This document shows, piece after piece, positions 1 to 64,000 of a stretch of 64,000 nucleotides of DNA; positions within the stretch are counted from its first letter, which is position 1; every line of letters begins with the position of its first letter. The stretch is from an uncultured Chloroflexia bacterium (GTDB lineage: Bacteria; Chloroflexota; Anaerolineae; JAAYZQ01). The notes under the pieces are model-generated. The model was given only the letters and a program-made list of their open reading frames with translations. It did no database searches and had not been told where the DNA came from. The translations under genes and the position numbers were made by a program. Location of the stretch: positions 1,600,001 to 1,664,000 of the forward strand of contig CAVOXA010000001.1 of the NCBI GenBank assembly GCA_963700285.1. Direction: 5' to 3'.

Positions 1-159
1 GCCGCCGTGCTCCCCGGCATGGGCATCGTGGCCCGGCTGATGTTCGGCGGCCCCTTCACCGTGAACGTGCTGCTTCATCTCGCGCCCGGCATGCTCCTCG
101 TGCTGCGAATGCCGCTCACTTTCGTCGTGTTTGTGATTGTGGTTCATCATATCTTCCAT
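1..159 (-). CDS. His-rich N-terminus, probably a P1B-type (CopB-like) heavy-metal ATPase; runs off the window edge
   Basis: Manual translation MEDMMNHNHKHDESERHSQHEEHAGREMKQHVHGEGAAEHQPGHDAHAGEHGG; lies downstream of Met-rich/SHOCT genes. The ATPase core is not visible. Confidence 0.5.
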   Translation of the reverse strand, partial: MEDMMNHNHKHDESERHSQHEEHAGREMKQHVHGEGAAEHQPGHDAHAGEHGG

Positions 160-264
160 TTCCAAAAGGACGTCTTCCTCACCTACGTGCACAGGACAAC
201 GGGATGGCCGGAAAACCAGCCACCCCGTTGTGTGTCTTGGATTCTGCTAGCCATGCAGCAGTCC

Positions 265-1081
265 TTAGCTGTGACCCTCCATCATGGCCACAAAGTCACC
301 GTGCCAACTGTGGTACCAGACGTCGCCGCTGCTGCCGTGGACGCTCAACATGCCCTCGATCTGGCCATCGTTTAGGAAGTGAAGCGTGTAGTAGCCGTAG
401 AACTCGTCGGCGTCACCCGCCGTCCGACCGGGCAGGTTGGCGTCCAGCCAGCGCTGGGCCACGTCCTCGGCCTCCTGGGGTGACAAGGTCATCTCGCCGG
501 ACGCATAGCCGCCCATCATACCCATCATCCCGCGCCCCGGCCCATCATCCCGTACTTGGCGTTCCACATCATGTTCGGACCAGGCTCCGGGCCGACGGCA
601 CCGCTGTCCTTGTCTACCAGCAGCTCCATGGCGCCGATGCCGGTGTCCTGCTCGGCGACGATGGCATAGTAGTTGCGCTCGAACTCCATGACCTCGGTCA
701 CTTCCAGGCCGGTGTAGCCCAGGCGTTCAACGTAGTCGTGGACAGCTGTCTCGACGTCCTCCAGCGAGGAAACGTCCCCCTCACCGGGGATCACGTACCC
801 CTGGCCGCAGGGCATGTCCTGCGCGGAGCCGAAGGGCATGTCGTTCCAATTCCAGTTGCCGCCCATCATGCCAGGTCCCATCATGCCATAGCCTGGCTGA
901 CCCGTCAATGCACGGCACCTCTTGGACAGAGCTGCCCGTCATGCCGTAGCCCGATCATCCCATTCCCCATCACGTTGTAGCCCCAGCGGCTCTGGCTCCA
1001 GATGGATCCGGCCAAGAAACCGGCAACCACCAGCACCACGGCCAACGCTATCGTTCCTATCACAATCGCAAAGGTCTTCAT
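265..1081 (-). CDS. Secreted/membrane-anchored Met/Gly-rich protein with two PepSY-like domains (frameshifted)
   Basis: Hydrophobic N-terminus MKTFAIVIGTIALAVVLVV from 1081; ORFs 525-908 and 265-567 continue it, with GMMG motifs and repeated EFxxxY segments. Confidence 0.6.
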
Positions 1082-1122
1082 CGTCTTTCTCTTCCTCTCG
1101 TTCTCAGTCTTTTGGTCGCCCT

Positions 1123-1353
1123 CTATTGGGAGAGCGTTTCTCTCATCAAGTCGTATTCTTCCCGGCTGATCTCACCCCGGGCAAAACGCCTATCGAGGAT
1201 GTCGCGGGCGTTCAGGTCCCGTCCGGTCGGCGGGGCTGGCGGCTGACCGGCTGGCGGAAACAGTGCCCGGATCAGCCAGGCAGCCAGCGCGATCAGCGCC
1301 CCCCAGAAGAGAACCATGAACAGCAGGCCGAGTCCCATTCCCCAACCCATCAT
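1123..1353 (-). CDS. SHOCT-domain membrane protein
   Basis: One TM helix plus C-terminal ARDILDRRFARGEISREEY. Confidence 0.85.
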   Translation of the reverse strand: MMGWGMGLGLLFMVLFWGALIALAAWLIRALFPPAGQPPAPPTGRDLNARDILDRRFARGEISREEYDLMRETLSQ

Positions 1354-1366
1354 GCCGCACCTCCGT

Positions 1367-1729
1367 CTAGCTCGACAACAGCTCTTTCATGCGCTCGAAC
1401 TCTTCGCGGTCAATCTCGCCGCTGGCGTAGCGCCGCTTGAGGATGTCCAGAGGCGATTCGCCCCTGTCGACCCGCTGCGTACCCTGCCGGGCCAGACCGG
1501 CGACCAACAAGGCGATACCGCCGATGATCACACCCCAGAACAGAAACATGAGTATCCCTCCACCGAATGTGTGCATCCCCCAGGGGGAGCCGTAGTTGCC
1601 TGTCATCCCAAAGCCGGCTTGACAACAGCCTCCGGCCCACAACTGGCTGCCCAGTAGCCAGCCCCCGCCCAGCAGGACTGCCAGAGCCAGCGCGATGCCA
1701 ATGCCGATTACAATGGTCCGTGTCTTCAT
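1367..1729 (-). CDS. SHOCT-domain membrane protein
   Basis: Two hydrophobic segments plus PLDILKRRYASGEIDREEF. Confidence 0.85.
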   Translation of the reverse strand: MKTRTIVIGIGIALALAVLLGGGWLLGSQLWAGGCCQAGFGMTGNYGSPWGMHTFGGGILMFLFWGVIIGGIALLVAGLARQGTQRVDRGESPLDILKRRYASGEIDREEFERMKELLSS

Positions 1730-1797
1730 TCATGACCTCCGGTTCCATGACCTCCGAAGGGTCTTGTCCCTCGGAGGTCATACTCGTACACATTCTC

Positions 1798-2077
1798 TCA
1801 GGCCAGGTCCTGCAACATGCGCTGGTACTCTTCGCGGGTCAGCTCACCGCGAGCATACCGGGTCTGCAGAATCTCGCGGGCCGACGCCTGCCGGGTCCCT
1901 TGAGGTTGCGTCCAGGAAGCCAACTCCTTCTGAAGCTCCGAACCTGCGCCACAGCCAGATGCCCAGGAACACCAGACCCACCAACAACCCAATAGTCAGG
2001 AGTGTGCTGAGCAAGCCACCGAACAAGCCCAGGCCGCCCATACCACCTCCAAAACCACCCATCATTCCTCCACCCAT
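1798..2077 (-). CDS. SHOCT-domain membrane protein (frameshifted)
   Basis: MGGGMMGGFGGG-TM in one frame and AREILQTRYARGELTREEY in another. Confidence 0.75.
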
Positions 2078-2150
2078 CACGACATCCTCATTTCGTTCTT
2101 CTCCAGGGGCAGGTTGTTGACTGCCCTCTTGATGTCTCACTGTTGGGGAT

Positions 2151-2205
2151 AGTATAACAAGGCGGGTTAAAGGAACCATGAACAGAGTTTAAAGATTTGG
2201 TAAAG
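2151..2205 (-). promoter_or_regulatory. Extended -10 promoter with four phased OmpR-type boxes
   Basis: Minus-strand TGnTATACT at 2151-2159; plus-strand TTAAAG/ATGAAC/TTAAAG/GTAAAG at 2167, 2178, 2189 and 2200 (11-bp period). Confidence 0.6.
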
Positions 2206-2261
2206 AAAAAGAGCGACGTCTCGCGTTGAGACATCGCTCCAGGCGCCCAGTGGGGGGTTGT

Positions 2262-3431
2262 TCAGGCAACAGGCCCTTCGGCCCGGTCCTTCCAGGACGC
2301 GCTCAGGGCAGGGAGGGTGAATGAGAAGGTGCTCCCCTGACCTGGTCCGTCGCTGGCAGCCTGGATCTGCCCGCCGTGAGCCTCGACCAGGTGACGGGCG
2401 ATGGTCAGGCCGATGCCACTGCCGCCCCCGGCTCGCGAGCGCGACTTGTCCACCCGGTAAAAGCGCTCGAATATGTGAAGCAGATGCTCTGGGGGGATGC
2501 CAACACCCGTATCCTCCACCGATAACCGCACCCGGTCGCCTTCGCGCCGGGCGGACAAGCAGACCTGGCCGCCCGATGGCGTGTATTGCAGCGCATTGCC
2601 CACCAGGTTGAGCAGCACCTGGCCGATGCGGTCCTCGTCGACGCGGACGGGGGGCAGATCCGCGGGCACGTCGATCTCCAGCGCCACGCCCTTTTCCTCG
2701 AACTGGTGGCCCAGGCGGGCCACGACGCCGTCGACGAGACGTTCTGGCGCAGTGGGGAGCAGGTTCAATTCGTAAGCCCCCGCCTCGACCCGGCTGAGTT
2801 CCTGCAAGTCGTGGACCAGCCGTTGCAGCCGATCGGCCTCGCGGTACACCTGCTGAAAAGTGGCCGCTTCGGCCGGCAGCACGCCATCGATCAGGCCCTC
2901 CATGTAGCCCTTGATCGATGCTAACGGGGTACGCAGCTCGTGAGCCACGTTGCCGATCAGTTCCAGGCGGAGGGCTTCGGTCTGCTCCAGCCGGGACGCC
3001 ATCTGGTTGAAGCTGAGGGCCAGCCGGCCCAGCTCGTCCAGATCCTCCCGGCTTGCCTTGCCGGGCACACCTACCCGCTCCTCGTAGTGGCCATCGGCGA
3101 TGCGCTGGCTGGCGGTCTGCATCTCTTGTACCGGCAGCACCACCCGCCGGCTGACAAACACGCTAAGGACCAGAGCCGCAACAAAGGCAGCCGACCCGGC
3201 GAGGAGGAGGGCCTCGGTAACCGCGTTGCGAAAGCTGCTGAAGAAATCCAGCTCCAGCATCATGGACATGCCGCCCATCATCTCGGCCATGGCGGCCATG
3301 TGCCGCTCAAAGGCGGTCGGCACCGCCAACTCCGCGGCCGTGGCCAAGACTACGATGCCCACCAGCAATGACCACCAGGTAGGACAGGAACAGCTTCAGG
3401 CTCAGGTGCCGGCGCACATGAGCTGTGGCAT
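2262..3431 (-). CDS. HAMP-domain sensor histidine kinase (BaeS-like); 5' end frameshifted
   Basis: H-box VAHELRTPL, N-box NLVGNALQYT, DTGVGIP, FERFYRVD, GSGIGL. Confidence 0.93.
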
Positions 3432-3433
3432 CT

Positions 3434-4121
3434 TCACGCCTCCTCGTCTTCGAACCGATAGCCTACCCCCCGCACGGTGACGATGAAGCGATCGTCGCCC
3501 AGCTTCTGCCGGATGTGACCGATGTGCACGTCCACCACCCGCTCTTCGCCGTAAAAGTCGTAGCCCCACACCTGTTGCAGCAGTTGTTCACGGCTGAGTA
3601 CCAGCCCTCGATGCTCGGCCAGGGTTTTGAGCAGATCGAACTCGGTGCTGGTCAGCTCTACGGGCTCGTCGTCGACCCACACCTGGCGGCTACCCGTGTC
3701 GATGCGTACATGGCGAAAGGCCAGCGTCGCTGCCTCGGCTGGGCCGACGCCGTCGCGCAGGCGGCGCAGGGCGGCCTTGACGCGGGCCACCAGCTCGCGC
3801 GGGCTAAAGGGTTTGGTCAGATAGTCGTCGGCCCCCACTGACAGGCCGACGATCTTGTCGGTCTCCTCCGACTTGGCCGTGAGCATGATGACATAGACGT
3901 CCGACTCGCGACGCAGTTGGGTCAGCAGTTCGATGCCGTCCATGCCGGGCAGCATGACATCCAGGACGATCAGATCTGGCTTAAAGGCACGCGCCGCTTT
4001 GAGGCCGCCCGGCCCGTCCATGGCGGTGTAGCACCTCATACCCCTCGCGACGCAGGTAGGCCGTCACCAGGTCGAGGATGCTCTGTTCATCGTCAACCAC
4101 CAGAATCTTGACACTAGGCAC
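3434..4121 (-). CDS. OmpR/PhoB-family response regulator (frameshift near 4040)
   Basis: KILVVDDE N-terminus, LDVMLPGMDG, KPFSPREL, TVRGVGYRF. Confidence 0.93.
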
Positions 4122-4540
4122 GCGCCGCCTCCTCCATCCTTGGTGTTTCAGCCTCCATGTTACATGAGAGGGGGGCCGTTGTCAAGCCTGTATCTGCGAG
4201 ACCCTGTCTGCCTTTGGCCAGCAATCCCTCCGAGCGCTATCTTGCGTGCGGCGTAAGGTCAAGGGTCCCGCTATGCCCGGGATTCGGCCGTACATCAGCA
4301 GGGCAGTAAGGCTATCGAACGTCCTTGTGTTGGGGCGGGCTGGTGATAATAGTGCTGGATGCTGCCTTGAACTCGGGGTTGCCCTTGTCATTGGTGTCGC
4401 TGGTTACGGACATCGATGACCTTGGCCACCGGAACGGGGCAGAGGATAGTGGTCGAGGGGTAGACCTACAGTGCCCCGAGCACTGAAACTGTAGCATTGT
4501 TGTCACCGAAGCAGTTGGCAAGGAAGGACGACCACGGGGC

Positions 4541-4571
4541 AAAGAGAAAGGCCGGGTAAGAAACCCCGGCC
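4541..4571 (-). terminator. Intrinsic terminator after the aldolase-Fae genes
   Basis: GGCCGGG/CCCGGCC stem followed by TTTCTCTTT on the minus strand. Confidence 0.65.
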
Positions 4572-4594
4572 TAACATTCCATCGATCCAGATAC

Positions 4595-6071
4595 CTACGG
4601 CGCGTAGCGGAACGGGTGCCGGGCAGCTTCCTTCTCGGCAACCAGCTCCTGCAGCGTCGGCCGTTCCTCCAGGGCCTTGCGGATGGCGCCGCGCATGGCT
4701 TTATAGTTGTTGATCTTGACCCGCTGGCGGATGCTCGCCGCGGGATGGACAAAGACGTTGGCGATAAGGCAGATATCGTCCAGGATCGCTTCCGGCAGGT
4801 TGTGATATTCGACGGCGTGTGCCAGCGCCAGGTTGATGCCGCTGGCCGCCTCTTCGTAGACCAGTTGTTTCGCCTTTGCGCCGCGCACGGTGACAGTAGG
4901 CACCAGCATTGTCAGCGGCCGCTCGTTGATGATCACCAGTTCATGCCCGGGGCGCGCTTCGTTTCTGGCCCGCTCCAGGGCTCTGCCCACCGGCCCCTCT
5001 TTCCTGCCCAGCAGCAGATCGATGTGGGCCACCTCGGAGAAGGGCGGCCCGGCAAAGCCTTCGCCCACGCAGAGCGTCAGGTCGCCCGAGGGAGCGGGTA
5101 GGTCGGCTGGCAGGGCGTACTCGACCTCCTTGCCTCCCAGGACCACCGCCTGGGTCGGGATCTTGCCCAGGATCTCGAGTTGGCTGCGCAGGTCCTCGTA
5201 ATCTTCCCTCTCAAACTCGCCACCCTGGATCAGGGGCGAGCGGACGTTGCTCATGCCCGGCAGGCCCATCATGCGTAGCCCTTCTTTGACCGCCTGGGGC
5301 GCCCCCTTGCGTACCAGCAGCCGGGTGAGGATCTGCAGATTCCTTCTGTCGTCGCTGCACGAACTCGGCGTCGCCCCGCTGCGCAGCCTGGTAGATCTCC
5401 TGCCAGACGTCGGGTACGAGGTTGGCCGAGGCCAGGATGGCCCCGTCGGCGCCGGCCAGCAAGGCCGCGCCGACGACCTCGTCGTGGCCAACAAAGAGGC
5501 TGATGGTACCCTTGAGTTTTTCCAGGGCGGCCATAAAGAAGGGAATGTCTCCCGAAGAGTCCTTCATGCCGACGACGTTGTCAAAGGCCAGGCCCATGCC
5601 CTCGGCCGTCCACCACCGATAGTGGGTGCCGGCGGTCTGGGGGATGTTATAGAGCACGATGGGCAGGCCGATCTTGTCCACCTGCTGGTAGTGGTCGAAG
5701 ACCTCATTGAAGGCTGGTTTGAGAAAGTAGGGGGAAACCACCAGAGCCCCGGTCACCCCGGCTTCCTTGGCCCACTGGGTCAGTGCCAGTGTCTCCAGGG
5801 TGCTCTGGCAGCCGGTGCCGGCCAGTACGGGTACCTGCCCGGCGACCTCGTCGATGCAGATCTCGATGGCCCGCTGTTTCTCCTCCAGCGTCATCGAGCT
5901 GAATTCGCCTGTCGTACCGCAGGGTACCACGCCGTTGACGTGGGGCAGTACGAAGCGGATCAGCTCGCGGTAGGTGTCCTCGTCCACCTGGTCGTCAGCC
6001 GTAAACGGAGTGACCAGGGCGGGGTAGATTCCCTTGAACCATTCAGGTTTCTTGCTCTTCTCTGGTGTCAT
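4595..6071 (-). CDS. DHDPS/NAL-family class I aldolase fused to a C-terminal formaldehyde-activating enzyme (Fae)-like domain, copy A (frameshift near 5340)
   Basis: GTTGEF, LYNIP, GMKDSSG; then VGEGFAG..EVAHIDLLLG..NVFVHP..NYKA..HPF, resembling Fae. Confidence 0.85.
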
Positions 6072-6072
6072 G

Positions 6073-7505
6073 TTATTTCACCTCCGCGAAGGCATCGTCG
6101 ATGGCGACGCAGGTCGCTCTGTAGGCATTGTGGTGCAGCACGCGTCGGTCCAGGGCCTGGGGATGCACGGTGGCCTGGACGAACATCACGTCAGCATGCA
6201 TCGCCCCTTCCGGGATGACTCCCTCGGCCAGCTTGTCGACGATAGCCTTGGCCACAGCGTTCTGTACCGGGCCGTAGATCATGTTTGCCTGTCGCAGATC
6301 CTTCAGTTCGTTGGTGGGCACGATCAGCGTGCTGGGTCGCACCGTCAGGTTGGGCTCCAGGATGGTAGTCAGAGCTTCAAGGCCGTGGCGCGGGTAGGTG
6401 AGCTGGTAGGCCCAGGCCTCGCCCAGCGGGCCGTCTTTGGCGCCAGCCAGCAAGTCAATCTGGGTCGATTCGGCGCCCTCGCCGGCGCTGCCGGTGCCGG
6501 TCCGCATTCCAGCCGTACAGATCGTATCCGCCCTCAGCCCCACAGCCCTCGAACCGGCCATCCAGCGGCCCTTTCGGGAGGTAGTGCTCGGCGGGCGGCG
6601 GCTGGATCTTGCCCAGTTTCTCCAACTCGAGCTGGATCTCGGCCCGGTCCTCGTGGAGCAGAGACCCGCCAACGCTCTTCAGGGGACTGCGCGGCCGTCC
6701 AGCGTCTACGCCCATCATCTTGAGCGCCTGTTTGACCGGAACCCCGCCGCCATAGCGGCAAAAAATGCGGGAGAGCTTTTGGACCTGACGCTGGAGGGTC
6801 CGGGCGGTGCCGAGATCTCCCGACTGGACAGCCCTCAGGACCGCTTGCCAGACCTCGGGATATACCTGGGCCGAGGCCAGAATCACGCCCGCGGCGCCGC
6901 CGGCCAGCCCGTTCAACACGACCTCATCGTGGCCGATGAGGACGTTGATGCGATCGCCGGCGTATTCCAAGATCTCCATGGTGTAGGTCAGGTTGCCTGA
7001 CGAATCCTTCAACCCGACGATGTTGGGAATGTCTGCCAGGTCTTCGACCACGCGGCGGGGCAGGTAGGCGTCCACGACCTGGGGAATGTTGTAGAGGATG
7101 ATGGGCATCTGCGGCAAGGCTCTGGTGATCTCATAGTAGTGCTGGTAGATGACCCTTGTCGGACGGATGGAGGAAATAGGGCGTCACGATCAGACAGGCG
7201 TCTGCCCCAGCTTCCTCCGCGCCGAGTGCCAGGTTGATGGCCTGCCGGGTGCCCGGCGCGCCAGTACCGGCAATGACCGGTTTGCCCTGGGCTTCCTCAA
7301 CGGCAATTTGCACCAGGCGCTTGTTCTCCTCGGGTGTGAGGTAGTTGAACTCGCCGGTGGTGCCGCAGGGGACCAGGCCGTCCACGTCGTCGATCACGTG
7401 GCGAATGAGGTTGCGGAAGGCAGCCTCGTCCACCGACTGATCCTTGGCAAAGGGTGTGACCAGGGCGGGGTTCACGCCGCCCGGTCGGAACGGTTTTTCG
7501 ATCAT
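6073..7505 (-). CDS. DHDPS/NAL-family aldolase fused to a Fae-like domain, copy B (frameshifts near 7150 and 6550)
   Basis: GTTGEF, LYNIP, GLKDSSG; then GEGAESTQIDL..ILEPNLTVRPSTLIVP..QANMIYGPVQNAVAKAIVD..EGVIP. Confidence 0.8.
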
Positions 7506-7550
7506 GATTCACTCTCCATTGAGAATGTTGTTGATATTGACAGTTCGTCA

Positions 7551-7617
7551 ACCGCAGAGACACAGAGAATGCAGAGGTTTCTTCTATGGGTTTCTCTGCC
7601 CTCTGAGTCTCTGCGGT
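7551..7617. repeat. Intergenic palindromic element
   Basis: ACCGCAGAGACACAGAG ... CTCTGAGTCTCTGCGGT inverted arms. Confidence 0.65.
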
Positions 7618-7625
7618 AAATCGTA

Positions 7626-8897
7626 CTACTTGTGCAGGTTCTGGGCGGCGATGAAGGACAGACCCTTCTCGGTCAGCGCCCGAGCGGTACGATTCACGGC
7701 GTCGTGCTTGTCCAGGTAGTTTCGCTCGCAGGGCGTCCCAGTCGCCCGATTCCAGGATCTTCAGCTTTGTCGCGGAAGTAGTCCAGGATGTCGGATGGGT
7801 GGTCGCGGGTCTGGTCCAACTCTGGGGCGCCGCCCTCGTGCTTGGCCGAGATATTGGGCACGCGGGCGGCCAGCTCGACCAGTTCATCGGTGCGGTCGTA
7901 GGGCTGTCGGACGATGTGCTTATAGGTCTCGGTGATGTGGTGCTCAAAGCGGACGATATCCTCCAGATTCGAGCGCTTTCCGTACCTGGGCAGTGAGTTC
8001 GATGGTCTCGTTGTTGACCGAGTTGCTCCAGTTGAAGCCGATCAGAGAGGTCGTTCCATCGTCACGCCCAAAGAGCTTTGCGCCGATGAGGGTCCACAAC
8101 GCTGCGTAGGGATTGTCATTGCCCATAAAGACCGAGATCTTGAACTCGATATCCACTCCCAGCTTGTGGAGGAAATAGCCCAGGAGCACGGTGCCGGGAT
8201 TGATGTTGAGTACCTGTTTGATGCCATAGTTGGTATAGTAGTACAGGAACTCGTCGAGCCACTTGAGCGCGTGGTCGTTGGGCTGGCCGACTCCCCCAAA
8301 GTAGCCTGTGATCGTCTCTGGCCCGCCCAGGTGAATGTTGGAGCCATCGGTACCCTTGGTATCCAGGGTTTCGACATAACTTGCGCCCACGATCTGCATG
8401 GCAGCAGCCACGGCCAGAATATCGCCCTGGTCTGCCTCCTGTTCCTTCATCTTGCGGACGCGGATAAAGCGACCTGGCATCAGTTCGCCGTTGGCAATGG
8501 CCTGACTGGCCTCGGTGATGAGAAAGGGAAAGTACTGCAGGGCGCTGATCTCGAGGGTGACGGCAAAGTCATCCGCGAAATCCATGGTGCTGGCCCTGGC
8601 GCCCAGGACTTTGTGGCGATAGTCGGCCACGGAGATAAAAGCGCCAGCGTCGCGCTGTTCCATCAGCCATTCCAGGTCAGCCAGATAGGGAGAGCCTGTC
8701 CGTTCCAGGCGGCCGAGCAAGCGGGGCAACTGGCGCGCCTCGTCGGCCTTTTGATTGATCTCATCCACGCTGCCATACCTGGCCACGACGGCCAGAAAAT
8801 CGCTGATGACCTGGGTATTGGGATCCAGCAGCAGGGAGTTGATCTCTTCGAGGCTGTTCGAAGAGATTCTCAGTCGGTTGCGGAGATCACTTTCCAT
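7626..8897 (-). CDS. Hypothetical cytoplasmic protein, about 420 aa (frameshifts near 7960 and 7720-7760)
   Basis: ORF 7944-8897 continues in other frames as DIVRFEHHITET..KHEGG..HPSDILDYF..KHDAVNRTA..NLHK-stop. Confidence 0.75.
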
Positions 8898-9035
8898 AAG
8901 TCCCTCCTCCTATGTCTTTTGGCAAGGGTTCGCCGTCAAGGACCCGGATGGGTCAAGGCGTCCATTATAGCATGGAACGTGGTGACTGTCATCTTTTGCG
9001 ATGTGGGCTGAAGCCAACAATGTGGAGGCAAAGCA

Positions 9036-9062
9036 AGACTCCCACCATTACGGTGGGAGTCT
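9036..9062 (-). terminator. Hairpin terminator after the tRNA cluster
   Basis: AGACTCCCACC/GGTGGGAGTCT perfect inverted repeat. Confidence 0.65.
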
Positions 9063-9071
9063 GTGACCTTT

Positions 9072-9148
9072 TGGTACCCTCGGCGCGATTCGAACGCGCG
9101 GCCTTCTCCTCCGCAGGGAGACGCTCTAATCCGCTGAGCTACGAGGGC
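9072..9148 (-). tRNA. tRNA-Arg(GCG)
   Basis: GCCCTCGTAGCTCAG..TCTCC-CTGCGGA-GGAGA..GTTCGAATC..GAGGGTACCA cloverleaf. Confidence 0.93.
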
Positions 9149-9153
9149 ATGTA

Positions 9154-9245
9154 GGCGGGGAGGCAGGGATTCGAACCCTGGGAGGAGCTATTAACCCCTC
9201 AACCACTTAGCAGGCGGCCCCAATCGTCCACTCCGGCACCTCCCC
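9154..9245 (-). tRNA. tRNA-Ser(GCT)
   Basis: Anticodon arm GCCGC-CTGCTAA-GTGGT, long variable arm, GGTTCGAATCC; full CCA not encoded. Confidence 0.92.
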
Positions 9246-9321
9246 CCTGTTTCTTTTCCGGCCTTGGCCTCTGGACCTTCGACCTTCACTCAGGATGAAC
9301 CATCGAAAACCCAGAGTTGAT

Positions 9322-9411
<90 letters not shown>

Positions 9412-9453
9412 GTGACGAGGCGGCCGGACTCCCTCTCCGGCGCTCACGGAGCC

Positions 9454-9482
9454 AGTATAGCAGAGAGCCCCCCATTTGTCAA
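9454..9482 (-). promoter_or_regulatory. Sigma70 promoter of the tRNA cluster
   Basis: TTGACA-17 bp-TATACT. Confidence 0.7.
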
Positions 9483-9577
9483 AAGCGAGGAGCAGTCAGC
9501 CTTCAGCTATCAGCGGTCAGTACAGGGTACCCTGGCGGAGCGCAGTAGGCTGATCGCTGACTGCGGGTAGCGGATAC

Positions 9578-10846
<1,269 letters not shown>

Positions 10847-11049
10847 TTGGTGCCTCCATAGGAGCGGTTAGCTTTCAGCGATCAGTATTCAGGGGCTGCC
10901 TCGCAGCCTCTTGGTGAGGGATGCGAGCATACGTTTTACCGGTGACTCTTCTCCCAAACCTGCAGATTCCGAAAGTCTTTCAACCGGCCTCTCTCCTCCT
11001 TGTACCCCCGCTCCTAGCTTACCGCTGACTGCTGAGTGCTGAAAGCTCA

Positions 11050-11320
11050 CAAACAAACGCCCCCGCGAAAGGACGTAGGGGCGCTGCTACGTGGTGCCAC
11101 CTTTCTTTGCCACCGGTTGTATCGAGCGACACAACAGACAGCCTCAAGGCTCTGCAACGGGAGCACCCGGCCCGGATCAGTCGCAGTGAGAGGTCAGAGG
11201 ACCTTTTTCCACGTTCTGTGGGCGGCTCGGGAGGGGATTCTAGCCATTGTGGCTACTGCCTTTCCACCGCCGGCAGCTCTCTGAAAGCTCGTGATGGCTT
11301 ACTCGTCTCCGTCAATGCCC
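11050..11320 (-). ncRNA. T-box riboswitch, Ser specifier
   Basis: Stem I AGAGAGC..GGTGGAA; specifier GAA-TCC (11235-11237); T-box AAAGGTGGCACCACG; terminator GCGCCCC..GGGGCGTTTGTTT. Confidence 0.88.
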
Positions 11321-11340
11321 AAGAGTTCAACTGTAGAGAA

Positions 11341-11369
11341 ATTATAGCATAGGGGCCTTGTCCTGTCAA
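11341..11369 (-). promoter_or_regulatory. Sigma70 promoter for T-box-serS
   Basis: Perfect TTGACA-17-TATAAT; a divergent TTGCTT-17-TATACT lies at 11378-11406 on +. Confidence 0.75.
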
Positions 11370-11484
11370 CCTGAGGCTTGCTTTCCAGTCCCAACTTTGG
11401 TATACTGAAACCAGGCATCAGGACTCGATCTCCAACCACTATCCGTATGCTGGAGGCGGAACGTGTGTAGGCAAAACGGGCACC

Positions 11485-14317
11485 ATGCAGGTAGTCGGCC
11501 GTCGTGGTCGGGGATAGCCATCCTCTCGTGGCTTACTCTGAGCGTCCTGGCCTTGGTCTGGCTCATCGCTGCCTGTACCCCCGCACCTACGCCCGGGCAG
11601 TCGCCAGCGAGAACTGACTGAGGCACCCATGCCGGAGCCAGCTGCCTCAGCGACTGATTCCGGCACCCTGTCTGAGAGGGTCACCGTCCCCGTTGAGGCC
11701 GAATTGAGGGCCACGGTCATGGCAAGCCTGCCGCCTACGCCAACACCTGATGCCCCGGGAGGCGTGCCATGGAGCGAGGTGGATGTCGGAGTGCTTCCTC
11801 TGTCAGGCGGTGAGGGCGATCCTCCACTGTGGGCAGTGTTCACGCAGGGCAGGCGTACCTATGACCCGGATCAGGGGCATTTCGTGGCCGTCTACACCCA
11901 CGATGGACAAGATTGGCAGGAACTCGACCGCGTGGTGCTGACATCGTGCGCCGAGTATGTCGGATCCGAGTCCCTCGCGCAGGTCAAGTTTGAACCGAGC
12001 CGTACCTGGCTGGAGCTGCAGAGCGGCGCGGGGGCCCACGGTGGCTGCTACGATCTACTGAGTTTCGACGGTGAGAGTTTGCGCTTCGAGGCATCCAACT
12101 CGCACTCGAGCCCTGGAGCAGGCTGGGTGGAAGATCTGGATGGCGACGGGAGCCCGGAAGTTGTTCTGGATCTGACAGAGACCTATGTCTTTTGTTATGC
12201 TTGTGGTCTGCGCTACCCGCGCTTCAGCGTACTCCGCTGGGATGGGGAGCGACTGGCTGAGGTCCAGCTATCGGCCCTGCCCCAGGCTGCACCCACGGAG
12301 CTCCGGAGCCTAAACATCCGGGCCGTGGAGCTGGCCCAAGCTGGGCTTTGGAAGGATGCCCAGGAAGTGATTGGCCAAGCTCTGACAGCAGACGTACAGG
12401 ATCCGATCGCTGAGGCAACTGTAGCATGGAACGGCGCGCTGATCGGTTTGCACGCCAAGGCTCTGGCCGATCAGGTGGGTGGGGGCGTCTATCCTCTGCT
12501 TGAGAACGCTTTCTATGGGGACTATGACGCCGCAGTAGGCGCCATGCGCCGTTATAGTGTGGAGGAGATCTGGGGGCCGGAGACGCCCCTGGTGGTTGGC
12601 ACAGCGGCTGAAGGTTGGGAGTTCGAGCTGAGTACCTGGATCTCGCAGGCCACCAATCTGGCCCTGCGCGCGCAGCCGGATTTGGCTCCGGCCCTGTTCC
12701 TGCGCGGCTGGGGCGCTCACCTCAGGACCCCGGGCGACGCAAAGGCCGTGGCCGATGTGGAACGCGCCGCAGAGCTGGCCCCCAACGATCCACTGTTTGC
12801 CCAAAGCGCCGCCTATCTGCAGGTGCCGATTTCTGTCGCCCCCCCGCCGCAGCCAATCGCCTACCGGCCGCTGCCCGCCGAAGCGTGCTATGAGTTGGGG
12901 CAGGCTTTGATGCAGACGCTGGGTATGACCGTTACGCAGGCGGAAGTACCGGTTGAGGATACTTTTCCTGGAATGGTTGGTACTGGCTGCCGTTCCACGG
13001 CCAAAGGTACCGGTGTCGACTTGAGGGCGCTGATCTCAGTTTCTGCCGACATAAAGTCTCTGCTGGAGGAGAGGGGCTGGGACGAAGATCCAATGTACGC
13101 TGCCGACGGCCCTACTGGTACTGCTGCCGGCTTCCAACAAAGGGGCGACATTTGCTTCCTGTCGGTCGACTGGTCACCGTCCGACGCAGCAGACTGTCCC
13201 CCCGACCGGCCGATCTCAGCGTGTGATCTGGCCCCAGAGCAGTGGCTTCGCACTATCATCCTGACCTGTGCCACGCAAGGAGGCGCCGCCGGGCGGCCTA
13301 CCCCTACGGTAATGCCGAGCGAGACATCCGTACCCACACCTGTGCCGACATCCGTCGTACCCATGCCCGTCCCGACATCCGTACCCACACCCGTACCCGC
13401 AGCCGAGGAGGCGTGGCAGGTGCGCAGTTTGCTAGCTGGACCCGGCGAGCCGGGTCGGCTGTACGCGCTGCAGGTGGACGAGTCATCGGGCGCTTGGCCG
13501 GCAACCCGCGCTCGCCTGCTCATCAGCGATGACTATGGGCAGAACTGGATCCCTTTCGCTGGTGGTCTTCCGGCCGAGGAGTGTGTGCTCAACGTTAACT
13601 TGGATTACGCTGCGCAGCCCCAGCGTGGTGAAGCGGATGCGCTCTATGCCAGCACCTGCCACGGGCTTTTCCGCTGGACCGAGAGCGCGTGGGTGCCGGT
13701 CTCACCTCAGGAGACGGGGATGGTGGCCATCGTCTATGGCCGGCCGGAGGTCATCTGGGCGACCCAAGCCTTCGCCGATGGTGGCGGCGTAATTCGTAGT
13801 GACGACGGTGGCGGTGTCTGGATCCCGGCGGGCAGCGGCCTGATCAGTTTCAACGGGGTCGCGAACCTGGGCATCGACCCGCGCGACGCCAATTCTCTGT
13901 ACGCCATCATCTGGCCCAAATATGCCGGCAGCTACCTGCGTAGGGGTACGGCCGACGGGCGAGTGGAAGACAATGCCCACGCCAAAGAACAACAGCGTCA
14001 TCGATACCGGTATGACGATGGATGGCGCCACCGGGGCGCTGTATGTGGTCGTGACCGCACCCGGTGCCCAGCTCTGGCGCACACTCAACCCCGGCGCACC
14101 CGATGTCAACGACGTTCGCTGGGAGCTGGTGCACGATTTTGGCCGGGACAAACAGGTGGAGCTCCTGGCCTCGGGCTGGAGCCCCGATGGCCTGGCGCTG
14201 TATGCCAACCTGCGGCCCTTGGACTGGAAGGACGAGAACCTGGCAAAAGTGGGCCATCCAGTGCTTTACCGCTCGCTGGACGGTGGAGAGACCTGGTCGT
14301 CACTTCCGATTCCGTAG
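11485..14317 (+). CDS. Large modular lipoprotein: FG-GAP-like motif, TPR-like helices, Cys-rich domain, Pro/Thr linker, BNR/Asp-box propeller (frameshifted)
   Basis: Lipobox-like LVWLIAAC near 11560-11576; DLDGDGSPE; SDDYGQNW, SDDGGGVW, SLDGGETW; frameshift near 13960 into ORF 13922-14317. Confidence 0.7.
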
Positions 14318-14431
14318 CCCGCCCAGGCCAGGCCTGCGTAGGTTCAGCCCAAGCGAGAGCCACGGCCATCGTTCGTGTTGTACGAACAAACTACCTCTCC
14401 TTTGTTCGGGGGAGGCTTGGGAGGAAGAATC

Positions 14432-15058
14432 ATGGACCGAGTTGATCAGATGTACGAGGCGATCAAGCAAAAGATCCTCGACCTGGAAGTGGATCCGACC
14501 CAGCCCATCGACGAAACGGTACTGGTGCGGGAGACCGGCGGCAGCCTGACCCTGGTGCGCCAGGCGCTGGATCGCCTGGAACAGGAGGGCTTGGTCGTCA
14601 AACAGCGAAGGCGCTGGCACGTAGCCCGGGCGGCCACTGCCTCCATCATGATGGAGATCTTTGAGGTGCGCACCACGCTGGAAGGCATGTGCGCCCGCCT
14701 GGCTGCCGAGCGGATCACGGCGGAGCAGATCGAGCGCATGGAGAAGATCCATCGTGACTTTGAGCGTGTTCTTCATCAAGGGGACAACGAGGCGCTCCTG
14801 GCGGTCGATCAAAAGTTCCACCAACTGCTCTACGAGGCGTCGGGCAATCGATTCCTGGCACGGGCGTTGGATGAGATGTACACGCTGATCTACCGCCTCT
14901 TCTTCTTTGCTCTGGATCGTATGGGCAGCGTGCGTGCCAACGTGGAGGAGCACCACGACATTCTGGAGGCAGTCAAGGCCGGGGACGGGCGTACCGCCGA
15001 GCGGCTGATCCAGCAGCACATCATCCACTTCCAGCGAATGGTGGAAGAGCTGCTGTAG
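14432..15058 (+). CDS. GntR-family regulator with FCD domain
   Basis: wHTH VRQALDRLEQEGLV; EVRTTLE, DQKFHQLLYEASGN, EEHHDILEA. Confidence 0.9.
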   Translation: MDRVDQMYEAIKQKILDLEVDPTQPIDETVLVRETGGSLTLVRQALDRLEQEGLVVKQRRRWHVARAATASIMMEIFEVRTTLEGMCARLAAERITAEQIERMEKIHRDFERVLHQGDNEALLAVDQKFHQLLYEASGNRFLARALDEMYTLIYRLFFFALDRMGSVRANVEEHHDILEAVKAGDGRTAERLIQQHIIHFQRMVEELL

Positions 15059-15181
15059 CCGGCGAGGCATAGCCGGACCTCACCTCGGTGGCACAGAGAC
15101 GCCGAGAAACAGTAGGTTTTGTCTGGAGATCCTCTGTGTTCTTTGTCTCTGTGGTTCTGTGATTGCCTGCTCAGTGTGCTG

Positions 15182-15880
15182 CTAGTTGCGCAGTAGGCTG
15201 AGGATCAGGACCGCGGCCGCCGGGATGGTCAGGTTGTCGATGCCCCAGGGCGACAGCGCTTCGACCAGGGTGCACACCAGGGCCACCGCCGCGCCATAGA
15301 TGAGGGCCAGCAGCCAGTTGATGGGCGGCTTGCCCGCGAGATAGGGCATGACGAACAGCGCCAGGGAGGTGGTGATCCAGCTCCAGAAGAGCATGGCCAC
15401 CGAGCCCTCCAGCGAGCGGGTCCGCCCGGCGATGGTGTAGCGGTAGTGCCCGTAGCGCTGGCCAATGATGGCCGCCATGGCATCGCCCCAGGTCAGCGGC
15501 ATCATGCTGGCAACCATCAGCACCGGCTGGCTCCAGAAGAAGTAGATCAGGGCGCCGAAAGGCGATGGGAAAGTAGATGGTGCCCAGGTTGCCCCTGTCC
15601 TCCGCTCTCCATGGCCTTGAAGGTGCCCCGCAGGTAGGAGATGGCGTTGATCGACGACAAAGGTCGCCGGTGGGATGAGGGCCAGGTACCAGGTCTCAAA
15701 GAGCAGCACGGTGCCCACGACCCACATGCCAACGCCGATGTGGATGAACTTGCGGGTGAAATCGGGCGGGCGGTTGCCGAGCGCGGCGCAGGAACTCCCC
15801 CAGGGCGATGACGCCAAATACATAGACATAGGAAAGGACCAGGGCGGTGTAGTCGGGCTTCCATGTAATGGCAAGGTCAT
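15182..15880 (-). CDS. Phytol/dolichol kinase-like (CTP-dependent) membrane protein (frameshifted)
   Basis: TRKFIHIGVG, WGDAMAAIIG, RSLEGS, IDNLTIP. Confidence 0.8.
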   Translation of the reverse strand: MTLPLHGSPTTPPWSFPMSMYLASSPWGSSCAALGNRPPDFTRKFIHIGVGMWVVGTVLLFETWYLALIPPATFVVDQRHLLPAGHLQGHGERRTGATWAPSTFPSPFGALIYFFWSQPVLMVASMMPLTWGDAMAAIIGQRYGHYRYTIAGRTRSLEGSVAMLFWSWITTSLALFVMPYLAGKPPINWLLALIYGAAVALVCTLVEALSPWGIDNLTIPAAAVLILSLLRN

Positions 15881-15910
15881 CGGGCGGATCTCCCTTCGGC
15901 TGTATGCGGA

Positions 15911-16826
15911 TCAGGGGATTGGCTGTTCAAGGCGACGGCGATCTGGGCAGCCACGGCGGCGTTGTTTTCCAGCAGGGCGACGTTGGCTTTGAGGCTGGCC
16001 CCACCGGTCTTGCTGGGCGATCCAGCTGAGCAGGAAGGGGGTGATGCGCTGCCCTCGATGCCCCGCGCCTGGGCCTCGGCCAGGGCGGCGGCGATGGCGG
16101 CTTCCAGCTGCTCGGCCGGCATCTCGTCGCCGGCCGGCACGGGCACGGCGATCAGCAGTCCCGCCGGACAGTCCCATCTGGCGGCTGGCCCGGATGATGG
16201 CGGCTGCCTCCTCGGGAGTGTCCACCCGTACGTCCACCGGCAGGCCGCTGCTGCCGGGTGTAAAAGGCCGGAAACTCGTCGGTGCCATAGCCGATGACGG
16301 GCACGCCGGCGGTCTCCAGCCATTCCAGGGTGGCTCGCAGGTCGAGGATCGATTTGGCGCCGGCGCAGACGACGGCCACGGGCACCGAGGCCAGGGTGGG
16401 CAGGTCGTTGGAGACGTCAAAGGGCGGGTCGCGGTGCACGCCGCCGATGCCGCCCGTGGCAAAGACCTCGATGCCGGCCCAGGCGGCGATGGTGACCGTC
16501 GCCGCGACCGTGGTGGCGCCGTCCTCGCCTCGGGCGACGACGACCGGCAGGTCGCGGCGGCTCACCTTGCGGATGCCCTCGGCGCGGTGGCCAGATGCTC
16601 CAGCTCGTCGTCGCTCAGGCCGACGCGCAGCTGCCCGTCGAGCACGGCGATGGTGGCCGGCACGGCGCCATGCTCGCGGACGATGGCCTCCATCTGCCGC
16701 GCGGTCTCCAGGTTGGTGGGGTAGGGCAGCCCGTGGGCAATGACGGTGGATTCCAGGGCGACGACGCGGCCGGCTGCCCTCCAGCGCTTGTTGTACTTCA
16801 TGGCTCAGCCGTAGTGGTTGTCTCAC
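15911..16826 (-). CDS. psuG: Pseudouridine-5'-phosphate glycosidase (multiple frameshifts)
   Basis: [51 protein letters not shown]. Confidence 0.9.
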
Positions 16827-16867
16827 TTCGATAGCCCTGCTACGCCTGTGATGTCCCGCATGGGCGT

Positions 16868-17801
16868 CTAGATGACCAACTGGTCGTAGAGCCGCTCCAG
16901 GCTCAGGTCCGGGCAGACGGTTTCGCGGCTCTGCAGGGTGAGGGCCGCCGCCGAGGCGCCCAGCCGCACCGCCTCGTCCACGGGAAAGTCGTTGAGCAGG
17001 CCAAAGACGACGGCGGCCGTCAGGGCGTCGCCGGCGCCGGTGAGGTCCACGACCTCGCACCTCGATGGCCGGCACGTGGCCGCTTTCCTGCGAGGTGGCA
17101 TAGACCAGGCCGGTGGCGCCCAGGGTCACGATGGCGATCTTGACGCCCAGGCCACCAGCTTTTGCGCGGCGACCAGGGCGCTTTCCCGGTCGGTGACCTG
17201 CACGCCGCACAGGGCCTTCGGCTTCGGCGGCGTTGGGCGCCACCAGGGTGAGGTCCGGCAGGTAGGGGCACAGGCGCGGGGCCAGGGTGGCGGTGGTCGG
17301 GTCGGCGCAGACCGGCACACCGTACCGGCGCGCCAGGCTAAAGATGGTGCTGCAGCGTCTGCGGCTGACAGGTTGGCGTCCAGGACGATCATCCGCGCGT
17401 CGCGAAAGAGGGCGCGGCGCCGGTAGATAAAGTCCGGCGTGATCAGCTCGCGGTTGATGCTCATGTCGTCGATGGACATGACCAGGTCGCCCGTGTCGTC
17501 CAGGACGGCCAGGTAGGCAGCGGTGCGGTGGTCGGCGTCCACCAGGACGTGGCTGATGTCGATGCCGCACTCGGCGGCCTGCTGCAGGATGCGCCGCCCG
17601 GAGCCGTCGTCGCCCACGGCGGAGAGCAGGACGACCCGCTCGCCCAGGCGGGCCAGGTTCTCGGCGATGTTGCGGCCCACGCCGCCGACGCTGACGCGGA
17701 TGGCGCCCGGCGTGGAGGTGCCGGTCTGGATTGGCTTTGCCGGCGCGACCTTTGGTGTCGATGCTGGCCGCGCCGATGACTAGGATATGGCCTGTGCTCA
17801 T
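16868..17801 (-). CDS. psuK: PfkB-family kinase, probable pseudouridine kinase (multiple frameshifts)
   Basis: [20 protein letters not shown]; adjacent to psuG. Confidence 0.8.
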
Positions 17802-18063
17802 GGATGTCCCCCAAAAGAGGTTCTCTACCCTAAGCTTGATCGAGCACCAGTGGCCGGAGCCACTCGTGACAGTCGTCGCCGGCGACCCTCTCCGACCAGG
17901 AAACCTCCCGGCCTATGAGGGTCCTTCTCATGCCCGGCCTGCGTGGGCGTCCGGCGGTTCGTGGATGAGATACCCATACTATAGCACAAGTTTCCACGCT
18001 GGCAAATCACTGGGCTTTGCCTTGAAATCTGACCAGCGCGGGGTCCTTGAGATAGGCGTGGCA

Positions 18064-19824
18064 TCACGCCACATGAAAATCCCGCAGAATCGACCCGCCC
18101 ACAAACTCCCGCAGGATCGAGTTGTCCGGCACCAGGTCCGGCGCCAGGGGCTCGAACCACTCCAGGAAGGCCAGCAGCCGCTTGGCCTCGACATAGGCCC
18201 GGGTGCCGGGCTTGACCTGCAGCAGCAGCGGCTCGGCCAAGGGCTTGAGCACCGCCAGCTCGTAGACCAGCGCCGAGTTGAACATCACGTCGGCGTGTTC
18301 CTGGTAGGGAAAGATCCAGCGCTTTTCGCCGCGGCGCACGCTCTCCCAGCGGTCGATGGTCTGCCTGGGCCGAGTAGCCCCGGTAGGCGGCGTCGCGCAC
18401 GATGCGACGGATCAGGCGCGTGTCGGTCGTCGGCACCCGGTTGTGCTTGTCGATGTTGAGCTGCGTCAGCGCCGAGACATAGATGCGATAGGTGACACTC
18501 CGGCGGGATGTCGGGCACCAGGTCGGGGTTCAGCCCGTGGATGCCCTCGACGATGATGATGTGGTCGGGCTGGAGCTGCACCGTCTCGCCGACCTCGCGC
18601 CGCCCGGTCTGAAAGTTGTAGTGGGGCAGCGTCACCTCCTGCCCGTCGAGCAGGCGCAGCAGGTGCTCGTTGAACAGCGCCACGTCCAGCGCGCCCAGCG
18701 ACTCAAAGTCGTATTCGCCCTGCTCGTCGCGGGGTGTCTTGCTCTCGATCGACAAAATAGTTGTCCAGTTCCAGGGCAAAGGGACGCAGGCCGTTGGCCA
18801 GCAGTTGGATGCTCAGCCGCTTGGAAAAGGTGGTCTTGCCCGACGACGATGGCCCGGCGATGAGCACCAGGCGGACTCTGGCCTTGCCTGCGCTGCGATC
18901 TCCTCGGCGATGCGGGCGACCCGCTGCTCGTGCAGCGCCTCGGCGACCAGGACCACCTCGCGGACCCGCTCGCCGGCGATGGCCTCGTTCAGGCAGCCCA
19001 CGTCGCGGACGCCCATCAGCTCCATCCACTCGCCGTACTCGCGAAAGACGCTGACCAGCTTGGGATAGTCCACGACGGGCTGGAGCTGCATCGGCGGGTC
19101 GCTGCGCGGGAAGCGCAGGATAAAGCCCGGGCGGATAAGTCTTGCAGGGCAAAGACGCGTCAGGTAGCCGGTCGAGGGCACCATGTAGCCGTGAAAATAG
19201 TCGCGGAAGCCCCGCAGCTCGTAGAGGGTCAGGTAGTCCTTGCGCCGGCGGTTCAGCAGCCGCACCTTGTCGTCGTCGCCCCTGGCCTGGAACAGGGCGA
19301 TGGCGTCGTTCAGGGGCACGCGCGCCTTGCGGATCGGCTCGTCGGCCTCCACGATCTCGCGCATCCTGGCCTCGATCCGGGCCAGCTCCTCGGCGCTGAA
19401 CGGCTCGCGGCCCTGGACCTGGCAAAAGTAGCCGCCAAAGGTCAGCGAGTGGTCGACATAGACGGTGGCCTCCGGGAACAGCTCGTGGACGGCCGTCACC
19501 AGCAGGAAGGCCAGCGAGCGGCGGTAGATGCGAAAGCCATCGCTGTCGGCCATGGTGATGGGCGTCACTTCGACGTCGCTCTCGACGCGGTAGGTCAGCT
19601 CGCGCAGCTCGTTGTCGATCAGGGCCGCGACCGTCGGGCGCCTGTGGATCCGGACCGGCAGCGCGGATGAACTCCTCCAGCGGTGTGCCGACGGGCCCTT
19701 CGAATACGCGCCCGTCGTCGAACCAGACCTGGGCGGTGTCGCGCGGTTGTGCGGGATGGATGTTGGAGTCTTGAGGGCCAGGAGTCTGGATCCGGGCTTG
19801 CTCGCCCTCTGCTTCTTTGTTCAT
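18064..19824 (-). CDS. Nucleoside (uridine) kinase with ThrRS-like N-terminal domain (multiple frameshifts)
   Basis: YRRSLAFLL N-domain; IAGPSSSGKTTF P-loop; VEGIHGLN; PDNSILREFVGGS. Confidence 0.88.
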
Positions 19825-20093
19825 GGTATACCTTTATTGCCTCCAAGCCAGCGGGCCAGGACCAGAAAGAGAAAGGCGCCGACGGTGGCTTCGACGATGT
19901 GTACCTGGCCCGATGGTCCATGGGACGAGGTCCAGACTTCTCGCCCACCAGGTGGCCGCCGGCAAAGCCCAGTACCGCGGCCAGCCAGAAGAACAGACAG
20001 GTCGCGCAGCCGCCGGCCCTGCCACAGGTGAAAGGCGGCGGCATAGACCGAAGCCAGGAGCAACGAGAGGACCAGGCTCGGTTCTTGAATCAT
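19821..20093 (-). CDS. Small membrane protein (frameshifted)
   Basis: MIQEPSLVLSLLLASVYAAAFHLWQG, three hydrophobic segments across frames. Confidence 0.6.
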   Translation of the reverse strand: MIQEPSLVLSLLLASVYAAAFHLWQGRRLRDLSVLLAGRGTGLCRRPPGGREVWTSSHGPSGQVHIVEATVGAFLFLVLARWLGGNKGIP

Positions 20094-20124
20094 GCTGCCC
20101 TCCTCGCCTACCCGCAATCCACTC

Positions 20125-21245
20125 CTATGTCTGTGGCTCGGACGGACCTCGAGCCGAGGCTCCGCTGATGATTCCCCCGCCGAGTACCTCGTCATCCTGG
20201 TAGGCCACGACAGCCTGGCCGGGTGTGATGTCGCGCAGCGGGCTGTCGAATTCGACCCGGGCTTGCCCGTTGCCGGCCGGCGTCCAGGTCGCGCTGGCCA
20301 GGGTGGCCTTGTAGCGGATCTTGGCCTGGACCCGGACCGGCTCGGTCAGGCGGCGCGCCGCTCACATAGCTCACTTCTCTGGCGACCAGGGTCTGCTGGC
20401 CCAACTCCCGGCTGGGCCCGACGATGAGGGCATTGCGGGCGACGTCCAGGCGGATGACGTACAACGCTTCGGCGCGGCGATGCCCAGGCCCCGTCGCTGG
20501 CCGACGGTGTAGAAGGGCAGTCCCTGGTGCTGGCCAATTTCCTTGCCGGCGGTGTCGAGGATGGGCCCGGGCTGTACGGCCTCGGGAGCGCGCTGCCTGC
20601 AGGAAGCGACGGTAGTCGTCGTCGCTCACGAAGCAGATCTCCATGCTCTCATCCTTCTCGGCCACTGGCAGGCCCCGCTGGCGGGCCATCTCCCGGACCT
20701 GGGTCTTGGTGTAGCCGCCCACGGGGAATAGAACCTGTCGCAGCTCCTCCTGGCCCAGCATGTAGAGCACGTAGGATTGATCCTTCTGCCGGTCGGCGCC
20801 CATGCGCAGCCGGTGGCGACCGTTGACCTCGTCCACGCGGGCATAGTGCCCGGTGGCCAGGTAGCTCGGCTTCCAGGGCCTGGGCGTGGCGCAGCAGCCG
20901 GCCGAAGCGGATGTGGCGGTTGCAGGCCAGGCAGGGATTGGGCGTCCGGCCCCGGCTGTACTCGGCGACAAAATAGTCGACCACGCAGGCTTTGAACTCG
21001 GCCTCATAGTTGACCAGGTAGAAAGGGATGCCCAGATGCGCGGCCACGCGCCGGGCGTCCTCCACCGCCTCCGGGGCGCAGCAGCGGTTCTCTCCATCCC
21101 CTGAACCCAGGCTAGGCTCTTCGGCCCACAGGCGCATCATGACGCCAATGACCTCGTAGCCCTGCTCCACCAGTAGGGCGGCAGCCACAGAGCTATCCAC
21201 GCCGCCGCTCATGGCAACCACGACCCGCTTCGGATATGGCGTCAT
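20125..21245 (-). CDS. mnmA: tRNA 2-thiouridine(34) synthase (frameshifted)
   Basis: [39 protein letters not shown]. Confidence 0.93.
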
Positions 21246-21251
21246 GCTAGC

Positions 21252-22189
21252 CTACCCGTCGCTCTGGTCAAAGAGCAGCCGCTCCAATTTCCTCAGGCGG
21301 GCCACGCCCTTAATTTCCTCAGCGAACAACGGGAGTTGGGTGATGGTCATCCGTTCGGCATAGTCACCGGCCAGTAGGTCCAGGTAGGGGCGCTGCATGG
21401 CTTGCCTTCGGACCAAGAAATCGGAATCGGGCTGGGAGATGACGTTGTTGACGATCAGGTGGTGGATTTCGAGACCAAACTGGGCGAATTCGCCCACCAG
21501 ACGGCGGGCCTGGTAGACCCCCAGCGCCTCGGGGATGGTCACCAGAATGAACTCGGTATTGGCCGGGTCGCGGAAAAAGTCGGCGATCTCTTGCGACAAC
21601 TCTCGCCAGCTATCGATCAGCTCCAGGAAGGGTACTCTGCTGAGCTGCAGCTTGTCGCGAACCCCCAGGTAGACGCGCGGCGCCGTGCGCAGGTGGCTGA
21701 GGAATTTGTAAGGCAGTTCCAGCAGTCGCAGCGTATCGCCTGCCGGCGCCGTGTCCCACACGACGAGATCGTAGCGCCCGTCGCGCACTTGCTCCAGGAT
21801 AAAGTCCAGCATAAACTCCTCCTGGATACCGGGGGCCAGGGCCACATAGTCGACCAGATCGTCGTAGGGCATGTCCACAAAGACCTGCGATGCCTCATAG
21901 ATCTGGGGGCCGAATTTGAGCTTCCAGCGGCGCATCACCTCGTCGGGATCGATCTCCAGGCCCCAGAGGTTGGGCACCATGGCGATCGGCTGTCTCGGTC
22001 GAGCCGATTTCGGTTTCAAAGATGTCTGACAGCGAGGGCGTCAGGTCGCTGGAGATGATCAGGGTCCGCTGGCCCTGCGGACGCAAAGTGAAGGGCGGTC
22101 GTGGCCGACGTAGTTGTCTTGCCCACGCCTCCCTTGCCGCCGAACATGAGTACGCGTTTGTGGCTCTGCTGCAGTGATATAAGTGACAT
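21252..22189 (-). CDS. ArsA/GET3-family ATPase (frameshifted 5' part)
   Basis: GGKGGVGKTT, DTAPAGDTLRLL, LVTIPE. Confidence 0.88.
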
Positions 22190-22439
22190 AATGCTCCGTG
22201 ATTGCTGAGGAGCCAGACCGGGTGATGGGTTAGTTGCTGTCGTGGCTGCCCTCAAGTCGATGTGCCGCCAGTATACCACAACTAGCATCTGGCGTAAAGC
22301 ACGGACCTGAAACGATAGAGTATCAATTTTGGTGGGAGTTCGAGTTGGTCCGGATACCGGGGCACAGCTTTAGGAGCTGGTTCAAGCAGTGCTCACCGAT
22401 GGCGCCAACAATCTGGCCCTCTCTGCGGTGGGTCTGGGG

Positions 22440-23591
22440 CTAGCCTGAGCCGGCAATCTCCCGAAGCGCGACCCAGCGGCCCTCCTCCGAGGAGCGTACC
22501 GCTGCCTCCATTGCCTTCTGCACGTGCAGGCCATCCGCCAGGCTGGGCGAAGGCTCCCGGCCCTCCGAGATAGCCTTCAGGAACTGGTATTGGCATTCGG
22601 CATGGCTCCGGACAAAACTGGGTGCCATGGACCAGTCTGGGCTCTTCTGGCCTTCGTACCGCTGTACCGTCTGCAACTTGCGAAAGCCGCGCATTCCGCC
22701 CATGGGCTTCTCGGTATCGCGCAGGTCATAGGCTTCCAGCCAACTGGGGTCGGCAGCGTTGAAGCGCAGGGCTCCCTTGGCGCCAAAGATCTCGATCTGC
22801 AGGTCGTTGGTCGCGCCGGTCCCCATCCGCGAGATCTCTACCAGGCCCAGGGCTCCCCCGGCCATGCGGACTTGCATCAGAGCGAGGTCGTCTACATCTA
22901 CGGGTGCTGTCTCTGCGGATCCGGCGGTGATGGGCCTCTCTTTGATCAAGGTTTCCAGGGATGCCTGTACTGCGCCAAACTCGCCCAGCAGGTAGTATAT
23001 GAGGTCCAGCACGTGGGCTCCGAGATCAAAGAGCGCCCCGCCCCCAGCCGTCTCTTTGCGCAGGCGCCAGGAGAGCGGCTTGTCAGGATTGACATAGCTG
23101 GAGCGATAATAGCGTCCGCGGAAGGAAAAGACACGTCCCAAAAAGCCCTCGTCCACCAGTTGCCTGGCGCGGGTAATGGCCGGGAAAAATCGGAAATTGA
23201 AGGTCATCTGGGTCCCTACGCCCGCTACCCTGGCAGCGGCGACCATGCGTTGACCTGCGGACACATCCATGGCCAGGGGCTTTTCGCAGTAAACGTGTTT
23301 GCCCGCCTGGGCGGCGGCGACGACAATCTCCTCATGTCTGTAGTTCGGCACGCAGCAATCGACGACGTCGACGTCGTCGCGGGCCAGCAGCTCGTGATAG
23401 TCTGCGGTCCATACGTCGCAGCCTATCTCCTGAGCCGCCTTTTCTGCCGTCTCTGGATGCGCGGTCGCCACGCCGGCGATCTTGATGGTGTTGGCGGGCA
23501 GACCATAGTGAAAGGGGATGGCGCGATAAGCCATCATGTGCACGCGTCCGATGCCGCCATAGCCAACCATGGCAATGCCGTGTTTCTTCAT
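22440..23591 (-). CDS. Gfo/Idh/MocA-family oxidoreductase
   Basis: GYGGIG, GKHVYCEKP, GGGALFDLGAH. Confidence 0.92.
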   Translation of the reverse strand: MKKHGIAMVGYGGIGRVHMMAYRAIPFHYGLPANTIKIAGVATAHPETAEKAAQEIGCDVWTADYHELLARDDVDVVDCCVPNYRHEEIVVAAAQAGKHVYCEKPLAMDVSAGQRMVAAARVAGVGTQMTFNFRFFPAITRARQLVDEGFLGRVFSFRGRYYRSSYVNPDKPLSWRLRKETAGGGALFDLGAHVLDLIYYLLGEFGAVQASLETLIKERPITAGSAETAPVDVDDLALMQVRMAGGALGLVEISRMGTGATNDLQIEIFGAKGALRFNAADPSWLEAYDLRDTEKPMGGMRGFRKLQTVQRYEGQKSPDWSMAPSFVRSHAECQYQFLKAISEGREPSPSLADGLHVQKAMEAAVRSSEEGRWVALREIAGSG

Positions 23592-23869
23592 CGTGATGGC
23601 TCCTTGGTGTCTCTGTGCTTCGACTGTGACTCGGGCAAGGCGCCTCACCCAACAGGCCCACAGCTAGCGGGATCGATTCTCCCTCGACATAACTGAAGGG
23701 GCGATTGGAGCTTTTGTGGTCTTGATCCAGTGCTGGTAGGGACCTAGTGTCTCCAGATGGGTTCAGCTTTTGACCGCATGTCTGACAGTCAATTGTACCG
23801 CAAGACGTAGCAAAATGCAAACATGGAAAAGACAGGCAGAACAAGAGCCACTAACTGCGGAAAGCCTTG

Positions 23870-23898
23870 TTGACATTTATGCAGAATGCTGCTATAAT
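23870..23898 (+). promoter_or_regulatory. Consensus sigma70 promoter
   Basis: Perfect TTGACA-17-TATAAT, about 175 bp upstream of the 24075 start. Confidence 0.75.
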
Positions 23899-24074
23899 CG
23901 GGTTAGTTAGCGGATACAAGGCATTAGGGCGTTCACGCGCATCGGTCTTGCATTCCTGAATGCGCCTCGTTCGCGGCGGTCCTGTCTCCCGGACCGTTAC
24001 GGTCTCTCCACTGAGTCATAAAAGTAGGCAGTGTCTATTGCCCATCCATACTTCAAAATCGGAGGAGGAGTGTC

Positions 24075-27000
24075 ATGAAAGCTCGACTGCGTGGACTGAT
24101 GGCGTTCGTTCTGATCATTGCTCTGCTGTTGACGATCATCCCCTCTGGGGCTGCGATCGGCGTGCCTCAGTCAGGCTCACCCATCGAACCTGCTGGAGGA
24201 CGAGTTACGCTGGCGGCGGGTGGGAATGAGGTCAGTCTGGTGGCGTCGGCTCTTGGTCCGCTGCCCCTGGGCTTTGAGCCCAACCGGGGGCAGTTCGACC
24301 CACGCGTGCGCTTTGCGGCGCGGCATGGAGGCGGTACATTTTTCTTCACCAGCCAGGGAATGGTGATGGTGTTCAACCGGCAAAAGGCCGGTGCGCCATC
24401 CATCATGGACCGTATCCAGGACTGGTGGAGGGGATTGCTTTTGGACGGTCCCGCGCAGCCGGAGCAGGGTATTGAGCAATTGGCCCTCATGGTGCGCTTT
24501 TCCGACGCTTTGCCCACGGCCCATCTGGAGGGAGTGGATCCCCTGCCGGGCACGGTGAACTATTTCATCGGCGACGATCCGGCTGCCTGGCGGGCTGGTG
24601 TGCCAACCTTTGGCAGCATTCTGTACCACAATCTGTACCCCCATATCGACCTGCGCTACCAAGCTTCCCAGGCGCAGTTGAAATACGAGTTTCTCCTGCA
24701 CCCTGGGGCAGAGGTGGACCGGATTGCCCTGGCTTACGATGGCGCAGAGCGCCTTCAGGTGAATGAAGCTGGGGACCTGGAGATCCATACCGCCTGGGGC
24801 ACGCTGATTGAGGACGCACCGGTGGCCTGGCAGGAGGGAAGTCAGGGAGAGCGGGAACCGGTACCCGTGCGCTTTGCCCTCGAGCCAGGTGGCCAGGTTG
24901 GCTTTCAGGTCGGTGACTACGACCACGCACGAGGGTTGGTGATAGATCCTGCTCTGGACTATAGGCTGGCCGACTCCGAACCCACGCTAAAGTATAGCAC
25001 CTTTGTGGGTGGTAGTGGCTCAGAGTCTGGCTACATGCTGGCGTTTGACGGCGCCGAAAACTCCATAGTCACAGGTCGGGTGGATTCCTCCAACTTTCCC
25101 ACCACCAGCGGCGCCTACGACCAGGGACACGGTGGCGACTTTGACGCTTTTGTCTTCAAACTGAGCGCCGATGGCAGCACGCTGTTGTGGAGTACCTATG
25201 TGGGCGGCAGTGGTCTGGACCGCGGCACAGGCCTGGCGCTGGATGGGTCGGGGAACGTATACGTCGTTGGCGATGCCAATTCGTCAAACTTTCCGACAAC
25301 CTCGGGAGCCTATGACCAGAACCACAACGGGGGTTCCGACATCTTTGTCTTCAAGTTGTCATCGAATGGTGGCTCGCTTGTGAATAGCACCTTCGTTGGA
25401 GGCAGCGGCGACGAGGAGACCTGGGGCATTGCTCTGGATAGTGCCGGCAAGCCTGTAGTTGCGGGTCAAAGCGACGCCTCCAACTTTCCCACCACCGGCG
25501 GGGGCTATGACCGTGGGCACAATGGAGGGATCGACGTCGTGGTCTTCAGACTGTCCTCCAACCTGGGATCCCTGGAGTTCAGCACCTACATCGGGGGAAG
25601 TCAGGATGACAAAAGCAAGGGCATTGTGCTGGATGGCAGCGACAGGGCCGTGATCACGGGCGGGACCCTGTCGTCGAACTTTCCAACGACCGCGGGCGCC
25701 TATGACCAGGGACATAACGGAGGTGAAGACATCTTTGTCCTGAAACTGGCTGCAAATGGTGACGCTTTGGTATATGGTACCTACCTCGGAGGGAGCGGCG
25801 ATGACGGAGGCTGGTCACCGATTCTCGATGCCCAAGGACAGCCCATCGTCACCGGGAATACCTACTCGTCGGATCTGCCCACGAAATCTGCCTACGACAG
25901 CGGCTACAACGGTGACGAGGATGCGCTGCTGGCAAAGCTGACCGCCGATGGCGGCGACCTGATCTTCTGCACCTATTTGGGTGGCTCCGATCGCGAGATC
26001 GGGCACAAGCCGGCTGTAGACGGCGCCGGGAACGTACTGCTCACCGGCCGAACGGCCTCTGCGGACTATCCTACCACCTCTGATGCCCTCGACCGCACGC
26101 ATGGCGGAGACAAGGATGTCTTTGTCGCCAGGTTCTCAGCCGACGGGAAGGAGCTACAGTACAGTACCTACATCGGTGGTAGTGGAGCGGAAACCGGTAG
26201 ATGGCTGAAGGTGGTTGATGAGACTGATGTGGTGATTGCCGGCTCGGCCGGATCCTCAACCTTCCCGACCACCAGCGGGGCCTATGACACCGGATACAAC
26301 GGGGACTTGGACGTCTTTGTGTTGCGCTTCAAGGATCTGGCTGAAACGGGTTCAACCGAACCGGGTGAGAATGTAACAGACCCGAGCGGCAAGGTCACGC
26401 TGGTGCTCGAGGGCAAGCAGGTCACGATGCGCCCCTTCGATCCCCAGGTGCCTGGCCTCCCCCTCAAAGGCGTCAAGGTCACAGCAGATGAATACAAGTC
26501 TCACGTACTAGTCCATTGGCAGGAAAACTGTGAGGAAAGCTCGCGTGGGCTCTTTAGGCCAGTGGTGGAATATCTCAAGAAACCGCTCCTGCGCAACACC
26601 TATTCGAAGGCATTGGCGGGACTGGACCGGGTGCCCTACGTGGGTCTTGGACACCTGGCCTTTCTGCCCTCGATCCTGCGTGGTAGCAAGATTTTGCCAC
26701 TACCCTCGGGCTCAAAGTCTGACTGGTATGTGCCCGGTACTGAGATCAGCCCCAACCTGCTGGCCGAATATGGGGTCCCTGTGAAGTTACTGTCGGGTCG
26801 TGACTTTGCCGAGTATATGAGCAAGGAGCATGCCGGTGTCAAATCGGTCCTGCTTTTCCACGACAAGTCTGTCCCCTCGATTCTGGATGCGGACCTGAGG
26901 ATCTTTCAGGGTTCTGACAAGAATGTGCTTGCCGTTCTGGCCAGCCCCAAAGGGCAGACCTCCAAGGGTTCTGACCTGGTCGCCAGCAAGTTCCTGTCCT

Positions 27001-28106
27001 TGAATGCCTGCCAGGATATGGATCGCGAGGGGTTTGACAAGTTGTTGAATGCGGCGAAAGAAATCGTGGATGAAGACATTGATGACTGGGGTCAGAAATG
27101 CGTCCAAGTGCCCGACGTGCAGGGCAAAAGCTTGGATGATGCCAAGAGGCTCCTGACGCAGCAGGGGTTCTCTGTCAGTGCAAAGAAGGACTACTCGTCT
27201 TCTCCCAAGGATGAGGTCCTTGGCCAGGACGTGGGGCCCGAGAGCGCTTCCAAGTGCGCCGTGATCGGCCGCCCCATCGAGTTGGAGGTAAGCCTTGGTG
27301 CCGAGCCCAAAGAGTTCAAGATGTACGAGGCGCGTGTCAACGACGAGAACGGGAAGGCCAAGCAGGTCTTCGAAGCATGCGAGCCCGTCGAGCTGTGGAT
27401 AAATGCCAAGAACAGCACGGGAAGCCCGCTTGCCGTTAGCTACGATTGGGAGACCACTGCCCCCAATGGACAGGTGGTGGATTGGTTGTCCAAAGAGGAT
27501 GACAAATACACGGAACCTACGGGCCAGGTGCTCAGCCACAAGATCAGTAGCTGGATCCCTGCCCTGAGCGGCAAGTATACCTTTGTTGGTTCGGCTACCT
27601 TTCAGGAGAATGGAAGCAAGACCACGAAAGAAGATCAGGTGACTTTTGAGGTCGCTCCTTTCCCACCACACAACATACGGCTGCATGAAGCACTGACCTG
27701 CAAGCACGTCACGGATGACGGTGATCATTCCGGCGACACAAGTAACTTCAATACGAATGACGGGATCGTGTGGGCATGGAGCCACTGGGCAGAGGCCTCG
27801 GGAAAGCATACGGTGGCGTGGAAATGGTACCAACCGGATGGCTCGTTGTACCTCGCTAGCGATCTCGGCTGGGACGATATTTCCTGTGGCTACCTGACCT
27901 GGGGCGGGATCTATATCCGTGGCAATCAGGCAGAGGACCACCCGGGCAGATGGCGCGTGGATATCTTCATGGATGGGAAAAAGGCCACATCACTCAACTT
28001 CAACATCAACCGGGCTGCCTCCAGCAGCGAGAAGCAGTCACCGGTGATAGGTGAGAAGGGTTCCGCTGGTGGGGTGGCCCCAACCCTAGATTGGGTTCTT
28101 CCTTGA
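24075..28106 (+). CDS. Secreted surface protein with SBBP beta-propeller repeats, a PASTA domain and C-terminal beta-sandwich domains
   Basis: Signal peptide; LGFEPNRGQ..VNYFIG..IDP N-domain; seven STxxGGS..DxFVxKL repeats; VPDVQGKSLDDAKRLLTQQGF. Confidence 0.85.
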   Translation: MKARLRGLMAFVLIIALLLTIIPSGAAIGVPQSGSPIEPAGGRVTLAAGGNEVSLVASALGPLPLGFEPNRGQFDPRVRFAARHGGGTFFFTSQGMVMVFNRQKAGAPSIMDRIQDWWRGLLLDGPAQPEQGIEQLALMVRFSDALPTAHLEGVDPLPGTVNYFIGDDPAAWRAGVPTFGSILYHNLYPHIDLRYQASQAQLKYEFLLHPGAEVDRIALAYDGAERLQVNEAGDLEIHTAWGTLIEDAPVAWQEGSQGEREPVPVRFALEPGGQVGFQVGDYDHARGLVIDPALDYRLADSEPTLKYSTFVGGSGSESGYMLAFDGAENSIVTGRVDSSNFPTTSGAYDQGHGGDFDAFVFKLSADGSTLLWSTYVGGSGLDRGTGLALDGSGNVYVVGDANSSNFPTTSGAYDQNHNGGSDIFVFKLSSNGGSLVNSTFVGGSGDEETWGIALDSAGKPVVAGQSDASNFPTTGGGYDRGHNGGIDVVVFRLSSNLGSLEFSTYIGGSQDDKSKGIVLDGSDRAVITGGTLSSNFPTTAGAYDQGHNGGEDIFVLKLAANGDALVYGTYLGGSGDDGGWSPILDAQGQPIVTGNTYSSDLPTKSAYDSGYNGDEDALLAKLTADGGDLIFCTYLGGSDREIGHKPAVDGAGNVLLTGRTASADYPTTSDALDRTHGGDKDVFVARFSADGKELQYSTYIGGSGAETGRWLKVVDETDVVIAGSAGSSTFPTTSGAYDTGYNGDLDVFVLRFKDLAETGSTEPGENVTDPSGKVTLVLEGKQVTMRPFDPQVPGLPLKGVKVTADEYKSHVLVHWQENCEESSRGLFRPVVEYLKKPLLRNTYSKALAGLDRVPYVGLGHLAFLPSILRGSKILPLPSGSKSDWYVPGTEISPNLLAEYGVPVKLLSGRDFAEYMSKEHAGVKSVLLFHDKSVPSILDADLRIFQGSDKNVLAVLASPKGQTSKGSDLVASKFLSLNACQDMDREGFDKLLNAAKEIVDEDIDDWGQKCVQVPDVQGKSLDDAKRLLTQQGFSVSAKKDYSSSPKDEVLGQDVGPESASKCAVIGRPIELEVSLGAEPKEFKMYEARVNDENGKAKQVFEACEPVELWINAKNSTGSPLAVSYDWETTAPNGQVVDWLSKEDDKYTEPTGQVLSHKISSWIPALSGKYTFVGSATFQENGSKTTKEDQVTFEVAPFPPHNIRLHEALTCKHVTDDGDHSGDTSNFNTNDGIVWAWSHWAEASGKHTVAWKWYQPDGSLYLASDLGWDDISCGYLTWGGIYIRGNQAEDHPGRWRVDIFMDGKKATSLNFNINRAASSSEKQSPVIGEKGSAGGVAPTLDWVLP

Positions 28107-28210
28107 TCCAGGAGTGGCAGCTCCACCGCGGCCATAGTTGACAGCGCGACACCGCCGGCGAACGTGCCTGGGCATCGCACCACAGCCAGCGAATCACTGA
28201 AGGCATCGAG

Positions 28211-28240
28211 AGGGGACAGGAGAGGATCCTGTCCCCTTTT
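28211..28240 (+). terminator. Intrinsic terminator
   Basis: AGGGGACAGGA/TCCTGTCCCCT stem followed by a T run, between convergent genes. Confidence 0.7.
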
Positions 28241-28297
28241 GCTGTTGCCACTTGCGACTGGACTATCGGAGGATCTGGCTGAAGGTACAGAACGTCG

Positions 28298-29497
28298 TCA
28301 GGCGTCGTACAGCGGACTCATCCTGCGCAGCTTCTCGATGATGCCGGGCAGAATGTCCAGCACGTAGTCAACATCCTCGTCGGTATTCTCCTTGCCCAGG
28401 GTCAGGCGCAGGGAGCCGTGGGCTATCTCGTGCGGGAAGCCCATGGCGATGAGCACGTGCGATGGCTCCAGCGAGCCGCTGGTGCAGGCCGAGCCGCTGC
28501 TGGCAGCCACACCCATCAGGTCCAGGTTGAGCAGGATCGATTCACCCTCGACGTACTTGAACAGAAAGCTGGCGCTGTTGGGCAAACGCCGGGTGGGGTG
28601 GCCGGACAACTGGCAGTCGGGAATGCGCGCCAGCACACCGGCGACAAGCTTGTCGCGCAGCCGCGCGATGCGAGCATTGGCTGTTTCCGCTTCCTCGCAA
28701 GCCAGGCGCAGGGCGGTGGCCAGGCCCACGATGTAGGGCACGTTCTCCGTGCCGGCCCGCCGGTTGTGCTCGTGAGCCCCGCCCGTCTGCGCTGGCACCA
28801 GGGGAACTCCCCTCCGGGCATAGAGCACACCGACGCCCTTGGGGCCGTAGAACTTGTGCGCTGACAGAGACATCAGGTCCACGTTCAGGGCCTTGACGTC
28901 CAGGCCGAGTGTGCCTCCGGCCTGGACGGCGTCGGTGTGGAATGGAATTTTGTGAGCACGGGCGATCTCACCGATCTCAGCAATGGGCTCGATGGTGCCC
29001 ACTTCGTTGTTGGCGTACATGATGCTGATCAGGGCCGTGTCAGCGCGGATGGCTTGCTGGACGTCGGCCGGATCGACCAGGCCATGATGATCCACCGGAA
29101 CGTAGGTCACCTCAAAGCCAAAGTGTTTCTCCAACTGCTCCAGCGTGTGACCAATGGCGTGGTGCTCGATGGGCGAGGTGATGATGTGGTTCTTTTTGGT
29201 ACGGCGACGTCGCTCAAAGGCCACGCCGCGCAGCGCCAGATTGTCGCTCTCGGTGCCGCAACTGGTAAAGATCACCTCTCGGGGGCTGCAGTTCAGGATG
29301 CCGGCCACGGTCTGGCGCGCCTCGTCCATGGCGTGGTTGGCCTCGCGCCCCAGGGCATAGATGCTGGAAGCGTTGCCATACTTCTCGGTCCAGAAGGGCA
29401 GCATGGCCTCCACTACCCGTGGATCGACGGCGGTTGTGGCAGCATGGTCCAGGTAAACAGTAGGTCTCGGTCGTTGCTCCATGGTCTCCTCAGTCAC
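28298..29497 (-). CDS. iscS: Cysteine desulfurase (IscS/NifS, group I)
   Basis: YLDHAATT, SAHKFYGPKG, SSGSACTSG. Confidence 0.93.
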   Translation of the reverse strand: MTEETMEQRPRPTVYLDHAATTAVDPRVVEAMLPFWTEKYGNASSIYALGREANHAMDEARQTVAGILNCSPREVIFTSCGTESDNLALRGVAFERRRRTKKNHIITSPIEHHAIGHTLEQLEKHFGFEVTYVPVDHHGLVDPADVQQAIRADTALISIMYANNEVGTIEPIAEIGEIARAHKIPFHTDAVQAGGTLGLDVKALNVDLMSLSAHKFYGPKGVGVLYARRGVPLVPAQTGGAHEHNRRAGTENVPYIVGLATALRLACEEAETANARIARLRDKLVAGVLARIPDCQLSGHPTRRLPNSASFLFKYVEGESILLNLDLMGVAASSGSACTSGSLEPSHVLIAMGFPHEIAHGSLRLTLGKENTDEDVDYVLDILPGIIEKLRRMSPLYDA

Positions 29498-29518
29498 TTC
29501 ATTGTGTTCTTCTATTGC

Positions 29519-30466
29519 TCAGGCAAACAGGCCCGTACTGAGATATCGCTCCCCGCCGTCCGGCAGCAGGACGACGACGACCTTGCCCTCGCCCAGGCGC
29601 TGTGCCACCTGGATCGCAGCCCAGGTAGCCGCACCCGAAGAGATCCCGGCAAGGATGCCCTCCTGGAGGGCCAGCAGACGGGCCATCGCCCCGGCGTCTT
29701 TATCCTGAACCTGTATCACCTCGTCGATGAGCGCTGTGTTCAGCACGTCGGGGACAAAGCCAGCACCGATGCCTTGGATCTTGTGCTTGCCCGGCGCGCC
29801 GCCCGATAGTACGGGCGACCCCGCTGGCTCTACGGCCACAATCTGGACACCAGGCAAGGCGTCCTTAAGGATCTCGCCCACGCCAGTGATGGTGCCGCCA
29901 GTTCCGACGCCGCCCACAAAGGCATCCAGGTGCTCGACCTGGCTCAGAATCTCGGCGGCAGTGGTGCGACGGTGTACCTCTGGATTGGCCGGGTTGGCGA
30001 ACTGGAGGGGCATAAAGTAGCCATATTCCTGGACTAGTTCCTCTGCTTTGGCGATGGCCCCTTTCATGCCCTGCTCGCCAGGCGTCACCACCAACTCGGC
30101 GCCGTAAGCTGCCAGCAAAGCCCTGCGCTCAGCCGACATCGTATCGGGCATGGTCAAGACGAGGCGGTAACCTTTGACCGCCGCCGTCATGGCCAGGCCA
30201 ATCCCGGTGTTCCCGCTCGTCGCCTCGACAATGGTTCCCCCGGGTGAGAGCTCGCCCGACTCTTCGGCAGCCTCGATCATGGACAGGGCGATGCGGTCTT
30301 TGACGCTGCCCCCTGGGTTGAATGCCTCCAGCTTGGCCCACACCAGCGCGGACCCGGCCGGTGGCAGGCGGTGCAGTCGCACCATCGGGGTGTTCCCGAC
30401 CAGGTCCAGGATTGTGTTCGCCTTCTGTGGGGCCACTTTCTGTGCCTTCGCAGTTTGATCTTTCAT
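29519..30466 (-). CDS. cysK: Cysteine synthase A
   Basis: [38 protein letters not shown]. Confidence 0.95.
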
Positions 30467-31273
30467 ATTCTCTGTCTCTCCTCTTCTGCCGCCAGCCAGT
30501 AGCAGGCAACCGGTACCTCTTCGTCCCAGGCAACTGGGGTGATCTTGGTTTGCTGCCGGACTTGGTTCTCCAACAATTCAACCCGGTCCACCAGGCATTT
30601 CAGGGTCTCTACCACCGGGTCGGGCAGGCTGGCGTGATCCAGGATGTCCACTGGCGACTGTTGGAGTCGCTGGCCATTGATACGGGTGATGCGCCCCGGC
30701 ACTCCGATGACCGTCGCCCCAGGAGGCACCGGGGAGATCGACCACAGATCCGGAGCCAACTTTGGCCCCGTCCCCCACCGCAATGTTGCCCAGGACCACA
30801 GAGTGGGAGCCCAGGACGACACCGTTGCCTATCGTGGGATGGCGCTTTGTGCGTTCTGAAGAGGTGCCTCCCAAGATGACACCGGTGTACATGAGCACGT
30901 CATGGCCAATCTCGGTCGTCTCACCAATAACGACTCCTGCGCCGTGGTCAATGAAGAAACGGCGTCCAATGCGCGCCCCGGGATGGATCTCGATACCGGT
31001 GAAGAAGCGGTTGAAATGGGATACAAGACGCGCCACGGTCAGATGGTTTCGCCGCCAGAGCCCATGGGCCAGCCGGTGTAGCCAACTGGCGTGCAGGCCA
31101 GGATAGCAGGTCAGCACCTCAAGGAGGCTGCGGGCTGCCGGATCGTTGGCATATATCGTCCGTATGTCCTCGCGCAGGAGATTGCGCCAACGGTTTGGCC
31201 CTCCGCGACGCTCCCGGGCAGTGTACTTGTCATCACCCTTGTCCAAGCGTTGCATAGTCGACTCGCTCACCAC
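30463..31273 (-). CDS. cysE: Serine O-acetyltransferase (frameshift near 30735)
   Basis: [30 protein letters not shown]; C-terminus in ORF 30463-30822. Confidence 0.93.
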
Positions 31274-31697
31274 TTTTCCACTCTTTCATCTCAGATTGCT
31301 GCAGATCGGCCAAGGTGATCGAATCCAGGGTCTCTATCAATCGATCACGGACCTGTTCCCAGATGCCACGCGTGCTGCAGCCATCTTCATGGGAACAGGG
31401 CTTGCACTTTTGCTCGACCATACATTGGACGGGCAGGATTGAACCTTCCAAGGCACGGATTACATCGCCGGCTGTCGTCGATTGGGGATCGCGTACCAGG
31501 ACATAGCCACCCTGAGCCCCTCGCTTGCTATGTAGGAGGCCGGCGCGCCGCAACTCGATGGCGATCTGTTCCAGATAGGCCTGGGAGATGCCCTGGGAGC
31601 GCGCCACCTCGGCCAGCGACAGGGGCCCCCGCCCAAAGTGGCGCGCGAACTCGCTCATGGCGCGCAACCCATACAGTTCTTTTGCCGATACTCGCAC
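31233..31697 (-). CDS. Rrf2-family regulator (IscR/CymR-like) with three Cys
   Basis: [25 protein letters not shown]-x5-C..C..C. Confidence 0.92.
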
Positions 31698-31720
31698 TGT
31701 GGTCCAGTTCCTCTATGCCT

Positions 31721-31774
31721 TAATCCCTACTAAACTGTCGGGATTATTCTAGCACAGTAGCGGTTCGCTGTCAA
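31721..31774 (-). promoter_or_regulatory. Promoter with overlapping palindromic Rrf2 operator
   Basis: TTGACA-17-TAGAAT (31774-31746) directly followed by TAATCCCGACAGTTTAGTAGGGATTA. Confidence 0.7.
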
Positions 31775-31900
31775 GTGTGGGATGGTCGCACTGCTGTGCA
31801 ATAGGCGTGAAAAGGGGCCTGCTTTGCGCTTTCGTCAGTTTTGCGGTATTATCACGGGACTGTGTGTGATGATCCTTGAGGTTTGCTTCCGGAGGTGACG

Positions 31901-32986
31901 ATGGCCAGACCTTGTCCTGTACTGTACATAACGTCGATGGAGACCTTTTCGGGCAAGAGTGCCCTCTGTGTGGGCGTCGCCAAGCGATTGGAACGTGACG
32001 GCTTTCGTATCGGCTACATGAAGCCGGTCAGTTCGGGGATGCGTCTCTCAGATGGCGAGATCGATGAGGACGCCGAGTTTCTGAAGCACACATTTGTGCT
32101 CCCGGACTCGCTGGAAGACATGGCTCCTGTGGGCATCGCGCGGCGTACCGTGGAGGCGATACTCCGGCAGGAAGAGAGCGAGGACTTTGCCGCTACGCTG
32201 GCCTCTGCGTTTGGGCGGATCGCTCAAGGGCGGGACGTTGTGATCCTGGAAGGTGGCAGTAATCTGCGCGAGGGCTACCTGATCGACCTGCCTGCAGTTC
32301 AGGTTGCCATGATGCTGGCTGCCCGGGTGTTGGTCGTCGTCAAGTACAACGACGAGATGCAAGTGTTGGACGATACGCTGACGGCGCGGGAGCGGCTGGG
32401 CGAATCGTTCCTGGGCGTAGTATTCAACGCCATCCCCCGCCAGCAGATGCCTTTCATCCAGGAATTGGCCAGACCCGCGTTGGAGGAGCGAGGGGTGCCC
32501 GTGCTGGCCGTGCTTCCCCAGGAGCGCCTGCTGCAGTCAGTCAGCGTGGGCGACCTGGTCGAGTTTCTCTCCGGAACTATTCTCTGCTGTGAGGACAAGA
32601 CCCATGAGCTGGTTGAGCATCTCATGGTAGGCGCCATGAGCGTCGACTCGGCCCTATCCTACTTTCGCCGCAAGCCCAACAAGGCGGTGATCACCGGAGG
32701 TGACCGGCCCGACATCCAGTTGGCGGCGCTGGAGACCAGTACCAAGTGCCTGATACTCACCGGCAACCTGCGCCCGAGTCCTATCATTCTTGGCCGGGCT
32801 GAAGAGGTGGGCGTGCCCATGATCTTGGTGCGACAGGATACGCTGACCGCAGTCGAGGTGATCGAGCGCTTTTTTGGAAAAACGCGATTCCACCTGGAAA
32901 AGAAGGTCCAGCGTTTTGAAGAGATGCTGGAGGACCGCTTTGATTTTGAGCGGCTATATGGGCTACTGGAGCTGGAAGAGAACTAG
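31901..32986 (+). CDS. Phosphotransacetylase N-terminal-like protein (BioD-like + DRTGG)
   Basis: SGKSALC, GYMKPV, VGAM, ITGGDRPDIQLAAL. Confidence 0.88.
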   Translation: MARPCPVLYITSMETFSGKSALCVGVAKRLERDGFRIGYMKPVSSGMRLSDGEIDEDAEFLKHTFVLPDSLEDMAPVGIARRTVEAILRQEESEDFAATLASAFGRIAQGRDVVILEGGSNLREGYLIDLPAVQVAMMLAARVLVVVKYNDEMQVLDDTLTARERLGESFLGVVFNAIPRQQMPFIQELARPALEERGVPVLAVLPQERLLQSVSVGDLVEFLSGTILCCEDKTHELVEHLMVGAMSVDSALSYFRRKPNKAVITGGDRPDIQLAALETSTKCLILTGNLRPSPIILGRAEEVGVPMILVRQDTLTAVEVIERFFGKTRFHLEKKVQRFEEMLEDRFDFERLYGLLELEEN

Positions 32987-33053
32987 CCTGTGTGTTGAAC
33001 AAGGGGCGGCGAAGCCTGATGGGCTCCCGCAATCTCTCAGGAAAAGGCAATAA

Positions 33054-34358
<1,305 letters not shown>

Positions 34359-34538
34359 AGATAGTCGGGTCTCCAAGGGCGGACCGACTTTCCAGGGCAA
34401 TGTCGGCCCGCCGTGCAACCTGAATTGGGAGTCCCTCGCTTGCTCGGGCAGGCTGGGGGCTCCCTGGCTATTGATCTAGGAATGTGCTATCAGCGTCCTG
34501 GAGCGTTCCAGGGCAGGACGTTGTCGTGATCTCACCCC

Positions 34539-35759
34539 TCAATCTGGAGCGATAGCGCGTTTTCTATCTTCGGCCTTGGGTACCAGGAACCAAACCATTA
34601 CCGTGGCCAGAAAAAAGAGCCCCGCGGCCATCAGGAACGGCGCGCGCAACCCCAGCGTTGCCGCGACCGTCGCCCCGAGCATCGGCCCTACCGCGTTGGC
34701 CATGGCGACCACGCTGGCATCCAAACCATAGACTGCACCCTGGCGACCCTCGGGCGCCAAGGTCGCCATGAGGGCGCTAATGGAGGCCAGCACGCCGCTC
34801 ATCACCAGTCCCAGCATCCCTTGCAGCACGAGGAGCTGCCAGACATCGCTGACAAAGAACTGGGGCACATAGATCAGGGCGACGCCGGCAGTGCAGGCCA
34901 GCAGCACGCGACGATAGCCAATCCGGTCGCTAGCGCGGCCCAATGTCACGGCTCCAATGGCGCTCGTCCCTGCACTCACACCGGAGATGAGGCCTGTGAG
35001 AGACGCGATGCGCGCCGTGGATGGCACCAGACTCTGGATAAAGAGGGGCAGGATGGGACCCGTCAAGCGTGTGGCCATGCGCACGACGGCGCGGATGGTA
35101 AACAGGGAAAGGAGTGAACGGTTGTGTACCACCAGCCTGATCCCGTACCAAAAGCCGCTCTCTGGGCTGGATCCATCGCGGGTAGGTGGCGTAAAGTCCT
35201 CGTCAACAAATCGCCAGACGGTGATGCCTGCCAGAAAAAGCAGGCTGCCAGTCACCAGAAAGGCGACGCGATAGCCCCAGGTGTCGGCCAACACGCCGCC
35301 GACCAGTGGTCCCACCGACGCACCGGTCCAGACTGCCATCTGGAGCAGACCCAGGGCATAGCCCGATCGGTCGCGGGGTGCTGAACTGGCTACCAGTGTC
35401 GTAGCCGCTGGGACGGTTCCTGTGAGCATGCCCTGGATAACGCGCAGGATGACCAACTGCTGCACGTTCTGAACAAAGCCCATAGCCGCGATCACCACGG
35501 CCCCGCCGAACATGGCCCGCTGGACCATCAGCTTTCGCCCGTAGCGGTCGGCCAGGGAGCCCCAAATGGGTGCGAAAATGGCCATGGTCACGGATTGGGC
35601 GGCAATGACTATCGCTGACCACAACTCTATTTCGTGCAGTTTGGTGATGCCCAATTCCTGGACATAGTAGGGGATGAAGGGAAAGATTACCGAAAAACCT
35701 GCGATGGCCACCAGTTCGGCGAGCCAAATCACATAAAGGTTGCGTTTCCAAGTTTCCAA
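34539..35759 (-). CDS. MFS transporter (MdtG/DHA1-like)
   Basis: WKRNL start, GSLADRYGRK motif A, about 12 TM segments. Confidence 0.9.
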   Translation of the reverse strand: METWKRNLYVIWLAELVAIAGFSVIFPFIPYYVQELGITKLHEIELWSAIVIAAQSVTMAIFAPIWGSLADRYGRKLMVQRAMFGGAVVIAAMGFVQNVQQLVILRVIQGMLTGTVPAATTLVASSAPRDRSGYALGLLQMAVWTGASVGPLVGGVLADTWGYRVAFLVTGSLLFLAGITVWRFVDEDFTPPTRDGSSPESGFWYGIRLVVHNRSLLSLFTIRAVVRMATRLTGPILPLFIQSLVPSTARIASLTGLISGVSAGTSAIGAVTLGRASDRIGYRRVLLACTAGVALIYVPQFFVSDVWQLLVLQGMLGLVMSGVLASISALMATLAPEGRQGAVYGLDASVVAMANAVGPMLGATVAATLGLRAPFLMAAGLFFLATVMVWFLVPKAEDRKRAIAPD

Positions 35760-36125
35760 GTTCGGCCTCGATGCTCAACCCGCACCCGCTCGTGTTCCAG
35801 GCGGACGGGTGCAGGGGGCTCACGTCTTTGTGATAGCCTGGTGTCCAACTACGGGCTTGTGCGTCATCGTTGCCTCATTATAGCACCACCTGTCCTGGCT
35901 GCAAGCTTGAGCGGGGCAGGGACCGGATTGGGCCGTGAGCGACAATGCTTCCAGACCGCAGGTGCTGGGCCCGGGCAGGGTCTTTCCCCTGCAAGAGGCG
36001 AGACCTCCTCTCATCGAGGAACGTGGGGGACGGGCCTTCAGCCTCTTGCTGGCGATGGCTTGTTGTGCTATACTACTTGTATGGTTGACGGTATGGTCTC
36101 ACCCCAAGAGGCGTTGTCGAGGACG

Positions 36126-37340
36126 ATGAAGCCGAAACTACGTCAGGTCGAAGTCCAACCCATCCAGCATCAGGGTCAGCCCATGGTGCTGTTACGCGAT
36201 CCGTTGCATCTGTGCGACACGACTATCGCCATCCCGCGGGCGCTGGCGCCGGTGCTGGGGTTGATGGACGGCACCCGGGATGCAGCAGGACTCGATGCGG
36301 CATTGCAGGTGCGTGCCGGTGTGCGCCTGGCGCCGGGCCTGCTTGCCAAGCTACTGGCTGACCTGGACCAGGCATACCTCCTCGACAACCAGCGCTATGC
36401 CACCGCAAAGGCGGATCTGCTCCGTGCCTATCGGAGCGCGCCTTCCCGCCCGTCCAATCTGGCCAACGCCGGTTTTCCCTCGGACCCAGATCAGGTGGCT
36501 GCTCGCTTGCAGACTTGTGTGGATAGGCTGCCCCAGAAATCCTCTGGGCAAGGGGCAGGCACGATCCGGGGTCTCATCAGCCCCCACATCGACTATGAAC
36601 GCGGCGGGCCGGTGTACGCTGAAGTGTGGGCCGCAGCAGCCGAGGCGGTTCGCGAAGCCGAACTTGTCATCGTCCTGGGAACCGACCATCACGGCAGCGC
36701 GGGGACGCTGACCCTGACTCGCCAGTCCTATGCCACGCCCTGGGGCAGCTTGCCGACCAGCAGTGAGGTTGTCGGTGCGCTGGCCTGCGTCCTGGGAGAG
36801 GACGAGGTCTTTGCCGAGGAGCTTCATCACAAGGGTGAGCATTCGATTGAACTGGCGGCAGTGTGGCTCCATTTTATCCGGAACGGAGAACCTGTGCCCA
36901 TCGTCCCGATCTTGTGCGGACACTTTGGCGACTTTGTTTCGGGGCGAGCTGACCCAAGCGACTACCAGCCCTTTGCCGACGCGCTGGCACTGCTGCAAGA
37001 TGTCATGGCTTCGCGCCGGACGCTGGTCGTGGCCGCAGCCGACCTGGCGCACATGGGGCCAGCCTTTGGCGATCCCTACGGGCTGGACTACATCAGCCAG
37101 GCACGACTGCGGAATGCCGATGGGCGGCTGCTGGAGGCGGTCTACAGGGGCGACGCGGACGCTTTCTTTGAGCAGTTGAAGGCAGAGGGTGACCGGCGGC
37201 ACGTGTGTGGCCTGCCTCCCATTTATCTGGCCCTGCGCCTGCTGCAATCGAGCAGGGGGGAAGCGGCTGGTTACGACCTCTGTCCCGCCGATCCGCAGGG
37301 GATGTCGTTCGTGACCATCGCAGGTGTGACGCTCTGGTAA
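36126..37340 (+). CDS. MEMO1-family protein (AmmeMemoRadiSam protein B) with N-terminal extension
   Basis: ISPHIDY, GTDH, EHSIEL, ADLAHMG, VCG. Confidence 0.88.
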   Translation: MKPKLRQVEVQPIQHQGQPMVLLRDPLHLCDTTIAIPRALAPVLGLMDGTRDAAGLDAALQVRAGVRLAPGLLAKLLADLDQAYLLDNQRYATAKADLLRAYRSAPSRPSNLANAGFPSDPDQVAARLQTCVDRLPQKSSGQGAGTIRGLISPHIDYERGGPVYAEVWAAAAEAVREAELVIVLGTDHHGSAGTLTLTRQSYATPWGSLPTSSEVVGALACVLGEDEVFAEELHHKGEHSIELAAVWLHFIRNGEPVPIVPILCGHFGDFVSGRADPSDYQPFADALALLQDVMASRRTLVVAAADLAHMGPAFGDPYGLDYISQARLRNADGRLLEAVYRGDADAFFEQLKAEGDRRHVCGLPPIYLALRLLQSSRGEAAGYDLCPADPQGMSFVTIAGVTLW

Positions 37341-37483
37341 TGATAGCCGGGATCAGCGTATCGTGGCGGCCATTCATTCATGCTGATACGTCTGCTAAAC
37401 TGAGATGCGCACAAGCGCGCACTGCGAACGAAGGCACCCGGAAGGGATCTTGCCAGTCAGTATCTATCGTTTGAGGAGGAAAG

Positions 37484-38248
37484 ATGGGATTCGAGTTTGG
37501 GGGAAAAGTTGCCCTTGTTACGGGCTCTTCACGGGGGATTGGCCGAGCCATTGTACTGCAACTGGCCGAAGCAGGAGCAAGGGTCGTCGTCCACTACCAC
37601 CAGGACAGGCCGGCGGCGAACCGTACGCTGGCCGACCTGGCCGGCGACGGACACATGCTTGTTCAAGGGGACGTTTCAGATCCCATAGCTGTCCAGGAGA
37701 TGACCGAGTCGGTATTCCATCGTATGGGTCGGATCGATGTTCTGGTCAACAACGCTGGGATCTATGAGGATCACCCCATTGCCGAGGTGCCATACGAAAA
37801 GTGGCAAGGCGCTTGGGAAAAGATTCTGGCGACCAACCTCCTGGGACCGGCAAACTTGTCCTACTGTGTTGCGCAAAAGATGATAGAGACGGGCGGAGGC
37901 AGGATCGTCAATGTGTCTTCCAGGGGGGCATTTCGAGGGGAACCCAACGGTCCAGCCTATGGTGCCAGCAAAGCGGGCATGAACGCTATGAGCCAGTCCC
38001 TGGCCCAGGCGCTGGCTCCGCACAACGTTTTCGTCTACGTCGTTGCCCCTGGTTTTGTGGATACCGAAATGTCCACCTCAACGCTGGCGGGTCCCAAGGG
38101 CGACTCGATCCGCAACCAGAGCCCCCTGGGACGTGTGGCAAGGCCTGAAGAGGTGGCCCGTACTGTTGTATTCTTGGCATCAGAAGGGACAGAGTTTTTG
38201 ACCGGATGCATCATCGATGTGAATGGTGCATCCTATCTTCGAACCTGA
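37484..38248 (+). CDS. SDR-family oxidoreductase
   Basis: [17 protein letters not shown]. Confidence 0.93.
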
Positions 38249-38346
38249 TTGCGCGAGCCCTGCGTTGTGCCCACCGGTCATCGACTCGGGATCGGCCGGC
38301 GTGTATCGGAACGGCTCCGGTCACCTGTCGCCAGAGAGGAGTGGCC

Positions 38347-40317
38347 ATGACAGCTTTACCCATAACCCATTTGACGCTGTACAAGCATGGCGTTGGCTTT
38401 TTCGAGCGTCGCGCCAAACTGGACGGGGAGCAGGTCGAGATCTCTTTCCGGGTGGAGGAGATGAACGATGTTCTCAAGAGCCTGACGGCCATCGACTGGG
38501 GCGGGGGCCAGGTGCTGGGCATCGACTATGCGACGCCCACAAGTCGCGAGGAGCGGCTGGCCGGTTGTTCTATTCACCTGGCTGACCACCGGAGCTTTCG
38601 CGACCTGCTGGCCAGCCTGCGCGGGCGCCGGGTGCGCTTGCTTTTGGAACAGGAAGAAAAGGCTGCCGGAACCCTGCTGGGCCTTGATGAAGAGCTGGCG
38701 CCACAGCCACGCATTGCCTCACAACCGTTGGCTGCGCCCTTGGTTTCTCTACTGCTGGACGAGACGGACCAGGTCCAAAAGGTCGGCCTGCGGTTGGTGC
38801 AGGGCGTGGAAATCTTGGATGAGCGCGGGGCGAATGACCTCCGTTTCTTTCTGCGGACAGCTCTCACCCAGGAAGAATACCGGCAGGTGACCATCCGCCT
38901 CACGCCGGGGGAGCATGACCTCTCGGTCAGCTATATTGCTCCAGCGCCGACATGGCGGGTAAGCTATCGCCTGGTGGCGGGAGAGGCCACGGCAGGCACC
39001 AAGGGCAACGAGGGCAGCGCGCTGCTCCTGGGCTGGGGCATCTTTGACAACCGGTTGGAGGAGGACCTGGAGGGTATCTCATTGTCGCTCGTGGCAGGGA
39101 TGCCTATCTCTTTTGTCTACGACCTCTACACACCGTACACGCCGGAACGACCGGTGGTTCAGGAGGAAGGTCGCGTAGCGGCTGCTCCAGTGGAGTTTGA
39201 CAAAGCAGTCAAAGGGGACATGCTCCGCTCCATGGCAATGAGGGACGAGCCTTCGATGGCCATGGGGGCGGCGATGGGGCCAGCAGCCCAGCATACCCGC
39301 GGCGCCATGAGTCGTGAGGCGCTGGAACAAGCCGCCCCGGTGGCGGCGATGGGCAAAGATCTGGGCCAGTTGTTCCAGTACGCCATCACCACGCCGGTGA
39401 CGGCGGGCCGGGGCCAGTCGGCCATGGTGCCCATCGTCTCCTCGGATCTGCCTTGCCGCAAAGATCTGCTCTACAACGGATCCAAGCTGGCAGAGCACCC
39501 CGTCGCTACGCTGCGGCTAGAAAACGAAACAGGTCTGACCCTGGAGCGCGGACCGGTGACAGTAATCGACGGCGGCGAGTACGTCGGTGAGGCATTGCTG
39601 CCCTTTACGGCGCCTGGCGGCGAGCTCATAGTACCCCATGCCGTGGAGTTGGGCATCACGGTCCGGGAAGAGGTTGGTTCCAGCCAGCAGATTCATGGTC
39701 TCCGGGTCCGGGGAACTTTTCTGCGCGTCGAGGAGTGGGACGTCCGTTTTCGGGACTACCAACTCAACAACGGAACGGCAGAGTCCATGACGGTGCTGCT
39801 AGAACATCCACGCACGGCCGGCTATGACCTATTCGATACGCCGGTACCCGAGGAGCGAACCAGCGAGGTTCTTCGATTTGCTGTCGCCGTTCCGGCCATG
39901 GGTGAGAGCAGTCTGCGGGTTCAGGAGCGCAGGCTGGTGAGCAGGCGGGAGGAACTGCGCAAGCAGTCGTACAGGGGCCTGCAGCACTATCTGGGCCAAG
40001 GACTGATAGACATTGAGACCCACGCCCAGGTGGCTGAACTCCTGGGCCTTTGGGAGCGCGTCTCAGACAACGAGCACTCCCTGAAAGAAACCGAGCAGGA
40101 GCGTCAAAAGATCTTTGGCGTTCAGCAGCAGATACAGGGGAATATGGGCGCACTGTCAGCGACAGGCAAAGAGGGAGCGCTGCGCGCGCGCTACGTGGAA
40201 CAGCTTGAGGCCAGCGAGGTTGAGTTACGCGCACTAGAGGCCCGGGAATCGGGTCTTCAGGAGGAGATTGAGAGACTCAAAAGGCTGATCCGCGACCGGA
40301 TTCAGGCACTGGCATAG
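38347..40317 (+). CDS. DUF4139-like protein with C-terminal coiled coil
   Basis: LYKHGVGFFER, MNDVLKSL, PTWRVSYRL, GQSAMVPI. Confidence 0.75.
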   Translation: MTALPITHLTLYKHGVGFFERRAKLDGEQVEISFRVEEMNDVLKSLTAIDWGGGQVLGIDYATPTSREERLAGCSIHLADHRSFRDLLASLRGRRVRLLLEQEEKAAGTLLGLDEELAPQPRIASQPLAAPLVSLLLDETDQVQKVGLRLVQGVEILDERGANDLRFFLRTALTQEEYRQVTIRLTPGEHDLSVSYIAPAPTWRVSYRLVAGEATAGTKGNEGSALLLGWGIFDNRLEEDLEGISLSLVAGMPISFVYDLYTPYTPERPVVQEEGRVAAAPVEFDKAVKGDMLRSMAMRDEPSMAMGAAMGPAAQHTRGAMSREALEQAAPVAAMGKDLGQLFQYAITTPVTAGRGQSAMVPIVSSDLPCRKDLLYNGSKLAEHPVATLRLENETGLTLERGPVTVIDGGEYVGEALLPFTAPGGELIVPHAVELGITVREEVGSSQQIHGLRVRGTFLRVEEWDVRFRDYQLNNGTAESMTVLLEHPRTAGYDLFDTPVPEERTSEVLRFAVAVPAMGESSLRVQERRLVSRREELRKQSYRGLQHYLGQGLIDIETHAQVAELLGLWERVSDNEHSLKETEQERQKIFGVQQQIQGNMGALSATGKEGALRARYVEQLEASEVELRALEARESGLQEEIERLKRLIRDRIQALA

Positions 40318-40377
40318 GCAACGGACGAGTAGACAAGGAGCAATTCCTTGCCTACTCGATGGTCTGCACGCTGCCAG

Positions 40378-40914
40378 CTACAGGGTTGCCTCGGCGAGCA
40401 TGTCCAGCAGGCCCTGGCGCTTTTCAGCATATTGGTCATCATCAAACAGCGGAGTACAGGATTCAGCGCCGGCTTCGCCAACCGTCAGCTTGCTGGCAAA
40501 GGCAAAGCAGGTGGGCGCGCCGCAGAGCTTGCAGTTGGTCTGAGGCAGAAGCTGATAGATCTCCATGGCCACCAATCGCTTGCGCGGTGTGGTCAGGGGA
40601 TCCAGGTTCTCTCGATCCATCCAGATGCGGTTTACCTCGGCCAGGATCTTTTCCATCTCAATGGTGGCCGAGTCCCGGTCGGGCAGGTTGCTGATGGTGA
40701 TCTCGTGGGTCTTGAGAGCAACGGCTCGATCCTCAAACCGGAACGTGATCTGCTTGGCGCCAGGGCTATAGATGGCATCTTTCCATTGGGCATTGAGGTA
40801 CGGGAATACGTCGCTGATGTCGTCTTGAAAGCGGGCTGTGGCATTCCAGTACTCGGCGCCCGGCTCGCAGGCCGGCGCCTCCAGGTGCAGATCGTAGTCT
40901 TTTGCGATGAACAC
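40378..40914 (-). CDS. Fe-S-binding protein (C-terminal LPxxNCxxCGxxxC domain)
   Basis: GGGAGG RBS before GTG; DVFPYLNA; LLPQTNCKLCGAPTCFAFA..C. Confidence 0.85.
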   Translation of the reverse strand: MFIAKDYDLHLEAPACEPGAEYWNATARFQDDISDVFPYLNAQWKDAIYSPGAKQITFRFEDRAVALKTHEITISNLPDRDSATIEMEKILAEVNRIWMDRENLDPLTTPRKRLVAMEIYQLLPQTNCKLCGAPTCFAFASKLTVGEAGAESCTPLFDDDQYAEKRQGLLDMLAEATL

Positions 40915-41284
40915 GGCATGTACCTCCCAATTGTCTGATGGTTTCCCCAAGCGTATCGCGCACGCAAAAAGTGTACCATGCACCGATGTGAATGTCAAGA
41001 ACATAACTGTACCTATCCGAAGAGGCTCGAGTCCCGCTCTTGGGCGACCTGTACCCCTGGGCTCTGGGCTTCGAGAGAGATTTCGGGGGTTCCAATCTGC
41101 ACCAGGGCCTGCTGCGGTTGGCCGGCGCCGTACCATCGTCAAGACCTGCTTGCAGGGTATCAAGAGGCCCCAGCCAGCAACCGGCTGAGGCCTCTGTTTT
41201 TTCTGCTTGGGCGGAGATTGCTGCCTTTCGGCAAAAATCGCCTTCACACGCAATGACTATGCGGCGAGGCTCTTGTGTCCAGAT

Positions 41285-43168
41285 CTAGAGCAGGCCATCG
41301 AGTTCCAGGTTGTGCAGGCACGCCTCCGTAGGTTCGCCGGTCTCCGGATCCCACTGCATCATCTCAAAGAAGCGGCTTCTGGCCCAGGCCAGCGCCTCAT
41401 CCGTGATCTCGCTGCCCTCCAGCGGCCCGCTCTCAAAAGCCGTCATCACGCGCCTGGGAAGCTTGTCGTCGGCGACGGAAAGCCCCTCGCGCAGGTTAAA
41501 GAGGCGCGCCAGCGTCTGAGCCCGCGCTCCGACGGCCAGAACGTCGTGGATGCCATACTCGATCCCGCTTACCCCGGACAGTGCCTCGGCCAGGTGCGCA
41601 TAGTCGTAGCAGTAAAAGTGACAGTTGCAGGCGCAGTCCTGGAAGTGCATCCAGTTCACCTCGTGGTAGAAAATCTGCATCTTGTCCTCGTTCAACACGT
41701 CCTTGGGCAGGGGCGCTATTGGGGTTTCCACCGCTGAGTTCACCCGTCGCAAGAATCGACCATCGGAAGCGTAAGAGGGGTCGTGGATGTTCACCATGTG
41801 GTCCGCGCCTATGGGAGAAACTGCATAGCCGACGCCCAGTCCGTGCTTGTGGCGCGGCTCGTGCATGGGAAATTCCTGTCCCTTCACGGTCACGTTGAAC
41901 GGTTCCGTTTCTGGCCCAAAGCGGGTGCTCATCCGATCCACTCCCTCGGCCATGACGTCGCCAAACCCCTCCCGTTTGCCGATCATCTCCATGGAGCGTA
42001 CCACAATGTCGCCGTCTCCCCACCGGTACTCCAGTCCGCCGGTGTCCGTACTACTCAGAAACCCGTTCTCAAAGCATTCCATGACAAAGGCGATGGACAT
42101 GCCGGCCGAGATGCAGTCCAGACCGTAGGCATTGGCCAATTCGTTGGCCTTGAGCACAGCTAGGTTGTCGTGCACGTCACAGGCGGAACCAAGGGCGCCC
42201 ATGGCCTCGTACTCTGCGCCGCCGTATCGGGGGTCGAGGCTTCGGAACGGATCCTCGTCTTCATTCTCAAAGACCTGCTTGCAGTGTACGGGGCAACCCA
42301 TGCAGGTATCGCGCCCCTTGAGGAACATCTCATAGTTCCGTTCGCCGCTAAGCGATTCAGGATTCTCAAAAAGGGCCTGACCAAAGTTACGCGTCGGCAG
42401 GTTGCCGACAAAGGCGTTGTTCATCACCGCGTCCTGGGTGCCGCGGCCCAGACCTTCAGTTGCCCAGGCCATGAGATCTTTATAATTGTCAGCTAGCCAC
42501 TTGGCCACGGCGGTAACCCGCTTGCGGTCGGCGATGGGCAACTGCTGGGTACCGCGTACGGCCACAGCCTTGAGGTTCTTGGAGCCCATAACTGCGCCCA
42601 GGCCGTTGCGACCAGCCGCTCGGTTGATGTCGTGCATGACGGCGGCGTAGCGCACCAGATTCTCGCCGCCGGGACCAATCTGGGCCACGCGTACCCGCTC
42701 ATCTCCCAACTCCTGGCGGATGGCTTCCTCAGTGGGAGCCGTCAGCAAACCCCACAGGTGCCCTGCGGGCCGGATCTCGACTTTGCCATCCTTGATCCAG
42801 AGGTAGACGGGCAGCTCGGCCTGGCCCCGGATCACCAGCGCATCAAAGCCAGCTCGCTTGAACTCGTGCCCCCACCAACCCCCCACCTCCGAACTGCCGG
42901 CGCCGCCGGTGAGGGGTGACTTGCCACCCACTCCGTGACGGCCGGCGCCCGGGAGGTTGCTTCCCTGCATGATACCAGGGGCAAAAATGAGCAGGTTGTC
43001 AGGGCCTAGGGGGTCCGCTAGCGGCGGCATGTCGCGCAGCATCAGGTAGGTGGACAATGCCCGCCCGCCAACCAGCAGTCGGTAAAAGTCCTCGCCCGGT
43101 TCCTCGATGTGGGTTTTGCCTGAGGTCAGATCGACGTGCAGGATCTTGCCGTTTGTACCACCAATCAT
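41285..43168 (-). CDS. Tungsten-type aldehyde:ferredoxin oxidoreductase family protein
   Basis: KSPLTG, GRNGLGAVMGSKNLKAV, CMGCPVHC, EYE, GLDCIS. Confidence 0.93.
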   Translation of the reverse strand: MIGGTNGKILHVDLTSGKTHIEEPGEDFYRLLVGGRALSTYLMLRDMPPLADPLGPDNLLIFAPGIMQGSNLPGAGRHGVGGKSPLTGGAGSSEVGGWWGHEFKRAGFDALVIRGQAELPVYLWIKDGKVEIRPAGHLWGLLTAPTEEAIRQELGDERVRVAQIGPGGENLVRYAAVMHDINRAAGRNGLGAVMGSKNLKAVAVRGTQQLPIADRKRVTAVAKWLADNYKDLMAWATEGLGRGTQDAVMNNAFVGNLPTRNFGQALFENPESLSGERNYEMFLKGRDTCMGCPVHCKQVFENEDEDPFRSLDPRYGGAEYEAMGALGSACDVHDNLAVLKANELANAYGLDCISAGMSIAFVMECFENGFLSSTDTGGLEYRWGDGDIVVRSMEMIGKREGFGDVMAEGVDRMSTRFGPETEPFNVTVKGQEFPMHEPRHKHGLGVGYAVSPIGADHMVNIHDPSYASDGRFLRRVNSAVETPIAPLPKDVLNEDKMQIFYHEVNWMHFQDCACNCHFYCYDYAHLAEALSGVSGIEYGIHDVLAVGARAQTLARLFNLREGLSVADDKLPRRVMTAFESGPLEGSEITDEALAWARSRFFEMMQWDPETGEPTEACLHNLELDGLL

Positions 43169-43479
43169 TGTCAATTACCCTTTCTATGAGCTTCGATACT
43201 ATCCAAAAATGTTGTCACCAGGGAGATTGCCAGAGTTACGGAAAAAGAGTGCCAAAGGACCCCGTCGACATCAAGGGCCCGGTGGTTGCTGTGCTTCAAG
43301 TCCGGCTATTGCAGTACGCTCCAGGGTTGTACCTTGTGTAACTGGACCCTTGGTTTATACACTGAACCGGACAAACAGTCAAATTGCAGTCAAAGTTAGC
43401 CTTGGCTGGAGCGTATGAGAAGGTCGTGGGCGGTGAGGCGCCGACCTTGATCTCATCCTACCACCCTGTTGCGGCGAGG

Positions 43480-43686
43480 CGGGTTGGACGTCCAAGGATC
43501 GTACGCCTGCCCGCGTATTCAGCGATAGGCATGAAAACCCCGGTGGTAGTTCATGCCCGGCGCCCGGTAGAGGTAGCAGTCCGAGATCAGGCCGCAGACC
43601 TAGCCTTCGGCGTGCAGGATCTCGGCGGCTGTGACGTCCTCTCGGGCCAGCGGCTGCCATGAACGGAAAGGCAGTGTGTGCTGGCC
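43480..43686 (-). pseudogene. Sulfatase-family gene remnant
   Basis: Manual translation GQHTLPFRSWQPLAREDVTAAEILHAEG*VCGLISDCYLYRAPGMNYHRGFHAYR*IRGQAYDPW with two in-frame stops. Confidence 0.6.
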
Positions 43687-43743
43687 AAGGGAAACCTGAT
43701 TCTGACCTTGGCACGTTAGGCATGGTCGGAAGGCGTGGTCTGA

Positions 43744-45090
43744 CTACAGCAGGGCCAGAGTGAAGGGACGCTCGACGAGCTGCTTCACACGCTGCAAGAA
43801 GCGTGCCGCAGGCGCCCCGTCGATGAGGCGGTGGTCGAAGGACAGGCTCAAGGTCACCGTGTCCCGGACCACGACCTCGCGGCCCACGGCCACCGGCTTG
43901 GCCAGAATGCGGCCCACGCCCAGTATGGCGCTCTCCGGCGGGTTGATGATGGGCGTAAAGCCGTCGATCTCGAACATCCCCAGGTTGGTGATGGTAAAGG
44001 TGCCACCGGTCAGGTCGTCAGGCAGGCTTCTGCTGTCCAAAGCACGTCCGACAAGAACTTGAAGGCTTTGCTGGATCTCGATGAGGCTTTTGTCCGGCGC
44101 GTTGCGTATGACCGGCACCATTAGCCCGCGCTCAGTGTCTACGGCGACTCCCACGTTGACCTGAGGTAGCTCCTCGATGCCTGCTTGGGTGAAGCGTACG
44201 TTGACAAAGGGATACTCGGTCAAGGCGCGGGCGACGAGGGCGACCAGAAAGGCATCGTAGGAGACCTTTCGCTCCAGCTCGGCGATGGCCTGCTGGCGGG
44301 CGCTGACCAGGTTGGTGGCATCCGCTTCCGTGGTCAATGTGACGTGCGGCCGTTCCTGCCAACTGGACGACAGGCGTTCGGCGATGACAGCCCGCAGGCT
44401 CGACATGGGTTTGATGGAAACTGGTGCACCTACGCCAAGGGCTGGTTCTCCAGGCATTCCCTCTCGGGCGCGCTCGATGTCCTGGCGCATGATCCGCCCA
44501 CCGGGGCCAGTACCGGTGATGGCAGCAAGGTCCACATCATTCTGCGCTGCCAGTCTGCGGGCGATGGGTGTCGCCCTGATCTCTGGCTTGTCGGCTGCAG
44601 CGCGCTGGACATCGGCCACGACGATCATGTCTCGGGGGCCAGTTCCGGTGAGGGCATTCAGGGCGATACCGAGATCTCGGGCCAGTGCGCGGGCCTTGGG
44701 TGAGGCGCGCTGTGCGGCGGATCGTAGGTGATGCGTGCTGCGCGACGCCAGCGCCGCACCTTGAGACTCATGAACGCCGGGCGCGCCTCCAGCCTGCAAA
44801 GTCGCAGCGGGTGGGTGGGGTGCAGTTGCCAAAACCGGTTCGCCGCTGGCCAACACGGCTATGGGCTCCAGCACCGGAACGGTCTCGCCCTCGGGGATCA
44901 GGATGTGGAGAACGCCACTAGCCGGGGCCTCGATCTCGAGGGTCACCTTTTCGGTCTCGATGATGAGGAGGATCTCTCCGGCCTCGACCCGTTCGCCTTC
45001 TCCCCTGCGCCACTCCAGGATAGTAGCCTCAGTCATAGTCAGGCCCAATTTTGGCATGACCATCTGCTGGCCCTCTTCAGAACCTGTCAT
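43744..45090 (-). CDS. Dihydrolipoamide acyltransferase (E2)
   Basis: MPKLG..ETEKV lipoyl domain; two subunit-binding domains (GTGP.G); PIINPP; SFDHRLIDG. Confidence 0.94.
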   Translation of the reverse strand: MTGSEEGQQMVMPKLGLTMTEATILEWRRGEGERVEAGEILLIIETEKVTLEIEAPASGVLHILIPEGETVPVLEPIAVLASGEPVLATAPHPPAATLQAGGAPGVHESQGAALASRSTHHLRSAAQRASPKARALARDLGIALNALTGTGPRDMIVVADVQRAAADKPEIRATPIARRLAAQNDVDLAAITGTGPGGRIMRQDIERAREGMPGEPALGVGAPVSIKPMSSLRAVIAERLSSSWQERPHVTLTTEADATNLVSARQQAIAELERKVSYDAFLVALVARALTEYPFVNVRFTQAGIEELPQVNVGVAVDTERGLMVPVIRNAPDKSLIEIQQSLQVLVGRALDSRSLPDDLTGGTFTITNLGMFEIDGFTPIINPPESAILGVGRILAKPVAVGREVVVRDTVTLSLSFDHRLIDGAPAARFLQRVKQLVERPFTLALL

Positions 45091-45965
45091 TTTACACCCT
45101 GTTCCGTTCCACGCCGTTCCTTGGCGCGGTAGTGCTCGATGTACCTCTTGCCAAAGGGATCGTTGCCGGCCAGAAAATCGACGGCTCGGGCGCACTCTAC
45201 GAGGCCCGGTGTGGCGGGGTCAACCAGGGCGGCGTCCAGCCCCCAGGGTACGGCCGCCAGCAGATAGGCCAGGTCAATGCGCGTCTGGTCCGGCATGCCA
45301 AACCCAGCGTTCCCGATGCCCAGGATGGTGGCGACGCCCAATTCCTCCCGCAGCGCGCTGAGGGTTTCCAACGTCACCTGCATGGAGCCAGGCTCGGCCG
45401 CAGATGCCAGGCAGATGGCGTCGATGACCACGTCCTCGCGAGGGATGCCCTGGTGCCCGGCGGCTTTGATGATCACCTGCGCTTCGGCCAGCCTGCCCTC
45501 AACGGTTTTGGGCATGCCGTGCAAGTGTCCGATGGGCATGCCAACGATGGCCGCGCCATACTTGTGGGCCACAGGCAGCAGGGATTCCAGGGAATCGGCT
45601 TCGGCGGTGACTGAATTGATCAGCGCCTTGTGGGGCGCCAGGGCCTGCAGGGCGGCCTCAATAGCCTCCGGGTTGCGCGAGTCCAGCGCGATGGGACAGC
45701 CAATCTCTTCCGAAATCGTTGCTGCGATCTTGGGCAGAAGAGCAACTTCATCGAGGTCCGGATGGTTGATAAGGATGTCGACCATGTCCGTGCCGATCTG
45801 CTGGCCAAAATGCGCCAGGTTGAGGAGCCTATCCACCTTGCCCTCCCGCAGATCGGCCAGCACACCGGGGCTCTGGTCCATCACGCGCAACTGGTCATTG
45901 ATAAGCAGCGTTGGCAGACTAGATCCGAATTGTAGGGTACCGGCAGGTGAGGAGAGGGTCGTCAC
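45087..45965 (-). CDS. Pterin-binding TIM barrel, methyl-H4folate:corrinoid methyltransferase (AcsE/MetH-domain)-like
   Basis: LDSRNPEAIEAAL, LINSV, VVIDAI, GIGNAGFGMP. Confidence 0.8.
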   Translation of the reverse strand: MTTLSSPAGTLQFGSSLPTLLINDQLRVMDQSPGVLADLREGKVDRLLNLAHFGQQIGTDMVDILINHPDLDEVALLPKIAATISEEIGCPIALDSRNPEAIEAALQALAPHKALINSVTAEADSLESLLPVAHKYGAAIVGMPIGHLHGMPKTVEGRLAEAQVIIKAAGHQGIPREDVVIDAICLASAAEPGSMQVTLETLSALREELGVATILGIGNAGFGMPDQTRIDLAYLLAAVPWGLDAALVDPATPGLVECARAVDFLAGNDPFGKRYIEHYRAKERRGTEQGVK

Positions 45966-45979
45966 AAGAAGTCAGCCTC

Positions 45980-46837
45980 CTAGAAGTACAGAAACCAGCC
46001 GAACCGGCCAAAGCCGATGGTAAAGTAGAGGACAGCCGCCAAGACGAACAAAGTCACAAAAAGGATAATGACGGACCAGTCCAACGCCGATAGAATTGAC
46101 TCGTGCAGGTATGTGCGCTCGCCGCTGCCGGTGAAGGCCTTCGATTGCAGAACAACCTCGAGCGCCTGCGACTTGACCATTGCGCCCAAGATCAATGGGA
46201 TGGCTACCTTGCCATAGACACGGACGCGCTTTATCGGCCCCATCTTTTCCATGGCCAGCCCTCGCAGGCGCTGGGCTTCGATGATGGTCTGGATCTCTTC
46301 GAAGAGTAGCGGGAAAAAGCGGATGGTCGAGGAAAAAATGAAAACGAGCTTGTAGGGGATCTTGGCCCGGACCATGCCGACGATCATGTTGTTCACATCT
46401 GTGGTGAAAATGGCTACCGGCAGCACCAGGACCAGAGTAAGCGTCTTAAAGATCACAGCTACGCCGTAAATAAAGCCCTCTACCGACATACTCGCACCAC
46501 CGATGAGCCACCAGTTTTCAGGGAATGTGAAGAGAGGATGCAGCGTCTCTTGTTGCGTGAGCGCCTTCACTTGCTCCGTATTCCAAAAACCATGTGTAAT
46601 CAGCAGTAGAATATAGAATGGGATCATCATGGTGAAGATGGTTCTGATATAACTACCCTTGACGCCGGCCAGAAGACTGATGACGACGATAAAGATCAAC
46701 AATCCCGCCAGGGCGATTGGGCTTTCCCAGACAAAGGCCACAGTACTGACGACGGCCACCATCACAAGCTTGGGCCTAAAGTCCATCTTGGTAAAGATCG
46801 AGTCGCGCTCGACCGTTTGGAACTGCATCGTGCTCAT
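45980..46837 (-). CDS. ECF transporter T component
   Basis: MDFRPKL, RFFPLLFEEIQTIIEAQRLRG. Confidence 0.9.
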   Translation of the reverse strand: MSTMQFQTVERDSIFTKMDFRPKLVMVAVVSTVAFVWESPIALAGLLIFIVVISLLAGVKGSYIRTIFTMMIPFYILLLITHGFWNTEQVKALTQQETLHPLFTFPENWWLIGGASMSVEGFIYGVAVIFKTLTLVLVLPVAIFTTDVNNMIVGMVRAKIPYKLVFIFSSTIRFFPLLFEEIQTIIEAQRLRGLAMEKMGPIKRVRVYGKVAIPLILGAMVKSQALEVVLQSKAFTGSGERTYLHESILSALDWSVIILFVTLFVLAAVLYFTIGFGRFGWFLYF

Positions 46838-46850
46838 GCTGCCGGTCCTT

Positions 46851-48575
46851 TCACTTTGGACTTGGAATGAAGCAGCTCGCCACTTCCTCAGGCGTAAGAA
46901 GGTTGTAGCCGTCCTGCTCTCCCCCGGTGAGATGCTGCGCCAACAGAACGGCTTGGGGAGGGCTGAGGAAGGTGGATCGCAGTACCTCGGTCTGATGATA
47001 CGCCTCACGGATGGGTGCATCGAGCAAGACTGTGCCTTTTCCCATGACGATGACGCGTTCTGCATAGTCGGGCATGAGGTAGAGGTGATGGGTGATCACG
47101 ATCACGGTCTTGCCCATCTCGTGCAACCGCTGGCTGACCTCCAGGATATACTTGGCGCCCTGGAAGTCTTGGCCAGTGGTCGGCTCATCAAAGATAATGA
47201 TATCGGGCTTCATGGCCAAAATGGCAGCGATCACGATCCGCGCCCGGTCGCCCTTGGGCAGCGAGAGAGGATGTTGCTGGCGTACTTCCAACAAGCCCAT
47301 GGACGCCAGGCTCTCCGTCGTGCGGGCCTCTACCTCGTCCTCGGGGTAGTCGAGGTTCACCAAAGCGAACTTGACTTCATCCTCAACCGTCGGATTAAAG
47401 ATCTGATTATCGGGGTTCTGAGCCACGTAGCCGATCTCTCGGGCCAGGCCGCTTACCGTCAGCTCCCGGGTATCGGTCCCAGCGACGACAACGTCCCCCT
47501 TGGTCGGTTCTAGCAGTCTAAGAAAGTGCTTGACGAGCGTGGTCTTGCCCGCGCCGTTCTGGCCTATGATGAGTACGTATTCACCAGCGTGGATGTCGAG
47601 GGATATGCCGTGCAGAGCCTCGGTTCCATCCGGGTAGGTGTGCTCTAGATCCTTTACCGATAGAAGTGGCTCGCCGCCCTGTACGGGGGGGTTGGGCGGT
47701 AAGTCAGGTGGTACCGGTTCGCAGCGGCCCTGCAAGTCATCGAGTGCGGCTATCCCCGGTTCCAACTGGACTGGGATGTTCGTCACAGGAGCACCGCCCT
47801 CGCGGGCCAGATAAAAAGTACTGGCCACCTGCGGTGGTCGGAGAAAGTGTTCCTCGAGGAGATCGATCTGAGAGTAGATCTCTTGCGGTGTGCCGGTGGT
47901 GACTAGACTGCCGTGGGAGAGCAGGGCCAGCCTGTCGGCGTACTCGGCCATCTCTTCGGCGGCGTGGCTGGTCATGACGATAGTCATTCCCAGGACCTTG
48001 TTCAGCTCGCGAACGGTGGCGAAAACCTCCTCCGTTCCGACCGGGTCGAGCTGGGAGGTGGGCTCATCCAGAATCAGGAGCTTGGGTGTCATGGCCAGGG
48101 CCGCGGCAATGGACAGGCGCTGCTTCTGACCTCCCGACAGTTCGTGGGGGTGTTTCTTCTCGGTACCCTCAAGGCGTACCGCTTCCAGGACGCGGGGGAT
48201 ACGCTCCAGAATCTGCTCGCGAGGCACGCATAGGTTTTCAAGGGCGAAAGCAATCTCATTCTCAACCGAGGTGGCAATAAGCTGCGTTTCAGGATCCTGA
48301 AAGACCGCCCCGACATGCCGAGCCATCTGGTTGATGGGGTTATCGAGCGTGTCTAGGCCTGCCACGGTCGCCTTGCCGAAAAAGCGTCCCTGATAAAACT
48401 GAGGTACGATACCGTTCAGGGTCAGGGAGAGCGTGGTCTTGCCTGCACCGGTTGGGCCGATGAGACCCAAGAATTCGCCCTGGTGGATCTCGAGGGAGAT
48501 GTCCTTCAGGACCGGCTCAAGGGAGCGTGGGTACATGTAGGACACGCTCTCCAGGGCAGCAATGACTTCTTTCAT
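46851..48575 (-). CDS. ECF transporter duplicated ATPase
   Basis: GPTGAGKTT and GQNGAGKTT; FQDPETQ; LSGGQKQR; DEPT twice. Confidence 0.93.
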   Translation of the reverse strand: MKEVIAALESVSYMYPRSLEPVLKDISLEIHQGEFLGLIGPTGAGKTTLSLTLNGIVPQFYQGRFFGKATVAGLDTLDNPINQMARHVGAVFQDPETQLIATSVENEIAFALENLCVPREQILERIPRVLEAVRLEGTEKKHPHELSGGQKQRLSIAAALAMTPKLLILDEPTSQLDPVGTEEVFATVRELNKVLGMTIVMTSHAAEEMAEYADRLALLSHGSLVTTGTPQEIYSQIDLLEEHFLRPPQVASTFYLAREGGAPVTNIPVQLEPGIAALDDLQGRCEPVPPDLPPNPPVQGGEPLLSVKDLEHTYPDGTEALHGISLDIHAGEYVLIIGQNGAGKTTLVKHFLRLLEPTKGDVVVAGTDTRELTVSGLAREIGYVAQNPDNQIFNPTVEDEVKFALVNLDYPEDEVEARTTESLASMGLLEVRQQHPLSLPKGDRARIVIAAILAMKPDIIIFDEPTTGQDFQGAKYILEVSQRLHEMGKTVIVITHHLYLMPDYAERVIVMGKGTVLLDAPIREAYHQTEVLRSTFLSPPQAVLLAQHLTGGEQDGYNLLTPEEVASCFIPSPK

Positions 48576-48708
48576 AGATTCGCTCCAGGCACTGAACTGT
48601 GCCTGGGGAAGACGGGTATGGAACCCCGTCTCCCCCAAACATGCTGCTGGCCCAAGAGGCCAGCGGGTGTGGTTAGCAGAAACCCCCGTACCGTTTCTGT
48701 GGCAGTGC

Positions 48709-49491
48709 TTAATAGATGGCCCAGGTAGGCTTGACCAGGCCGATGGCTCGCAGGCCGGCGATGACGCCTGTACCGATGACCGTGCCGATCAAGCAACGCA
48801 TCAGGTTCTCGAAGGGGATGATGGGAATGAGCATGGTCCATACTTCTTCGGGCCAATTGAACATAAAGTATGTGATGCAGGAAGCCACCACGTGGGCAAT
48901 GCCCGAGATCATCCACGTACCCAGGAACAGGCCGAGAGCGGTCTTGGCCAAGCTCTTGTCGTTGATCCAGCGTGCAAATAGGGTCCGGGTCGGCAGGATC
49001 CACAGGATGATAGCCGACCAGTCGAGGAATGAGCCAGCAATGGCTGCATATGGGCTGACGCCGTTCTGGACAATTGCCCGGCCAGCGAACAGGACGTAAG
49101 CGATGATGAAAAGCACAGCCAACGGGATCCACCACTTTGTTCGCTCGTCCTTGATGACCATCGAACCAGCGGCAAAGCTGGCAATCGCAGCCCAGATCAT
49201 ACTAACGGCTGGTACTCCAGCGGTGTGGGGCGCCAAAAAGACACCTACCAGGGCGCCAATTCCGCTGGCGATCGCTCCGGCGATGGGTCCCAGCAGCCAG
49301 CCGACAAGGGCAAAGATGCCCTGGCTCATGGGGAAGCTGCCCCCAGAAGCCAAGATGACGGAGAAGGGGATGAAGGCCAGGGCGGTCACGACGGCCGCCA
49401 GCACGACGATGTAGGCAATGGGCGCTCCATCAATGGCCGCCCCACCCAGGAACTTGACTTCACGCTCTTGACCAGCAGGTGCCTCAGACAT
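48709..49491 (-). CDS. ECF transporter S (substrate-binding) component
   Basis: Multi-TM protein with GWLLGPIAGAIASGIG; directly upstream of the ECF A and T genes. Confidence 0.8.
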   Translation of the reverse strand: MSEAPAGQEREVKFLGGAAIDGAPIAYIVVLAAVVTALAFIPFSVILASGGSFPMSQGIFALVGWLLGPIAGAIASGIGALVGVFLAPHTAGVPAVSMIWAAIASFAAGSMVIKDERTKWWIPLAVLFIIAYVLFAGRAIVQNGVSPYAAIAGSFLDWSAIILWILPTRTLFARWINDKSLAKTALGLFLGTWMISGIAHVVASCITYFMFNWPEEVWTMLIPIIPFENLMRCLIGTVIGTGVIAGLRAIGLVKPTWAIY

Positions 49492-49676
49492 TTTTACTCC
49501 CTCCTTGGATGAAATATGACTTGCCCCGTTGCCAAGTCGCCCATGAATGTACCCAAATGCCGACTGTCATCACAAAGGTTAATGCATTGGCCCTCCTTTC
49601 TCTGTACCCCCTCATGCCCAGACCAAGACCCTATGGCCAGGAACTGGCGGAAAACCGGCAAAGCGTCACTCTTGGA

Positions 49677-50858
49677 TCAGGGAACTACCTCGTTCAACTC
49701 CTCCAGCAACCTGCGTTGGACCTCAGGGCCACAGCCACGTGACGCTGCCGCCTGGGCAATGGGTTCCCAATGGGGAACGGGCGTGTCCCGCCAGGGGATG
49801 CCATACGTGTCAAAGACCACGCGTGTCTCTGGCCACATCTCGGCCACAGCTCTGACGGCCATGAGGCGGCCGATGGGTTTGGCCACACCATCAGGGAGGA
49901 CGGTGGGCATTTGCTCTACACCCAGGCTGTCCTCTATGTCTTCTGTGTGCTCTGCGGCTGGCGGCTTTGGGGACACCACCATACCCAACAAGCGGGCGGC
50001 GTTGGCCCCCATGATATCCAGGTACACATCCTCATCTAGCCCCAGGGCATCGATCTCTTGCAGAAATGGTGCATAGCCGGGATTGCTCTGCTTGTCGGGA
50101 CAGATCAGGAGGGGATAGTCTGAACCGAACAGTATCTTTCTGTGGTCCACACACTGTAGCGCAACCTTCAAGATCTCTTCCGTCGGAAAGAGCAAAGGCG
50201 ACGCGGCCATGTCGTACCATACGTTCTCGAGATCTCGCTTCACCTCGGGCATGATCTCGTAGAAAAAGAGACCTCCACCCCAATGGGCCAAGATCAGCCT
50301 GAGCTCGGGGTAGCGTTGAGCCAACCGGTGAAATTGTCGCAGTGGAGTCGTGCTCTTGCCCAGGTAGTAATGACCGATCTCTTCGCTGACGTGCAGGTTC
50401 AGGGGCAGGTCAAGGTCGATACAGGCTTCCACAACTCGCGAAAAGTCGGGATCATCCAGCTCAAAGCCCTGACTATAAGCTCCCAGTTCCCCCACCCCCC
50501 GCATGCCAGCGTCGTAGCAGCGCTTGAGTTCATCGAGTGCTTTCTGTCCAGCCCTGGGCTGGATGACGGCAAACGGTATCACCCGTCCAGGAAAACGGCG
50601 GGCGATCTCGATGCCCTGGTCGTTCCTGGCAACGCAGTTGCTGTGGTTCTGCTGGCTCTCGCCCAAAAGCACCACATTGTCAATGCCGGCTCGGTCCATG
50701 TCGGCTAGCATGCGCTCGGGCGTCGCCCAGCCTTGCTCTGCATGGTTGGCTGCCTCTGGCGTGATCAAGAGGCCCCAATAAGGTTCTCGCTCGGCGAATC
50801 CTTCGAGATCCTCAACCATGGAGGGAGGTGTATAGTGCGCATGGACGTCGATTCGCAC
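49677..50858 (-). CDS. Amidohydrolase_2-family metalloenzyme with small C-terminal DUF1858-like domain
   Basis: IDVHAH, GVGEL, LAHWGGG, FGSDYP. Confidence 0.85.
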   Translation of the reverse strand: MRIDVHAHYTPPSMVEDLEGFAEREPYWGLLITPEAANHAEQGWATPERMLADMDRAGIDNVVLLGESQQNHSNCVARNDQGIEIARRFPGRVIPFAVIQPRAGQKALDELKRCYDAGMRGVGELGAYSQGFELDDPDFSRVVEACIDLDLPLNLHVSEEIGHYYLGKSTTPLRQFHRLAQRYPELRLILAHWGGGLFFYEIMPEVKRDLENVWYDMAASPLLFPTEEILKVALQCVDHRKILFGSDYPLLICPDKQSNPGYAPFLQEIDALGLDEDVYLDIMGANAARLLGMVVSPKPPAAEHTEDIEDSLGVEQMPTVLPDGVAKPIGRLMAVRAVAEMWPETRVVFDTYGIPWRDTPVPHWEPIAQAAASRGCGPEVQRRLLEELNEVVP

Positions 50859-50924
50859 TGCAATCCTCCTGTGTGCGTGGTGCCCTGGCTCGGAACAGCG
50901 TCTAGTGTTCGACAGAGGCCTGAA

Positions 50925-51938
50925 CTAGCTCCTGGCAGCTGGGAAGAGCGACCTGGCGGCCGCAATGATGTCCTGTACACCGGGCAGGACAAAGTCTTCG
51001 AGAATCGGGCTGTAGGGCAGAGGTACGTTCCTGGCCGCCACTCGGGCGATGGGTCCATCCAGGTATTCGATGGCTTCCTCGGCCAACACCGCCGCGATCT
51101 CGGCCCCGGGACCCGACCGCCGGTGGGCCTCGTGGGCAATGATCACCCGGCTGGTCTTGGCCACAGATTGGATCAGTGCTTCCTTGTCCAGGGGTACCAG
51201 CGTGCGCGGGTCGATCACCTCGGTGCTGACCCCCTCCTCAGCCAGGGTTTCGGCCGCCTCCAACGCTTTGGGCACCATGGCGCCGATGGCGATGAGGGTC
51301 AGATCGCTGCCCTCGCGCAGCACCGAGGCTTGCCCAAAGGGGACCACAAAATCCGGATCTTGAGGCACAGGTCCTCGCTCGGCGTAGAGCATCTTGTGCT
51401 CAAAAAAGATCACTGGGTCCTCGCCCCGAATGGCCGACTTGAGCAACCCCTTGGCATCGGCGGGTGAAGTGGGCACGGCGAATTTGAGGCCCGGTACGTT
51501 CAAAAACCAGGACTCTGGGCTCTGGGAGTGTTGTGCCGCGGCCGACCCCGGAGCACCAGAGGTTACGCGGATGGTCAAGGGCACGCTGGCCTTGCCACCG
51601 CTCATAAAGCGGGCCTTGGCCACCTGGTTGACGATCTGATCGCCGGCACACATCAAAAAGTCGCCGAACATGATTTCGGCGATGGGGCGCATACCCATCA
51701 TCGCTGCGCCCAGCCCTGCGCCGACGATGGCAATCTCGCTGATGGGCGTGTCGCGCACTCGCTCCTCTCCAAATTCTTCCAGCATGCCGGCAGACACGCC
51801 CCAGACACCGCCAAAGGCGCCCACGTCCTCGCCGAACAAAAAGACACTGGCATCGCGGCGCATCTCTTCCACCATGGCTTCGCGTATCGCTTCAGAGAAC
51901 GAGAGTACTCTTGTGATCTCGTCTGTATTCTTTGACAT
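50925..51938 (-). CDS. 2-oxoacid/acetoin dehydrogenase E1 beta subunit
   Basis: GEDVG, DTPISE, AQHSQ, FFEHK, DPRTLVPLD. Confidence 0.94.
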   Translation of the reverse strand: MSKNTDEITRVLSFSEAIREAMVEEMRRDASVFLFGEDVGAFGGVWGVSAGMLEEFGEERVRDTPISEIAIVGAGLGAAMMGMRPIAEIMFGDFLMCAGDQIVNQVAKARFMSGGKASVPLTIRVTSGAPGSAAAQHSQSPESWFLNVPGLKFAVPTSPADAKGLLKSAIRGEDPVIFFEHKMLYAERGPVPQDPDFVVPFGQASVLREGSDLTLIAIGAMVPKALEAAETLAEEGVSTEVIDPRTLVPLDKEALIQSVAKTSRVIIAHEAHRRSGPGAEIAAVLAEEAIEYLDGPIARVAARNVPLPYSPILEDFVLPGVQDIIAAARSLFPAARS

Positions 51939-51947
51939 AAAAGACCT

Positions 51948-52979
51948 CTAGAAGACCAGCCCGTCGTGGCTGTCGCCGTACACTCCCTGCAGCGCGTCGT
52001 CGGGCTGTGGCATGGATGCAGATTCGGCAAAGGCCACGGCATCGTCGAGCAGCCGCTGAACGTCTCTTTCGATTCCCTGAACCGCGGCCTCCTCGAGGAG
52101 GCCAGAATCCAGAAGCTGTTGCCGGAAGGCGGGGATGGGATCACGGGCCTGCCAGGCTTCCATCTCGCCGGGCGGGCGGTAGATCTGAGGGTCGCCCTCG
52201 TAGTGGCCGCGGTATCGATAAGTCTTGGCTTCGACAAAGGATGGCCCTTGCCCGGAACGGGCCCGCACGGCTGCTTCCCGGACTGTTTCATAGACGCTCA
52301 AGACGTCGTTGCCGTCCACAATGGTGCCCGGAAAGCCATATCCCTCGGCCCGCACCGCCAGGTCAGCGACGGGAGCTTGTTTTGATTGGGGCGTCCCTTC
52401 TCCGTACAGGTTATTCTCACAGAAAAAGACAACGGGCAACCCCCACAGACCAGCCAGGTTGGCGGCCTCGTGGAAGGCGCCTTCGTTCACAGCGCCGTCG
52501 CCAAAAAAGGACAGAGCGACGCGCTTCTCGCCGCGCATGGCAAAGGCAAGGGCCGCCCCGACGGCAATGGGGATGCCCCCGGCCACGATGCCGTTGGCGC
52601 CCAGGATGCCCAGATCAAAGTCAGCGATGTGCAGCGATCCGCCCCTCCCGCGGCAGTAGCCCTCGGAGCGGGCTGCCAGCTCTGCCATCATGAAGCGAGG
52701 ATCGCCGCCTTTGGCAATCAGGTGTCCGTGTCCGCGGTGGGTACTGGTGATCACATCCTCCGTGTCGAGCGCCATGCATGCGCCCACTGCGGTTGCTTCT
52801 TGCCCCACACAGGAATGAATAAAACCGGGGATCAGACCACCTCGGCGTTCCTTGATGGCCCGCAGTTCAAATTGTCGGACCATCGTCATGCGCCGGAATA
52901 TCTCTGCCAGGCGATCTGGGGAATAGGCTGTTAGGCAGCTCTTGGCTTCTGCTTCGTTATTGGGGTTATCTGTGGACAT
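51948..52979 (-). CDS. 2-oxoacid/acetoin dehydrogenase E1 alpha subunit (TPP)
   Basis: GQEA, HRGHGH, GDGAVNEG..ENN, TYRYRGHYEGD. Confidence 0.94.
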   Translation of the reverse strand: MSTDNPNNEAEAKSCLTAYSPDRLAEIFRRMTMVRQFELRAIKERRGGLIPGFIHSCVGQEATAVGACMALDTEDVITSTHRGHGHLIAKGGDPRFMMAELAARSEGYCRGRGGSLHIADFDLGILGANGIVAGGIPIAVGAALAFAMRGEKRVALSFFGDGAVNEGAFHEAANLAGLWGLPVVFFCENNLYGEGTPQSKQAPVADLAVRAEGYGFPGTIVDGNDVLSVYETVREAAVRARSGQGPSFVEAKTYRYRGHYEGDPQIYRPPGEMEAWQARDPIPAFRQQLLDSGLLEEAAVQGIERDVQRLLDDAVAFAESASMPQPDDALQGVYGDSHDGLVF

Positions 52980-53073
52980 CCTCGTCTGCTCAACTCAATT
53001 GGGTTGGAATCATGGCCAGCCCTGACCGGTTAGTTCCCTGCTATCAGACCGCCGAGCCATTACTATGGGTTGG

Positions 53074-53102
53074 ATTATACCAGATCTTTGGAATGCAGTC
53101 AA
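53074..53102 (-). promoter_or_regulatory. Sigma70 promoter for the E1 operon
   Basis: TTGACT-17-TATAAT. Confidence 0.65.
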
Positions 53103-53197
53103 GTCCAGTTTAACAAGGTTTGCCTGATTATGCAATTACTGAACTCGAAATACAGTACAGCTTGAAGGGAGATGCCGCATTAAACAAAATGGGCCTA

Positions 53198-53226
53198 TTG
53201 ACAACCGGCAGTACTTGCGCTATAAT
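53198..53226 (+). promoter_or_regulatory. Consensus sigma70 promoter
   Basis: Perfect TTGACA-17-TATAAT. Confidence 0.75.
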
Positions 53227-53349
53227 GTTATCAGGCCCGAGCAAGCAGGATGCGGGATCAACTTCTATTTCCGGCCGAGATAAGGAGGTGGCGCGGCTAC
53301 GATAAACCAGTAGTGGTTCGATGAGCAGTGAGAAAGGAGCGATAGCACC

Positions 53350-56300
53350 GTGAAGATTAGGATGAGTATCCTCATTGGACTCGGAGCGGTCTTGATCTTG
53401 GCTGCAGCCTCCGGTCTGGTACTGGCCTCCGACGCCTCTCCTACTGAAGAACCGGCGAGTTCCCCTTTCTTCGATGTCACATTGCAACAAGCTGTGGATG
53501 AGCTGGACGGCAAAGCAAGGGTCGCTCGGACCGCAGCCCAAGCTGCGCCAACCCAGCACTACACCACCGATCCCAAGCTCTGGCCCGAGTGCGAGTTTGG
53601 TTTTACCCGTGACCTGCTCCAATGGCCTGGTTGCCACTACACCTCGGATCCCAACAATCCCAAGTGGAGCTGCGGCCCTGAAGATCCCCCCTGGCCGACC
53701 AAGGACTATACCTGGGATAGCGGACTCTGGCCCAAGGACTGCGGGAAGGAACTCACCCAGGATCCTGGCTTCTGGTGCGAGCCCACCTGGACGCGCGATC
53801 CAGAAAGATTCCCCCAATGTCGCTCCGACTATACCTCAAATCCCGAGGCGCTGAATTGGTGCCAGCCCCGCTATACCAGGGATCCCGCACAGTGGGACAA
53901 CTGCCCTACTGAGCCACCATTCTATACTGAAGACACAGCAGTTTGGAAAGAGTGTGATGCGGACGAATATACCAGCGACCCCTACCGCTGGAGCGAATGT
54001 CACTTTACGTCGGACCCAGGAAATCCGCACTGCATCGAACGGCCCTTCCCAACGCAGGACTATACCAGTAATCCCTTGACCTGGAAGGAGTGCGATCCAA
54101 GCTTCACCTGGGATCCGGCGCAGGTGCCCTGTGGAGATCCCAAGTACACCTCTGGCGATGCGTGGCCCTGGTGTGTCGATCCAGGCTATACCACCAACTC
54201 TGTCGAGTGGCACCTGTGCCATTTCACCTCTGATCCAAGAATGTGGCCGGATGCCTGTGGCGAGCCGTATGCGACCCAAGACTTTACCTGGGACAACAAG
54301 CTCTGGCCCAAGTCGTGTGGTGCGGAGCTGACCCGCGACCAGAACTTTTGGTGCGACCTGCGCTATACCACCGAACCGGGCGCGTGGCCCTGGTGTAATC
54401 CCGCCTGGACGTGGGATCCAGGCCAGGTCGTGTGTGCGCCCGGCTACACAAAGGACCCTGAAAGCTGGAAGGAATGCCGTGAGGGGCTGTATACACAGGA
54501 AGTGGGAGTCTGGCCGGCGTGCGAGTACTACACGGGCGATGCCCGTGTCTGGCCTGAATGCCACTATACCTCCGAGCCTGGCCTGTGGAAGGCTTGCGAC
54601 GAAGATCCGCCCTTTGCCACCAAGGACTATACGACCGATGCCGTGCTGTGGCCTGAGTGCGAACATCCCCCCGAGTACACCACGGACCCGACAGGCTGGC
54701 CGGAGTGCCACTATACTTATGACGCTCCTTTCTGGGCAGAATGCGAGCCTGTTCCGGGGGATTCCTCCGATCTGGGCGATGCCCCGGACAGCACCAACCA
54801 TGTCGGTAAAGCCATGACGGCCTATCCTGCGGGCGGGCCGCCGGGTGTTGGCGCCCGCTATCCTGCGGTCTTTGATCCCCTGACCGGTTTGCCCAAGGGC
54901 CCGCTGCACGTGCAGCCGCGGGCCGACTCTTGGCTGGGGGAGCGGGTAACCCTGGAAAAGGATGCCGACCAGTTGCCGGACGAAGACGCTGTGACCAATA
55001 TCGACCCGCGGACCGACACGCCCGATAGGGACAAGGCTGATGATGGTGCGAAGGTTCCCGTGCCGGCGCCTCACTGCGTGCGTACTGTGTTCAAGTACAC
55101 CGTCACGATCGCAGCGGGAGCGCCCAAGGTCGGCCGCTACGTCAATGTTTGGTTCGACTGGAACCGCGATGGCGATTGGGAGGATGCCTTCGAGTGCGCC
55201 AAGTCCGGGGATGCCCCCGAGTGGGCTGTGCAGAACCAGTTGGTCACTTTGGGTCCAGGTACCTATGTGCTAGAAACGCCGGCCTACCTGCCCTGGAATC
55301 CCCCGGGAGGCAATATCAGCGAGATCTGGATGCGTATATCCCTGGCCGACCAGGTGGCTCCCCGCGCCCCCGCGACCAGTCTAGCCGATGGGCGCGGCCC
55401 GGATGCTGGCTACAAGTACGGCGAAACCGAAGACTATTACTTTAAGCCATCCTGTCCCAAGCCTGTGGCCGACTTTGTCTGGGATCCAACCCCCGTCTGT
55501 GCCAAGCAACCCGTCTCCTTCCTGGATACCTCCACGAGCGCGCTTCCTCTGACGTGGTCCTGGGACTTTGATGGTCTCGGTAGCAGTAGCTTGCAGAACC
55601 CGACTTTCACCTTCAGCAGTGCTGGTACCTATGACGTGAGCTTGAAAGCGACCAATGCCTGTGGGCCTGATACAAAGACAAAAAGGGTACCCGTGATCGA
55701 CTGTCCGCCTCAGGATCCTGCCTATGACATTTATCTGAAGGACAACCTCGCCGATGACGGCTCTGTGCCCAGTACCGGTCCTTTCTGGCCGAGTCCTGAT
55801 ATCTGGGTTCGCAACGACGGGGACTGCACGGTAACCGCCCACCAAAACCCCATTGCCGGCAGCACGACGACGATCTGTGTCCGGGTCCGCAACCGCCTGG
55901 CCACAACAGTGGACAATATCACGGTCCAGGTTTACTATGCGAGTGCGGCCATGGGCCTCTCGTGGCCGGGGAGCTTTAGCCCTGTGGGTAGTCTGACGAT
56001 TGCAAGCCTGGCCGGAGGCGCCGTGACGGTCAAACCCGTCTCGTGGAGCGTGCCCGGTATTTCCGGCCATTTCTGCCTGCTAGCGCGGGCTAATGCACCC
56101 AAAGATCCCATCGGTAGTGGCACTGATACAGTCGCACCGGTTGACCACGTGCCGAACAACAACAACATCGCCCAGAAGAATCTCTATGCCGTTGACTATC
56201 CCCAAGTGACCCACTGTGGGTTCTTTAGTACCGCTGAGCACACGGACGTCGTCGTCTTTGATGCGGTCAATACCAAAGCGACAGCAACAGACGTAGACAT

Positions 56301-56628
56301 CGAGTTCGACAGCAACGATTTCCCGCCGGGCGGGGAACTGATTGTGGAGCCCGGAAGCCTCTGGGGACGGTGGACCACGCTGACCAACTTTGACCAGTCG
56401 GGGTCCACACTGCTGCCAACCGGCTTCCCGGCTACGATGGGTGGCGTTGAAATGACCGGCCATGAGGCAGCGTCGCTCACAATGACCATAACAGCCGAGA
56501 TCGACGAAAGCTTTACCATCAGTGTCACAGAGATTTCTGGGAGCAAGGCGGTGGGGGGCATCGTGTTCGTGCGCGACCTGCCTGACTGCGTGTATCTGCC
56601 GGTCATCATGAAAAAGACACAGCCGTAG
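53350..56628 (+). CDS. Secreted protein: 27 Cys/Trp-rich repeats, GEVED-like domain, PKD, CARDB-like domain, C-terminal YLP motif
   Basis: Signal peptide; YTxDPxxWPxC repeats; DLGDAPDS..WFDWNRDGDW..GETEDY; WSWDF..SLQNPTFTF..GTYDV; CVYLPVIMK. Confidence 0.85.
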   Translation: MKIRMSILIGLGAVLILAAASGLVLASDASPTEEPASSPFFDVTLQQAVDELDGKARVARTAAQAAPTQHYTTDPKLWPECEFGFTRDLLQWPGCHYTSDPNNPKWSCGPEDPPWPTKDYTWDSGLWPKDCGKELTQDPGFWCEPTWTRDPERFPQCRSDYTSNPEALNWCQPRYTRDPAQWDNCPTEPPFYTEDTAVWKECDADEYTSDPYRWSECHFTSDPGNPHCIERPFPTQDYTSNPLTWKECDPSFTWDPAQVPCGDPKYTSGDAWPWCVDPGYTTNSVEWHLCHFTSDPRMWPDACGEPYATQDFTWDNKLWPKSCGAELTRDQNFWCDLRYTTEPGAWPWCNPAWTWDPGQVVCAPGYTKDPESWKECREGLYTQEVGVWPACEYYTGDARVWPECHYTSEPGLWKACDEDPPFATKDYTTDAVLWPECEHPPEYTTDPTGWPECHYTYDAPFWAECEPVPGDSSDLGDAPDSTNHVGKAMTAYPAGGPPGVGARYPAVFDPLTGLPKGPLHVQPRADSWLGERVTLEKDADQLPDEDAVTNIDPRTDTPDRDKADDGAKVPVPAPHCVRTVFKYTVTIAAGAPKVGRYVNVWFDWNRDGDWEDAFECAKSGDAPEWAVQNQLVTLGPGTYVLETPAYLPWNPPGGNISEIWMRISLADQVAPRAPATSLADGRGPDAGYKYGETEDYYFKPSCPKPVADFVWDPTPVCAKQPVSFLDTSTSALPLTWSWDFDGLGSSSLQNPTFTFSSAGTYDVSLKATNACGPDTKTKRVPVIDCPPQDPAYDIYLKDNLADDGSVPSTGPFWPSPDIWVRNDGDCTVTAHQNPIAGSTTTICVRVRNRLATTVDNITVQVYYASAAMGLSWPGSFSPVGSLTIASLAGGAVTVKPVSWSVPGISGHFCLLARANAPKDPIGSGTDTVAPVDHVPNNNNIAQKNLYAVDYPQVTHCGFFSTAEHTDVVVFDAVNTKATATDVDIEFDSNDFPPGGELIVEPGSLWGRWTTLTNFDQSGSTLLPTGFPATMGGVEMTGHEAASLTMTITAEIDESFTISVTEISGSKAVGGIVFVRDLPDCVYLPVIMKKTQP

Positions 56629-56715
56629 TCAGGGGAGGAATACCCGGTCTCGATCTGTGATGTATGACCGCTGACAGCCACCGGACGCATGAGCCGGTGG
56701 CTGTTTCTGTATCTC

Positions 56716-57471
56716 TCAGCGTTGGCTGGCCAGCCCGCCCGCTATCTCGCCGCCGTCGATGACAAAGGACTGTCCGGTGATAAATCCCGCGTCGTCGGAG
56801 GCCAGGAAGGCAAAGAGCGCGGCCACATCCTCGGGACGGCCCAGCCTGTTCAGCGGCAGCTTGCTGGCGAAGGACTGTTGCATCTCCAGCGTGTATTCGG
56901 CTTCCTGCATGGGCGTCAGGATGAAGCCGGGGCATACGGCGTTCACCCGAACCGAGGGTCCCAATTCCAGCGCCATGGAGCGGGTTAGCTCGATGACGCC
57001 GGCTTTCGAGGCGTTATAGTCGGCATAGTAGGGATAGCCCATCAGGCCGTTGGTCGAGCCCATGTTCAGGATGACGCCGCCCTCCCCCGCCAGCATCCGG
57101 CGCGCTGCTTGCTGGGCGACATAGAACACGCCATTCAGGTTGACGTCGATCACCCTGCGCCATTCATCGGGCGTGATATCGACAAAGGGATGGCGGATGC
57201 TGATCCCTGCGTTGTTGATCAGGATGTCCAATCCCCCAAGCAGTACCGTCCAGTTCGTCAAAGGCTCGGGCCACGTCCTCGGGCGTCGGCGACATCGGCC
57301 TGGATGCTGCCGCTCAAGGCAAGCTCACCCTCCATGCTGCGCTGAGGCTGTCTCTGTCGCGGTCCAGTACGACCACCCGGCCCCTTCCTCCAAGAAACGG
57401 ACCGTCGTCGCCCTGCCGATGCCACCCGCTCCGCCGGTGATCAGGACGCGTTTGTCTCTTAGACCCCGCAT
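56716..57471 (-). CDS. SDR-family oxidoreductase (frameshifted)
   Basis: ITGGAGGIG, NNAG, YNASK. Confidence 0.88.
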
Positions 57472-57561
57472 GGAATTCTCCTTGCCGCAGCCTTGGTCTG
57501 TCTCAAGCGTCTCCTGTCCCGGGAAACGTCACGACTTGTCTCTGTCTTTCGTCGCGCTCCC

Positions 57562-58603
57562 TCAGCGCAGTATGAATCCATCGCGCAGGGGATCCTCCGG
57601 GTCGATCAGGAATTCGTGCCGGCCCGTGATGTGTGCCGAGCCCTCGACCTCTGGGATGATGGCCGGGTATGGGACCAAAGGTCGTCGTCTCCACGATGCG
57701 GCCGGTGAAAGCGGCTGCCGATGATGCTCTCGACGACCATCGGTCTCGCCGAAGCCGATCTCCCCGCGCGCATGGTGGATGGCCAGCCGGCCGCTGACGC
57801 CCGTACCGGTCGGGCAGCGATCCACCTCACCCTCGGCAAAGACGCAGACGTTGCGGCTGTGGGCTCCCTCATCCAGCGGCGGTCCGATAAAGATGGTGCC
57901 ATAGAGAAAGCTCAGGTCCTCCTCAAAGGGATGAGGGATGGGCCGGCTGGCCATGATCGCCCGCTTGATGGCGACGCCCTTTTCGATGATGGCGCCGGAA
58001 ATCCTCCGGCGTGCAGGTCAGGCCGACGTCCTCGGCCTGCACGTAGGCGTAGAAGGCGCCGCCAAAGGCCAGGTCGTAGCGTACCTGGCCCAGGCCCGGC
58101 ACCTCGACCGTCTCGTCCAGGGCCAGGACAAAGGAGGGCACGTTGTGAAAGCGGACGCTCGCCACCTGCCCACCGGCGACCCGGGCGTGGGCCGTGACCA
58201 GCCCGGCCGGGGTGTCGATCCTGATGGTCGTCTCGGGTGCCGTCATGGGCAGCAGGCCGGTCTCCAGGGCCACCTTGGTGATGCCGATGATGCCGTGCCC
58301 GCACATGGTGCTGTAGCCTTCGTTGTGCATGAACAGCACGCCGATGTCCGCCTCGGGGCTGACCGGCGGCGTGACGATGCAGCCATACATGTCGGCGTGG
58401 CCCCGCGGCTCCCACATCAGCGCCGTGCGCAGGTGGTCCAGGTTCTCCCTGGCATAGCGGCGGCGGGCCAGGATGGTGTCGCCCGGCAGCTCGGGATAGC
58501 CCCCGGTGATGACCCGGAAGGGTTCGCCCGCGGTGTGGGCGTCGATGGTGGTGATCTTGAGCCAGTCCTCTGGGGGTGTCCAATCTGTCATCTTGTTCAG
58601 CAT
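57562..58603 (-). CDS. Proline racemase family protein, Cys/Thr type (probable trans-3-hydroxy-L-proline dehydratase; frameshifted)
   Basis: DAHTAGEP, EPRGHADMYG, STMCGHG, DRCPTGTG. Confidence 0.85.
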
Positions 58604-58673
58604 CTCGCACCTCCCATTGACCTCGGTCGTTTCGACGAGTCGCAGGCTCACGAGCTCTCCGAGGCCCGCGTAG

Positions 58674-59440
58674 CTAACCCGCCAAGCCACCGCCGTCCAC
58701 CACCAGGGCCGTGCCGGTGACAAAGGATGCTGCGTCGCTGGCCAGGTAGAGGGCCGCCTGGGCGATGTCCTCCGGCCTGCCGATGCGCTGCAGCGGCCGG
58801 TCGGCCGCCTCGGCCAGGAACTGCTCATCCGCCTGGCCCAGCTGTCGCGCCTCGCTGCGCAGCATGGGGGTGTCGGTGTCGCCGGGACAGATGCAGTTGA
58901 CGCGGATGTTCTGCTCTCCATGGTCGAGGGCCATGGCCCGGGTCATGTTCACCACGGCTCCCTTGGAGGCGCAGTAGGAGACCGCGTTGCGCCCGCCGAC
59001 CAGCCCCCAGCCGGAGGCTGTGTTGATGATGACGCCGCCGCCGGCCTTGGCCATCACCGGGATGGCGTACTGGCTCAGCAAAAAGATCGACTTGACGTTG
59101 ACGGCCATGACCCGGTCCCACTCCTCCTCGGTGATGTCCAGGACGGTGGTCCGCCGGATGATGCCCGCGTTGTTGACCAGGATGTCCAAGCGCCCAAAGG
59201 TGGTCCACGGTCTGCTGCACGGCGCGCCGACAGTCGTCTGTGCGCGTGACGTCACAATGTATGAAAAGGCCGCTGGCTCGCCTCTGGACAGGATCTCCTG
59301 TACGACGGCCTGCCCGCCCGCTTCGTCCAGATCCACGACGGCAGACGGCTGCACCTTCGCGGGCGAACAGTAGGGCCGTCGCCCGGCCGATGCCCGATGC
59401 CGCCGCCAGTGATAAGGGCGACCTGTTTTCTCAGTAGCAC
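58674..59440 (-). CDS. SDR-family oxidoreductase (frameshifted)
   Basis: ALITGGG, NNAG, YCASK, CPGDTDTPML. Confidence 0.88.
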
Positions 59441-59621
59441 AGTGCTCTCCTTGGTCTGTGTCCTACGACCTGGCCGTTGAAGGGCAGAAAACGTAGAATC
59501 AATGGACTCAATTAGGACTTTTGACCCTTGAGTAGGGTGCGACAGGTTTGAGCGCCATGCATCGGGTCCGTGACCCGATGCGAGCGACCTATACCTGCAT
59601 ACTTGTTGGTGCGAAATAGCA

Positions 59622-60813
59622 CTAGGCGGACACCTTGCGGACGGCGTGCTCGTGATAGCCGGTGACAACAGTGACATAACCGCTCAGCGCTTCATCCAGG
59701 ACGGTGTCGCCGGTGTCTACCAGCAGAGGCTTGCCGCCCAGCGCATTGAGCTTTTCCTTGGTGCCCACGACGACAATGTTCTCCCATGGTCTGGACGTAC
59801 CGTCACCGCTGGAAAGGCTGGCGCCAGCGGCTCGAATGACCCTGGGACTGATCTGCTGATTTCCCCGACCAAAGATGTAACCCCTGACCGCCGATGAGAG
59901 TGACGATGATCTTGGCCCTGGCCATACCTGTCCAACAGGTCCAGGAGCTCTGCTTCGTTGGCATCCGCCTGGACCAGTCTTCCCCTTAGTCCCTTCGCTC
60001 ATCGCTGTCAGCATCCGGAAGACGTCCACGCCCAACAGCGTCTTCTCCAGGCCCAATTCGTCGGCGATGGCCCGGGTCGTGGTCCCTGGACCGACAATGT
60101 ACAGCACAGTCGTCCTCCATCCGCTCCACGACGTCCTCGGCGATGGCAGTCAATGAGCTGCTGCCGCCGATGCTGGCCGTCTTTTGGTTCTGTACCAGGC
60201 TGGTCCGGAAGGGGATCTTGAGGTAGCCATAGAGCTTGGCCGAGACCGTTCCCGCTGGCGGAAGGCCTCCTCGTCGATGTCCATGACCTCGGCCTCCTCG
60301 CAGGCTGGTTACCCGGCCCTGGAGGTACAGGGCCGCCAGGCTGCCCGCGCTGGCCGGGTTGGTGGCATAGACTGCGGAATGGATCTTGACCCCGGCCGGG
60401 ATGCCGAGAGCGGGCAGATCCTCACCGATGGCCCGGTAGATGTCCCGGGCGGTGCCGTCCCCGCCGGCAAAGAGCAAGAGATCGATGCCGGCGCGCAGCA
60501 TCTCCCGAGCAGCCTCCCTGGTGTCCTGTGCCGTGGTTGCCCCCGATACGATTCGGCCGATGACCGTGGGCTCAAAGCCGCCGGCCCGTGGCTGCATCCT
60601 CCCCCATCTCGCCCGGATAGGTGATGAGGTCCAGATTCTGGCACAGATCTGAGGCGTTCTAGAGCCTGCGCGGCGCGGCTTGAGGCCTGGGGCACAGCTC
60701 CCAGTTCCAGCGCCCTCTCCTGGATCTCGGCTCCATCGCTGCCCTTCAGCCCGACCCTGCCCCCGATCCCAGCGAGGGGATTGACAATCAGACCCAGCTT
60801 GCTTGCGTCCCAT
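59622..60813 (-). CDS. ATP-NAD kinase family protein (frameshifted)
   Basis: [47 protein letters not shown]. Confidence 0.85.
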
Positions 60814-62418
60814 TATCCCCCTCTGCCTATCGCCGGAGCTTCTTCTGAGTATGCCCGCCAGGTCACGGCCCAGCGAGCCGGGTCATCCAGGGGAGCGTGG
60901 TCCACGGTGTGGATGGTACTGTTGTGGGGTGCGGTCCTGACCATCTCTGGATCGGGCGCGCCTCCTCTGCGACGTGGGCCAGGATGCTGGCGTATTCGTC
61001 CAGCTCATCTTTGGAGTACGACTCCGTGGGTTCCAACGTGCAGGGTTCGGGCACGACGAAGGGATGGTGGCTGGTCCAGTAGTGGATGCCAAAATCGGCT
61101 GCCCGCAGGCCAATTTCCTCAGAATGCACCCCCGTCTCTTCCGCCAATTCCTGCCAGCTATAGCGAACCTGCTCGATGCGGCGCTTGCCCTTGGCGTAGG
61201 GGGCGCCAGCGCCAGGGATCTCCAGAATCTTTTTCAGAAGGTAGTTGTTGTTCAGGACGGCAATCTCGGCCACCTCCCGAAGGCCCTCAGCGCCGAGGCT
61301 CATGGCCCATGCGTAGGCCTTGAGGATGACGGTGGCGTTGCCGTACCAGGGCCCGATCTTGCCTATGCTGTTGGGGCGGTCAAAGTCCAGATAGTAGCGC
61401 TGACCATCGTACTGGACGACAGGTACGGGCAGGAAGCGGCTCAGTTCTTCGGACACGCCGGCGGCGCCAGCGCCCGGACCGCCGCAACCGTGGGGCGTGG
61501 AGAAGGTCTTGTGCAGGTTAAAGTGGCAGAGGTCAAAGCCGGCATCTCGCGCCCGGGTGATGCCCAGGATCCCGTTGGCGTTGGCTTGATCGTAGCAGCA
61601 CAACCCTCCCGCCTGGTGCACCACGTCCACGAATTCGGCAATCCGGGGGCTATAGATGCCGGTATCCTCGGGGTTGGTGATGAACAGAGCGGCTGTCCGG
61701 TCCGATACGGCCGTTTTCAGCGCTTCCAGATCCGGGTATCCGTCGTCGTCGGGATAGAGGGTAATAACCTTGTATCCGGCGGTTCGGGCGCAGGCGGCGT
61801 TGGAAGGATGGGAAAAGATGGTGGTGATGACCTCGTCCCGCTGCTCTTTTTCCCGGCGGGACTCGTGGTAGGCGCGGACGATGGAAACATTGGTATAGAT
61901 GGCGGCCGACCCGGCGCCTGGCTGCAGTGAGAAGCGGTTCATGCCCGAGATTTCTTTGAGAATACTGCTCAAAGCGATACATGATCTCCAGGATCCCCTG
62001 CACCGTCTCAGCATCCTGCAGGGGGTGGAGTTCCGTTGCCTTTGGGGATCTGGCCAGTTGATCGTTGATCTTGGGGCTGTATTTCATGGTGCAGGTACCC
62101 TGGCCGACGTCGATGTTCAGGTCCGCGCCCAGATTCTCCTGGGACAGCCGGACATAGTGTCTCAGCACCTGCGGTTGGCCAAGCTCCGGCAGGGCTGGCG
62201 CCTGCTTCCGGCGCAGGCCCTCGGGGAGGGTCAGCCAGGACATCCCCAACCTCATCTCTGATCCCCTGCTCCACCTCTGGTACCAGGATGCCTCGCTGCC
62301 CTGTCTGGCTCAACTCAAAAATGACAGGTTCATCCCACTTGGCTTGGTGGTACCGCCGGAGGTTTAGTTTTCCATTGGTGAATCTGTGGGCACTGATGTC
62401 AACGGTGTCCTGGCTCAT
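60814..62418 (-). CDS. gcvPB: Glycine dehydrogenase-like subunit 2 (frameshifted; 3' end approximate)
   Basis: GTCTMKYSPK, TNPEDTG, DQANAN, FNLHKTFSTPHG, EPTES. Confidence 0.85.
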
Positions 62419-63816
62419 TGTTCGATGACCTCCTGCAGCGCATCCACCAGTTGGTGGATGTCTGCCTGGGTGTGAACTTCGGTGACGCAGTACAGGGCGC
62501 TTTGGCCCAGCTCCGGGAAGCTCCTGGCTCAGGTCCTTACCGCCCAGAATCCCTTTGGCCAGCAGTGCTTTGTTGATCTCCGCGACTGTCTTACCAGTTC
62601 TGTCAAGGTTGACGACGAATTCCTGAAAGTGGGGCGCTTGGAGCAAGGGGGCCTTGACTCCGTTGAGCTTGTTCATCTGCAGCATGGCGTAGCGCGTCCT
62701 GGCCATGATGCCCTCGCCGATCTCTACCATGCCCTGGGGTCCCATGAGCGCAAGATAGACGCCAGCCGTGATGCCCCACAGCGCAGCGGCCGTGCCGACC
62801 CATTCCTTGCCCTTTTCCCTGACTGCGAAGGAGGTTCTGTCGTAGGCAACGTCGCCAAAGCCATATTCGCCTGGAACCTTCGTGGGCGCGATGCCAAAAA
62901 GCCGCGACGGGTACTCCATCACATAGGCCTCCTCGTCCCGCGTGGCGATAAAGCCGGCCTGGCCGCCGCCGAACTGCATGTGCATGCCCAGCGGTTGGAT
63001 GTCGCCACAGACGATGTCGGCGCCATAGTCCGCCGGCGGTGTGAGGATGCCCAGCGACATCGGATTGGCGCCGACAACACACACTGCGCCGTACTCGTGG
63101 GCGATGCGCGAGATCCCCTCACCTTGTGTTTCGAGGGCACCCAGGTAGGAAGGGTTCTCAAAGTAGACGGCGGCTGTCTGGTCGGAGATTGCAGCTTGCA
63201 GGGCATCCAGATCCAACTGCCCCGTCTGCGGATCGTATTCGGCGAGACGGAGCTGCATGGTCGGCTGGCAATAGTCCTCGATCTTGGCTAGCTTGGCCCG
63301 GCTGATGGTCCCGCAGATCAGCGCCTCGGGCCGGCCTGTGAGGCGCGAAGCCATGCGCAATGAGGTGGCCGTGGCCTGGAATCCGTCGTAGGTGGGCACG
63401 TTGACGACGTCCATGTTCAAAAGCTCGCCCATCATGCTCGAGTATTCGAATAGCGCCTGGAAACGACCGTGATCGTCGTAGGGCTCGCCGGCATAGGCAG
63501 TCAGGAACTCGCCCCGGCTGTTCACCTCGTCGCAGACGGCGGGCACGTGATGCTGGTAGCATCCGGCTCCCAGGAAGCAGAGAAGCTCCCCGCAGGTCTG
63601 ATTCCTGGCCAGCAAGCCCTCCACGTGCCGTTTCAAGGCGTACTCTGACAGGAAGGGTGGAGGCAGGTTCATGGGCTCTGTGAGCCTTAGCTCCTCTGGA
63701 ACGTCCTCGTAGAACTCTTCCATGCTCTTTGCCTTGACGGCCTTGAGCATCTGTTCCTTGACTTCTGGCGCAGAATTGGGGATGTAGGGATGTGCCCTTG
63801 TTTCGGATCTATCCAT
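62415..63816 (-). CDS. gcvPA: Glycine dehydrogenase-like subunit 1 (frameshift near 62510)
   Basis: HPYIPN, FLGAGCY, EFLTAY, QALFEY, PPADYGADIVCGD, FGGG. Confidence 0.85.
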
Positions 63817-64000
63817 CGCTGATTCCTCCACGCATGTCTCTATCGAGTCCTAGCCCATGGCGCTTTGCCCAAAATGGGAAGGGGCCACACATGGTGGCCA
63901 GCACCGGTGAGCCCCCTTTTCGGCCAGGATCCTGTTGATGTGCTCCCGATGCACGCTTGGTGCGGCCTGACCGCGGCAAATGAAAGGCGCTGGCCAGGCT

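Follow-up and report, generated by a model that had tools for sequence, protein, structure and literature searches.

Adjacent DHDPS-Fae fusion genes of Anaerolineae may encode the two subunits of a 2-oxo-acid hydroxymethyltransferase

Organization of the locus

The window, i.e. the whole stretch of 64,000 nucleotides analysed here, carries two genes, B and A, separated by one base, each of which joins a DHDPS-type class I aldolase to a Fae domain (Table 1). This architecture, proposed in an earlier note, is borne out by Pfam matches in both genes: the DHDPS family is found in B with E values of 6e-33 and 7e-31 (two pieces) and in A with 6e-57, and Fae with 1e-35 and 4e-31, respectively. The scores exceed the gathering cut-offs of PF00701 (107-193 bits per piece against 22.1) and PF08714 (109 and 124 bits against 27), and TIGR03126, the other Fae model, is borderline, its cut-off being passed by three of five fusion proteins. 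Against Methylorubrum extorquens Fae (1y5y), the Fae parts of A and B give E values of 8e-13 and 3e-19. As claimed before, the fusion of A lies in a single frame, residues 243-492 comprising both the C-terminal helices of the barrel and the Fae domain. The motifs GTTGE, YNIPQ and KDSSG are all present in both window copies, and the Schiff-base Lys, the catalytic Tyr and the Thr-Thr carboxylate site are invariant in 30/30 A and 29/29 B sequences. Overall, 1171 protein clusters match the fusion family at E <= 0.001, a count that includes plain Fae.

Table 1. Features of the locus, in window coordinates
Feature	Position	Strand	Description
Intrinsic-terminator-like hairpin	4549..4572	-	8 pairs, 7 G-C; just 3' of gene A stop
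Gene A	4595..6071	-	DHDPS-type class I aldolase fused to Fae domain; frame break near 5341
Fae domain of A	4610..5068	-	PF08714 positions 1-158
Codon of A His equivalent to Fae His22	5024-5026	-	Within Fae domain of A
Fae domain of B	6070..6495	-	PF08714 positions 3-144
Gene B	6073..7505	-	DHDPS-type class I aldolase fused to Fae domain; frame breaks near 7150 and 6543-6584
U1	7626..8897	-	Orphan 422-aa TIM-barrel enzyme, highly conserved; first gene of the putative operon; three extra bases break frame
Sigma-70-type promoter-like site	8964..8992	-	11/12 consensus, extended -10; 67 bases upstream of U1

Compared with the same-genus genome G001, the frame breaks correspond to extra single bases: one in A, two in B and three in U1 (7728, 7758 and 7970). 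The contigs of close relatives, compared at all of these places except 6543-6584, do not have the extra bases (5341, 7150/7152 and the three U1 positions). Since the orthologues are intact (487-492 aa for A and 471-498 aa for B), the breaks look like assembly errors, and on both comparisons we reject a pseudogene reading.

U1, B and A likely constitute one unit, bracketed by the promoter-like and terminator-like sites. The promoter-like sites, which are consensus matches only, number two in the region 4200-9600, where shuffled sequence gives 1.1 on average; for the terminator-like hairpins (five against 3.8), it is the position and not the count that carries the argument. The previous reading of the gene pair had recognized the fusion correctly but overlooked this third gene, as well as the non-equivalence of the two Fae domains described below. 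A downstream NUDIX gene (10/21 loci) is limited to close relatives and non-adjacent in G000, and is regarded as a bystander.

Complementary Fae domains of A and B

We compared the Fae site in 15 single-copy (S), 33 A and 32 B sequences, using 43 canonical Fae as reference and leaving out two frameshifted or N-containing rows. The Fae His is retained in 93% of S, 100% of A and 3% of B, the Gln in 100, 3 and 100%, the Leu and the Pro in 100, 0 and 100%, and the C-terminal His-Pro in 100, 100 and 0%, respectively. The Fae domain of A thus carries the His motif and the C-terminal His-Pro tail without the Leu, Pro-Asn and Gln, while that of B carries the Leu, Pro-Asn and Gly-Pro-x-Gln without the His and the tail; both residue sets are present in the single-copy archaeal fusions. 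Of the 87 columns conserved in S, A and B have both kept 23 and both lost 15, while A alone retains 27 and B alone 22. In 80/80 fusions another residue, mostly Thr, takes the place of the Lys that canonical Fae always has. A complete Fae site (His, Asp, Leu, Lys, Thr and Gln, residues whose roles we assume here) is found on neither polypeptide of the pair, and only A and B together hold it, save for the Lys. Judged by residue conservation, the Fae domains of A and B have decayed in complementary fashion. In a quick tree of 40 of the 82 sequences, from which three rows and near-duplicates were left out, A, B and S each occupy one side of a branch, with support of 83, 91 and 94.

A complex model of the two Fae domains, built from the G015 orthologues, gave a score of 0.85, the best of three controls reaching 0.00; the mark applied is reached by 116/157 solved pairs and 2/215 mismatched pairs. 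The runs share at least 83% of contacts, with a partner pLDDT of at least 88, though the model may pass through its likeness to the solved Fae oligomer. In the predicted interface, His347, Asp349 and 481-485 of A are placed against Leu378, 381-389, Gly411 and Gln414 of B (G015 numbering), so that the His side of A would face the Gln side of B. Because the conservation is complementary and the complex model agrees, the evidence favours A and B as two subunits of one enzyme rather than the two parallel enzymes envisaged in the earlier note.

The linked families U1 and U2

U1 has no Pfam or NCBIfam match, and Foldseek gave none at E <= 0.001 (model pLDDT 72.8); the fold search retrieved generic TIM barrels only, and Atlas scores for U1 did not exceed 0.83. 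An hhalign comparison over 225 columns of shallow profiles (probability 40.7, E 3e-4) weakly suggests that U2, a second family found near the fusion, is a likely homologue of U1. When membership of U32 was examined, neither family gave a Pfam match, PF01136 occurred in 17-23% of members of U2's Atlas neighbours, and the U2 model matched the U32 protein Mk0906 (E 6e-7) at a rank below class II FBP aldolases; U1 has no invariant cysteine and U2 has one. The strand-end motifs of U may resemble those of PEP-using synthases (DAHP synthase, NeuB). Both families are large, with at least 8000 clusters for U1 and 2031 for U2.

U1 or a close U2 is present in 25/26 fusion-bearing relatives against 8/15 other relatives, these related genomes being non-independent samples. 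In an archaeal sample of 61 genomes, fusion-type frames were found in 24 (the DHDPS part was checked in five genomes, the rest being called by frame length and score); U1 accompanies the fusion in 12 of these and U2 in all of the remaining 12, where U2 lies within about 3 kb of the fusion in 10; U2 is absent from three fusion-negative archaeal controls. Among 33 U-bearing relatives, 25 carry the fusion, five a U-type PanB, three neither (G005, G011 and G018, all with U1) and none both; G008 (71% complete) has the fusion and a U-type PanB without U. Similarly, among 80 U1 loci sampled with a query from a PanB-adjacent locus, a PanB-like gene occurs in 34 (31 as immediate neighbour), the fusion in five and both in none. 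No common theme emerged among U1 neighbours at the 41 loci with neither partner, as far as 34 scanned proteins go (28 of 53 candidates, one scanned twice, and five more from PanB-type loci). U is also found beside FGGY kinases, UxaA-like and TtdAB-like hydro-lyases and sugar transporters. In both U1-positive, fusion-negative archaea the gene order is U1-aminotransferase-homoserine dehydrogenase-AOR.

Substrate of the fusion

The PanB paralogues that take the place of the fusion beside U differ from canonical PanB in the substrate pocket. Leu replaces E. coli Val179 in 35/35 and Ile replaces Val214 in 34/34 U-linked PanBs, whereas Val/Val is retained in 11/11 panC-linked or archaeal CoA-type PanBs. 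According to PMC7610986, residues 202, 212 and 214 of E. coli PanB set the size of the nucleophile. Judged from the alignment, the pocket of U-linked PanB is narrowed by V179L and V214I, and in a quick tree these proteins form clades separate from canonical PanB, with the gem-dimethyl pocket filled.

The pocket part of the case for 4-hydroxy-2-oxobutanoate (HOB), described in bioRxiv 10.1101/2025.02.17.638773 as the keto acid of homoserine, comes from this PanB analogue, not from the fusion itself. Together, the pocket and the aminotransferase-homoserine dehydrogenase-AOR operon point to 4-hydroxy-2-oxobutanoate ⇌ pyruvate + methylene-carrier. The pyruvate-formaldehyde aldol chemistry suggested earlier, with HOB as an example, is likely, and HOB is backed by these two genomic lines. 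Replacement of normal homoserine synthesis was considered and rejected: homoserine dehydrogenase is present in 35/41 genomes and 22/26 hosts, leaving no gap to fill.

Methanopterin or folate as carrier

The link to H4MPT put forward in the earlier note fits the archaeal hosts, where mch is found in 5/5; in the bacteria, co-occurrence with H4MPT genes is rejected, and H4MPT as carrier lacks support in the organism of the window. Neither mch nor mptG was found in G000, and the 26 fusion-bearing bacterial relatives have mch in 4/26, mptG above cut-off in 0/26 and fhs in 22/26. Since H4MPT genes are mostly absent and fhs is widespread, the carrier in these Anaerolineae is probably tetrahydrofolate (H4F). 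We know of no Fae that uses H4F.

Proposed enzyme and competing explanations

We give about even credence to the proposal that B and A form one two-subunit 2-oxo-acid hydroxymethyltransferase, converting HOB and tetrahydrofolate to pyruvate and methylene-tetrahydrofolate. The barrel, in which the Thr-Thr, Tyr and Lys residues are seen, would bind HOB as a Lys Schiff base and release pyruvate and formaldehyde by retro-aldol cleavage. The formaldehyde would then be condensed with the pterin, H4F in Anaerolineae and H4MPT in archaeal hosts according to gene content, at a Fae site formed by the predicted apposition of the A His face and the B Gln face. The upstream orphan barrel U1 (or U2) would likely make HOB from a C4 precursor. 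Such a reaction should run near equilibrium, like SHMT or PanB; we lean slightly towards the degradative direction, with C1 fed to the folate/Wood-Ljungdahl branch.

The same two-subunit hydroxymethyltransferase could act on another C1-bearing 2-oxo acid, such as 2-oxobutyrate + C1, a 2-oxo-tetronate (hydroxypyruvate + C1) or, from the breakdown of branched sugars, a bis-hydroxymethyl acid; we regard this as unlikely. The narrowed PanB pocket is not specific to pyruvate and would equally fit 2-oxobutyrate or hydroxypyruvate. Moreover, the fusions retain after the barrel Gly a near-invariant, acidic His-Asp-Glu motif, which we take to resemble the polyol-binding motif of neuraminate lyase and which could mean a larger substrate, and the FGGY kinases, UxaA-like/TtdAB-like hydro-lyases and sugar transporters near U speak in the same direction. 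On the other hand, the residues that alter the pocket are hydrophobic and offer a hydroxyl nothing polar to pair with, and the aminotransferase-homoserine dehydrogenase-AOR operon suggests the carbon skeleton of homoserine.

The alternation of fusion and PanB-like genes beside U, together with the lack of PanB in 17/26 fusion hosts, could also mean that the fusion replaces PanB in CoA biosynthesis, forming ketopantoate from 2-oxoisovalerate and C1 (presumably the orphan ketopantoaldolase activity, EC 4.1.2.12). This seems improbable, since a PanB-family gene is present in 9/26 fusion hosts, among them G000 with a canonical panB beside panC, and canonical PanB occurs together with phosphopantothenate synthetase in 3/5 archaeal hosts. 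In addition, panC is also missing from most PanB-less hosts, and the alternating PanBs are the separate clades with the filled gem-dimethyl pocket. The PanB-bearing hosts and the altered pockets set back a simple PanB substitute.

There is likewise a small chance that the barrel releases or uses free formaldehyde and that the bacterial Fae domains serve as a pterin-independent scaffold, formaldehyde trap or regulatory module. Against it stand the folate-dependent nature of the PanB analogue and the maintenance, in bacteria and archaea, of one full His/Asp/Leu/Gln constellation across the A-B interface; it draws on the missing H4MPT genes of most bacterial hosts, the loss of the canonical Fae Lys in all fusions and a symmetry mismatch, Fae being a five-fold ring and DHDPS a tetramer.

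Finally, a role as DapA in lysine synthesis is scarcely tenable: the TIGR00674 equivalog cut-off of 206.15 is passed by 3/3 B-type proteins (211.8, 221.5 and 243.5), G000 has no other match above it and most named fusions are annotated as 4-hydroxy-tetrahydrodipicolinate synthase in source names, but 0/2 A-type proteins pass, the Tyr107 equivalent is Phe in 28/30 parsed B proteins, dapB occurs in 0/41 genomes (the same search found it in 11/14 controls), and Arg is present in 0/79 parsed fusions (80 examined) at the position of DapA Arg138, as located by alignment to solved DHDPS. This Arg presumably binds the aspartate-semialdehyde carboxylate; its absence from YNIPQ, pointed out before, is confirmed and, with the missing dapB, leads us to reject the DapA identity, as had been argued. 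When metabolism is reconstructed for Asgard archaea, Bathyarchaeia and Anaerolineae, the DapA labels distort the picture by implying lysine synthesis in genomes without dapB.

Returning to the two-subunit HOB enzyme, a wider reading, to which we give somewhat less than even credence, is that a natural carrier-coupled HOB hydroxymethyltransferase represents a third hydroxymethyl route between carbon skeleton and pterin besides SHMT and PanB. It would combine a Schiff-base aldolase with a Fae that is shared out between complementary subunits and has changed its carrier from methanopterin to folate. Together with the orphan TIM barrel, it would give Asgard archaea, Bathyarchaeia and Anaerolineae an undescribed pyruvate + C1/homoserine-skeleton node, as nature's own version of the engineered homoserine cycle. 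If true, these sediment anaerobes would have a natural C1-C3 junction and the first Fae working with folate, the gene pair would show clearly how duplicates can divide one active site between them, and the two large unnamed families U1 and U2 would gain a functional handle. Outside subscription journals and supplements, the literature searched gave no title on a DHDPS-Fae fusion, and 'fae' does not occur in PMC5020050; in the papers found, the conversion of HOB to pyruvate and C1 is described only for engineered pathways.

Comparison with known systems

The coupling logic is shared with Fae-Hps of archaea (NF009833), in which Fae is likewise fused to an aldolase making or releasing formaldehyde. 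Here the partner is an N-terminal Schiff-base DHDPS barrel instead of hexulose-6-phosphate synthase, and the fusions score 81-115 bits against the NF009833 cut-off of 274, through the Fae part only. We know of no split A/B form of Fae-Hps. Many Asgard genomes have both Fae-Hps and the DHDPS-Fae fusion. With Fae of M. extorquens (PDB 1y5y/1y60; PF08714, TIGR03126) the fusions share the domain family, and A and B jointly possess its His, Asp, Leu and Gln, but each window copy has only part of the site, the canonical Lys is gone and H4MPT genes are missing from most bacterial hosts.

PanB (ketopantoate hydroxymethyltransferase; PF02548, TIGR00222) would be alike in reaction type, 2-oxo acid + methylene-pterin -> 4-hydroxy-2-oxo acid, and its paralogues occupy the place of the fusion beside U. 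The likeness is functional only, as the fusion proteins have no PF02548 or TIGR00222 match: the sequences are unrelated, and the chemistry is of the Schiff-base, not the metal-enolate, type. The fusion would act on a smaller substrate than 2-oxoisovalerate, and it is found alongside canonical panB/panC or panB/PPS.

DapA and the other DHDPS-family pyruvate aldolases (NanA, YagE/YjhH, KDG aldolase, HBPA) have the Thr-Thr, Tyr and Lys set in common with the fusion, whose best solved matches are DHDPS (E about 1e-44). Unlike them, the fusion lacks Arg138 and is joined to Fae, and it falls under the cut-offs of nanA, KdgD, HpaI-NOT-DapA and archaeal KDG aldolase. In vitro, addition of pyruvate to formaldehyde by HBPA is described in PMC10127515.

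Lastly, the engineered homoserine cycle (HOB aldolase + HOB transaminase) shares the metabolite and the C-C bond with the proposed enzyme; its pyruvate + formaldehyde step is called non-native in bioRxiv 10.1101/2025.02.17.638773. That cycle relies on promiscuous enzymes and free formaldehyde, whereas the gene pair would encode a dedicated, carrier-coupled natural enzyme. For synthetic formaldehyde/methanol assimilation, a HOB enzyme of this dedicated kind, coupled to methylene-THF, would supply the step that is limiting.

Tandem DHDPS-Fae fusion genes and their distribution

As the earlier note had proposed, two tandem genes encode fusions of a DHDPS-type aldolase with Fae: the Pfam run recovered both domains in A and in B, which lie on one strand and are separated by one base. 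Both also show similarity, in their Fae parts, to the M. extorquens Fae of known structure. Compared with a same-genus genome (G001), the window assembly contains extra single bases; since those at 5341, 7150/7152, 7728, 7758 and 7970 are absent from the contigs of close relatives, the frame breaks most probably arose in assembly. Uninterrupted orthologues abound: among the best 120 of 1171 matches, most are DHDPS+Fae proteins of 487-492 aa, and the NCBI-named entries come from Anaerolineae or Chloroflexota.

Features in the window around the fusion genes
Feature	Position	Strand	Remark
Two-component system	265-4039	-
Terminator-like hairpin	4572-4549	-	downstream end of U1-B-A
Gene A (DHDPS + Fae)	6071-4595	-	Pfam pieces of both domains
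Gene B (DHDPS + Fae)	7505-6073	-	Pfam pieces of both domains
Imperfect inverted repeat	about 7550-7618		between U1 and gene B, spotted by eye
U1	7626-8897	-	TIM-barrel model
Promoter-like site	8992-8964	-	near-consensus; upstream end of U1-B-A
tRNA and synthetase-like genes	9072-9411, 9578-10846	-	upstream of operon
GntR/FCD regulator and accompanying genes	14375-17801

Fae is present in 26 of 41 related genomes, and barrel plus Fae sequence was found at the loci of all 25 relatives examined. In 17 of these 25, B is immediately followed by A; the others include loci cut off by a contig end and loci whose two genes are separated. Searching 50% clusters with a profile gave about a dozen full-length fusion clusters, some with names from Lokiarchaeota and Thorarchaeota. 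The matches listed in a genome scan include bacterial hosts (Anaerolineae, Chloroflexia, a spirochaete) and archaeal ones (Bathyarchaeia, Promethearchaeota, Thorarchaeota, Borrarchaeum, Sifarchaeum, Methanofastidiosia). Three fusion types were collected, the single-copy archaeal S (15 sequences), A (35) and B (32); in a quick tree built from 40 rows, a branch separates each type from all other sequences (support 94 for S, 83 for A and 91 for B). Listings from literature searches outside subscription journals and supplements showed no paper on a DHDPS-Fae fusion.

The Fae site is divided between A and B

Comparison with 43 canonical Fae sequences indicates that the Fae site is split between A and B as complementary halves. 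The Fae His is retained in 93% of S, 100% of A and 3% of B sequences, and the Gln in 100%, 3% and 100%, respectively. A has lost the Leu and Pro-Asn that S and B keep, and B the C-terminal His-Pro that S and A keep; of the 87 S-conserved columns, A alone retains 27 and B alone 22. The active site of Fae lies between subunits and uses the His compared here. The Lys invariant in canonical Fae is replaced in all 80 fusions.

A predicted complex of the A and B Fae domains from the relative G015 scored 0.85, against 0.00 for the best control; the mark applied was cleared by 116 of 157 solved pairs and by 2 of 215 mismatched ones. Across runs, at least 83% of the contacts agree, pLDDT is at least 88, and the modelled interface sets His347, Asp349 and the tail of A against Leu378, residues 381-389 and Gln414 of B. 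Resemblance to the Fae oligomer of known structure can produce a passing score; the informative point is that the model selected the conserved face of two possible ones.

A third gene, U1 or U2, accompanies the fusion

The promoter-like site and the hairpin flank U1-B-A as a unit. U1, the orphan gene heading this operon, gave no match in protein family searches; it has at least 8000 relatives, and its model is a TIM barrel without specific match. In other lineages its place is occupied by its likely homologue U2, a 316-aa protein that aligns weakly with U1; the predicted structure of U2 (pLDDT 86) is similar, at TM about 0.45, to class II FBP aldolases and to a U32 protein. U1 occurs in 24 and a close U2 in 9 of the 41 genomes, never together; one or the other is present in 25 of 26 fusion hosts versus 8 of 15 other genomes. 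In a sample of 61 archaeal genomes, from the phylum to which an Asgard host belongs, fusion-type Fae frames occur in 24, five of which were checked for the barrel; 12 of the 24 carry U1 and the remaining 12 all carry U2. The U2 search covered the latter 12 genomes, where U2 lies within about 3 kb of the fusion in 10, and three fusion-negative controls, where it was not found.

A NUDIX gene directly follows A in 10 of 21 loci. In the genome of the window (G000) it lies at C1:1597421-1597813, and the two-component system (HAMP-HisKA kinase and OmpR-type regulator), accompanied by small Met/Gly/His-rich membrane proteins, sits between the two. In G011, U1 is directly followed by the NUDIX gene (L147:7691-9562), the fusion pair being absent from an otherwise syntenic locus; the sole PanB-like match in that genome is weak. 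Upstream of the operon lie a tRNA-Arg with anticodon GCG, which is unusual in bacteria, two genes for tRNA-Ser and a seryl-tRNA synthetase-like gene with a broken frame. The GntR/FCD regulator is accompanied by an unassigned membrane protein and by frame-broken pieces of PfkB and Indigoidine_A, suggestive of a kinase/glycosidase pair for pseudouridine.

On Polaromonas plasmid CP087967.1, a U1 relative (59%; L144:9986-11257) adjoins a sigma-54 activator and a divergent operon, whose products are hydroxy-acid oxidoreductases, a DapA-like protein retaining the Arg motif and a TRAP transporter. TtdA/TtdB-like Fe-S hydro-lyase subunits, often among Wood-Ljungdahl-type genes, are encoded shortly downstream of U1 or U2 in several lineages, at L151, L158, L204, L206, L211, L212 and L241; a tetronate dehydratase yielding 4-hydroxy-2-oxobutanoate (HOB) and a plain fumarase are equally likely identities. 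Near U1 at L223, L225, L229, L233, L234, L236, L237 and L282 lies the gene for a CBS-domain protein of 620 aa that resembles Glu/Leu/Phe/Val dehydrogenases and scores under all NCBIfam cut-offs (9 of 80 loci including the shorter L280); this protein is a candidate for a deaminating step ahead of the 2-oxo acid.

PanB-like genes in the place of the fusion

In relatives lacking the fusion, U adjoins genes resembling PanB, the ketopantoate hydroxymethyltransferase. Among 80 metagenomic U1 loci, drawn with a query from a PanB-adjacent locus, a PanB-like gene is present in 34 and directly next to U1 in 31, the fusion is present in 5, and no locus has both; the 41 with neither include many on short contigs. 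The 33 U-bearing relatives comprise 25 with the fusion, 5 with a U-type PanB, 3 with neither and none with both. The U-linked PanBs form two separate clades. The position of E. coli Val179, which lines the pocket, is Leu in 35/35 of them and that of Val214 is Ile in 34/34; three unlinked rows within these clades are likewise Leu/Ile, and both valines are kept in 11/11 panC-linked or archaeal CoA-type rows. Since Leu and Ile are larger than Val, these substitutions imply a donor probably smaller than 2-oxoisovalerate. For E. coli PanB, PMC7610986 describes a broader substrate range with smaller residues at 202, 212 or 214. The U-linked proteins were also considered as the PanB of CoA synthesis, which was rejected on their separate clades, the narrowed pocket and the canonical PanB of fusion hosts. 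At L191 and L192 (G013 and G009, respectively), PanB-family proteins on a long branch have Thr/His in place of the conserved Asp84/Lys112.

Proposed substrate and direction

Both U1-positive, fusion-negative archaea sampled carry U1 with a class I/II aminotransferase, homoserine dehydrogenase and AOR; in G090, one or two additional genes lie between the aminotransferase and the dehydrogenase. HOB, the keto acid of homoserine, would be the simplest metabolite common to all three contexts, since it could be used by the aldolase-Fae, by the narrowed PanB and by aminotransferase plus homoserine dehydrogenase alike; that the fusion acts on another C1-bearing 2-oxo acid seems unlikely. We give an even chance to A and B forming a two-subunit HOB hydroxymethyltransferase, a reading that draws on the observed fusions, operon context, catalytic residues, complementary halves and co-occurrence, and on the predicted A-B interface. 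HOB would then be the substrate of the fusion, the U enzyme would catalyse the HOB-forming step, and formaldehyde could be channelled between the aldolase and Fae parts. The conversion of pyruvate and formaldehyde to HOB is termed a non-native step in bioRxiv 10.1101/2025.02.17.638773, which describes P. putida PanB as partly supporting it. Homoserine dehydrogenase is retained in 22 of 26 fusion hosts; a biosynthetic gap is therefore absent, and we lean towards the degradative direction. Ketopantoate synthesis as the role of the fusion appears distinctly improbable, with a canonical panB adjoining panC in G000 and PanB plus phosphopantothenate synthetase in 3 of 5 archaeal fusion hosts.

The pterin carrier

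The co-occurrence with genes for H4MPT, the methanopterin-type carrier, raised in the earlier note failed in bacteria and held in archaea. Neither mch nor mptG was found in G000; among the 26 fusion hosts, mch occurs in 4, mptG above cut-off in none and fhs in 22, and both mptG-bearing genomes lack the fusion. In archaea, mch is present in 5 of 5 fusion hosts. Because mch and mptG are scarce and fhs common in the bacterial hosts, with mch present in archaea, the carrier is likely tetrahydrofolate (H4F) in these bacteria, where it would serve the C1 transfer, and H4MPT in archaea. A pterin-independent role of the Fae domains has a slim chance.

The barrel is an aldolase other than DapA

The aligned fusion barrels share Thr-Thr, Tyr and the Schiff-base Lys without exception, and the residue pattern identifies the barrel as probably an aldolase other than DapA, in agreement with what had been claimed. 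The dapA model cut-off is passed by B proteins, which explains the database labels, but DapA identity of the pair is extremely improbable: A proteins fail this cut-off, the Arg138 equivalent is found in 0/79 parsed fusions, the Tyr107 equivalent is Phe in 28/30 parsed B proteins, and dapB was found in 0/41 genomes by a search positive in 11/14 controls. The whole G000 genome has 14 DHDPS-family matches, none exceeding the dapA cut-off.

Comparison with known systems

In its proposed working logic the fusion is similar to Fae-Hps, and in its inferred net reaction to PanB, but it is a member of neither.

Follow-up and report, generated by a model that had tools for sequence, protein, structure and literature searches.

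Reciprocal retention of Fae motifs in two co-inherited, aldolase-fused paralogues of Anaerolineae

Described systems and the A/B locus

The active site of Fae lies in a cleft between subunits and comprises the catalytic His22 and further ligand residues; the enzyme of Methylobacterium extorquens is reportedly a stand-alone homopentamer that uses H4MPT. Archaeal Fae-Hps proteins combine, in one chain, a Fae domain and an aldolase whose reaction produces or consumes formaldehyde. In the PanB reaction, a C1 unit passes between methylene-folate and a 2-oxoacid, and the archaeal α2β2 tRNA-splicing endonucleases are a case of homomer-to-heteromer subfunctionalisation. A condensation role is ascribed to Fae in a passage of PMC8879981. 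The window, a stretch of 64,000 nucleotides from an uncultured Chloroflexia bacterium, contains two genes, A and B, each of which encodes a DapA-family aldolase fused to a Fae domain. The gene order on the minus strand is an orphan barrel gene, then B, then A, between a promoter-like site and a terminator-like hairpin:

8964..8992, minus strand: promoter-like site, sigma-70-like (ATGACA-17-TATAAT, extended −10), upstream of all three genes; a consensus match alone
7626..8897, minus strand: orphan TIM-barrel gene, ~422 aa in relatives
6073..7505, minus strand: gene B, DapA-family aldolase plus Fae domain, 474–478 aa in most intact relatives
6076..6522, minus strand: Fae domain B; LTYP/EAL, the EPNL loop and LRQANMIYGPxQ kept
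6072..6087, minus strand: B/A junction with the Shine-Dalgarno-like motif GGAGGTGA inside the end of B
4595..6071, minus strand: gene A, DapA-family aldolase plus Fae domain, 487–492 aa in most intact relatives
4598..5107, minus strand: Fae domain A; Glu11, His22, Asp24, Thr73, Phe119 and the HPF arm kept
4549..4572, minus strand: intrinsic-terminator-like hairpin (8 pairs plus a T run), 23 bases past gene A; a consensus match alone

The sigma-70-like consensus matched three times in the sequence versus 1.5 times in shuffles, the terminator-like consensus five times versus 4.1. The stop of B lies one base before the start of A; translation of A is probably coupled to that of B. Both genes gave Pfam matches to pieces of DHDPS (PF00701) followed by the Fae domain (PF08714), the latter scoring 108.7 and 123.6 bits versus a gathering score of 27. 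Related loci were named Anaerolineae or Chloroflexota, plus a few Thermodesulfobacteriota and Myxococcota. The relatives P0121 and P0122, both intact, share the short end of B.

All three genes are interrupted in the window: B by frameshifts at ~7150 and ~6543–6584, A by one at ~5341, and the orphan barrel gene by three single-base extras (~7970, 7758, and 7728). The frameshifts in A and B are likely assembly errors, because each intact relative (up to 92–94% identity across the Fae domain) is one uninterrupted protein. A genome of the same genus has its own single break, at another place than those of the window, and PanB of the source genome is also split over two frames. That A and B are pseudogenes is unlikely, the breaks being single-base extras relative to the same-genus genome, which is itself broken elsewhere. 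An assembly artefact behind the lost tail of B or the deletion in A was ruled out, since both recur in intact relatives.

Compared with Fae of M. extorquens (1Y5Y/1Y60; PF08714; TIGR03126), the fold is the same; His22, Asp24, Thr73, and HPF are found in A, the PNL loop and GPxQ in B, and a predicted contact joins the two faces, whereas here the motifs are split over two aldolase-fused paralogues, Lys71 is replaced by Thr, and most carriers of the pair are without Mch. Archaeal Fae-Hps (NF009833) shows the logic proposed for the pair, a Fae fused to a formaldehyde-linked aldolase, but is one gene with the whole site, and the partner in A and B is an N-terminal DapA-family Schiff-base barrel (PF00701), not hexulose-phosphate synthase; relatives of A and B scored 70–100 with NF009833, over the Fae part only, versus a cut-off of 274. 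DapA/DHDPS class I aldolases (PF00701; TIGR00674) have the TIM barrel with GTTGE, YNIP, and KDSSG in common with both A and B, whereas the pair lacks Arg138, carries Phe at the Tyr107 position in 90% of B, and consists of two paralogues found together, each with a C-terminal Fae domain. What the pair would share with PanB (PF02548), and with the engineered HOB aldolase step of the homoserine cycle, is the proposed net chemistry; the folds are unrelated, the pair would be two-site, and the link to PanB is genomic alternation beside an orphan gene, not homology. The α2β2 tRNA-splicing endonucleases resemble it in duplication, reciprocal loss, and two mutually dependent subunits, whereas here it is the ligand cleft between subunits that has been split, with the loss of ring assembly as the predicted outcome. 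In open-access full text, no paper on a DapA-Fae fusion or a split Fae site was found, and the A/B pair is a real, conserved, and undescribed variant. Beyond the motifs, the present analysis adds the direction of the modelled contact, a three-way comparison of the faces, the finding that few bacterial carriers have Mch, and the observation that a PanB paralogue alternates with the pair.

Motif loss and co-inheritance

An earlier note on this DNA had claimed that the two Fae domains lost complementary motifs, and the letters of the window bear this out in every detail. On the minus strand, copy A reads EVAHIDL (5035–5015), VYEEAASG at the helix motif (4861–4838), and HPF at its C-terminus (4618–4610), and is without the PNLxxxP loop and GPxQ; in a pairwise alignment to the solved Fae 1Y5Y, the loop appears as a five-residue deletion. 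Copy B, on the same strand, reads ESTQIDL (6471–6451; His replaced by Gln in the alignment to 1Y5Y), ILEPNLTVRP (6363–6334), and NMIYGPVQ (6285–6262), has Thr73 replaced by Glu, and is without the C-terminal arm: it ends in AEVK followed by the stop, truncated relative to 1Y5Y.

A profile search of 1.84 billion representatives returned A-type clusters, B-type clusters, and one cluster (P0244) that has both motif sets, referred to here as the undivided form; its named members are Lokiarchaeota/Promethearchaeota, with Hodarchaeota among the relatives. Conservation was determined for 66 A and 93 B sequences, all from genome loci, with columns numbered after a canonical stand-alone Fae in one sampled genome (L091; His at 22). 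His22 was present in 66 of 66 A, and Gln in 82% of the 93 B; the HPF tail was found in 64 of 66 A, and residues matching it in 0 of 93 B. Glu11, Ala21, His22, Thr73, Phe119, Asn134, and His-Pro-Phe 164–166 were conserved at 97–100% in A and lost in B. Conversely, Pro58, Leu60, Gly85, Pro86, and Gln88 were at 99% in B (Pro58 and Gln88 in 92 of 93) and lost or deleted in A, where the 58–62 loop was missing from 100% of the sequences and the position of Gln88 was Ala in 88%. Asp24 was retained in 94–100% of A, B, and the undivided form, and dozens of Fae positions are invariant in the pair. His22, the PNL/GPxQ motifs, and the HPF arm never occurred in one chain of A or B; they came together only in the pair and in the undivided P0244 family. 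Judged by these alignments, the reciprocal split is family-wide and not due to chance.

One position does not follow the pattern. Position 71 is Thr in both window copies, in 100% of A, in 61% of B, and in 100% of the undivided form. Lys71 of Fae is presumably a ligand contact; with it lost in both copies, complementation is incomplete at the level of sequence. The equivalog cut-off of TIGR03126 (118.05) was narrowly missed by four intact relatives (108.7–116.9), with 116.9 and 112.5 for the two domains.

The two genes are inherited together. PF08714 matches were found in 90 of 401 genomes of the class Anaerolineae, with two matches in 81, one in six, and three in three genomes; most pairs were typed by the extent of the match alone (1–158 versus about 2–140), and those whose sequences were extracted contained one A and one B each. 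In five of the six single-match genomes (G009, G093, G134, G390, and G243) the match was at a contig end, with the start of A visible in G093, and in the sixth (G091) a B-type start was joined to an A-type Fae domain in one frame, a chimera. When genome loci were anchored on B, A was found in 68 of 80, and in 62 of the 66 with 2 kb or more of downstream sequence; in the four remaining cases and one further locus, A lay elsewhere in the same genome (5 of 5 checked). When metagenome loci were anchored on A, B was found in 68 of 80, and in 42 of the 44 having at least 2.5 kb upstream. Among 58 linked pairs, 52 were measurable and 31 of these had a gap of at most 30 bases, whereas some pairs were separated by up to 2.5 kb. 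These counts come from related genomes and are not independent, and one genome (G351) enters the class-wide denominators only. The earlier note had asked whether A or B commonly occurs alone; neither does. The pair is common in sediment Chloroflexota and archaea, and about a fifth of the sampled Anaerolineae genomes have it. With an undivided form there for comparison, it shows cleanly how, in nature, the active site of a homo-oligomer can be divided into two halves that depend on each other.

As to the history of the split, the deep forks of a quick tree of the DapA domains were not settled. In a tree of the Fae domains, which includes the trait's own columns and one outgroup, A, B, and the undivided form each fell on one side of a branch (98/92, 99/96, and 100/97). 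One ancient split behind A and B is compatible with these trees without being demonstrated by them, and the same trees do not establish the undivided form as the ancestor.

Predicted contact of the two Fae domains

A model of the A domain (pLDDT 86.9) had 1Y60 as its best fold match (E 6.8e-15, TM 0.78, 27% identity). FaeA and FaeB were modelled together with ESMFold2, exclusively as a 1:1 heterodimer and with alignments of A and B supplied; the ipSAE was 0.80 versus 0.00 for the best of three controls (the ipSAE mark is reached by 116 of 157 solved complexes and by 2 of 215 mismatched pairs). The runs agreed in at least 86% of the contacts, with a partner pLDDT of at least 86. Such a pass can stem from the solved pentamer (1Y5Y/1Y60), and the score may reflect likeness rather than binding; the informative part of the model is its direction, since two ring-like contacts were possible. 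In the best run, the side of A consisted of strands 1–2 (Glu11, His22, and Asp24), residues 69–73 including Thr73, Asn117, and the RHP tail, and the side of B of the end of the LTYP helix, the ILEPNLTVR loop, helix 3, and Gly85. The degenerate motifs were not among the interface residues named, and neither were Gln88, Pro86, and Phe119, an unnamed residue being uncertain. The retained motifs, which the earlier note had placed on two faces of one site, thus lie on opposite faces that meet in the predicted A–B dimer.

Conservation follows the same division. On the face of A, the mean column conservation was 0.90 in A, 0.47 in B, and 0.92 in the undivided form (113 reference sequences), and on the face of B 0.50, 0.81, and 0.89, respectively. 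With the tail and the deleted loop left out, the contrast beat 20,000 of 20,000 permutations and ranked first of 138 circular shifts. Among columns fixed in the undivided form, A alone kept 22, of which 12 lie on its own face, none on that of B, and 10 elsewhere; B alone kept 13, of which 7 lie on its own face, none on that of A, and 6 elsewhere. The comparison is not fully independent of the model, since the faces were defined by a model that saw the alignments of A and B. Taken as a prediction, the A–B Fae contact and its direction are highly probable, and A and B probably form an obligate hetero-oligomer.

The reading that best explains the whole, to which we assign a probability of about 0.6, is that the A and B fusions share one pterin cleft through which C1 units are exchanged with the aldolase barrels. 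The His22 face of A and the PNL/GPxQ face of B would form this one pterin-binding cleft, which would exchange formaldehyde between a folate-type carrier and the barrels, while the other face of each Fae domain would have decayed, so that a ring could not close. Since ring closure would require, in each domain, the very face that has become relaxed, we infer a capped A–B Fae dimer with one cleft per pair, likely in an AB or A2B2 enzyme, which would suit the even-numbered assemblies of DapA better than a five-membered ring. The composite active site that the earlier note had envisaged holds up insofar as the faces of A and B are complementary and dock in the model; it falls short at Lys71, lost in both copies. 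Either gene assayed alone would likely show no Fae activity.

The net reaction would be PanB-like (methylene-carrier + 2-oxoacid ↔ hydroxymethyl-2-oxoacid, in either direction), and the C1 transfer of PanB would be accomplished in two steps by a pyruvate aldolase working together with a Fae site. That the exact reaction is pyruvate ↔ 4-hydroxy-2-oxobutanoate is a tentative proposal. More speculative, and doubtful as a whole, is the picture of a two-subunit aldolase and half-Fae enzyme that uses tetrahydrofolate in a fold known solely with methanopterin, channels formaldehyde between methylene-folate and pyruvate, and convergently replaces a PanB paralogue. In passages of PMC8879981 and bioRxiv 10.1101/2025.02.17.638773, the reaction of pyruvate and formaldehyde to 4-hydroxy-2-oxobutanoate is non-native chemistry of promiscuous enzymes, and PanB of P. 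putida gives a partial growth rescue in the HOB aldolase step. If the proposed reaction is true, the pair would supply synthetic methylotrophy with an enzyme dedicated to a step for which promiscuous aldolases are now borrowed, and would represent in nature a C1 step that has until now been described in engineered pathways alone; a folate-linked pyruvate hydroxymethyltransferase would also give anaerobic heterotrophs with the Wood-Ljungdahl pathway an extra C1 route.

C1 carrier, neighbouring genes, and aldolase barrels

Mch was found in 14 of 90 carriers of the pair versus 19 of 311 other genomes, which makes it somewhat enriched in carriers. The source genome (89% complete) gave no match for Mch or RFAP synthase; matches for FTHFS and acetyl-CoA synthase were present, as was one Ftr-like match of 88.5 bits. 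As no Mch was seen in 76 of the 90 genomes with the pair, tetrahydrofolate may well serve as the C1 carrier in these bacteria. Of the pterin cleft in the earlier note, the shared cleft is thus retained as a prediction, while for most of these bacteria, few of which have Mch, a pterin other than tetrahydromethanopterin is probable.

The orphan barrel gene had no Pfam or NCBIfam match and no usable Atlas match; its AlphaFold model (pLDDT 71) resembled generic TIM barrels only, with a best Z of 10.9 and many ties. Among 80 loci it adjoins the pair in 14; in 27 its place is occupied by a U32-like barrel, to which it shows weak kinship (hhalign probability 34%). It occurs in 97 of 401 genomes, 21 of which are carriers (21 of 90), and is a looser partner of the pair. 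PanB was searched in 236 of the 401 genomes, and the counts for PanB and the barrel gene come, again, from related genomes that are not independent. Barrel genomes without the pair had PanB in 72 of 76 cases, adjoining the barrel gene in 51 of 76, whereas none of the 19 tested barrel genomes with the pair had an adjoining PanB. Any PanB was present in 22 of 80 carriers tested versus 46 of 80 genomes that lack both the pair and the barrel gene. In a tree of 19 of the 20 fetched PanB sequences, six of the seven sampled barrel-adjacent PanB formed a clade of their own (100/99), and all seven were set apart from the PanB of four pair-plus-barrel genomes, which grouped with second, non-adjacent copies. 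In three sampled carriers without the barrel gene, a non-canonical PanB was present. The orphan gene thus has the A/B pair as its partner in some genomes and a PanB paralogue in others, an alternation that hints at a PanB-like hydroxymethyl transfer. The pair as a simple replacement of the PanB of pantothenate synthesis is not supported as stated, 22 of 80 carriers keeping PanB.

Homoserine dehydrogenase was without a match in 25 of 90 carriers versus 18 of 311 other genomes; nine of the 25 belong to one family, and 23 of the 43 no-match calls are deductions from gaps among the listed matches. The enzyme is kept in 65 of 90 carriers, among them the source genome, which also has aspartate kinase and therefore does not need the pair for homoserine. 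A replacement of homoserine dehydrogenase by the pair is only partly supported.

The strongest rival to an exchange of formaldehyde accepts the A–B heteromer and its cleft but supposes that the ligand, folate, pterin, or other, only regulates the aldolase, formaldehyde activation having been lost. Domains of small size that follow amino-acid-pathway enzymes often have a regulatory role, all forms have lost Lys71, Mch is absent from most carriers, and the scores lie under the Fae equivalog cut-off. Nevertheless, His22 is present in 100% of A and of the undivided form and Asp24 in 94–100% everywhere, and C1 transfer accords with the way in which the pair alternates with a PanB paralogue next to the same barrel gene, which leaves purely regulatory binding unlikely.

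Regarding the barrels, GTTGE threonines and the positions of Tyr133 and Lys161, residues of class I pyruvate aldolases, were conserved at 99–100% in the 66 A and 93 B sequences; we take these positions to correspond, in E. coli numbering, to Thr44/Thr45, Tyr133, and the Schiff-base Lys161, and the Schiff-base residues are intact in both barrels. At the position of Tyr107, which acts in trans, 76% of A carry Tyr and 90% of B carry Phe. That each barrel retains its own catalytic residues would suit a reading of A and B as separate homo-oligomers with different new functions that co-occur through one pathway, as would the unlinked or distant pairs and a modelling that covered the A–B heterodimer alone. 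However, in each domain one face is conserved while the one required for a homo-ring is relaxed, and in the model the retained faces dock on each other, which renders this reading quite improbable.

A larger closed ring of both proteins (A-B-A-B or A3B3), with one catalytic and one structural interface, would accommodate the seven positions in helix 1 and its neighbours that make contact in both faces, as well as the partial conservation of B's His22-side columns (0.66 in the core), and the modelling was limited to 1:1. Yet the second contact would need the missing C-terminal arm of B and the deleted loop of A, and conservation is 0.47–0.66 on those faces versus 0.78–0.91 on the used ones; we consider such a ring very improbable compared with the capped A–B dimer.

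That the pair is an ordinary lysine-pathway DapA with decaying Fae appendages is very improbable: B exceeds the TIGR00674 dapA cut-off of 206.15 (217.3 and 214.3), and the source databases name relatives of A and B 4-hydroxy-tetrahydrodipicolinate synthase, but A falls below it (191.6 and 184), at the position of Arg138, presumably the aspartate semialdehyde residue of DHDPS, A carries Cys/Thr, B carries Val/Thr, the undivided form carries Cys, and none carries Arg, dozens of invariant Fae positions do not look like decay, and the source genome has other DapA-like genes. With the pair labelled as the lysine enzyme DapA, genome-based models probably assign it the wrong reaction. The invariant surface motifs of the barrels differ as well, for example HxxWWTxEG (147–155) in A and YLPRxVxEDL in B, the undivided form being a mosaic; this difference would fit heteromeric contacts between the barrels, too.

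A conserved helix in Fae A

Window 4640-4730, - strand, helix 4 of Fae A

Within this helix, Arg129, Asn133/134, Lys136, Arg143 and Glu147 are invariant both in Fae A and in the undivided form, in which the two faces reside in one chain; the same residues are missing in Fae B and mostly also in canonical Fae. The modelled Fae-Fae interface includes none of them. Possibly, they constitute a docking surface for the aldolase barrel.

Barrel genes and other neighbors of the pair

Window 7626-8897, - strand, orphan TIM-barrel gene, ~422 aa, very conserved family
L025 (a relative's locus) 3928-4887, U32-like barrel, 316 aa; same in 26 further loci
Window 9072-9411 and 9578-10846, just upstream, tRNA-Arg(GCG), tRNA-Ser(GCT), tRNA-Ser(TGA) and seryl-tRNA synthetase
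L015 (another such locus) 7982-8509, NUDIX hydrolase 3′ of gene A; 10 further loci

The ~422-aa barrel family, for which no match was found in Pfam or NCBIfam, is present in 97 of the 401 class genomes; where the DapA-Fae pair is lacking, its gene has a distinct PanB paralogue next to it in 51/76 genomes. Of 80 loci, 27 have the U32-like barrel close to the pair, and the 422-aa barrel is absent from all 27; compared with each other, the two barrels showed weak similarity around an FK[IV]S motif (hhalign probability 34%). In 11/80 genome loci, from close relatives of the source genome's family, gene A is followed by a gene for a NUDIX hydrolase; none is encoded at the corresponding place in the window. 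The middle part of the upstream seryl-tRNA synthetase frame appears to be out of register.

Ftr-like gene and unusual Fae forms

Source genome (G000), C10 172186-172629, Ftr-like gene, divergent (88.5 bits)

When the source genome, which carries this gene, was searched for Mch and RFAP synthase, neither was matched. Among the class genomes, G091 contains a single 375-aa frame (L129 1336-2460) in which the start of a B-type barrel is joined to a Fae domain of type A, due either to deletion between the paralogues or to misassembly. In another protein (P0245, 474 aa), the barrel is of type B but the Fae domain is strongly degenerate and retains neither motif set; in a quick tree, this protein was nested among bacterial B. 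G369 encodes a stand-alone Fae of the canonical kind (L091), which has both faces as well as Lys71; the A/B pair and Mch are also present in that genome.

Follow-up and report, generated by a model that had tools for sequence, protein, structure and literature searches.

A 27-unit cysteine- and threonine-containing repeat array in a putative adhesin-like surface protein of a Chloroflexota bacterium

The antifreeze protein of Tenebrio molitor is built from 12-residue coils (T-C-T-x-S-x-x-C-x-x-A-x) that form a narrow beta-solenoid stapled by cysteines. Short tandem repeats that contain cysteine, match no database and cannot be folded by AlphaFold2 offer an uncommon way into new folds or new protein chemistry. 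Another kind of extracellular architecture is that of the CshA-type fibrillar adhesins, in which, in the part of the published description drawn on here, a GEVED domain is found directly downstream of the ligand-binding tip domain (PMC10952558). Archaeal DUF4350/GldG-like proteins have been predicted, in the portion of the account used here, to be part of a secretion or membrane-remodelling complex (PMC5898192). Here we describe a gene, found in a 64,000-nucleotide stretch of DNA (the whole stretch analysed is termed the window), whose product combines an array of 27 short cysteine-terminated units with a GEVED domain. Our preferred reading, held tentatively and with somewhat less than even confidence, is that the array is a new extracellular, likely folded, cysteine-stapled module of acidic and aromatic character, which makes up the outer, N-terminal portion of an adhesin-like surface protein that is well transcribed, and which would act together with two co-inherited membrane proteins of GldG/DUF4350 type. 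The gene and its upstream region are laid out as follows.

53198..53226, + strand: putative sigma-70-type promoter, TTGACA-17 nt-TATAAT, 12/12 match to the consensus
53227..53349, + strand: 5' leader of ~123 nt, with an internal SD-like AAGGAGG at about 53282-53288
53350..56628, + strand: protein ORF of 1092 aa, with a GTG start and a stop at 56626-56628

The gene is present as a single copy in the 7.05-Mb genome, and its homologues match the ORF product in both length and layout. A perfect consensus promoter had been claimed when the sequence was read without database searches, and the two hexamers at 53198-53226 bear this out at all 12 positions. The same hexamers with the same spacing are found 5' of the orthologues in genomes G001 and G003 (the -10 also in G012), and this putative promoter is, on that comparison, conserved in two other genera. 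The window and G001 are homologous from ~10 bp upstream of the -35 hexamer onwards, which marks a rearrangement breakpoint there. The final 80 nt of the leader differ from G001 at only 2 positions, while the coding dS is 0.41-0.56, and a ribosome-binding site (GAAAGGAG) lies ~10 nt 5' of the GTG start; the leader has no Rfam match at E<=1 and is predicted to form no stable structure (z = +1.64). Contigs from three metatranscriptome libraries (three studies) cover the gene with 0-2 differences. For X1, eight pieces are listed within 53241-56666 and none elsewhere in the 16 kb compared. The longest RNA-library contig (X1) begins at 53241 and none extends further upstream, while a DNA-run contig spans 52774-53582; the start at 53241 is a weak hint in support of the promoter. 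The RNA runs were found by querying with the array gene, and their contigs cannot rank expression. Over 20 kb at an unlinked place in the genome, the cover from the same libraries is no more than sparse; some of the flanking DNA and of the control locus lacks RNA-contig cover, which is not evidence of silence. The gene-bearing RNA and DNA runs that were compared with the window are labelled as sediment metagenomes, from sites that can presumably be anoxic, and the gene appears to be transcribed in sediment communities. The encoded protein is divided as follows.

53350..53427, + strand: predicted Sec signal peptide (aa 1-26), with a K/R n-region, a hydrophobic core and V-L-A followed by S-D
53428..53547, + strand: mature N-terminal segment, S-D-A-S-P-x-x-E-P-x-x-S-P-F-F-x-x-T-L-Q-Q-A-V-D-E-L-D-G-K, then a variable linker
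53548..54744, + strand: array of 27 Cys-terminated units (aa 67-465), consensus Y-T-[ST]-D-P-x-[LIV]-W-P-[EW]-C
53635..54219, + strand: first 13-unit block of the array (units 3-15, aa 96-290), in-register alignment with the second block
54220..54744, + strand: second block of the array (units 16-27, aa 291-465), in-register alignment with the first block
54745..55443, + strand: acidic G-D-L-G-D-A-P-D-S-T-N-H region, then GEVED domain (PF20009, E 1.1e-9)
55459..55695, + strand: PKD domain (aa 704-782; PF18911, E 1.4e-10; PF00801, E 3e-9)
55717..56574, + strand: two predicted beta-sandwich domains (aa ~818-916 and 963-1075), without a Pfam match
56578..56625, + strand: C-terminal tail D-L-P-D-C-V-Y-L-P-V-I-M-K-K-T-Q-P, kept in homologues as L-P-x-C-x-Y-L-P-x-I-x-K

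The whole protein runs from the signal peptide and the invariant N-terminal peptide through the array, GEVED and PKD to two beta-sandwiches and a C-terminal tail that is shared. The protein had been called secreted, with which its signal-peptide-like N-terminus agrees; in homologues the equivalent region reads ...G-L-A-F-A then S-D, and Sec export with cleavage after aa 26 would be expected. The array had also been placed just after the signal region, which has to be corrected, since a nearly invariant mature segment of 40 residues (aa 27-66) intervenes. Indeed aa 27-52, with 14 invariant columns in an alignment of 20 sequences, are the most conserved stretch of the protein. Downstream of the array, the acidic/GEVED region has many invariant columns in homologues; the GEVED match itself covers aa 597-698 (55138-55443), and aa 466-569 are modelled by AlphaFold2 with pLDDT < 50. 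The PKD domain is missing in about half of the homologues, and the PKD-less forms are ~1000-1030 aa long. The two C-terminal blocks are modelled as all beta with a pLDDT of 75-92 (21-sequence alignment), and when this model was compared with the PDB by Foldseek it returned generic multi-Ig-like chains only (TM <= 0.21), which is uninformative on function. The C-terminus is without a membrane helix and has no match to an NCBIfam sorting domain. A Y-L-P-hydrophobic-hydrophobic tail also terminates 29 long ORFs of the genome; fifteen of the 17 that were scanned carry Pfam domains, mostly of exoprotein type (peptidases, phosphatases, cadherin-like, CARDB).

The units of the array were defined by cutting residues 67-465 after every Cys, which gives lengths of 11-23 aa; the array is taken here from 53548, the start given earlier (53557) being His70. 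All 27 units fit the motif of the sequence-only reading, in which Thr follows an aromatic residue (Leu in two units), usually with Asp two residues on and a Trp shortly before the closing Cys. The residue before the Thr is Y in 18 units, F in 5, W in 2 and L in 2, position T+2 holds D (20 units), N (3), E (3) or G (1), Pro occupies T+3 in 16/27, and a Trp lies <=4 residues before the Cys in 23/27. The Thr-to-Cys spacing is 9 in 17/27 units and in 467/638 units across the family. When the 399 aa were shuffled 10,000 times, motif units numbered 1.35 on average and never more than 7, compared with the 27 observed, and the standard deviation of the Cys gaps is 2.99 versus a shuffle mean of 13.1 (minimum 6.57); the unit pattern is far beyond chance. 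Whilst the count of 27 is upheld, the units are not all equivalent, on account of a block duplication and of special units led by His. The blocks at aa 96-290 and 291-465 share 41% identity over 169 aa (E 4e-35), from which it is judged that the array arose by an ancient duplication of a 13-unit block. Five units open with His right after the preceding Cys; four of these precede a long unit, P-[WYF]-[PA]-T-x-D-[YF]-T-x-[DN], and the fifth is the last unit of the array.

The units had been described as diverged at the DNA level with selection acting on the peptide, and several observations concur. Tandem Repeats Finder reports nothing at score 30 in the array DNA, and the 17 cores with the 9-residue spacing have a mean DNA identity of 55%. 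Against a same-genus orthologue, dN/dS is 0.13 in the array versus 0.21 in the C-terminal 627 aa, and purifying selection on the array is strong. In homologues down to 39% identity the unit Thr is conserved at 590/590 aligned residues and is never Ser, and the unit Cys is conserved at 572/588, its losses being losses of whole units with the exception of one substitution. Orthologous unit lengths and unit number are likewise kept in homologues down to 39% identity, and units retain their individual orthologous identity across genera; gains and losses involve single units (+1 in 12 sequences) or 2 or 3 adjacent ones. One search returned 23 other proteins as relatives and a second gave 10 representatives among 1.84 billion proteins, and these come from 3/16 genera of one Chloroflexota order; no relatives of the array were found outside this order, and searches of its family and order gave no genomes beyond the 23 already seen. 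Within its own genome, an HMM of the unit gave 26 matches at E<=10, all of them in the array gene. One homologue (P0019), which shares the Y-L-P tail, carries the same array N-terminal to CarboxypepD_reg, PLD-like and DUF5123 domains, and the array, preceding two different C-terminal parts, is portable between proteins.

The array itself has been matched to no described family, which leaves the earlier proposal of an unrecognised repeat standing. At E<=1, Pfam matches only GEVED and PKD in the protein and NCBIfam matches 0 families; the best phmmer hit among PDB sequences has E 0.16 and that of the unit profile E 0.48, neither being accepted, and the best ESM Atlas score for the array is 0.76, under the useful range. 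A literature search on motif strings, Chloroflexi sheath and surface proteins and sorting signals found nothing relevant. Conserved homologues do exist, which answers the refuting case named in the sequence-only reading (no such homologues together with a disordered prediction), although the structure prediction is one without confidence: AlphaFold2, run on the array with a 25-sequence alignment, gave a mean pLDDT of 35.7 and a pTM of 0.18, with 401/403 residues below 50. The model has no strands and almost no secondary structure, for which the shallow alignment may be the cause, and it is from conservation that the array would be judged to be folded. One might instead read the array as an intrinsically disordered, Pro-rich spacer whose motif is kept as a by-product of repeat expansion, as the low pLDDT, the richness in Pro, Thr, Asp and Glu and the restriction of relatives to one order would allow. 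Only 1 Ile, 1 Met, 10 Val and 14 Leu are found in 396 aa, and few aliphatics together with 13% Pro are also typical of extended or disordered regions. However, a spacer would not be expected to have a dN/dS below that of the folded C-terminal domains, nor old and diverged units that hold their orthologous identity across genera around an invariant Thr and Cys; order-promoting residues (Trp 8%, Cys 7%, Tyr 5.5%) are also frequent in the array, and we therefore consider a spacer very improbable. Since units, Thr and Cys are all conserved and dN/dS is low, a defined structure fits better than a floppy linker.

If the array is a folded and cysteine-stapled module, as we prefer, the pairing of its cysteines would be constrained by the homologues, in which array Cys (and units) number 24-29 and total Cys 31-39, with both parities in each case. 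A fixed, fully paired intramolecular disulfide ladder therefore cannot be conserved. The genome has four DsbA-like (Thioredoxin_4) matches, and searches of the 89%-complete assembly for DsbB and VKOR gave none. Among 327 signal-peptide-like ORFs (a crude heuristic), 156 have an even number of Cys, which is no even excess, and among the Y-L-P-tailed ORFs with Cys the number is even in 12/16, a very noisy parity count. These data bear on a further reading, in which the cysteines are kept reduced and the array presents an extracellular surface of thiols and carboxylates that would bind metals or minerals or take part in redox reactions. Such a surface would account for 27 evenly spaced, invariant cysteines of either parity, for the acidic and aromatic composition (69 Asp+Glu vs 27 Lys+Arg, pI 4.27, 17% aromatics) and for the five conserved pairs of Cys and His that each lead into x-T-S-D-P...C and could form Cys/His/Asp/Cys sites; the lack of a DsbB or VKOR match and the sediment label of the gene-bearing runs, with possible anoxia, would suit it as well. 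It is at odds with the DsbA-like genes, with the choice of Thr, an unusual metal ligand, as the most invariant residue, and with the dispersal of the cysteines. The array contains no CxxC, CxC or CC clusters, and its Cys gaps of 11-23 residues (one Cys per 13-14 residues) are unlike the metallothionein type and known metal sites. The protein has neither CxxCH nor CxxC and its five C-H pairs are isolated, in line with the earlier statement that it is not a cytochrome c. At the loci examined, the array gene is not accompanied by genes for metal transport or resistance, and on balance a metal-binding or redox surface is judged improbable.

The Thr, which is never replaced by Ser or Val, is not easily explained by a purely structural role, and its fixed distance from the Cys would predict a chemical one (modification or cross-link), although this is not decisive. 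The 27 units may thus be sequons, in which the Thr is modified (e.g. O-glycosylated at or after export) and/or Thr-Cys or Cys-other side chain cross-links are made, giving a heavily modified stalk; this is compatible with a structural reading. The strict Thr, the prevalent spacing of 9 residues, the gain and loss of single units and both Cys parities all fit self-contained units of this kind, and the nearly invariant peptide before the array is what a recognition leader would look like. Six matches to the TMEM260-like GT-C family (PF11028) were found in the genome, the human member of which is a protein O-mannosyltransferase. On the other side, no modifying enzyme adjoins the gene in any locus examined, its neighbours being housekeeping genes or the DUF4350-type pair, and the genome has no LanC-like (PF05147) or Dpy19 (PF10034) match at 89% completeness, a weak negative as the control genomes were also at zero. 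RiPP-type enzymes act on short cytoplasmic precursors and not on 1092-aa Sec substrates, and none (LanB/C/M, radical SAM) was found in the neighbourhoods examined. A modified or cross-linked sequon array is, in our judgement, unlikely. A lanthipeptide or other RiPP precursor was considered separately and dismissed, the protein being a 1092-aa Sec substrate without a linked modifying enzyme in the neighbourhoods examined. A more specific version, to which we give little chance, is that each unit is a self-contained reaction site, where the Thr and the Cys nine residues on would be joined or modified outside the cytoplasm, forming a 27-fold cross-link or glycan sequon array that would be matured or assembled by the GldG/DUF4350-type pair together with the invariant N-terminal peptide.

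The membrane pair also enters our preferred reading of a folded module. It consists of two polytopic membrane proteins with two GldG/DUF4350/GIFT-type domains each. A DUF4350-type protein query matches exactly the same 5/41 related genomes as the array, which are kin, so that the co-distribution counts three genera and not five independent events; control genes were found in 28/41 and 3/41 of the same genomes. The pair shares the patchy distribution of the array. Where 3 kb or more of DNA upstream of the array gene is available, it is the divergent neighbour on that side in 4/5 loci (L009, L010, L011 and L054), and array and partner matches coincide on four contig sizes (6527, 6505, 7391 and 5453). 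The window is the exception, the pair and the array gene lying apart in its genome. L054 is probably from the same species as L011.

In the mechanism that we propose, each unit would fold as a small turn, in which D-P-x-[LIV]-W forms a capped helical turn and the Tyr, Trp and Pro residues pack against one another, whilst the Cys residues would form links between units or with adjacent molecules. The array may be the ligand-binding or spacing part of the protein, because it occupies the place of the adhesive tip domain upstream of GEVED in fibrillar adhesins; candidate ligands are polysaccharides, mineral surfaces or the envelope of the cell itself. The membrane pair would aid the export, holding or assembly of the array protein. 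If it were established what the array is (a rod stapled by disulfides, a sequon for glycans or cross-links, or a thiol surface), a new repeat family would be defined, the surface of cells in a little-known order of Chloroflexota would become approachable for the first time, and the GldG/DUF4350-type partner family might be given a role; were the array only a lineage-specific spacer, the finding would be of local interest.

Compared with CshA-type GEVED adhesins, as set out in the part of the description used here (PMC10952558), the protein has the same succession of signal peptide, N-terminal non-stalk module, GEVED directly after it, Ig-like domains and a sorting-type C-terminus; GEVED lies 3' of the N-terminal module, after the array and the acidic region. 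CshA has its NR2 tip domain where the array sits here, and the array shows no similarity to NR2. The repeated stalk and the known C-terminal anchor are also absent, there being one PKD and two predicted beta-sandwiches and no long stalk. CshA-type proteins end in LPXTG and a membrane helix and belong to a Gram-positive coccus, whereas this protein ends in a short Y-L-P tail and comes from a member of the Chloroflexota known from sequence alone. The partner proteins resemble GldG/DUF4350/GIFT proteins, within the portion of the account used here (PMC5898192) and in TIGR03521, in their two such domains, but differ from the GldG family in an additional, unassigned polytopic N-terminal region of ~340 aa, in low GldG scores (17.6-19.8 bits, far under the family cut-off of 389.85) and in having no ABC transporter genes beside the pair in the loci examined.

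At the level of the repeat, the array is like the T. molitor antifreeze protein in its very short tandem units, invariant Thr and Cys and few aliphatics, but that protein has two Cys per coil, whereas here there is one Cys per unit, the units are of 11-23 aa with large Trp and Tyr residues, and AlphaFold2 gives no solenoid. The PSCD domains of diatom pleuralins are also extracellular, Pro-, Cys- and Asp-rich and arranged in tandem with little regular secondary structure; they are eukaryotic domains of ~87 residues with several Cys each, and the likeness is compositional only, with no sequence relation. An S-layer protein would be expected to have a very strong promoter, a long leader, high abundance, self-assembly and an SLH or other wall anchor; the array gene has a putative consensus promoter, a conserved leader of 123 nt and cover by RNA contigs, and its product has no SLH match in Pfam. 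CW_binding_1 choline-binding repeats and SLH domains have no Cys and differ in unit length and motif, but they too are short aromatic tandem repeats that are portable onto structural proteins and enzymes, and the array sits on both an adhesin-like protein and a PLD-like enzyme, as modular envelope anchors do.

The array is carried by a 1092-aa protein encoded on the + strand of the window (53350..56628, start codon GTG). The sequence-only reading had set it directly after the signal region; the N-terminal position stands, but 40 residues of mature N-terminal sequence separate the array from the signal peptide. From N- to C-terminus the layout is:

N-terminus: signal peptide
Next: invariant peptide S-D-A-S-P..E-P..S-P-F-F-x-A-T-L-Q-Q-A-V-D-E-L-D-G-K (14 invariant columns in 20 sequences)
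aa 67-465: array
Next: acidic region, then GEVED (Pfam, aa 597-698)
aa 704-782: PKD, missing from about half of homologues
Next: two beta-sandwiches (AlphaFold2)
C-terminus: tail L-P-x-C-x-Y-L-P-x-I-x-K

In the homologue P0019, which terminates with I-Y-L-P-L-V-V-R-D-H, the same array is followed by CarboxypepD_reg, PLD-like and DUF5123 domains; since it sits there on different domains, the array is a portable N-terminal module. The acidic stretch that precedes the Pfam GEVED match (54745-55137, aa 466-596) has many invariant columns and no family match (G-D-L-G-D-A-P-D-S-T-N-H...M-T-A-Y-P...F-D-P-x-T-G-x-P-x-G-P-x-H...D-A-D..P-D-E-D...D-x-P-D-x-D..D-D-G), and may be either an unmodelled N-terminal part of a GEVED-type domain or a metal-binding region.

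Cutting residues 67-465 after every Cys yields 27 units of 11-23 aa. Each has a Thr, preceded by Tyr (18 units), Phe (5), Trp (2) or Leu (2), with Asp at T+2 in 20/27 units and Pro at T+3 in 16/27; in 23/27 the Cys has a Trp no more than four residues away, and the Thr-to-Cys distance is nine in 17/27 units here and in 467/638 family-wide. When the 399 residues of the array were shuffled 10,000 times, the maximum was 7 motif units as against the 27 observed, and the real Cys spacing was much more regular than in any shuffle. No tandem repeat is detectable in the array DNA, the unit cores have a mean DNA identity of 55%, and both CxxCH and CxxC are absent from the protein. The counts and shuffles thus bear out the repeat as it had been described, with units diverged in DNA and devoid of CxxCH, and the description can be refined, as the units are grouped in a higher order. 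Indeed, an in-register alignment of residues 96-290 with 291-465 has 41% identity (E 4e-35), and five units, the fifth being the last of the array, open with a His directly after the preceding Cys; four of these five precede a long unit with a doubled P-T-x-D-Y-T-x-D.

The array has no Pfam match at E<=1, GEVED and PKD being the only Pfam matches of the protein, and NCBIfam has no match to the protein, tail included. Among PDB sequences the best E was 0.16 for the array and 0.48 for the unit profile, the ESM Atlas held no usable neighbour of the array, and text searches with motif strings returned nothing relevant in the literature. The unit is not described by any curated family, solved structure or literature searched, and the earlier label of an unrecognised repeat holds. 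With a word-indexed search, 24 proteins were recovered, the window's own among them, almost all with the same layout, and those named by organism were all labelled Chloroflexota; when 1.84 billion cluster representatives were scanned exhaustively with phmmer, 10 matched. The gene is single-copy in its own genome (7.05 Mb, 89% complete), where a 14-position HMM of the unit, a kind of profile proposed in the earlier reading, gave 26 matches at E<=10, all within the array gene; across the phylum, 400 further genomes yielded two isolated weak matches only. Of 41 related genomes, five carry the array (the window's own G000, the same-genus G001, and G003, G012 and G017), representing 3/16 genera of the single family and order, and it was found in 0/18 genomes from other families of the class.

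Selection on the peptide motif, as had been proposed, is supported by a dN/dS against the same-genus orthologue of 0.13 for the array, compared with 0.18 for the first 66 aa and 0.21 for the last 627 aa, and by near-invariant Thr and Cys columns. Across 24 homologues the 27 Thr columns contain 590 Thr and 7 gaps and no other residue, and the Cys columns are invariant save for whole-unit deletions, one substitution and one aligner-shifted column. The units could form a 27-fold modification or cross-link sequon, which is unlikely, though compatible with a Cys-linked module. This chemical reading is kept alive by features that a purely structural one leaves unexplained: a Thr without any replacement, its fixed distance to the Cys, five conserved Cys-His pairs and the invariant N-terminal peptide. 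LanC-like and Dpy19 proteins had no match in the own genome, control genomes being silent for both too; six TMEM260-like GT-C matches were found.

A further, improbable reading has the array as a surface of reduced thiols and carboxylates for metals or minerals. Homologues have 24-29 Cys in the array, mostly 27 or 28, so both parities occur, and 31-39 in the whole protein; a crude count of Cys parity among signal-peptide-like ORFs showed no usable pattern. The own genome has four DsbA-like matches, and no match to DsbB or VKOR at 89% completeness. A 1.6-kb stretch (G000 C10:238264-239868) has a tandem of three DsbA-like (Thioredoxin_4) matches, two of them flagged with in-frame TGA.

The structure prediction that had been proposed was run on the array with AlphaFold2 (25-sequence alignment) and gave no usable model, its confidence being too low for any fold (mean pLDDT 35.7, pTM 0.18); the array may be a solenoid, a string of small knots or an extended chain. 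The units would nonetheless be expected to be small and ordered, because 7/11 core positions are constrained, with a hydrophobic residue before the Trp, and because D-P begins a possible helical turn; that the array is a disordered spacer seems very improbable. For the C-terminal 627 aa (pLDDT 62.6), the PKD and two further domains are confidently predicted as beta-sandwiches and the acidic G-D-A-P-D region has low confidence; Foldseek with this model found generic multi-Ig-like proteins only.

The perfect consensus promoter noted earlier is present (TTGACA-17-TATAAT, 53198-53226, 12/12), with the same hexamers and spacing upstream of the G001 and G003 orthologues. The 123-nt leader (53227-53349) is much more conserved than synonymous sites, its last 80 nt having 2 differences from G001 at a coding dS of 0.41-0.56. 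It has no Rfam family match and no stable fold, and contains an internal Shine-Dalgarno-like AAGGAGG ~60 nt ahead of the start, reminiscent of the SD-like stabilisers in mRNAs of strongly expressed Gram-positive genes. The public runs in which the gene is best represented are metatranscriptome libraries, and in three of these, from three studies, the gene is covered by contigs with 0-2 differences. In the RNA library X1, eight listed pieces fall within 53241-56666 and none elsewhere in the 16 kb compared, a short partial match near 59154-59186 not being a listed piece; on a 20-kb stretch elsewhere in this genome, unlinked to the gene, the same libraries have sparse pieces only. As contigs do not rank expression and the runs were chosen by means of the array gene, what can be read is that the gene has transcripts, probably not rare ones. 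A second, near-consensus promoter (TTGACT-17-TATAAT, 53102-53074, - strand, 11/12, TG extension) is directed oppositely, towards the gene for 2-oxoacid dehydrogenase E1 alpha (52979-51948).

In the window, the neighbours of the array gene are housekeeping genes on the opposite strand (a 2-oxoacid dehydrogenase E1 pair, short-chain dehydrogenases, a proline racemase-like gene and glycine cleavage P). Relatives have instead, divergently upstream, two proteins of ~830-890 aa with DUF4350, ABC_transp_aux, GIFT and ThuA-like matches, a pair found directly upstream by tblastn in four loci, one of them L054 (a metagenome contig that hardly differs from L011):

L009 (G001), 9195-4487: tandem paralogous pair
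L011 (G003), 5944-1200: tandem paralogous pair
L010 (G017), 9333-4640: tandem paralogous pair

Five loci extend 3 kb or more upstream of the array gene, and the pair adjoins it in four of them, the exception being the window. The G012 array contig stops 273 bp upstream of the gene and its partner starts mid-gene at another contig's edge, breaks that fit adjacency; array and partner matches on contigs of equal sizes (6527, 6505, 7391 and 5453) hint at further adjacent pairs. In the own genome, a different contig carries the pair (C14:576188-581296; L052 8189-13296). Homology between window and G001 starts ~10 bp upstream of the -35 (about 53185-53200), beyond which the window has the E1 genes whereas G001 has the DUF4350-type pair. 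Since the pair is on another contig and homology ends near the -35, 53185-53200 is the breakpoint of a rearrangement that separated the two loci and left the promoter intact. A G003 partner query matched exactly the five array-bearing genomes (5/41), control gene queries matching 28/41 and 3/41. For the widespread control, identity to G000 was 63-66% in the array-less genera g9, g10 and g11, and 65% and 58% in the array genera g3 and g12; array-less genera being as close, the three positive genera do not look like an exclusive clade on this one gene. Each partner has a ~340-aa polytopic N-terminal region without family match, then two GldG-like domains separated by a membrane hairpin, both predicted by the positive-inside rule to face outward. 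Archaeal DUF4350 proteins are, in one account, predicted parts of a secretion or membrane-remodelling complex (PMC5898192). The G001 copy of the DUF4350-type gene beside the array gene (L009 6689-9195; C6:40468-42914) has several in-frame stops and frame changes, with 7 TGA in one match, and is either a decaying gene or affected by assembly indel errors.

The Y-L-P-type tail, typically (V/I)-Y-L-P-(L/V/I)-(I/V)-x-(R/K) plus 0-4 residues and here at 56578-56625, closes 29 of the genome's 29,974 stop-to-stop ORFs with a length of 100 aa or more, as against ~6.5 expected from its internal frequency; examples are G000 C10:1655191-1666871, C17:1562-8008 and C22:163206-166793. Pfam domains occur in 15 of the 17 longest tailed ORFs, most of exoprotein type (peptidases C25, M28 and C1, alkaline phosphatase, GHL10, cadherin-like, CARDB, BNR, multihaem cytochrome), and P0019 likewise closes with such a tail. 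This suggests a common tag for sorting or secretion, seemingly an undescribed one belonging to the lineage, and its sharing with exoprotein-type ORFs supports export of the array protein.

Taken together, we tentatively read the array, at somewhat less than even confidence, as a new Cys-linked extracellular repeat module, N-terminal in an adhesin-like surface protein and served by the GldG/DUF4350-type pair. The array would be ordered, linked through its Cys residues and extracellular, forming the N-terminal and probably distal part of a well-transcribed protein, whose export, holding or assembly the co-inherited pair may help. In fibrillar adhesins, as one account has it, GEVED comes after a ligand-binding tip domain (PMC10952558). 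A surface protein that is exported and has several domains, GEVED and PKD among them, is of a familiar kind overall, and the array itself might be a new fold or a new modification.
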